Source of the DNA: Sphaeroforma arctica JP610
Taxonomy: Eukaryota
Assembly: GCF_001186125.1 (NCBI RefSeq)
Contig: NW_014040373.1
Coordinates: 35,020-98,877 of the forward strand
DNA: 63,858 bases
Direction: 5' to 3'
Positions 1 through 63,858 of this stretch are shown piece by piece (within the stretch, counting starts at the first letter, position 1; each line of letters starts with the position of its first letter). Made by a program: the position numbers and the translations under genes. A model generated the notes under the pieces. It saw only the letters and a program-made list of their open reading frames with translations, did not search any database and had not been told where the DNA came from.

Positions 1-439
1 GGTCCTCCGATCAGCCAACCAGATGTGCCCATCTGATGAAGGCCAAGTCGGTAATTCTTGATATGTGGCAAGTTATTAATTAAGGCAATATCTAAGGACA
101 TCAAGAGTTTTTTTCTTTTTTTTCTTTTTCTTTTTCAAAATATAGGATTTTATGAGTCTCTCGGATTCGCCCCAATGAAACATACCATAGTTTCTAATAG
201 AGCGACCACGAAACACTAAATAAAATCCCTTCGGCGGGAACAGTACTGAGAGGATTATATAAAGGCAATGTCTCAGCCTCACAATCCCTCAGAGTATTGC
301 TGTTTTCACGAGGCATACCTAACTTTACTAAATGTCTCATTTCGTTTATTTACTTTGCTATTTTTACGATACTTAGAATTTACCTACGCGTACATTTACT
401 CTAAGGCGTTAATATCGCCTTAATAGACCGAATCTTACA
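1..439 (+). repeat. 5' LTR of family A (3' part only)
   Basis: Aligns with ~6262-6697 (e.g. CTGATGAAGGCCAAGTCGGTAATTCTTGATATGTGGCAAG) and ends in CA at 438-439. Confidence 0.92.
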
Positions 440-565
440 CATTTTTAAGTTAGCAAAGGTATTAATTACTTAGACTACTTAAACGTAAAGGTAGAAAACT
501 ACCACAATTTTTCTCCTGTCAAAGCTAGTCCTTAAGAGACCAGCTAGCAGTCATAAGTTAAGATT

Positions 566-1420
566 ATGACCAAGAAAGACAATTCTCCTTCTAAGAAGCG
601 TAGAGCTGAAAAGAAGAGAATGGAAAGAGACGCCGCTGCTGCAGCCGCATTTAACGCGACCGCAGAAGAGGACAATCAATCGGTAACCGAAATCATTGCT
701 ACTGGTATTAATAACCAGGACAATACAACAGATAAGGGTGGAGACACTCAATTAAGAGAGAAGTCCCCTGAAGAAAGAGCCCGCGTGCCAACTATTGCGT
801 TTGCTTCGAAGCTTACGTTTACGAAGCCAAGAAGCCATGCAAAAGGATCGGTTAAGGCGATCCCTACTAAACCTGATGAGAACACTCAGAAGGATCTAAC
901 TCCAATTACAGAGAAAGGAGACAACCCGCTTAATGGAGAGGATGAGAAGGAAATCTCAGAGAGCCGACCCGAATCAGAATCAAACCAGCCATCACACATA
1001 AGTAAGTTGATCGATGAGAACACTGAACTTAAGAATCAGTTAGCCGCTCTTCAGAAGCGAATGACCTCGCAGGAGAAGGCGGTTGTTAAGAAACCGCGAG
1101 AACAGACCGATCAAGGGTACGTATCCAGGCAGACCTCAAACGAGAGACCCCAACATACACTTCCACGTGAATCTACTCAATTTACACTCCCTGTTAAGAA
1201 GATGCGTGCGGAGCACAAGGAACCTGCATACAAGCAAGTTAAGAAATGTGCTGATGAGAAATGTGTTTATGACATGTACCAGTTAACCCCTAACGGTTAC
1301 TGGAACGGGAAGCATGCCCAACCTTGTAAACACTACCTTACAAAATGCGATAAATGTGAGAAGACCAAAGGCTACCGCACTAAATCGTGTAACGTCAGAC
1401 CCGACATTAAGTTGGACTGA
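566..1420 (+). CDS. Gag-like ORF of family A with coiled coil and C-terminal Cys-rich/zinc-knuckle-like segment
   Basis: 284-aa ORF just after the 5' LTR, ending KCDKCEKTKGYRTKSC. It is in frame with the protease across a single TGA at 1418-1420. Confidence 0.75.
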   Translation: MTKKDNSPSKKRRAEKKRMERDAAAAAAFNATAEEDNQSVTEIIATGINNQDNTTDKGGDTQLREKSPEERARVPTIAFASKLTFTKPRSHAKGSVKAIPTKPDENTQKDLTPITEKGDNPLNGEDEKEISESRPESESNQPSHISKLIDENTELKNQLAALQKRMTSQEKAVVKKPREQTDQGYVSRQTSNERPQHTLPRESTQFTLPVKKMRAEHKEPAYKQVKKCADEKCVYDMYQLTPNGYWNGKHAQPCKHYLTKCDKCEKTKGYRTKSCNVRPDIKLD

Positions 1421-3595
1421 CGATACCACCAGGTACAATCGTTACATAGACAATACAAGGACTCTTTAGATGAGCGTCTAATAATCCCTGTATACTGCAA
1501 TGGAAATAAAATCCTTGCGTTGATTGATCCTGGTTCAGAAATTTCATGTATATCCGATCTCTTTGCATTAATGAAAGATATCGAAAGGAGAACACAAACA
1601 ACTCATCTCATTTTAGCTGATGATAAAACTGCTACGTGTGATACCATCGCCACAGATGTTAAAATCTCCCTGGCCGATGTTAGGAGTATCACTACTCAAG
1701 CTGTGATAGTTAAAATGTCACAGAAGTACGACATTATAGTCGGAACGAGTGATTTACTCACTCTAGGTATAACCGTAACTGGTCTACCAACTAACATAGA
1801 TCCATTAAAGAATCAATCAGACGATAACTATCTGAATCCATAAAAGCCCCCGTCAGACACAGTCAAGGCATTAATACCTGACTTTGCGGACAAAATCATG
1901 GATCTGATTCTTGTTGATAAAAAAATAAAGATCAAAGATTGGGCAAAATTCCGCTCTAACGACGGATATGTCAGCCTTGACTTAACCAAGGTAGACTTTA
2001 AACAGTTAAAGTGTCCCTCAAGGAACTGTGTATCCTGGAGACACGAGGCTGTTGTAAAAGAAAAGTTGAGAAGCGGCTAGCAGATGGTGTGATAGAAATT
2101 AACTATCAACAAACGCCAGTTAACTTGGCACTACTAGCCGTAGACCAACATAACTCTGACGGATCGTTTAAGAAAGTCAGAGTATGTTTAGATATGAGTC
2201 CAATAAATAAATTATTGCCGACTCATAGCTTCCACTTACCTCGTATTAACGAGCTACTGCGAAGGATGGAAGGTGCTACAGTAATTACAACTATAGATCT
2301 TACACAAGGATACCATCAAATGCAGGTATAGGGATAATATTATTTATTTCAAAAATGGCAAGTATGTATGATACAATGTATGAACATATGGTATGGCTCT
2401 CATAGTCGCTGTAGTGGTTCAGGAAAGATTGATGGGAAGAAGTGGTCAGTAAATTCTCGTTTGAAGCTTGGGCCAAGCGAGTCGACAATGGAAGATATGT
2501 GCTGAGTCAATTCGGGCCGGTGTTGACAAAACACAGTTACTATCGAATGTTCCATATATTCGCTTGCTGACCTACTAAGTAGAGTACCCACCTTTGTGGT
2601 ACAGATCGGGTCTGCGCCGTGTAGTGCCGCAGAATGGGTTAGTGCAGGAAAAGCCCCACCGTAAATACTTTAGCTTTACATGGAAAGGCAAACAATACCG
2701 GTTCAGAGGTGCACCTTTTGGGTTACACTCTTTACCAGCATTCTTCCAACAAGTAATGGAAGAAATGTTTGCAGACATGCCTAACGTGCAAGTCTATATA
2801 GATGACATAGTCACCTTTTCTAAGACTACAGGCGAACACGCCGCATTATTCAGACGAGTCCTTAAGAGACTCAATGAGCAAAACTTCAAGATTAACGAGA
2901 AGAAATGCCACTTCGCAATGAGCGAAATACAGCTCTCAGGCTACCATATATCTGGGGAAGATATTACGATCGACCCCGGTAAGGTAGAACACCTGTTAGA
3001 TTGGCGAACACCAACTACAGGAAGAGATCTTAACAGCATGTGTGGGTTTGTAAACTTCCTTTCAGATGGAGTACGACACTTAGCTGACTACCTTAAACCT
3101 TTTGGACACTTAAGGTGTCATAAAGGCAAACTAGGAGACTTGTGGACTAAAGAGTGTGATGACGCATTTAAAGCGCTCAAACACGCAGTCCAACAAGCCC
3201 CAGTTGTACAAGGGCCAGTCGATGACGTGCCGTTTGAAATAGCAACGGACGCATCAGACATAGCCTTAGGAGGAGTATTATATCAGGTTATAGATAACAA
3301 ACCTAGATATATACAATTCTTTAGTCGAGCAATGAATGCTTCACAGTTGAATTATCCAACTGTTAAACAAGAGCTATTAGCCATAGTGGCAGCTCTAACG
3401 CACTTCCGAGATTACTTATACGGAACAGCATTTACGCTGATGTGTGATCAGAAATCTCTATAATATGTGAAAGAGATGAAACCCGACTCACAATTACTGA
3501 GTCGCTGGCATGATACAATATCAAAGTTTCATTTTGATATAAAACATCTGCCAGGAATACATAACCATTTACCGGATATGTTATCACGTTTCGTA
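1421..3595 (+). pseudogene. pol: aspartic protease, reverse transcriptase and RNase H (disrupted)
   Basis: Motifs ILALIDPGSEIS; RVCLDMSPINK; IDLTQGYHQM; FRGAPFGLHSLPAFFQ; VYIDDI; IATDASDIALGGVL; HLPGIHNHLPDMLSR. Stops at 1841 and 3461, a frameshift near 2075 and an insertion at 2327-2642. Confidence 0.93.
2327..2642. mobile_element. 316-bp non-coding insertion element with 6-bp TSD (TGCAGG), inside RT
   Basis: TGCAGG lies at 2321-2326 and 2643-2648. A near-identical copy starts at 11871. The RT frame resumes exactly after it. Confidence 0.85.
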
Positions 3596-3630
3596 CCGAC
3601 TTTAATAAATCCGTACGTGAGTTACTAGCC

Positions 3631-4035
3631 ACTGACTGGAAATGTAATCCCAGGTGGTTTGAACTAGCTCAAAAGATATTTGGGACACATGCCATAGATA
3701 TGTTTGCTGCACATCATAATGCACAACTATCGAATTACAGGACTTTAAATCATCCTATGGGAGACGCCTTTCAAATAGACCTTTCCCAACATATTGCGTG
3801 GGCTAATCCACCATGGCAGATAATTGCCCAGCTATTAAATTATGTTCATATACATAAAGCTAGCATCACGTTGTGTTGCCCATTACGAAGTAAAGATCCA
3901 TGGCTTAATAAATTGATCAGTATGATTCAATGCGAGCCAATATATTTAGATAGGGAAGTAGATACTTTCCTATATCAGGGTACCCGAGCCGTCCAGAAGA
4001 CGCCCTGGAGACATACTATTATATGTCGTATAGAT
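3631..4035 (+). CDS. DNA N6-adenine methyltransferase-like domain (phage Dam / DIRS-MT type) within pol
   Basis: Frame-1 translation DWKCNPRWFELAQKIFGTHAIDMFAAHHNAQL...GDAFQIDLSQHIAWANPPWQIIAQLL...TLCCPLRSKDPW. NPPW is encoded at 3805-3816 and the motif-I-like IDMFA at 3694-3708. Confidence 0.85.
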
Positions 4036-4489
4036 CCCATTGGAGCAACCAAATGGACCCCTTCTGAGACCTTCGTTAACAAGGTCAAAGAATCAGAGAT
4101 TCCACTCTCTACCCAATTGAACATTATACAGTTCAAAGGCAACACAGCACTTGAAGTCTGTGCACAAGAAATACAATCTACTAATGTCACTACTGTTAAC
4201 AAGCGTCAGTCTCTAGCTAGGACTCAGTTTGATAACACAAAGTCCAAGCCCGAAGTCTTTCAAACCTATTTTTAAAGGGATTAATAAAAGAAAATCCTGA
4301 AGCGTATACATAAATAATGCGACTATTTAATAAGTCAGGTGTATTTAACGCACATGAGCGCGATTATGACACTCATGCGAAAGCAGGACAGGAGTCTGGA
4401 AACATTACAGACTTAGAAACCACGCAAGTGGATTCTCATCTCCCTACCTTTATTCTGGAGGAGCAGAATGATGAAAACATTCTTGCTTG

Positions 4490-5460
4490 GCTGACGTAAA
4501 ACCATAAGCTAAAGCACCAGAACGTAGTAGACGCACTCAAAAAAGCGAAGTAAAATGGGATCGCGCATCCTAAGCTGGCAACTTTAGTATATAAGTCATG
4601 TACAGACTGAGATCTCAATCAGATCAAGCACTATGGGCTCGCACTGCTGAAGAGTGTGACTGAAGGTGTTCCATGGCGCAGGGTCATCATTGATCTGGTT
4701 GACTTGCCCACGTCCGAGCACACAGGCGACCGTTACGTATGCCACTTCTTTGATGTGGCGTCACGGTTTAACTTGCTCTATCCATTAAAGAATAAGAATT
4801 CGCAGACCGTGGCAGAATTATGTTGCCAAGTCTTTGCTGACCACGGGTGGCCAGGTATTATGTGCACTGATAACGGTAGTGAGTTCTGCGATGACGTAGT
4901 GGAATCGCTAGTACTCGTATCAGGCATATGCCATAAGAGAGGTGTGTCATATAAGCCGCAAACGCAAGGTACGAATATAACGCGCAATAGAAAACTTCAG
5001 TTCTTCTTGCGTACTGCATTAACGGATGATGCAGATGATTGGCCGTACCACCTTAAGTGGGTACAAACACAGATGAACGACTGTGCTGATCAGTTTACAG
5101 GAACTACACCCGCTTACTATTATCGTGGCAGATATAGTGGGTTACAAATCTCCTTTAACAAGGACGAGCCTGATCACCATGAGTTACCATTGTTATAGAA
5201 GGTACAATGTATTTATAACGTTGTATATCCTTGCTTGCGCGAAATACGCAATATAGCCTTATTGAAAGGGCAAAAGCGTTGGAACACTACCAAAAAGATA
5301 GCAGAGTATCAGCTTGGTGACAGAGTTAACATCCGTCAACGTAATTACGATACTACTGTATTAACATCTAAATGTATAGGTCCATATATGATCTCTGTAG
5401 TAGACACTAAAGGTGAAACGTACGAGGTAAATAACCCCGATGGTTCTAGAGCGCTTAATA
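4490..5460 (+). pseudogene. DDE integrase (HHCC, core, GPY/F) of family A
   Basis: NHKLKH...SCTD* zinc-finger remnant; PWRRVIIDLVD; DVASRF; MCTDNGSEF; YKPQTQG; KCIGPYMI. In-frame stops are present. Confidence 0.92.
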
Positions 5461-5524
5461 TAGGCACAAGTCGTATTCCGAGTACAGAGATTATACTCGC
5501 AAGAAGACATGACTCTATTGCCCC

Positions 5525-5685
5525 TCTTGATCGTACTAAATTTAACGACATTATATGGAGAACGGATAAGGGAAGGCTATACATACTATCGTACACGCTT
5601 TATAGATGGTACAATAGATGAGTTGACTTCAGATGCTTTCGATAACCAAGACTATTTAAAAACCTTTAATTGAAAATGGAGTAAA
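5525..5685 (+). other. Chromodomain-like C-terminus of the family A integrase (frameshifted)
   Basis: Clearer in the second copy (ORF 57834-58301): FEFKDIIWRTDKGGNTYYRIRCIDGTIAELTSDAFDNQDYLKAF. Confidence 0.55.
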
Positions 5686-5947
5686 GGCCTGCATAAGTCA
5701 CAAGCTGAAAAAGATAGCATGTTTCCATCGTCTTAAGGCACGGAAGTTAAAACTTATCCGCCTACAGCATTTATCCCGAGCCTTAATGCTCACCCTTCAT
5801 ATGTGCTTAAGACAACTCCGCCTGAGAAACAGTAAATATACGTTATGCTACTTGATGTTTTAGACCCATTTTCCTTTTTACTTTTTGACCCATAACCAGA
5901 TTGAGTGAGCAACTTGCTTCTCCTGGGTTTCAAGGCTGCGTGGGTTC

Positions 5948-6697
5948 TGTATAAATGCCGGGCCTCCACATTAGAATCTTGTAATATAAACGTACTCTTA
6001 ATAGTACGTAAAACGTTCTCTTAAAAGTACGTAAACTCTTAATTGGGTTTTAACAGTTTTTATTAATTAAATACCTTTTCCATTTTACATATCAGATATT
6101 TAGACAAGGCCATTAAAAGGCTTCAGTAAAATACCAAATATAAGAGTTGGTCTAGTTCTATCAATATAACTATATTAACCTTCCAAATCTATTTATATCT
6201 GAATACTTCGGTAGCGAGATGGCTCAACCGAACATAGGTTTCTAAGGACTATTAGCGTTGCTTCGTTCAGCCAACCAGGTGTGCCAGTCTGATGAAGGCC
6301 AAGTCGGTAATTCTTGATATGTGGCAAGTTATTGGTTAAGGCAATATCTAAGGACACCAAGAGTTTTTTTCTTTTTTTCTTTTTCTTTTTCTAAAGATAG
6401 GATTTTATGAGTCTCTCGGATTCGCCCAACGAAACATACCATAGTTTCTATTAGAGCGACAACGAAGCACACTAAATAAAAACCCTTCGGCGAAAACAGT
6501 ACTGAGAGGATTATATATAGGCAATGTCTCAGCCTCGCAATCCCTCGGAGTATTGCTGTTTTCACGAGGCATACCAACCTAACTTTACGAAAAGACTCAT
6601 TTCATTTATTTACTTCGTATTTATTTAAATTTAGACTTAACCTAGGCGTTTAATTACTCCAAGGTGTTAATATCGCCTTGATAGACCGAATCTTACA
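5948..6697 (+). repeat. 3' LTR of family A (5' boundary approximate)
   Basis: Starts at TGTAT after a G-rich PPT-like stretch (GGGTGGGGG in the second copy) and ends TTACA at 6697. Matches 1-439 and the reverse complement of 57105-57510. Confidence 0.8.
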
Positions 6698-7017
6698 GTA
6701 AGGGGTCACACAACAGACGCGCGAGTGCTATCAATGATGCAAATGTGCACAGGACAATCTGACACAATCAAGAAGTTCAAGACAATAGACGAGCTGTCAA
6801 CAAGACCGAACTTCCCCGGTGACATCACTGGGACCGAACATCTCACTAAGATCACATATGAGAAAATAGTTTCTCACATGATGGAATAACACTAGTGACA
6901 ATAAGTTCTCACGTGACGGAATAAGCACAAGTGACGTCACACGATAAGCTTGACTATCAAACACCGTATATATCCCTCACAATTACAGGCAACAAAGCAA
7001 CAAGCTACGGGTCATAC

Positions 7018-8965
7018 CAGGTGCTCATGGGCTCAGGGACTCATGGACGCAGGGGCGTAGGGGCTTAGAGACTCGGGGATTAGGGCTTAGAGACTTGGCT
7101 ATCTGCCTCGGCTGGCTGGCTGGCTGGCTGGGCGGGCTGGGTTGGCTGGCTGAGCTGGCTGGCTGGCTGGGTTCGAGAGTAGTATAGGTTGGTAGCGCGA
7201 CAGTAGAGTGACCTGATACGATGTTAGCGTGCGGTACAGGGGACTATAAGTAAAGTGTTAGTGTTTTTAATGTATGGTGCGTTCGAATGAATTAATTTAT
7301 GATCTCACCCTCAGTTATATACTGATGGTGTTTGTACTCGTGTTCAACCACTTGGGTTGGCCAGGGTAAAGACTCCTATGATCAGTATGAGAAACCTTAT
7401 GCAGAACACTTTAGCACTCGGAGTTATTTTCCAGAAATAAATATATCATACTATATGTTACTACACTCAGTCTCGAACCTCGGCTCTAGGCTAGCCGGTG
7501 GCCCGTATTCTATAAATAGAATAATCTGAGAAGAAGTCCCAAGTTACTCTTACGTTCTCTCGGGCTGACCCACCTATACCTATATTAATTTGAGAACAAG
7601 TCCCAAATTACTCTCGGGCTGACGACGTAAGACGTTATTAACGTATATAGAAATACGTCTTCTACTGTAGTCTCTCACTTCCCCTCAATTTTACAATCAA
7701 GGGCTAAAGGCTAGAGGATGAAGGCTGAAGGCTGAAGACCTAGATTGTGAAATTGTTGACTCTGACACTTCTGTAGATGGGTTGGGCGAAAAACGTTGAA
7801 CAAACAGATGAATATTTGTCAAAAACGTTGACGAATTGGAGCTGTTGAGTATAGACTCGATGAAAATTGATGAAAACGTTGACTCGTTAGGACTGTTGAC
7901 TCGATTAAATTGCCGAAAACGTTGACTTTCTGAAGAGTAGACTATCTCCTGCACAGTGACAGGCTTCATGACAGGGCGTAGATAATCATCTGTACGGGGA
8001 CAGGCATCACAATGTCGCAGGTAAATTTACTCATGAGATCTTGAAAAAACATTTGCTTTTAGAAGCGGTGTCGAGTGTCGAGTGTCGACTGTGGTGTGGA
8101 TGCTAGACAGCTCCCTTCTGCGTTGTGGCATAGTAGTGTCGTATTTGTTGTCGTTTGGTCGTTGTCGTAAATTTGCTAGTTATTGAAGCTACGAAGACTT
8201 GTGACGAATATCCAAGAAAAAATGGGTTGCAAAATATTTGCAACAGGAGCAAAAAAAAACCCCCAAAAATCACCGAAATTCCAAGTCAAAAATCAACGAA
8301 AAATAAATTTCGCGCAAAACAAAATAACCACACAAGCTTATCTCGATTGATGATTGGTCCAGGAGAAGAAAAAAAATTGGTGCTAGGCTGCTCAGCCTGT
8401 AGCGGGTCGACGGGACCAAAAATACTCCAGGCGATAAAAATTCAAGATAGAGTAATCGATGCTGTCGAAGCGGAAGAGTCGGAGTCCGGAGACACCGAGA
8501 GACAGTGGACTCTCTACAAAGTAGGCTGACTCGGGGCTCAGGGCTGAGGTCTCGGGTCTCGGGTCTCGGGTCTCGGGGCTCAGAGCTCAGGGCTCAGGGC
8601 TTAGGGACTCATAGTCAGGGCCTCAAGGCCTCAGGGACTCACGGACTCAGGGGCTCATGGGCTAAGGGACTCTTGGACTCGGGGGCTTAGGGGCTTAGAG
8701 ACTCGGGGATTAGGGTTATCTGCCTCGGCTGGGCTGGGCTGGGCTGGCTGGCTGGCTGGCTGGCTAGACTGGTTGGCTGGGCTGGGCTGGGCTGGGTTGG
8801 CTGGCTAGGCTGGTTGGCTGGCTAGTGCGGTACAGGGGACTATAAGTAAAGTGTTAGGGTATTTAAAGTATGGTGCATTCGAATGAATTAATTTATGATC
8901 TCACCCTCAGTTATATACTGATGGTGTTTGTACTATTGTTCAACCACTTGGTTTGGCCAGGGAAA
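7018..8965. mobile_element. ~1.95-kb non-coding insertion bounded by ~350-bp direct repeats containing (GGCT)n
   Basis: 7024-7366 and ~8590-8962 are direct repeats ending TTGGCCAGGG. The flanks join up as the gag-leader sequence seen uninterrupted at 13255-13340. Confidence 0.6.
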
Positions 8966-9270
8966 ACCTCATATACACGGTAAACACGTACAGCGGAAGT
9001 GTAGCAAAGCAACAACACTGTAACAGTAAGTAATTATTTTATATGAATTATTACTAAAGACGGGAGGGAGGGGGGGGGGGGGGCGTACATCAACGGAGAC
9101 ATCTGAAAATGCTAACAGCAACCAGAACAAGCGTGTACGGTGAAGGAGAAGGGAGTGAAGGCGCGGATGACGTGGGAGTCAGTCCAATGGGGGGGGCGGG
9201 GGGGGGGGGAAGCCCAGACAATGGTTTGTACTAACCTACACCGGCGGGGGTACCCATTGTAGCGTCAGTA

Positions 9271-10549
9271 ATGCGTCTAGAAACAGACGAGAATACCTGT
9301 CAAGGCAATCACGTTTTGGTGAGTTGGTTTGCGTTCAAATTGGAACAAACAGCACCAGTTCCCATACCAACTCTACATAAGATGAGGGTAGACATACATG
9401 ACCAACAGCCAGAGCGCCGTATGCCACTAGTGGATGCGGAGCTCAGACGACGATATGACCAAGCGATTAATGATTGTGGTAATGATGAGGAAGACAAACT
9501 TATCCAAATCAGTCTGTATATTAGTGAGCTATAGATCATGCGCTCACGTCTAGGCAATCAGATAAACAAACCATCTACTAAAATGCTACTATAGACTTCG
9601 GAATTTCTTAAGATGCCTAAGGATAGTTTCGTTAGAATGGAAAACTGTGATGATATGATAGAGTGTACTACACAATGTAGTGATCTATTCTTAACTAAGT
9701 CAATGCCTCTGTGCCAGTACCCAGCACTAGTGCGAAGTCTATTGGATTTCACCGACGCACCGGAGTAGACCAAATCAGTACTCAATAACTTAAGAAATTC
9801 TGAGACACATGCAACCAGGTACTTCACCGATCCTGAACAGTTCAATAGAATTATGATTGATCGACTCAGATCGCAACCAGTAGACTATCTATTGGAGAAT
9901 TTTCTAAATGACATGCAGAATAAGAAGATGAACGTTGAAGTGCGCACAGAGCGTGTGCACAAGACAATGGCGATATTGAAGGAGCGTTACCGCAACTCGG
10001 ACAAGAGACCTATACACTTACAAATCCTCAAAGTACAAAGGTACATAGCACTTAGGTACTATGGATTGCAATCAGTTGTAGATACTCTCATTAAAAGTGA
10101 CAAGCAACCGGATAGGAGGGAAGGACACTTGTCCGACATGGACCACGGCAAGTTTCATACTATGACTGAGACACACATAACAACGGCGGCTGTGACACAA
10201 GCAGAGCGTATGTTGAGATATCAGGTGCGAGCAGCAAACAAACGTAACAATGCACAGACTACCACACCGGCGGAGGCGAACACTACCAATGCTAACAAAC
10301 GGTACAAAACAGACAATGGTGCAAACGACCACCATCCCACATGGGAACAGGCACAGGAGAAGAAAGGGGCACGTGAAGAGCGTGCTTGCCCCTACTGCCT
10401 GGTAATGACATCCCCATATCGGTTCAGTAATGTCCCAAGAAGAAAGCGAACCAAGTAAAGCAGGCTGAGCACCAAGCCAAGAAAGATGTGCAGATAGCAA
10501 GAATATCCATTACATCTGGCAAGGTGGAAGACATCACAGAAAGTGATGA
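9271..10549 (+). pseudogene. Gag-like pseudogene of a second retroelement family (copy 1)
   Basis: Repeated at 13639 and 17978. C-terminal CPYC-x6-H/Y-x4-C knuckle (RACPYCLVMPAPHRFSKCP in copy 3). Followed by a PPT-like tract and an LTR-like sequence. Confidence 0.7.
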
Positions 10550-10569
10550 CCCTGAAAACACTGGTGGGC

Positions 10570-10859
10570 GGAAGCAAACCTAGTTGTCCTGGCTGACAGA
10601 CTCAATGTATTTACAAATGAAGAAATAATATTAGAGTCATCAGAAATATTAGCGGTAGAACCGATAAGATATACCAGGACTCCCCGGTGTGAGAGAAACA
10701 CTCAAGTATATCCTGAGTCTAGTGAAGAAAAAAACAAATAGAGACTCAGTTCAGTTCGCTCAGACTAGGGACTTTTCCTAGCTGAGAAAACCGTACCTGA
10801 GAAGAGGTCTATTGTATTCCTTTGTCACGTACCTTCCAGCTACTCTCCTTACTTAGACA
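10570..10859 (+). repeat. Diverged LTR related to family B LTRs
   Basis: 10630-10850 aligns with the reverse complement of 14762-15077. Preceded by AACACTGGTGGGC (AACACTGGGGGC in family B). Confidence 0.6.
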
Positions 10860-11870
10860 AGTCAACAAACTTCCTATCACACTAAGGACTCCCCTTAAGA
10901 GGTAGAAGAAATGAATTAGAATTTAGTCCTGTCCAGAAGTAATACACCCTTTATTACTAAAAAGGATAACTCAAAGAGAAGCAGTGAGGACCCGAAGAGA
11001 AAAATGCTCAACGGTCAACGAGAAGACGACAATACACACTGTGGAGGGCAGAAGAAAGAAGAAGAGAACGAGAGCAGAACTCCTCAAATATCAAAAGGAC
11101 CTCGGCTCCACGACCCAGGTAAATATATCGTGGTCCAGAAGTAAGCTGGGCACGTGTCAAGGCGTTACAAGTTTGATTGTGAACTGTGAAGGTATCTCAG
11201 TGAGTGAAAAAATTAGTAGTGTCACCTTGATTAATTAATCAATGTTGCGGACTTTCAACCAAGAAAATGTACTGACGTCAGGGGCCCTACTCTACAACAC
11301 GAGATACATCAATAGCAAGGCACAATACAAATGGTGTGAACATACAGAACAAGCTACAAAAGTATAAAATCACACTAGCTGCGAGTTTATTAGCTCTTGC
11401 ACTTAACTGAGCACCAACGAGTCTCGGGTGATCTAAGGTTAATGGAACCGATTACCAAATTGAAGTGGAATGTTCATTGAACACAGAAATACGCATCGAT
11501 GTTGGAAAGTAAGATCTAGCTATACACTTAAAACAGTGCATCCTAAATGTTACGCAAGAAATTAGACATCACTAAAAATAACGGTAGTCGCTAACAAGAA
11601 CAGCGAGCTCAATTCAGATGTTCAAATCACGCTAGACACAAAGAGGTCGAATTAGATACTCAAATGACACATCATTAGTCACATAAAGAATCAGAAGCTT
11701 AAGTCACAAATAAGACGTAGAAGCATAAATCGAAGGAGGTGTCTGGCTCATCATAACACGATTGAGACACAGGACACTGAGATTGGGTACGATTGCCATT
11801 ATGCAACGACTGTGTACAAAATAGTCATTAGAAAAGTAACAAGGGGGCAACAAGGGAGTTCGATCTTGAT

Positions 11871-12119
11871 CATAGGGATAATATTATTTATTTCAAAAAA
11901 TGGCAAGTATGTATGATACAATGTATGAGCTTATGATATGGCTCTCATAGTCACTGTAGTGGTTCAGGAAAGATTGATGGGAAGAAGTGGTCAGTAAATT
12001 CCCGTTTGAAGCTTGGGCCAAGTGAGTCGACAATGGAAGATATGTGTTGAGTCAATTCGGGCCGGTGTTGACAAAACACTGTTACTATCGAATGTTCCAT
12101 ATATTCGCTTGCTGGCCTA
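11871..12119. mobile_element. Second copy of the 316-bp insertion element (3' end lost in the N gap)
   Basis: ATAGGGATAATATTATTTATTTC...TATATTCGCTTGCTG is nearly identical to 2328-2568. Confidence 0.9.
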
Positions 12120-13638
12120 NNNNNNNNNNNNNNNNNNNNGTGGCTGGTAGTGAACTTGTGGCTACCGGGACAAACAGGGCTGACATAATAGAACACAAAG
12201 CTTGCAAACCAGTATCAATTACGAATTATAACAAGTGATCAACACCACACAACATTGAAGAAGTGTAGCAATAGATTGCACTCGGCGAGACTGTGAGATC
12301 ACACTGGCGACGATTCAAGCAAGAACGGACAAGAGACTGGTAAACCAAGAACATTCATAGTGCAATTTGCATCAAATAAATGAATGAGGGATACCAAGAG
12401 GCCTCGAAGGACGCACATACAAGGAATTACACGTCAAACACCATAAGGTACAGAGTACTAGGAAGATCAAACTGTTCAGAAACACATACAGGAACAAATT
12501 AGTGGAAGTCAACAAAGTACTAGGAAGAAAAATCAGTTCACAAACACAGTCAGAAACAATTAGTGGAAGTCACACCCCAAAAACAATTTGTTCTCCAAGG
12601 TGATACATCCAATTCAAATGGACACTCCAATTCAAGAGTAACCGTCAGACAACCCTAGGCAGATACGCAATTAGAGCAATACCAGACTTAACACGAGACA
12701 AATCTAGGCCCACAATAGAAGTGATACACCGAACGCGCGATATACACGGGTAGAGATGACAATCTAACTCAACAAACACTAGACATCACTAGTCAATGAC
12801 AGATCATGGATTCAGAAGAGGGCACAAACGACCAAGAGACACAAAGAGAATCGACGTTGGAAGTATTAAGCACTCAAAGTGAACAGAACACATTCACTGA
12901 ATCACAGGAGCACGATTACATCCAGGTCTGAGGAACGAACATCAACCAGACAGGTCTAATAATCCGTGAGGCATCTCAACCTAAGCACGGTACAAAAAAA
13001 AAAGGGAACATTCAGTGAGTGTGGTACAAGGGAACATTCTTGGGCAAGTCAAGAAGGAGAAACATTACAAATAACACACACGTATAAATAAGTTCGGTAC
13101 AAGACAATACATCTTCAGTGGACCGAACTTCCACAAGTGACGTCACTATGACCGAATATCTCATTGAGGTCTAATATGAGAATTCACAAGTGACGTCACA
13201 CGTGACGAAATAAGCTTGACTAACAAACACCGTTTTTACACCTCATAAATACAGGGAACAAAGCAACAAGCTATCGTACCATACAGAACAGTATACACTT
13301 CCATCAGAAGTGCAGCAAAGCAACAACACTATAATAGTAGGTAAAATAAATAAATGAAATATTTATTCGTTTGGCTTATTACTAAAGACAAGGGGGTTGG
13401 AGCGCGTATATTCGCTCGAAAATATATCAAGAGACTGTATTAACAATCTACAGTACATACCCACACACCATCGCAGACATCTCAAGATACCAACGACAAC
13501 AAGAGCAGGCGTATATGGTGGTAGGGAAAGAGGTGAAGGCGCTGATGACACTGGAGTCAGACCAGTGGGAGGGGTCCAAGTCCAGGCAATGATTCTGGTC
13601 AGCCTACACCGGCTGGGGTTCCCATACTAGCATCAACA

Positions 13639-13910
13639 ATGCGTCTAAAAATAGACAAGAGTATTTGTCAAGGCAATCACGTTCTGGTGAGTCAGTTTGC
13701 GTCCAAGTTGCAACAAACAGCACCGGTGCCTATACTAACTCTACATAAGGCGAGGGTAGGCATTCATGACCAACAGCCAGAGCGACGCATGCCACTAGTG
13801 GATGCGGAGCTCAGACGACGATATAACCAAGCGATCAACGATTGTGGTGACGATGAGGAAGATGAAATCATTCGAATAAGTCAGTACATTAGTGAGTTAG
13901 AGCTCATACG
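13639..13910 (+). pseudogene. Gag-like pseudogene copy 2, truncated by an LTR
   Basis: MRLKIDKSICQGNH...ISELELIR is homologous to the 9271 copy and stops at the TGTAG LTR boundary. Confidence 0.7.
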
Positions 13911-14240
13911 TGTAGATTTTAAGAATGACTGAAAGATACGACCAAGGGAACAATAGACCTCTTCTCAAGTGCGAATCTCCCCGCTAGGTAAAGTTCCGAG
14001 CTGAAGGACTCGCATTGAGTCTTTATTTGTGTTTATTATTTTCTACACTAGACTCAATTATTATTTAAGTGTTTCACTCACACGCGGGAGTCCCGGTTCA
14101 CCTACTGGTAATCCCGCTTCTATTTCTGATCACTCTATCATCAGAAATATTGGATCCTAGATCCAAAACTCAATATTTGATAATCCTGGGTTTTGGGTTT
14201 AGAATTGGCTTTTTTGATAATTTGGTTCCTAGATGCTACA
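13911..14240 (-). repeat. LTR of family B
   Basis: 330 bp with TGTAG...CTACA termini; direct repeat of 14762-15077. Confidence 0.85.
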
Positions 14241-14760
14241 ATTGGTCTAAGTATGGCATATGATGAGTGCACATCGAGCGCAATTAGTACGTATGTGTTG
14301 TCTATTCGAGTCTACGAAGGGACCGATGGTGTCCATTTGTCCGAAAATGCGGCCGTTATTGATTGTAAGGGGTGAAAGCCCTTCATGTATATTTTGTTCT
14401 TGAGACACGGAACACAGCCTTCAATGTATTTGTTTATATGTTCGTTCTGGCGTGACCATGTATGGCCATCTAGTTGCAGTTTGTTAACTGTTTCTTCGAC
14501 AGTGTAGTGGCCCAAAGTGTGGTATTGATCTATCAGAGTAACTCTATCCTCATATGTGACTGTGGCTAGCTCTGTTGACTCGTCATCAGTTTGTACTGAT
14601 ACAATCGTTTTTGGTCAAAGTATGGTACTGTTGTGCCTATATGACTACTAGTGTGTCCCCCATGGTGTTTTTTTCACAGGCTGTCGTGCCCTCTTTCATG
14701 AACCTGTTGTTCGTGTTCTCAACGATCATCGGGTCTTGTTCTATCAGTTGTAGAGTTTGA
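14241..14760 (-). pseudogene. Family B pol fragment: C-terminal part of the methyltransferase-like domain, HHCC zinc finger and start of the integrase core
   Basis: Minus strand reads LIEQDPMIVENTNNRFMKEGTTACEK(TPW)GDTLVV, then DQYHTLGHY...EGCVPCLKN, then YVLIALDVHSSYAILRPI. Confidence 0.8.
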
Positions 14761-14761
14761 G

Positions 14762-15077
14762 AGTAGATTGCAAGATACGACCGAAGGAAACAATAGTTCT
14801 CTTCTCAAGTGCGAATCTATCAGCTAGGTAAAGACTTAGCCTGAAGTACTCGCATTGAGTCTATTTGTGTTTAGTATTGTCTACACTAGTCTCAAATATT
14901 ACTTAAGCGTTTCTCTTACACAAGGGAGTCTCGGTACCATCTACCGGATCTCCCGCTATATTTCTGATCACTCTATCATCAGAAATAATGGATCCTAGAT
15001 CCAAAGGTCAGTATTTGATAATTCTTGGTTTGAGTTTTGGATTGGGGTTTCTGATAATCTGGTCCCTGGATGTTACA
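14762..15077 (-). repeat. 3' LTR of a family B element
   Basis: On the minus strand it begins TGTAAC right after CTGGGGGC (PPT-like); repeat of 13911-14240. Confidence 0.85.
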
Positions 15078-15554
15078 GCCCCCCAGTGTTATGCTTCTCA
15101 GCCTGCGTAGGACTAGAAAGTGACAACTTATAGTACTTGACTATCTAGAGGTTGTTGTTTTTGTACAGGGAAAAACTTGACCCTTAAGGGGCATAAAATG
15201 AAAAACCTGCCATCATCATCTATTCTTAAATATTACCTATTAAATTAATTTATACTAAATAATAGTAGTTCTCGACCACGCTCATCGGAGTCAGTCTTGA
15301 CCTGTGTTCTCGGTTGATCTCAACTTGGCTTAGGAAAATCTATCTCAATGGTGGCTCTGCAACCGAGTTTTTGGTCTTTATCCCTCTGGTTTGTGGGCAG
15401 AGCATTTTCCAACGTGAGAAAAGAGAGAGTATCCTTGGAGTCAGTGTAACTTGTTGAGTTCCCCGCCTCGTGCGCTTCCTGTTGCTCGCTGATAGTTCAT
15501 CCGTATCTGTTGCTGTTGACTTCGTCGGCCTGGATTGCCTTCGCTTGTGTCTAG

Positions 15555-16435
15555 TACGATGTCGGCATATTGTAAGAATATCAGCATCTGCGATGTCTGA
15601 TTCATGCGTCCAGGTACGCTCCCCGTCTATCCATTGCAGTAGGTGTTCCTGGGATCCATCACCTTTTTTTTTGAATGGTCTATGGTCAAGTATCGAGTAG
15701 AATTGGGTCTCGTCCGATGGTTGTACTTGACTGTTGGTGGTAAATTCTTTTAGCTCACTAGCCTTCTTGACTAGGCCAATTAATTCATCACTGGCCGAGT
15801 TAGAATATTCGGGGGCTTAGTCCCATCAAGGTTACGGACGAAATACCCGCTGTCCTCCTTGCTTACTATCTTGTATAGTCCTCCGTATGGTGCTGTCATT
15901 TTATTCATTTCATCTGGGTAACGAACCATCACAATGTCCCCTTCCTGGAAGTGTACCTATTTCTCTTGGCAGCATTTTTTCTTGATATTGTGCAACAGTT
16001 GCATCTAGTTGTGGCCGTATCGACTCCTCTAGATCCTTCAGTCTTGTTTCCCACGGTATTGTTGTACCGGGTGCACTGACTGGTGTGTTATAGTTGGTAA
16101 GTTAGTTTTGTCGTCGTCCATAGTACACATTGAATCGTGGTGATTTGTGTCTGCGTGATGAACATAGGTTGTGGCCCATTTGAACAAATGGAAGGCGTGA
16201 GCACCAGTTGCCTGGATTTTGTTCAACAAGCTTTCGTAATAAATGTATGAGGTCTCTATGTGAGCGCTCACTTGCTCTCAGTACTTTGGGTTGATATGGT
16301 CTGGACACCAGGTGTTGTGACGGTGCCTGCTCAAAGATTTTCGAGAGTATGTCATATACATATTATATGCCCTGATCCGTTTGTATGACTTTTAGGAAGC
16401 CGTGTTCACACATGATTGGTACTAGTGTTCGTACA
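15555..16435 (-). pseudogene. Family B integrase core, GPY/F region and chromodomain
   Basis: CEHGFLKVIQTDQG; SRPYQPK...SERSHR; MTAPYGGLYKIV; chromodomain QFYSILDHRPFKKKGDGSQEHLLQWIDGERTWTHESDIADADIL at ~15570-15710. Confidence 0.85.
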
Positions 16436-17977
16436 AAATGCATATGTTCATACAAGAATATAGGATAGTAAAGGTCTAAACAATATTTACAACCACTTAA
16501 CGACATAAAGAAGTCGGGTACACATCCTATATATTACCTAAGACCGTTTTACAAAGAGGATACTAAACAAACTCAGACTATCAATCAGATAGGAGAGGGA
16601 TCCAAAGAATCACACAACGGGGTAAATTTAATAGGATAAAATCTTAAAGGACATAAATACGTATGGTACACATCCTATATATAGACATAAATACGTATGG
16701 TACACATCCTATATATATCACTTTAGAAGGTTCCGCAGAAAGGATATCAAACAAACTCCAACTATCAATCACATAGGAGAGGTATTCAAGGAATCACACA
16801 AAAGGCGGAAATCAAAGAGGATGAGATCTCAAACACTACCTGAATAGTAGAACACAAGTCGCTATTAAGACTTCGATATCGATAGTAAATACCAAGGTTT
16901 CTAGAAGTATTATAAAGACAGACAAGAGATTCAAACAGAAACACACCACAACTAGCACAAATAGTACGACAAGCATAGAGATTTAGAGAAGAAGCACACA
17001 TGCTCACTTCTAATTTGACCACAGTCAAGTCATAAACACACACAGAGAAGGTAGATTAGTATAAAAGCACATAAGTATCAAGGATCACAAAAGAAAAGAC
17101 GCTCTAAGATCGATCAAATCTCGGAAATAAGCATCTAATAAATTCCATGACACCAACCAAGTAATCAAGCGAGACACAACTACATAACAGGAAGGATATC
17201 TCGTATACCAGTCATAATGCAAGACACTGGAACAACCAAATCTCAAAAACACAGCTGTAAGGGGTAGAATCAGGAAATCGCTCAGATTCCAAATACGAAT
17301 ATCAAATGTTCCCCACACAGAACAAAGACCATACTATTAACACACAAGCGTGAGATTTAAACAGACGGATTGAAGTGGCAAGAGTAATCAACTCACTACA
17401 AGTTGTACACGAATACCAAGCGCTACTGATAGAACATAAGAAAGTTTATAGTGCGGAGAATCCAGCCTAACATCACACACAAACAAGGGCACAAAAGAGC
17501 ATAGGTCCACAAGCGCACATGCGCACACGCAAGCTGAATAAGCACACACGAGTCGAGGTTCAAAACCAGAAACGAGTAGACAATAGGATATATATTACAT
17601 AATAAAACAGGTGACATTATCACCAACACAGTTCGGTACAAAGACAAAGACAACTAGAGGTTTAGTACAGGACTGAACATCAGGGGTGACGTCAACAAGA
17701 CTCAACTTCCCCAGAGATATCATTAAGACATAACATCTTGGACAGGACCGAACTTCAACAAGCGACGTCACTAGAACCAAACATCTCATTGAGATCACAT
17801 ATGAGAAATTAATTTCTCATATAAAGGAATAAGCACAAGTGACATCACACGTGACAAAATAAGCTTGACTAACAAACACCGTTTTTACACCTCATAGGTA
17901 CAGGGTTTAGGGTTTTAGGGTTTAGGAGTAGTTCTGGTCAGCCTACACCGGCGGGGGTACCCATACTAGCATTAGTA

Positions 17978-19232
17978 ATGCGTCTAGAAATAGCCAAGCG
18001 TATTTGTCAAGACAATACCTTTCTGGTGAGTAGATTTGTGTCCAAGCTGGAATAAACAGTACCGGTGCCGATACCTACTCTACACAAGATGAGGGTAGGC
18101 TTTCACGACCAACAGCCAGAACGACGCATGCCACTCGTGGATGCGGAACTCAGACGACGATATGATTTAGCTTTCAACGACTGTGGCGATGATGAGGAAG
18201 ACGGCCTCATTTAAATAAGTCAGTAGATTTGTGAGTTAGAGCTCATGCGTTCACGCTTAGGCGACCAGATAAATGAACCACCTCTTGCAAAATTACTAAA
18301 GACTTCAGAATTTTCTAAGATGCCTAAAGATAGTTACTTTAGAATGGCAAACTATGAATATCTCATAGAGTTTACTACACAATGTAGCGACCTATTCTTA
18401 GCAAAGTCCATGCAACTGTATCAGTACCCAGCGCTAGAAACAAACCTATTAGATTCCACTAATGCAACAAAGAAGACCAAGTCAGTACTCAATAACTTGA
18501 GAGATTCTGAGACGCATACGACTAAGCACTTCAAGGAACCCGAGCAATTCAATAGGATTATTATTGATATACAGACTCAGAACCCACCCAGTAGACTATC
18601 TGTTGAAGAAGTTTGTCAATGGCATACAGAACAAGAAACTGAACGTCAATGGCGATGTTAGAGAAGCGTTACCGCAACTCAGACAAGGAACCCATACAAT
18701 TTCAGCTACTCAAAGTACAAAGGTACCCAGCACTTAAGTACTACGGACAGCAAACACTGGCGGATACTCTAGTCAAAGAAGATAAGTAACCAGATGGGAG
18801 CGAAGGGCACTTGTCACACATAGAACACACCAAGTTTCATACTATGACCGAGTCACACATAAGAATGGCAGCCGTGATGCAAGGAAAGCGTATGTTGAGG
18901 GATCAAGTGCGAGCGCTAAACAAGCGAAACAACACACAAACAACCGTCCGAACAGAGGATAACACTACCAATGCTAACAAACGCTATAAAACAGACAATG
19001 ATGCAACTAACCAAAACAAAACAATGGGATAGGCACAGGAGAAGAAGGGGGCACGTGAAGAGCGGGCATGTCCCTACTGCCTGGTAATGCCAGCCCCACA
19101 TCGGTTCAGTAAATGTCCCAAGAAAAAGGTGAATCATGCCAATCAGGCTGAGGAGCGGGCAAAGAAGGATGTGCAGTTAGCAAGACTGTCAATTACATCT
19201 GACAAGGTGGAAGACATCATAGAAGGTGATGA
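17978..19232 (+). pseudogene. Gag-like pseudogene copy 3
   Basis: Homologous to 9271-10549 throughout. Zinc knuckle CPYCLVMPAPHRFSKC. Preceded by the same leader as at 6790-7015 and 13110-13280. Confidence 0.7.
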
Positions 19233-19573
19233 TTGTTTGTTTAATACCCCGAAGATGTCGCCAAGAGGCGCCTGCGGCGCCAATAGGCCTAATAAAACGC
19301 CTTTCGGGCTTTTTTTTTCAAGTTTGGCCAGCACACTTACCCTATGCGAGCCTACAGGGCCACAACCCACAGGCCACAGTGCACAGCCGCACAGGGCAGA
19401 GCCCACAGGGCCACAAAATGAAGGAGTATGTATTTATCACTGAAAACGTAGTTATTAGCTAAATGAATACCCTCTTTGAATAAACGTTTCACGGCGCCCC
19501 AGCCGTGTTTTATCACAAACTTTTTTTTGGCGGGAAATATTTCTTTCGACGCAACCAAATGATAGCCTCCTAA

Positions 19574-23677
<4,104 letters not shown>

Positions 23678-23999
23678 ACAAATATAATAGTTTTCGGTAG
23701 ATTATACTTTTACTTCGAAAAGGTATGGGTGGCCAAAGCGAATCAAACGTCACATCCAAGAGAATATTTAGGAATTTACCGTGATGTTTTATAGTTCTAC
23801 TGAATGAACACGCGCAAAATAAGCAATATCTGCTTTGTAAATAATGAATATACATATTTGACGGGTATGTTTTTTGGGCACCAATTGAAGCCCTGAGACA
23901 AGGAACACGACCTTAAGGGTGGTTTATTTCAGTGGTATGTCTCGCTTTACAAAAGATAGGGACTAGCCGTTGCGTTGCGCCCACTGCACATGGGGAGTG

Positions 24000-26634
24000 T
24001 TACACCGCCACGCTGTTTGTCCTCGATGGCAAGCTTGTATTGCTGGGGACACTGCCTCGTGCATTACTGAATATACTGCCTCGTGCGTTGCTGAGTATGC
24101 TGCCTCGTGCGTTGCTGAGTAGGCTGCCTCTAGATTTAGACTTCACCGAAGTCTCATCAGTGCTTGTTTTGCTGCTCCTTGGAGACCACAGCATAGCCCA
24201 GCTATTTTTTCTAGAGGGTTCTTTTTTCGGATTGGGGTGGTCCCACTGTGTGACTTTCTTGATGTGGTTGGCGTAATACACTTCGCCTTCGTCAGTCCGC
24301 ACTTCCTCCCACCCGAACGGCAACACTGTAGCGTAAAAGTGGTATTGGACTAGATCAGAAAATTGCAATTGCCACCACGGTAGATCGTATGTTTCGAATC
24401 ACCCAACACCTTAAACGTGTGAGCTACCGATTTCATGTGTAGCATGTACTGCACCAAACGGTAAAATGGAGGTCATAAGGTTCTCACTTGTTTCTATGTG
24501 TTATTCTCGCTATGTCGTCCCTAATTCAGTGCTTACGCGTTCAATAGTAGCATCAATAGAGGTATTTCATGCTCAGTCAGCATTACGCAATGCACACAAT
24601 CTGCAGATCACTGACAGCATATGTTGCTCAGAAGCATACCTCCTTTCGCCTGCTTCTTCAAAGTCTGATGACGTTTCAAATATATTTCTTCCCTTGGATC
24701 CAGCCAGGTCGTCGTCTTCGTGTGCGGGCTGAATTCAATATCGGTAAGCGTTAGCAAATTACGATACAACTCACAACGGGATAGTGTATAGTGTGAAATT
24801 TGAGGTCGAAGGTTCACAGTAAATGTTCGTATAGAGAATCAAAGTGTCAAAATTGTACATACGCACGGCATCATAGTATAGCTCAAACGTAGACATACTT
24901 GATGAAATAGTTTCTGTCCGTATTGGGGCAGACGCCCTTGTACCATCCTTCCGGCATTTCATCATTAGACCAGGGATACTCGGTGACGGTGGGTACAAAA
25001 TCGTTCTTGATCTTTTCTGGTTGCGGCTTGACACTCCCTTTGATTAGGTCTGATTTGGAGGCAGATAACAGCAATCAAGGGATAAGGGTGATGTTGCGGA
25101 ACCCCGTACGCATGAAGTGATTCCACATGTACTGCAGGTCATCGCATCATGTGCCTATTTGTTCACGCGCCAGCTACTGGATTCACGACTTATTGTAAGT
25201 TGATGCATAGATGGTAAGCAATTGATAGAGAGCCAGTCTAGTTTTGATCTGACAATGGAAAATTTCCCAGAAGCTAGGCACGATACAGTTGCAACGTCTG
25301 CAAACACGTTCTATGGGGTCACTGATATACGATTGATCACTTTACGAAGTTGAATACACATTTGTAGTTCAAGGTGTAGCAGGGCAGCGCCACAAGACAT
25401 ATCGAATCGATACCGACCCCTCACCCTCACCCGGAATATGGAGTGTTGCGACTGTGCAGTGTAGCGGTGACTCATATTCCTCAAACTATACTTATAAATA
25501 CTACCTCACGCTCGTGCCACAGGTAGGGTACGGCAAAATTCACTACGGATTTAGGACTACAGATTATGAGGTACCTGGCGAACTCAGTCAAACGCACCAC
25601 AACAAACATACCGCGCAGTGCAGGATCACGCACAACCTCCAGCGTCAGGCTATTACCAGCCTGCTTCAGCACACTGACGGCGTCCTCGTGACTGACCATG
25701 TAGACGATCACCCCATTCACAGTCAGAATCACGTCGCCAATATCCAGGATATTGGAAGCTGGCCCGTCCGCCATGACGTCTGCCACAACTGTTGTGTTAG
25801 ATAATGGCGTTGTATGATTATAAGGATCTTGGTATCATACGTGAATCAGGGATCCGTACGATTGTATAAAAACAATCAAACGCGCAAGTACGTTTGTTTC
25901 CGCGCCGGCACCCGTTTAGTTTTAAACTCGCATTGTGCATGTGACAAAAGTCGACAAACATAGCCATTACTCTGAATAAGTGACCAATGGGCTGTGCTTG
26001 CAATTCAGGCAGTGTCGTAGGCGACAAAGGACAGCTTGTATTCTATGCAATTAAAAAACCCCCACTTTTATGCAATGAGAACGCACTATTTCACCAGGTA
26101 ATCGTATGCTCAGCATGTCTCAAACTTACGTATAGGTAGACCGTATTCCAGTCCCCCTTTGATACTGATGCCGAGACCAGCCGTTCCTACATCCACATGG
26201 ACTGTTCGCGAGTTGTGCAAGTACTCGTCGTATGCTCTGGGCTGAGGCATGTGGTCTCTAAGTGAACCCATAAGACTTTCATGGTACTCTCGCTCGGTCA
26301 GGTAGTACTGGTCGTCACTGACGTAGCTGTGTGAAGGAAAGGATGACACTTCATCTGGTCAAAAAAGGATATATTGGGCAGACATGTATACAAAAAGTAT
26401 ACGTGCTGTAAAATAAACATTATACTATGTAATGCATATAAATCCGGAAACAAACGTAGGTGCGACTATTGTACCGCTCAGAACAAATTAATGATTGTAT
26501 GTATATATTCACACTCACGTGGCGGAGGTATACTGAAAGCCGTGTATATTTACGTCCAAATTGAAGCATATCAAAGGCCTGTTCAGAGCTATATAGACAT
26601 ACAAATCTGGATGTACTGATATACATAAATACAT

Positions 26635-26685
<51 letters not shown>

Positions 26686-26747
26686 TACACACAACACACA
26701 CACACACACACACACAGAGACACAGACACAGATACACATACACACAT

Positions 26748-26782
<35 letters not shown>

Positions 26783-26850
26783 GATGCACACACATACACA
26801 CACATACACAAACACGCACACATTTTATATATATATATATATACATATAC

Positions 26851-26881
<31 letters not shown>

Positions 26882-29019
26882 TTGTGTACTTTGTTATGTA
26901 TACATATATGTATATAGATATATATAGATATACATACAAAGTATATATGTATTTTTAACATATATGTTGTGTCATAAACTTGTAATGTCTTGTTTATGCA
27001 TTGACACGTATATACATGTCCTCCTCCCTACCATCCACGGATCTATATTTAAATATACAAACTTTACATATACAAATTTATAGTCATAGATACCCACATG
27101 TTTATACCGAGTATAAAAACGTACCTGTCTTCCTCGTATGATAGATCCTCTTCTCCACTATAGTCGATGTTAATCACTGCACTACAATAGTCACTTCCAA
27201 TGGTTCCGTTGTTATAGCCGTCACGCTGAAACATCGGAGAGCCGGGGCTGTTATTGACACTTTTTTGTTTGCTAACATCCACCACCCCTGAACTGCCATT
27301 AACGCTGGTGCGCACATTTTGTCTGCCGTCGTGATATAGTTGAGGCATCGACTGTGTATGTGTGTAACCTTCTTCATCCACATACTCTGAATCGTCATAT
27401 CCCAAGGGATGTCGGTGAAAGGACGGTGAGAGTACATCTGAGTCACTTCTGAGTGCACCGTGCGACGTGGCATGCGGCACCAGGTGGTTTCTGCTGTGGG
27501 ACTGTAGCTGATTCTCTTGCATCGGCTGCTGCTGTGTGAACTTGCTGCCGGCGTGTCCACTATGGCCCGTCGGTGAGGAGTGTGGCCGCGCACCCCTACT
27601 ACTTCTACCACTCCCAGGGACCCCCGGTGACCGGTGTTTGGGTTGCTGTACTACTACTGGTGACTGCTGTGGTCTGCCCGAGTGCAGCTGATCATGGCTA
27701 TACGACGCTTTGTCACCCCAATACCCCGCCCGGCTAGGCCCATCGTAGTACTGGTGTGTGTGTGCAGACTGCGAGGCGCGTACTTGCATATGCGTGTGCT
27801 GTGTATGTGGGCGTGTGTGTGACTGTCGCGTGCCACCCCGCTGGCTGAACTGGTCGTCACTGTGCCTACTGCGTCGCATGTCATCGTTGGAGCGGTGCCA
27901 GTTGTGATCGCTGTTACGGTGGTGTTGGGGTGGGTGTGAGGTGCTTCGCTCATACTGTGTATTGGATATAGAATGAGAACTGCTGCACGCTTCGGAGGTT
28001 GGACTGGATTGTCTATGCAGTTTGTACTGCTGTTGGTGTGCTGACGGGTTAGGGTGTCGGGGCGTGCGATCTTCCATGCTCTGCATTCTACGGAGACTAT
28101 TCTGGCTGGTGCTAGCATTCGTCTTAGGCCGATTAGATGTGTGTGAGTATCTATTGCCTGATTTTGTATGCGGGCTTCTACTGGCGTGTTCAGCGTGAGG
28201 TATATGCTGCTGTTTATGTCGCATGGGCCCCTTCATCCCTTTGAACTGCACACTCCGCTCACTCTGCGCCCGCTTGCCCGCATTGCTACTTTTTCCCACC
28301 GGCACATGGTCTCCCAGGCAATCCGATGAGTATACCTGGTTCCTGGTAGATATTTTGCTAATCTGCTTAGGTTGACTGAAGGTGTCGTGTGAATTGCCTC
28401 GACGCATGGGTGCCGTGCTAGACACAGGTCGATGTGTGTGAGTGGCCGATATTGCCTCTCTGTATATGTGCTTCTCTCTATCGTTGAATGTTTGTGTATT
28501 TTCATGTGCACGTCTCTCACGTGAAATGTGTGAGCCCTCCATGTCTGAGGTAGTACACCCAGACGCACTGTTAATACCACCACTGACGCCTGTAAGTTGT
28601 GCATGCTCTGGAAGGCTATCTAAACTGGGTGTAACGAACACGTGTGACGGTTCTGCAGCCACCCCTCTGTTGTCGATTCCCGTGCCAGTGTGTTTGTTCT
28701 CCTCTTCCACTACCACACCAACGCTACCTGCACTATTACTGATCCGAAGGCCTTCTAGAGGTATAATATCGTGTGCTTTCGTGCTCGTGTGCGCCGGCTG
28801 TAGTGATTGGGTCCGTTCTGTTTGCATCTGCGTCTTAAGCTCAAGCAACGACTTTTTGTTTACTGCGGGAAGCTCAGCCTGACTCATCATAACAGCATGC
28901 AGTGAAAACGAGGACGATGAGTGTGACCTGATACCTGCTGAACTACTAGAGCGTGAACATGGTAAGGGAGATAGCCCAGGCATATCATTGGTTGGCTGCG
29001 GCGCCTGTCTATCCCGCAT
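24000..29019 (-). CDS. Multi-exon scaffold protein: long disordered N-terminus, PDZ and two WW domains (MAGI-like architecture without GK)
   Basis: PDZ split over exons ([38 protein letters not shown]...[10 protein letters not shown]). WW1 is [19 protein letters not shown]/..[10 protein letters not shown] and WW2 is [30 protein letters not shown]. Stop at 24000-24002. Confidence 0.8.
26630..26960. repeat. (AC)n/(AT)n microsatellite tract (intronic)
   Basis: Simple dinucleotide repeats. Similar tracts lie at 30350-30790, 41400-41700, 46500-48140, 55010-56100, 56570-56880 and 63400-63680. Confidence 0.95.
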
Positions 29020-30458
29020 CGTGTCCGTTTAAGGTCTGGTCTAGCTCAGCGGATGTAAGGTTATGTTTGAGGATATGAACTTATTCCTATGAGTTTATAT
29101 CTATTTCCTTGCCAAGTATATTCGACTATGTGCGGGTTTTATCTCTGTGATTACTTCGCACGCTGTTTATCTTGCCCACTCGCCTGGAATTCTCGGCCTT
29201 AGAGCCTCTTCACGAGTCTAATGTAATCGAATTTTATATGTATAGTGTAGTTTTGCCACGTTGTGTATTCAAAGTGGTATGAATGGGACAGCTCCACATA
29301 CGCACGTTTATATCAGTAAGAGATATGTCAAGCCACCCCACCGTCAGTGTCCAGCGACAATACTTACTACTGCACTCTGGTACTCTGTAAAACAATCGAG
29401 TTATTGGGAGGACCGAGTACCGACCGTGCTGATGGACCGATAGACGATACCCAATCAGATCTTTGTATTATTTATTTCTAAAAGGGACAAGCTATGTGAC
29501 AAACTACCAAGACCCAAGAAGTATGTACCAACTGTAAATGGGACAAAGCTACATATTTACCTATTTACTACAATGTATGTACCAACTTACCAAGTACCAG
29601 TATTAACCAACTGCATAACTGTTACTGCAGTACAATTTTTTTTTACGGGTTTGCTTTTTATTATCTGATACGAGGGAATTCATGGGCTGGCTGGGGGGCG
29701 AGTCACTCGAGCGTCGGTTTTTGTATGTACAGTGTACAACACCATTTTGGGACAAATATAGTCCAGCAAAAGCAATCACGCCCGCAGCGACAATGACCCG
29801 GAATATCGAGGTGCGAGGTGCGGGAGGATCTAGTTGTAAAGTAGTAATTGGCTGCTTTTTTAAAAGCTTTTTTTTTTCGCGTCTACTTTTGTTTTCACAA
29901 TCGATACTTTTACATATGTAGTGGTCAGTAATATATTTATTTTGCATTCGCCGTCTCTACTCTCTAGTCTCTACTCGACTCTACTCTAGAGAAACGAACT
30001 GACGCGCGAATTCACAAGAGAGCTTGACTACATACATACACATGCATTTGCATACAATATGTATTGGACGTTGAAACAAGGACTTATTTCACCAATTCTA
30101 AAATGACAATCGCTTTACCAACAGAGGCATTAGAATCTTATTGTAATTTAGCCACGATATTTGAGGGGTAAACAGACATGCGAAACTCCACTTTATGAGC
30201 CACTGGACTCCTAGGTCTGTTCACTATAGGAAAGCTAACGGAAATAGTTTAGCCAACGATATATGTATCTGTATATGTATATGTATACATGTATATATAC
30301 GCATATACATATACATAAACAAGTCCATATGTCATATTTGAATACTCAGATATCAGTATATATATATATATATATGATTATACATACACACACACACACA
30401 TAACACACACACATATATATTATATATATATATATATAGTACACCCACACATACACAA

Positions 30459-30501
<43 letters not shown>

Positions 30502-30506
30502 CATAN

Positions 30507-30568
<62 letters not shown>

Positions 30569-30674
30569 CTATATATATATATATATAATATATATANNNN
30601 NNNNNNNNNNNNNNNNNNNNNNNNNNNNNNNNNNNNNNNNNNNNNNNNNNNNNNNNNNNNNNNNNNNNNNNNNN

Positions 30675-30788
<114 letters not shown>

Positions 30789-30951
30789 ACATTAATGTAT
30801 TGTATGTATCTTCATTTTCAATGGGAAATAATGTAATCGAAAAGTTATAAATGCAACAACTGAATGTGTATATACTCACCTTTGATGGTAAACAATGTGA
30901 TATAACGCACTTCGATACTTGTTCTATTTATTCAGTTCCTATAGTGTGCGT

Positions 30952-33900
30952 TTATTTCTTCCGCCTCTTTTTCGACATCTTTTGAATATTCACAGCCTTC
31001 ACGGGCTTCTCTTCTTCAGTCTCGTCAATTTTTCTCTTCTTAGCAACAGAGCCAGGCAAAGTGCGAGAATTTGTATTCGTGACGCAGCACAAGTAGTACT
31101 GCACACCCACACTCATTAGCATGTCTGCCCACACCTCTTGTTTCTCTGACATGCGGTCGTTAGGTGATTTCACCTCCACCATCTTGCACGCCAGTAGGTC
31201 TTCATTCCACAATGTCAGGTCGGGTAAGCCACCCCGCCTGCGAATTTTATTGGTGAACACGATGTATGCGAAGATGAGTAGTGCGACTAAATGTGTGAGT
31301 ACGAGGGTATCGGCGTTGTATCTACGAGAAGATTAAAGATATCTATGGGGAACTGTGTGTATTGGGTTGCACGTATTCCAATAAATACCATATTACGATC
31401 TAAAAGCAGCCTACATGGAAGGTACATATTTCAAATAGACACTTATTCATACCTCGGTGTGTATTGTATGTGTGGAATAGGCGCAGACGTGGATCTACAA
31501 CTAAGGCTTCAGTACATACTATATTCAATGTTTGTGGTAAAACCCTTTTCAAAACCCTGAAACAAAACGACGGGATTTCATATAATTTGCACGCAACAAA
31601 CTACAAACTACCCGCAATGCTAATCTGGTATGAGAAAACGACAAGGTATACGACAATAGTAGTAAACTCCGAAGATAGGCTTGGATAAAGGCTCGACAAG
31701 CAACTTCCCAGCGCCCCTCCCCCCCCACCCACATATCATAAGACTCACCGTCCCCGCAGATCCATAGCCAAGATACGGCATATACTGCTAAGAATGGGAC
31801 CTCCCAAACACATTGCGATGCCACTGAGAGTTTCGACCGTCAGATGCTCTCTGTCCCACTGCATGCCGACCACCAACACCCCATAGTGATCGTACCAGCT
31901 CTTGTGGACCATATCATATATCTGCCCGGGCGTACGGGAAGCTGTATGGATGAGAGCATGTAGTGATAGTTAGAGGTATAAGTATACGTCGTCGTGCAAT
32001 GCGGAGAAGGTACCTGAGGGCTTAATGTTGGAGCAGGTTGGTGCAGTGTCGAGTCGTTCACACCATAACAATAGTAGACCAGATGATCTGCACTAGTGCG
32101 AGGGACTGCTTATGGAACAGACTAGCAATACGTGCGTTTATTTGCCGATCACTACTTATTCCATCGCGAACCCAACGGTAGCAGTATCATGTCATGAAGT
32201 CCCCTCTCTCGCCGCTAGAAGGATCGAGCGTATATCAAGCGGACATAGCAGCGCACACACGGTAAGTACCAGGAATCGGCGACATACACCAACTACTACG
32301 TTGTATACTACAGCTCGGCAAGGATACAGGAGTGATATTTCCGTTTCCTCACTAGAGTTTTGTGCGAAATTGTATCAGTATATGGAAGGTTGTACCGCCC
32401 TGTAGCTCTACGGATCGACTATATACCACGCACAATTAAACATCTTAAAGAGATCGAAAGCCTCTATGAGCTCTAGTAATTGGTCGAGTTCCACACTACG
32501 CTCACTTCAAATGATACGCGCTTCAACTGTAAGGTGTTGGGACTGTTTATTCATAAATCCGGCTATACATGGCATCACCGATTGATATACAGGTATTGCA
32601 CTGCTGTTATCGCTGGAGGGACAGGTCTGTACTGTAAAACCCAAGAGCCCCGCTCAAAGGATACTATAGACAAATAGGGCTACAAATTGCAGTAAGTTTG
32701 AAAGAACATGTCAATGGAACTCGATATGGTATACGCGGTTGCTTACCAATCTGGATCAGCCGGTCCTCGATCTCCACCCGGCGCGTGATATAGAAGTCGT
32801 CGCTAAACATGTCCAGCGGCGCGATCTGGAACTCAGTGACGAATACACCAGGGATGTCCAAGAAGATACAGTCCCACATCAGCAGCGCAAACAGCGACGA
32901 CACGACAGACCCCTCGGCATGCACGCCCTTCCAGCCACGGCTTTGTTTGGGGCTATCGGGAGACTAGATGTCCGTACACGTGAGGGCATACAGACATCAA
33001 AGAAGGTCGTTTAGAGTGTGCGTATCGGGGGTGAGGAGGCAAGATGCAAACACCTAGGAGTATGGACGCAAATGGGAGTGCAAATACACATACACATCAG
33101 AATAAGTCCTGCAAAGCATAGTCTTCTAAATGAACGTCTAAAAGTGTGATTTTCCGGCGTGAGAAATGGAGCGCGGTATATCCGGAGTCACAATCTGACC
33201 TGCGATTGCGCATACAACACTATACTAGATTCTCAATCGACGGTTCGCCACCCATCCCACCCAACACTGTGTACCGAACATCCCGGCACGGTAGTGAGGC
33301 CCCTGGCCCATCGGATATAAACTATCGCGGTTTGTCTCTTTGTTTAGTACAGCCAAATTGGGATTAGGGTATGCAGGCGTACTTGAACATTCTGCCATTT
33401 CTATCCTGAACAAGTTCAACATCACCGTCTGTTCCTACCGAAATCTAATTGATCACCCCAACTTGATGTGCATGCCTCTCTACACCTGCAATGTACTTAT
33501 TCTTCTTACCTTGCCCATGTTGAATATCTCCCCCACCACAACATCGCACACAACATACACACCGTCTCATTCACCGGCCGTTCGGGAGAATGCCTGAACC
33601 GTTTGCGGACATAGGTGCCAGGCTTAGGCTTGAATGGCGACCTGCTGTGTTTCGCACTCCCATTGTGCGTATCCGATGCGCGGTTGAAGATGTCGTTATG
33701 CTGCTCCACTGACGCTGTGAGGACCTTCAGGTGGTATAGCGTGCGAGTATAAGAAAGTATGTGGAGAATAGCATCGTCGTCCTATATTTAAAGTATGCCG
33801 AGACAAGCACCCACATCAGACTGCGCCAACATACGCCTCACAAACAAACAACAAAAACGACACACACACATACACAACTGGCTTATGTGCACACGTCCAC

Positions 33901-36900
33901 ACACACATACAGTTTGTGTATGTGCACACGTCTTCACAGGTTGTGTATGTGCACACGTCTTCACAGGTAGTGTATGTGCACACATCTACACACCTCTAAG
34001 GCATAGTCTTCTACGCTGTAGAATCTCGTAGAGCTGGCGCCGCCATCCGCATCTACAGAGTGGTTGATGTAAACCGATTTCCTTCCTGTAAAACAGCATG
34101 AGTGGATGATAGGCTTAATGTGAGATGTACCGTCGCAAGGTGTCTATGTCTCTCAACTATACGGTTATGACAACTGTAAATGGTGAAAAGTCCGTTCATG
34201 GTTTGCAATTGGTAGCCTCTCGCACCACCCACAGAAACACCTACCAGTGATCTCCTCGGAGTACTTCCGACCGTCTACAAACACAACTGGCGGGGGGCAC
34301 AGAGGCTCTCGTCTCAGCGACGTCACCAGCATAGCCTTGTACAGCGCCACAGCCTCCCCATCTGTGAGCGTCTCGTCTGGCAGTGTAGGTAGCGTGTGCA
34401 GCAGTATCTGCGACGGCGGCAGTTGCGCAGCGGCAGCGCTTTCGTGTTGCGCCAGCACTTTCGTGTGGGATGGCGTGTTCATGTGTGATACAGACGGCGG
34501 TTGTTGTAGTAGTGCCATGGCTAGTCCAGACGGACTTCGCTTCACCTCCACAGTCGTGGCCCTTGCCGCACCTGTCGGTGGCGACGTCTGGCGAGTACAC
34601 ACCACCGCATCGGTGTGGATAGGCGCGGGTATCGTAGGATCACTCAGTACGGCGCCACTCCCGTGTGACGCGCGTGTCGCCTGGGGCGAAGTAGGTACGG
34701 TGGTTGTGCCCATTGACGAATCTTCGCAACTCGATGACTCACAACTCACAGTTAGCGGTGTATCGTCTGTGACAGGGCGTGGGGGTGTGGTGCTGCTTGC
34801 GTTCTTATCGGCAGCGGTAGCTCGCACAAGCTTCGCATCGACGCCCGTGACTGCGTCAGGCGGAGATAGAGCTGTGCGTGTCATGCCTGCCATCGGCTCC
34901 TCCTTGTTGTATGTAGCAATGGGACAGACCTTCAACTCGCCGTGCGTGTTCAGCATCAGGGCGTCCTCCCTTTGGTCGTGCTTGTCATGCGTGCTTGCGA
35001 CTGACTCGTTCTTGACCTCGTTGTGGGTGCGTTTGATCGGTTCGTCATTGGTCTTAGTGTGCGGGTTGTTATTCGGCTCCTCCTTCTTACAGGCACGCTT
35101 GGGCGAATCCTTAAACTCGTCGTGTGTGGTTATAACTGGCTCATCCTTGATGCCAGTAGCCGTGGGTAAATCCATAGAATCGTTCTGTCCGGATGTGTCG
35201 CTGTCGGCAGACTCGCGGTTGCCAGGCAACGGCTCCGCTACCAATTCCTCCTTAGTTACTGTGCCGCAGTTTGGCGAGCCCGCAACTACCATAACACCCA
35301 GAGTGTCTTCACTGCCTGAGCGTGCTGTCACCGTGTACGCCGTCGCGCCGGTGTGTGGTGGGGATAGCGTCTCGGACTGCACCTCGCCCTCGGGTTTTGG
35401 GCTCACCTGAAGTCCGTCTATACATTCGTTATCTGCGTCACCACCACACGACAGACAGTTGAGGTGCGCCACATCCCTGGACTCTCGCAGAGTACTGCGG
35501 CTAAGCAGATTGTATCCTGCCCCATTCGGGTATAACTGACCCGTGTCCCCGTCTAGTAGGGGCAACCTACGTGGCGGAGTATTACATAGACCGTTCGTAG
35601 TGGCGAGGTCTGTAACGGGAGCTGTGGCTACGTCTTGGCTTGACCCTGCCTCTGTAATGCCGCTAAGCGCCGATGAATCGTTCAGTCTTTGGTGCGATGC
35701 GGTGTGGTGTTTTGGTTTCCAATAGTTGTTGTTGTGCTGTCTGCTCTTCGCGAGACTCAGACGATTCCTTGTTGCCCGTCTCGGCCCTCGGGCTTTGGCC
35801 GGTACACCGACTGTGCTGCCTAGCAATATTATGTCATCGTCTATGTGTAGATTCGTACTTAGTTTGGCTGTCTGTATATTCGTACTTAATCTGCCCGTCC
35901 CGCTTGCCCTACTTGGTGCGCCACCCAACCCCGTGGGGGCGTATGCGAATGCTCCGTCAGATAAATCGCTATCGATATCTATGCAGACAGTTGCCGATGC
36001 ACGTTCAGCGTTGTTCGTCTCCAGACGCGCGTTAGTTGCACTGGTATCGAATGTTTCCGGATTAACACTATCACAGTCTATATCAATGTATTTCACCGCC
36101 CTGACTGTACTTTCTTCACCTCCTCCCACACTACGCCCCCGCCTGTCCTTATTCACACTCGCATCCCCTCTCACCCTCCCCCCACTTCGTGCATGCGTTC
36201 GTCCAGGGGTGTACCGTGTGTGGACGATATCGTCATCACTGCTGTCCTGAGTCTGCGACCGCCGCTTGCCCTCTGTCTGGTCTCCTTTCCTCACACTCCT
36301 TCGACAAAGTGGCTCCGAAGCCGCACTTCGCTGGCTTTGCGGACGGGATTGTTGGCCTTCCACGTCTTTACTTGTCAAACACAGTGAGCGCATTTCGCCC
36401 CCGCCTGGTGTATATATGACACTCTGTGCGCGCGGCTGGGCTTGTAGACGCACCGGAGTGTGTGGCTGCGTGAAGATCTGCGAGCGTACCTGTCGCCGCA
36501 CCTGAGACCGCGGGGACACGTCTACGCGTGGTGCGCTGCGCTTGTGGTGCGGTCGAATACCCTCCAGAATGGCGTCAGAAATGTCGTCCTGGTGAACTTT
36601 GCTCTTCAGCAGTCTAAGCAACCGCTTCTCAACTGCGTGCCGATGGCCCGTGCGCAGGAACGGGTCTTGCAGTCCTGCCAGACACGCTCTGTGACACAAA
36701 ACAGACTTTCAGGATTTAAACTCGATATCAAAATAGGTGCAATCCAACAGAGCTGCGTACAATCTGTGTTGAGATTGCACAAGAGCAAGGGCACGTACAG
36801 ACCTCCGTAGATTCTTCAATGAAAAAGCCTGGAGAAGCCAGGCGCGCAAGGAAGCATCTTCTGTTAGCGACAACTTGTACTTACATTTAGGCCATATACT

Positions 36901-39900
36901 TGTAATGAAGCGACAAAGGAAATCAATGCTTTATAGCCCAGTGTTCACAATCGACCTACCGCAGAGACGCCGCCGGTTCCTTGATGTGCTGTAACAGATT
37001 CAGAGTCAATCTGTTCCACCAACGACCCCTGCTGCCAGCACCTAGCCGCGTCTTCTTTCTCTCACTGTACGCAGTAGGCATGAAAACACATAGACTATAG
37101 GGTCAGATCAAAGGGACACGAAGACATCGGCAGGCCTACCTCAGACACAATTACATCAGCCTGGCCGATAGAACTACCTACATACATAGCAACTGAAGTG
37201 GATTCAGAGCACGCGCCACAGGATTCAATGGGGATGTGCTCGAAATTCAGGTGGTCAAATATCCCGTGGGATTTATCATTCTCTCTCTAGGGAGAGAGAG
37301 AGAGAGAGGTGATCCCAATAGCACACTCACAGGAAACCCCGGGCACCACGACAGCACACGCGTACGCACTTTGCACAGAAGACTCCATCGTAGCGTTCGT
37401 GGCCCAGCAACCAGCTCAGCAGCAGAACACTCTCCTCGTAGAGCTTCTTCATCTCCATCACCTCCACACCCACCGCCAGGATCCTGGCATAGACCCACTG
37501 TGCTGTGTATATGCGTCGATAGCTGACTCCCTGCGCCACCAGATCGTCATATTCACTAGTCCACGTCTCCTGCGACGGGTTGGGTGCATTTTGCGATGAT
37601 TTCAGCACATTTTGCGACGTCTTGAGCACATTTTGCGACGTGTTGGGTGCGCTAGACGACGCACTGAGGGTGCTAGCCGTGCGGTTTGCGGGCGTAGATA
37701 TCCCTAGATTCTTCGCAGTCCTTCGCACAATCCGGAGCGCTTCATTGTGTTTCTCTGATAAAACAAAAAACGAAAACGAAATCAATTGAAGGCTGGGCCA
37801 CCGATTGCGAGCCAATCCGAATGTACAATTCTAATACAAATGATACTCCAATGGAACAGACAGATAAAAAGCTCAAATCTAATAGGGCCTAGTGACATCA
37901 CCAACTATCTTACACTCCCTTCACCACCATCACAGACGCACTGACGCACACTCTAACCACCTACTCACGTCGCCTTAAACCATACACAACTGCCAAAGGC
38001 AGCCGACTCACACGCCCGGACACCCCACCACAACCAACGACATACGGTGCTCGACTAAGTCATTCACATCGCGCTCGGCAATCAAAGCGTTGTGGTACTC
38101 AATGAACGCGTCTCTCATTGGGAATATCCGCCACTCCTCCATGCCCCGCAAGTTACTACCACCCGTGCCTTGTAAGCCACCGCCACTCGTGTCCAGCCCT
38201 ATACTGCCCCCAGGCGCGCCCCCGTTGGTATTCTCTACGCCGGGATCGGCTACACTAACACTGGGGTGTAGCGTGGGCGGGGTGAGTTTGATACCGTAGA
38301 GTGGATCGTGTGATGTGTTTGCTATTTGCTTTGTACCCTCCGTGTCGGCGAGCTTAGATTGCGGACTGTTCACGCCTTTGGCCTACAGATCAAGGGGGTG
38401 GGATATCAATTGCCAGCATTATTAAGGCACGCAAAGGTACATATTATTTAGGCAGGCGTATAGACATTCTGCGACGATACACCAGGCGAATATACACAAC
38501 CAAGCGGGGATAGACTACACTAAGGCTGAGTCCTGAGACGCAACTATGAGCCGCTGGCATGTAGTTGCATGCGAGAATGGCTTCCATAAATGATTCACAA
38601 AATTGCTACTCGGCTTAAGACAACTTGTGCCTCATTTCTCACAGGACTGTATGGTCTGACGCAAGAAGGATATCAAAACCATAGGAATAAACACCGAAGC
38701 ATCACAGATAGATTCCTGATTCAAAAACAAAGCACGGGGATACTAGCGCATTGTGACTAGGAGAGGCAGAAGGAGCGTGAGGTATTCAATTTGAACACAA
38801 GCAACAGCTTGGGAAGGATTGCATGCTGACTCTTTCGATTAAACAAAAACCATGTTTTTTCCCTCGGATATTGTATAGTTATTGTGGCACATATGGATTC
38901 GTAGATCCATTACTAAACGAAAGCACAGATCCAGGTCACAAGACGAGTGCACAAGATAGATAAAAACATGCGATTCCAGTGCTAAGAGGACCAGCGACAG
39001 ACAGTAGGAACCAGTATTTTAGACACGCAGGCATTGTGGGGACACCACATCAACAGATTAATATAAACGGGCAGCATACGGAGTGCGCGAAAGCACCTAC
39101 AGGTACAGATATCCAGACCCAGATTGGATCCTACAAGGCTGAACAAAAGATACCAAATCACGTAACATGTCGTATTGCGAGATTCAAATTCACAACAAGG
39201 CCCAAGCTCCGCTCCGATCAAGTAAAACCCTGAAATACGAGGCACTTCAGCAAGTGCGAAAGCCTGCATACCGAGTAATGATACATCAGATTGGATTTGT
39301 CTGTCAGCAACAGAGCGGTGAGTGGATTGGGCTCCAACGGCCCGTTGTTGTGCACAAAGAAGAGCGTAAACACTCTGTCGATCACATCTTTGTGCGAAGC
39401 ATTCAGACGCACACACCCGCCCGAACACGCGTCCTTGACCCATTGCAGCACAGTGCCTGTCTGATCGGCCACATGAAATAGGCTACGCGTGCTCCTGTAG
39501 TCAGAGAGAGCACACAGACACACACACACACACATCGAGATGGTAGTACAAAAGAGTGAAAGTGAGCGAGCGATACAGAATGAACGCGAAAGTGAGCAGG
39601 GTGTGGGATAGTTTGTACCATACGTACGCGAATGAGCACCACACACTGCCCTGTGTGGTCTAAAATGTATGTACATCAGCTGGGTGAATAAGAATATCGC
39701 ACAAGACAGGAGCGTTGTACTAAGGCTATAAAGCACACGTCCGTTCATATATAAAAGATAATGGAATACTTTTAGTAGCGATATAGAATAGAAAAAATTC
39801 ACTCACCGTTCACAGAGTTTAGCTGAACACAAAATGCTCAACACGACAATTCTGAGACAATTTAGTCAACCTTACGCGAAATACAAAGCATTTGCTAGTT

Positions 39901-41432
39901 GCGCAGATACACCAAACACAAATCTTCAACCAACTGGCGACCGGGGCTATGCTGGTCGCCTAGGCTGACATGCTCAAGTTATTAGACAACTTGCTACAAA
40001 GAACCAACACACAATACCTTACAGGAATAACAATGTCAGACATGCGGTCGTACTGAGTAGGAGATCTGGCAAGCAGCCACACGATGTCACACTAAGCCGC
40101 GCCCCAAATCAGACGGTGAAACCAACTTACGAATCAATCGAGCCCATTATGTGCGACGTAGTATCACAGCAAAGCGCACGCGCAGACTTCAAAAGATGCT
40201 TTGATAAGTGAATCTGCAGGCGTAGCCTGTACCTTACATGGTGCAATAGATTCCACTCTTCTGTTTTTTTTAGGCGTATCTTGTACCTTGCATGATGCAA
40301 TAGCGCATCCACACATCGTGCGCGCACCGGCAGTCCGCTGGTTGCTTTGCGATGACGGATGTCCCTTTTCTTAAGTACCGCTTTTAATTCCGGGACAGTC
40401 AAGAGGTCCAGAGCTCGCTCGAGATCTCCAAGGCCTTGTTCCTGGGGAAAAAAATGAGCCAGCCATGATTGTGAATGCAAATAAGTCTATATGCACCTTG
40501 CATCATATTCAGGACACAATTGAAACGCACACGGCGGTGATGTTCAGATGTGCGTGTAGGATGAGGCTGCGAATGCTTGAAGTATATCTCCAGGGCACTT
40601 TATCGAGCGCTATGACAAGGAACCGCCGGGGCTTTCTTCTTATGATCGTTGAATTTTTACACTGAAGATAACGTATATTCACTCAGACACACAGTTATCG
40701 CACGAACAGATGAGTCCAAATACTGGACAAGTGATATGGCCACTACCTACCGAAACGGAAGAGTACAGTCAAAGGGGCCAAGTGCACATCAATATCAATC
40801 ACATACACTCCGCTACAACGCACAGAGGAACCAGTCGTGGGTCTAAAGCACATACCGAGTGACTAAAGAACTGCAAGGAACAAAGCTCTTCGCACACTGT
40901 AGGTATGGGTGTGTCGATGTCTTTATACGACAGCTTATCGATCCGGATCCATCCATTCTTGCGCTGGAACACTCGCACATACAACTTCTGCGCTTCCGAG
41001 CTCATGGCTTCGGTGAAATGCTCGAAAACCAGTCGGTCATCGGAGGAGAACAGATGTGCGTGCGCTGTGCCGCCCAGTACTGCCTGTGAGCATAAGAAAT
41101 CCAACGGTTTCCTCCAATAAATATGTATACAATTATGTATATGTGAAGATTGATTGCCCATACCACTTATACGAATATATACACAGCACATATGTAGATT
41201 TATATGTATGTACATTTGCGGATGTGCATTCATACGTACATACACATACGCGTATTTATGTACTTATCTATATGTATGCAAGTACAAACAAACACAGAAA
41301 CACAGAAACACACACACACCCACCCAAAAACACACACACAATCCTATTATATATATGTAAATTAAACACATGTATATATATATACAAATATACATCCATA
41401 CACACAAACTCAACCACACGTACACGTACACG

Positions 41433-41478
<46 letters not shown>

Positions 41479-41524
41479 CTACGTACATACTACTACTATA
41501 CATACATACATACTACTATATATA

Positions 41525-41579
<55 letters not shown>

Positions 41580-41661
41580 TATATAGTATATATACTACTA
41601 TACGTANNNNNNNNNNNNNNNNNNNNTATACCTACTTAACATACTACATACATACATAATC

Positions 41662-41704
<43 letters not shown>

Positions 41705-42447
41705 GTATTACTGTATGTATAGTTATACATATCTATCTATAGATCGACATATCATGATACGCAAGAATAGGGATGCATATTTTCTTTACTAAAGACATCA
41801 TTCGATGTTGCCAATCACACCTAATAGATGTATAACAAGTGTTACCTTTATAGCACAACAGTTCGATAGAACACATACCCATACATGTATCCGACCCGAA
41901 TCACATATAGTCTAGTATAGCATACCTGCAAAACGTAAAGAAAGTTGCGCAGATAGTATGGCACAAAGGGACTGTCTGCTGGGACTACATCATCGTACTC
42001 ATTCCAGTCATCGTCGTTTGCTGTCGCAGGGGTTGTTGCGAGAGTGGAAGAATTTACTACTACATTGCCGGTCAGACTAAACTCCGAACCCTTACTACTA
42101 AATTTGGATCCACAGTTGCCAAATAAATTAGATCGCACTGATCCTCTGTCATTGCTTATGAATCCAAGCGCAGCTGGGCTTTTCTTCACCGACTCGATAC
42201 GGGAAGGCGTAAGACTCGAGTGCGCAACTTTAACTCGACTATCAGTTTTTACTGGAGTTTTAAATATGCAAGCAGCGGGACTGTTGGCACCAAACAATTT
42301 GTGCACTGAGCTACGAGTGGGCGAACCAAGACTCTCAGATTCAACGGGCTCTCCTGCTTTCTTCTTAAGTGCATGCCTGGCATAGGGATTGATTTTTTGT
42401 CTCGATGGCGTATATGGGGACTGCTTACTGACTCGATTGCCCACCAT
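30952..42447 (-). CDS. FAN1: Fanconi-associated nuclease 1 (VRR-NUC), multi-exon
   Basis: PYYLRNF; AQKLYVRVFQRKNGWIR; LDLLTVPELK (SAP); DPFLRTGHR; HAEGSVVSSLFALLMWDCIF...FQIAPLD; VRR-NUC GGLPDLTLWN...VEVKSPNDRMSEKQEVW. The order along the minus strand is correct. Confidence 0.93.

Positions 42448-63858: not shown

What the first reader, a model, noticed from the sequence alone, without database searches (positions are those of the whole stretch)
3631..4035. Gypsy/chromovirus LTR retrotransposon carrying an N6-adenine DNA methyltransferase domain between RNase H and integrase
Seen: right after the RNase H end (HLPGIHNHLPDMLSR, then a 1-nt frame shift) the sequence encodes W..NP.WF....FG...IDMFA..HN..L...DAF.......ANPPW..I...L......LCCP....PW. 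It is followed by an HHCC/DDE integrase and a chromodomain-like tail, all between direct LTRs. Established: [DNS]PP[YFW] is the catalytic motif of amino-methyltransferases, and a phage-Dam-like MT domain after RT/RH is a hallmark of tyrosine-recombinase DIRS elements, not of DDE-integrase Ty3/Gypsy elements. Inference: this is a retrotransposon lineage combining a DNA 'writer' (6mA) and a chromatin 'reader' (chromodomain) in one Pol. It might mark its own cDNA or insertion site, for example to mimic active-chromatin 6mA or to protect against host defence.
Basis: partly seen in the sequence, partly recalled or inferred. Interest (0 to 1): 0.92.

Follow-up and report, generated by a model that had tools for sequence, protein, structure and literature searches.

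The report
Dead gypsy retrotransposon with Dam-like methylase
This is a broken copy of a gypsy-type jumping gene, likely from the protist Sphaeroforma arctica, that carries an adenine-methyltransferase-like domain between RNase H and integrase and a worn-down chromodomain at its end; the domain likely methylates the element's own copying intermediates, and this kind of element was already described in a 2026 preprint.

Summary
Positions 3622-4074 encode a domain with DMFA and NPPW motifs. It matches Pfam Dam (E 4e-5, below the curated cut-off) and folds confidently (pLDDT 88) like amino-methyltransferases; its best match among solved structures is the RNA cap methylase PCIF1. Two intact relatives (62-70% identical in this domain) carry protease, RT, RNase H, this domain and a DDE integrase in one ORF. 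The RT groups with Ty3/Gypsy, not with DIRS-like RTs, so this is not a nested or private insertion. This copy is dead: ten stops, four frame changes, an insertion in RT, and the integrase glutamate lost. It is not new: bioRxiv 10.64898/2026.05.21.726589 describes DAM-LTRs, including an ichthyosporean lineage in S. arctica, and this scan met the type on other DNA. Two small additions. The tail is a degenerate chromodomain (profile bridge 96%, fold, language-model hits), although the preprint says this lineage has none; its methyl-lysine cage is lost, so 'reader' is doubtful. The PCIF1-like fold suggests testing RNA and RNA:DNA substrates. Enzymatic activity is unproven, and the preprint's E. 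coli test was negative.

The parts
1..439 (+). 5' LTR, cut by the window start; ends ...TTACA
   Evidence: 89% identical to 6261-6697; K2P distance 0.084 over 429 aligned sites; contigs continue upstream with sequence like that near 6240 (loose ends)
557..1420 (+). gag-like ORF (287 aa, Cys/His-rich end), followed by a single TGA and pol in the same frame
   Evidence: no gag Pfam hit, so assigned by position (inference)
1484..1750 (+). aspartic protease
   Evidence: Pfam Asp_protease_2 E 1.3e-5
2062..2330 (+). reverse transcriptase, N-terminal part
   Evidence: tblastn with P0001/P0002, 64-74% identity
2331..2653 (.). 323-nt unrelated repeat inserted into RT
   Evidence: 96% copy at 11872-12119; contigs of 4 of 4 runs join 2330 to 2654
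2654..3589 (+). RT C-terminal part (YIDD) and Ty3/Gypsy-type RNase H; one stop at 3461
   Evidence: Pfam RVT_1 E 1e-17, RT_RNaseH_2 E 1e-32
3622..4074 (+). Dam-like / DIRS-type N6-adenine methyltransferase domain (DMFA from 3697, NPPW 3805-3816), out of frame with RNase H in this copy because of a frame change near 3597-3598
   Evidence: in frame with RNase H in P0001 and P0002
4075..4490 (+). poorly conserved linker with a frame change near 4270
   Evidence: 23% identity between P0001 and P0002; 4-20% to the window
4491..5114 (+). integrase zinc finger and DDE core, inactivated (stops at 4497, 4551, 4608; catalytic Glu replaced)
   Evidence: Pfam rve E 1.1e-7
5290..5515 (+). SH3/Tudor-like integrase C-terminal domain (approximate bounds)
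   Evidence: model of the matching tail of the second copy: residues 30-105 align to SH3/Tudor-like folds, including RSV and MLV integrase C-terminal domains
5529..5682 (+). degenerate chromodomain, broken here by a frame change near 5573 and a stop at 5671
   Evidence: hhalign 95.7% to chromodomains of related DAM-LTRs against at most 0.8% in 20 column shuffles; ESM Atlas top hit Chromo 0.92 for P0001 1250-1325
6257..6697 (+). 3' LTR (true 5' boundary lies further upstream, not located)
57104..58781 (-). second, 5'-truncated copy of the same family (integrase core to LTR end); unbroken tail ORF 57834-58343
   Evidence: 89% identity over 1069 nt

Best explanation
This is a decayed copy of a Ty3/Gypsy DAM-LTR retrotransposon, likely from Sphaeroforma arctica, whose Pol carries a DIRS-related amino-methyltransferase domain between RNase H and integrase that likely puts N6-methyladenine on the element's own reverse-transcription products. 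Shown: the architecture, single-ORF intact relatives, conservation of the domain at the level of RT and RNase H, the fold, the Gypsy RT, and that this copy is dead. Inferred: the domain is packaged with Pol in the virus-like particle, binds SAM through the DMFA loop and acts through NPPW on cDNA or RNA:DNA intermediates with little sequence specificity, since it is a bare 150-residue catalytic core. After integration, host AMT1 would keep 6mA at ApT and favour transcription (the preprint's model). The integrase ends in an SH3-like domain and a degenerate chromodomain that may tether integration to chromatin but is unlikely to read methyl-lysine in the canonical way. Odds: DAM-LTR identity about 0.97; active enzyme in intact copies about 0.6; this particular mechanism about 0.45.
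For: P0001 (1376 aa) and P0002 (1400 aa) are single ORFs with RT-RH-Dam-IN, and P0002 also has a Pfam protease hit. Dam identity between P0001 and P0002 is 67%, against RT 61%, RH 72% and linker 23%; window to P0001/P0002 is 69%/62% against linker 4%/20%. Related DAM-LTR domains pass the Pfam Dam cut-off (P0009 43.5 bits, P0157 53.8). Fold: pLDDT 88; VIA Z 10.2 to PCIF1 (rmsd 3.1, 133 aligned), 8.0 to T4 Dam, 7.8 to E. coli Dam. 18 of 25 integrase-bearing hits keep NPP[WFY]. The window RT groups with P0001/P0002 (SH-aLRT 99), and all 58 non-DIRS-like rows are split from 11 DIRS-like RTs at 100. In the Dam tree the window lies in a 16-row set with Abeoforma P0009 (96). The closest named piece is S. 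arctica SARC_02119, 80% over about 40 residues. The preprint reports raised 6mA and expression of DAM-LTRs in S. arctica and A. whisleri.
Against: No activity has been shown; eukaryotic DAMs expressed in dam- E. coli did not raise 6mA (preprint). The intact sister P0002 has CPPW, and 7 of 25 integrase-bearing hits lack NPP[WFY]. Iyer et al. (PMC4738411, passages) judged DIRS methylase domains likely inactive. The best structural match is an RNA enzyme, PCIF1. The 6mA enrichment in the preprint is a correlation and could follow from higher transcription. Most RT neighbours have no Dam domain (8 of 120 have one), so the domain is dispensable for this group of elements. The host is inferred from homology; no genome was held.
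Confidence: 0.45

Rival explanations
1. The domain is catalytically dead or dispensable as an enzyme. It is kept as a nucleic-acid- or SAM-binding module of Pol, for example holding template RNA or spacing RNase H from integrase.
For: CPPW in the intact P0002; FPPV in 3, and NSPW, RPPW and HPPW in 1 each of 25 integrase-bearing hits. Negative E. coli assay. Iyer et al. propose inactivity and transcript binding for the DIRS domain.
Against: NPP[WFY] is kept in 18 of 25 integrase-bearing and 53 of 63 RT-without-integrase hits. D26, F28, A29, P63 and P64 are invariant or at least 90% conserved among 29 aligned domains. That is more than a purely structural role would predict (inference).
Confidence: 0.3
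2. The domain is an active PCIF1-like RNA methylase that marks the element's own genomic RNA (cap-proximal or internal m6A) rather than DNA, aiding its stability, translation or packaging.
For: PCIF1/CAPAM is the top fold match in both searches (Foldseek E 3e-5; VIA Z 10.2 against 8.6 for the next), and most following hits are rRNA adenine methylases. Iyer et al. place DIRS methylases in the PCIF1 clade. PCIF1 prefers ssRNA > RNA/DNA > ssDNA > dsDNA (PMC9178792, abstract and passages), which would explain the negative E. coli genomic-DNA test.
Against: Sequence profiles point to phage Dam-like DNA methylases (Pfam Dam, phrog_111, TIGR01712). A 29-sequence profile finds no PCIF1 chain in the PDB at E<=10. 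Structural identity to PCIF1 is only 13-18%, and a shared fold does not fix the substrate. The domain lacks PCIF1's cap-binding and WW parts (domain layout partly recalled).
Confidence: 0.2
3. The arrangement is an accident: a DIRS fragment nested in a Gypsy element, or an assembly chimera.
For: The domain is out of frame with RNase H in this copy, and the copy has another insertion in RT.
Against: Intact single-ORF relatives carry the same junction. At least 20 other proteins have Dam between RNase H and integrase or next to either. Contig depth over 3585-4256 is of the same order as over RT and integrase in 3 of 4 runs (lower in X20). The RT is Gypsy.
Confidence: 0.02

Closest known systems
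Ichthyosporean DAM-LTR lineage (Fernandez-Moreno et al., bioRxiv 10.64898/2026.05.21.726589; main text read in full, supplements not seen)
   Same: Ty3/Gypsy organisation with a Dam-like domain in Pol; Asn-Pro-Pro motif; likely the same host species (S. arctica); groups with an Abeoforma whisleri Pol (P0009) in the Dam tree.
   Different: The preprint says this lineage lacks chromodomains. Here the tail is a degenerate chromodomain, clearer in the Abeoforma protein (24.5 bits to a chromodomain profile, shuffle maximum 6.0) and missed by Pfam. I could not check whether this exact family is in their tables.
Chlorophyta DAM-chromovirus-like clade and EpiLTRs (same preprint)
   Same: Dam-like domain plus chromodomain in one LTR element.
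   Different: Those have Pfam-detectable chromodomains, and EpiLTRs add a cytosine methyltransferase; none was found here.
DIRS1-type tyrosine-recombinase retrotransposons (RT-RH-MT ORF)
   Same: Homologous methyltransferase domain directly after RNase H; 690 relatives at E<=0.001, many with an RT-RH-MT layout and no integrase.
   Different: Here there are direct LTRs, an aspartic protease, a DDE integrase and a Gypsy RT; no tyrosine recombinase was detected.
PCIF1/CAPAM cap-specific adenosine N6-methyltransferase
   Same: Closest solved fold (Z 10.2, rmsd 3.1 over 133 residues); NPP-aromatic motif (NPPF in PCIF1).
   Different: 13-18% identity; no sequence-profile match; only the catalytic core is shared.
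Phage Dam-like N6-adenine methyltransferases (Pfam PF05869, TIGR01712)
   Same: Best sequence-profile match; small catalytic domain.
   Different: Below both curated cut-offs; embedded in a polyprotein; activity unknown.

Membership tests
Ty3/Gypsy LTR retrotransposon | Direct long terminal repeats | tested here: met
   5-439 against 6261-6697, 89% identical, ending TTACA; 5' end outside the window
Ty3/Gypsy LTR retrotransposon | Order PR-RT-RH-IN with a DDE integrase | tested here: met
   D, D and E intact in P0001/P0002; E lost in this copy
Ty3/Gypsy LTR retrotransposon | RT groups with Gypsy RTs | tested here: met
   The 120 best RT-RH hits carry Gypsy-type Pfam sets; split from 11 DIRS-like RTs at SH-aLRT 100
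Ty3/Gypsy LTR retrotransposon | Target-site duplication | not testable with these tools
   The 5' end lies before the window start; no genome is held
Ty3/Gypsy LTR retrotransposon | Primer-binding site and polypurine tract | tested here: inconclusive
   No TGG after the 5' LTR; no 9-11 nt self-priming match; polypurine tract not located by eye
DIRS | Tyrosine recombinase instead of DDE integrase | tested here: not met
   Pfam scans of the element's ORFs and of P0001/P0002 give rve and no recombinase
DIRS | RT in the DIRS clade | tested here: not met
   the DIRS-like outgroup was labelled by layout (RT-RH-MT, no integrase), not by named references
DAM-LTR (ichthyosporean lineage) | Dam-like domain inside Gypsy Pol | tested here: met
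DAM-LTR (ichthyosporean lineage) | Dam domain groups with ichthyosporean DAM-LTRs | tested here: met
   16-row set with Abeoforma P0009, SH-aLRT 96. The RT tree joins them at 0.93, but one search shows them as neighbouring basal branches, not one clade
DAM-LTR (ichthyosporean lineage) | Ichthyosporean host | tested here: inconclusive
   Inferred from S. arctica SARC_02119 at 80% and Abeoforma P0009; the window's own gene names are withheld
DAM-LTR (ichthyosporean lineage) | No Pfam-detectable chromodomain (the preprint's criterion) | tested here: met
   No Chromo hit; a degenerate one appears only by profile bridging, fold and language-model features
DAM-LTR (ichthyosporean lineage) | Raised 6mA and transcription of insertions | not testable with these tools
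   No modification data; no RNA holder on record listed
Chromovirus | Chromodomain at the integrase C-terminus | tested here: met
   hhalign 95.7% through bridging domains, which match canonical ones at 99.3%; shuffles at most 0.8%; Atlas Chromo 0.92; model residues 108-168 align to Oxpecker (Z 6.0) and SUV39H1 (Z 5.8) chromodomains. The direct canonical-profile score is not significant (0.3 bits)
Chromovirus group I (methyl-lysine reader) | Aromatic cage Y-W-Y as in HP1 (PMC3605345, passages) | tested here: not met
   The cage W is C/F/F, GY is absent, and the first aromatic is F/H/S in the three family tails
Chromovirus | RT in a named chromovirus clade | tested here: inconclusive
   Lies among unnamed chromodomain-bearing Gypsy RTs (68 of 120 neighbours score at least 12 bits); no named reference elements in the trees
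Phage Dam-like N6A methyltransferase (PF05869/TIGR01712) | Score above the curated cut-off | tested here: not met
   23.8 against 28.1 bits; 17.1 against 97; relatives P0009, P0020 and P0157 pass Pfam
Amino-methyltransferase (any) | Rossmann-like fold with a SAM loop and [DNS]PP[YFW] motif | tested here: met
Amino-methyltransferase (any) | SAM-dependent methyl transfer | not testable with these tools
   Needs an assay; the preprint's E. coli test on related domains was negative

The most novel reading that the evidence does not exclude
The ichthyosporean DAM-LTRs are really degenerate chromoviruses, part of a wider set of Dam-plus-chromodomain Gypsy elements in unnamed metagenomic hosts. Their 'Dam' is an active PCIF1-like enzyme that methylates the element's RNA or RNA:DNA intermediate inside the particle rather than double-stranded DNA. 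That would be a retroelement-encoded RNA/hybrid methylase and would explain the failed E. coli test.
Probability: 0.2. Interest if true: 0.6.

Novelty: already known. Interest (0 to 1): 0.22.

Why it matters
As a discovery it is pre-empted: the element type, the host lineage and the 6mA-mimicry idea are in a May 2026 preprint, and this copy is dead. What remains useful is practical. Two naturally intact family members, one NPPW and one CPPW, give a natural pair for the open question of whether retrotransposon Dam-like domains are active and on what substrate. The PCIF1-like fold points to substrates (RNA, RNA:DNA hybrid, ssDNA) that the preprint's E. coli genomic-DNA assay did not test. The hidden chromodomain corrects the preprint's description of this lineage and suggests that Pfam-based counts miss such domains.

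Tried and rejected
No whole genome was available, so I had no copy count, target-site duplication or dN/dS; protein-level conservation was used instead. A closer look at family variation over the Dam region from sequencing runs was not obtained. One search shows an indel at the 3597 junction in contigs of 4 of 4 runs (16, 8, 7 and 2 contigs), but at only 3-42% of depth and with 35 rows not shown, so it does not show that most copies are in frame there; the in-frame claim rests on P0001 and P0002. No RNA holder listed. PDB sequence searches with the domain and with a 29-sequence profile found only chance hits. Direct tests of the tail were weak: no Pfam hit, 0.3 bits on a canonical chromodomain profile, hhalign 2.7% directly to canonical domains. 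With the bridging HMM, P0002 scored 11.9, the second copy 7.2 and P0001 0.5 bits, against a shuffle maximum of 7.9 in 1200. The tail model is low-confidence (pLDDT 54) and Foldseek gave no match at E<=0.001. Rfam found nothing in 1-20000. ApT and CpG observed/expected ratios in the element were unremarkable. An Atlas search for the Dam domain did not complete. A programmed frameshift at 3597 was rejected because relatives read through in frame. P0154 is labelled DIRS-like in the tree but is probably an LTR fragment. Literature: six searches; one search returned only the preprint. PMC9940879, PMC6338049 and PMC5890265 (passages only) report no earlier Gypsy-Dam element in the passages seen. The preprint has 0 occurrences of PCIF1 or CAPAM in its main text; its supplements were not seen and may bear on the family list and on chromodomains.

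Full report
Observation. After the RNase H end, a frame change near 3597-3598 leads into a stop-free stretch with IDMFA (3694) and ANPPW (3802). The domain, about 3622-4074, matches Pfam Dam at E 3.9e-5 (23.8 bits, cut-off 28.1), phrog_111 DNA methyltransferase at E 1.6e-4 and TIGR01712 at E 0.003. A model from a 9-sequence alignment has mean pLDDT 88. All 5 Foldseek matches at E<=0.001 are the cap-specific adenosine methyltransferase PCIF1/CAPAM. VIA-align against 48,161 chains ranks PCIF1 first (Z 10.2, rmsd 3.1, 133 aligned), then rRNA adenine methylases (Z 8.1-8.6), T4 Dam (8.0) and E. coli Dam (7.8).

The element. Direct LTRs at 5-439 and 6261-6697 are 89% identical (K2P 0.084); the 5' end lies before the window. 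Between them lie a gag-like ORF (by position only), protease, RT, RNase H, the Dam-like domain, a linker, an integrase and a tail. The copy is dead. It has 10 stops across six frame segments (one at a frame change), four frame changes, a 323-nt repeat inserted in RT that contigs of 4 of 4 runs skip, a stop in place of the last HHCC cysteine, and no catalytic integrase glutamate.

Is the domain part of Pol? Yes. A search for longer homologues gave 2 hits among 493 candidates, P0001 and P0002. Both are single ORFs with RT, RNase H, Dam and integrase, with the RNase H-Dam junction in frame. The domain is as conserved as the core enzymes (67% between P0001 and P0002, against RT 61%, RNase H 72%, linker 23%), which implies selection on the protein (inference; no dN/dS was possible). 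Among the 120 best RT-RH hits, 8 carry the domain, including an Abeoforma whisleri Pol, P0009. A search of 1.84 billion representatives found 690 relatives at E<=0.001. Of 155 proteins classified (147 of the 150 listed, plus 8 earlier ones, some overlapping), 25 have an integrase, 63 have RT without integrase (mostly the DIRS layout) and 67 are fragments.

Phylogeny. In a 69-row RT-RH tree the window joins P0001 and P0002 (SH-aLRT 99), and all Gypsy-side rows are split from 11 DIRS-like rows at 100. The DIRS label comes from domain layout, not named references; only 17 of 55 such rows showed a recalled DIRS RNase H motif, against 0 of 24 LTR rows. In an 83-row Dam tree the window lies in a 16-row set with P0009 (96). 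The RT trees disagree on whether this family and P0009 form one clade (0.93; separate neighbouring branches). Dam-bearing RTs occur at several places among Dam-less ones, so repeated gain or repeated loss cannot be told apart here.

Host. The nearest named sequence is S. arctica JP610 SARC_02119 (80% over about 40 residues), and the nearest named Pol with the domain is from Abeoforma. A host gene of the window is in NCBI and EukProt but unnamed to me. S. arctica is therefore likely but not shown.

The tail. Pfam finds no chromodomain in the window, P0001, P0002 or P0009. A profile of 18 chromodomains from RT neighbours scores P0009 at 24.5 and P0020 at 15.0 bits (shuffle maximum 6.0 in 1000) but this family at about 0. 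A three-sequence profile of this family's tail aligns to 12 tail domains of related DAM-LTRs at 95.7% probability (E 9e-9; 20 column shuffles at most 0.8%), and those align to canonical chromodomains at 99.3%. The ESM Atlas gives Chromo as top hit for P0001 1250-1325 (0.92, 183 shared features, 20 of 30 hits). A low-confidence model (pLDDT 54) aligns residues 108-168 to Oxpecker and SUV39H1 chromodomains (Z 6.0 and 5.8, a range where chance matches are common) and residues 30-105 to SH3/Tudor-like folds. I take the tail as a chromodomain derivative (about 0.85). The aromatic cage described in PMC3605345 (passages) is lost, so methyl-lysine reading is doubtful. Among 20 Dam-plus-integrase proteins chosen for having a full C-terminus, 16 score at least 12 bits on the canonical profile.

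How it likely works. Shown: architecture, fold, conservation. Inferred: Pol is packaged in the particle, and the bare catalytic core uses SAM to methylate adenines on cDNA or RNA:DNA intermediates. The host maintenance enzyme AMT1 would then keep the mark and favour transcription of new copies, which is the preprint's model (about 0.45). For catalysis: NPP[WFY] in 18 of 25 integrase-bearing and 53 of 63 RT-only hits, and near-invariant D26, F28, A29, P63 and P64. Against: CPPW in the intact P0002 and six other variants, a negative E. coli assay, and the view of Iyer et al. that DIRS methylase domains are likely inactive (PMC4738411, passages). Rivals are a non-catalytic binding module (0.3) and an RNA-directed PCIF1-like enzyme (0.2). 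Iyer et al. already place DIRS methylases in the PCIF1 clade, and PCIF1 prefers ssRNA over hybrid, ssDNA and dsDNA (PMC9178792, abstract and passages). A sequence profile does not reach PCIF1.

What is known. bioRxiv 10.64898/2026.05.21.726589 (main text read whole; supplements and figures not seen) reports Dam domains in non-DIRS LTR elements. It defines five lineages, including one in Pirum, Abeoforma and S. arctica, describes chromodomain-bearing DAM-LTRs, and reports raised 6mA and expression in S. arctica. It states that the ichthyosporean lineage lacks chromodomains and does not mention PCIF1. A search for DAM-LTR with ichthyosporea returned only this paper. Earlier notes of this scan found the same element type in other genomes and reached the same preprint; a look-up by sequence found nothing.

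Verdict. Real, correctly read as a Gypsy element with a Dam-like domain and a chromodomain-like tail, but already described. The hidden degenerate chromodomain and the PCIF1-like substrate lead are modest additions. Interest 0.22.

Noticed in passing
window 14237-14783 and 15457-16434, minus strand: Rearranged pieces of a second DAM-LTR family: 53-56% identical to P0157, including the C-terminal part of a Dam-like domain (14643-14765), integrase, and a chromodomain-like tail (15538-15717) that keeps its W and TW residues. A 330-nt direct repeat lies at 13911-14240 and 14749-15077.
   Followed up: partly
window 1418-1420: The gag-like ORF and pol are in the same frame, separated by a single TGA followed by C. 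P0002 begins at about the same point. Possible stop read-through or separate pol expression; conservation across copies was not checked.
   Followed up: no
window 2331-2653 and 11872-12119: A 323-nt unclassified repeat inserted in RT, with a 96% identical copy that runs into an assembly gap; no Rfam match.
   Followed up: partly
window 8900-10549, 13100-13911, 17725-19232: Three diverged copies (78-85%) of another repeat, with a 229-aa ORF at 9769-10458 that has no Pfam match above cut-off.
   Followed up: no
proteins P0162 and P0174: Large Gypsy-side Pols with the Dam-like domain before RT; P0162 also has an endonuclease/exonuclease/phosphatase domain.
   Followed up: no
proteins P0015, P0016, P0018, P0031, P0160, P0170, P0171, P0213, P0266: Unnamed-host elements with Dam plus a chromodomain, scattered among Dam-less RTs; P0015 has NSPW and P0016, P0018 and P0213 have FPPV. 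Possibly lineages beyond the preprint's five.
   Followed up: partly
window 52750-54330 and 61622-63352, plus strand: Intronless host ORFs that look like a family-18 chitinase and a subtilisin-type protease (by eye; not scanned). The latter is in NCBI and EukProt.
   Followed up: no
window 7018-7200 and 8530-8825: GC-rich short tandem repeats (GGCT/GGGCT-type) within a 1.6-kb duplicated segment.
   Followed up: no
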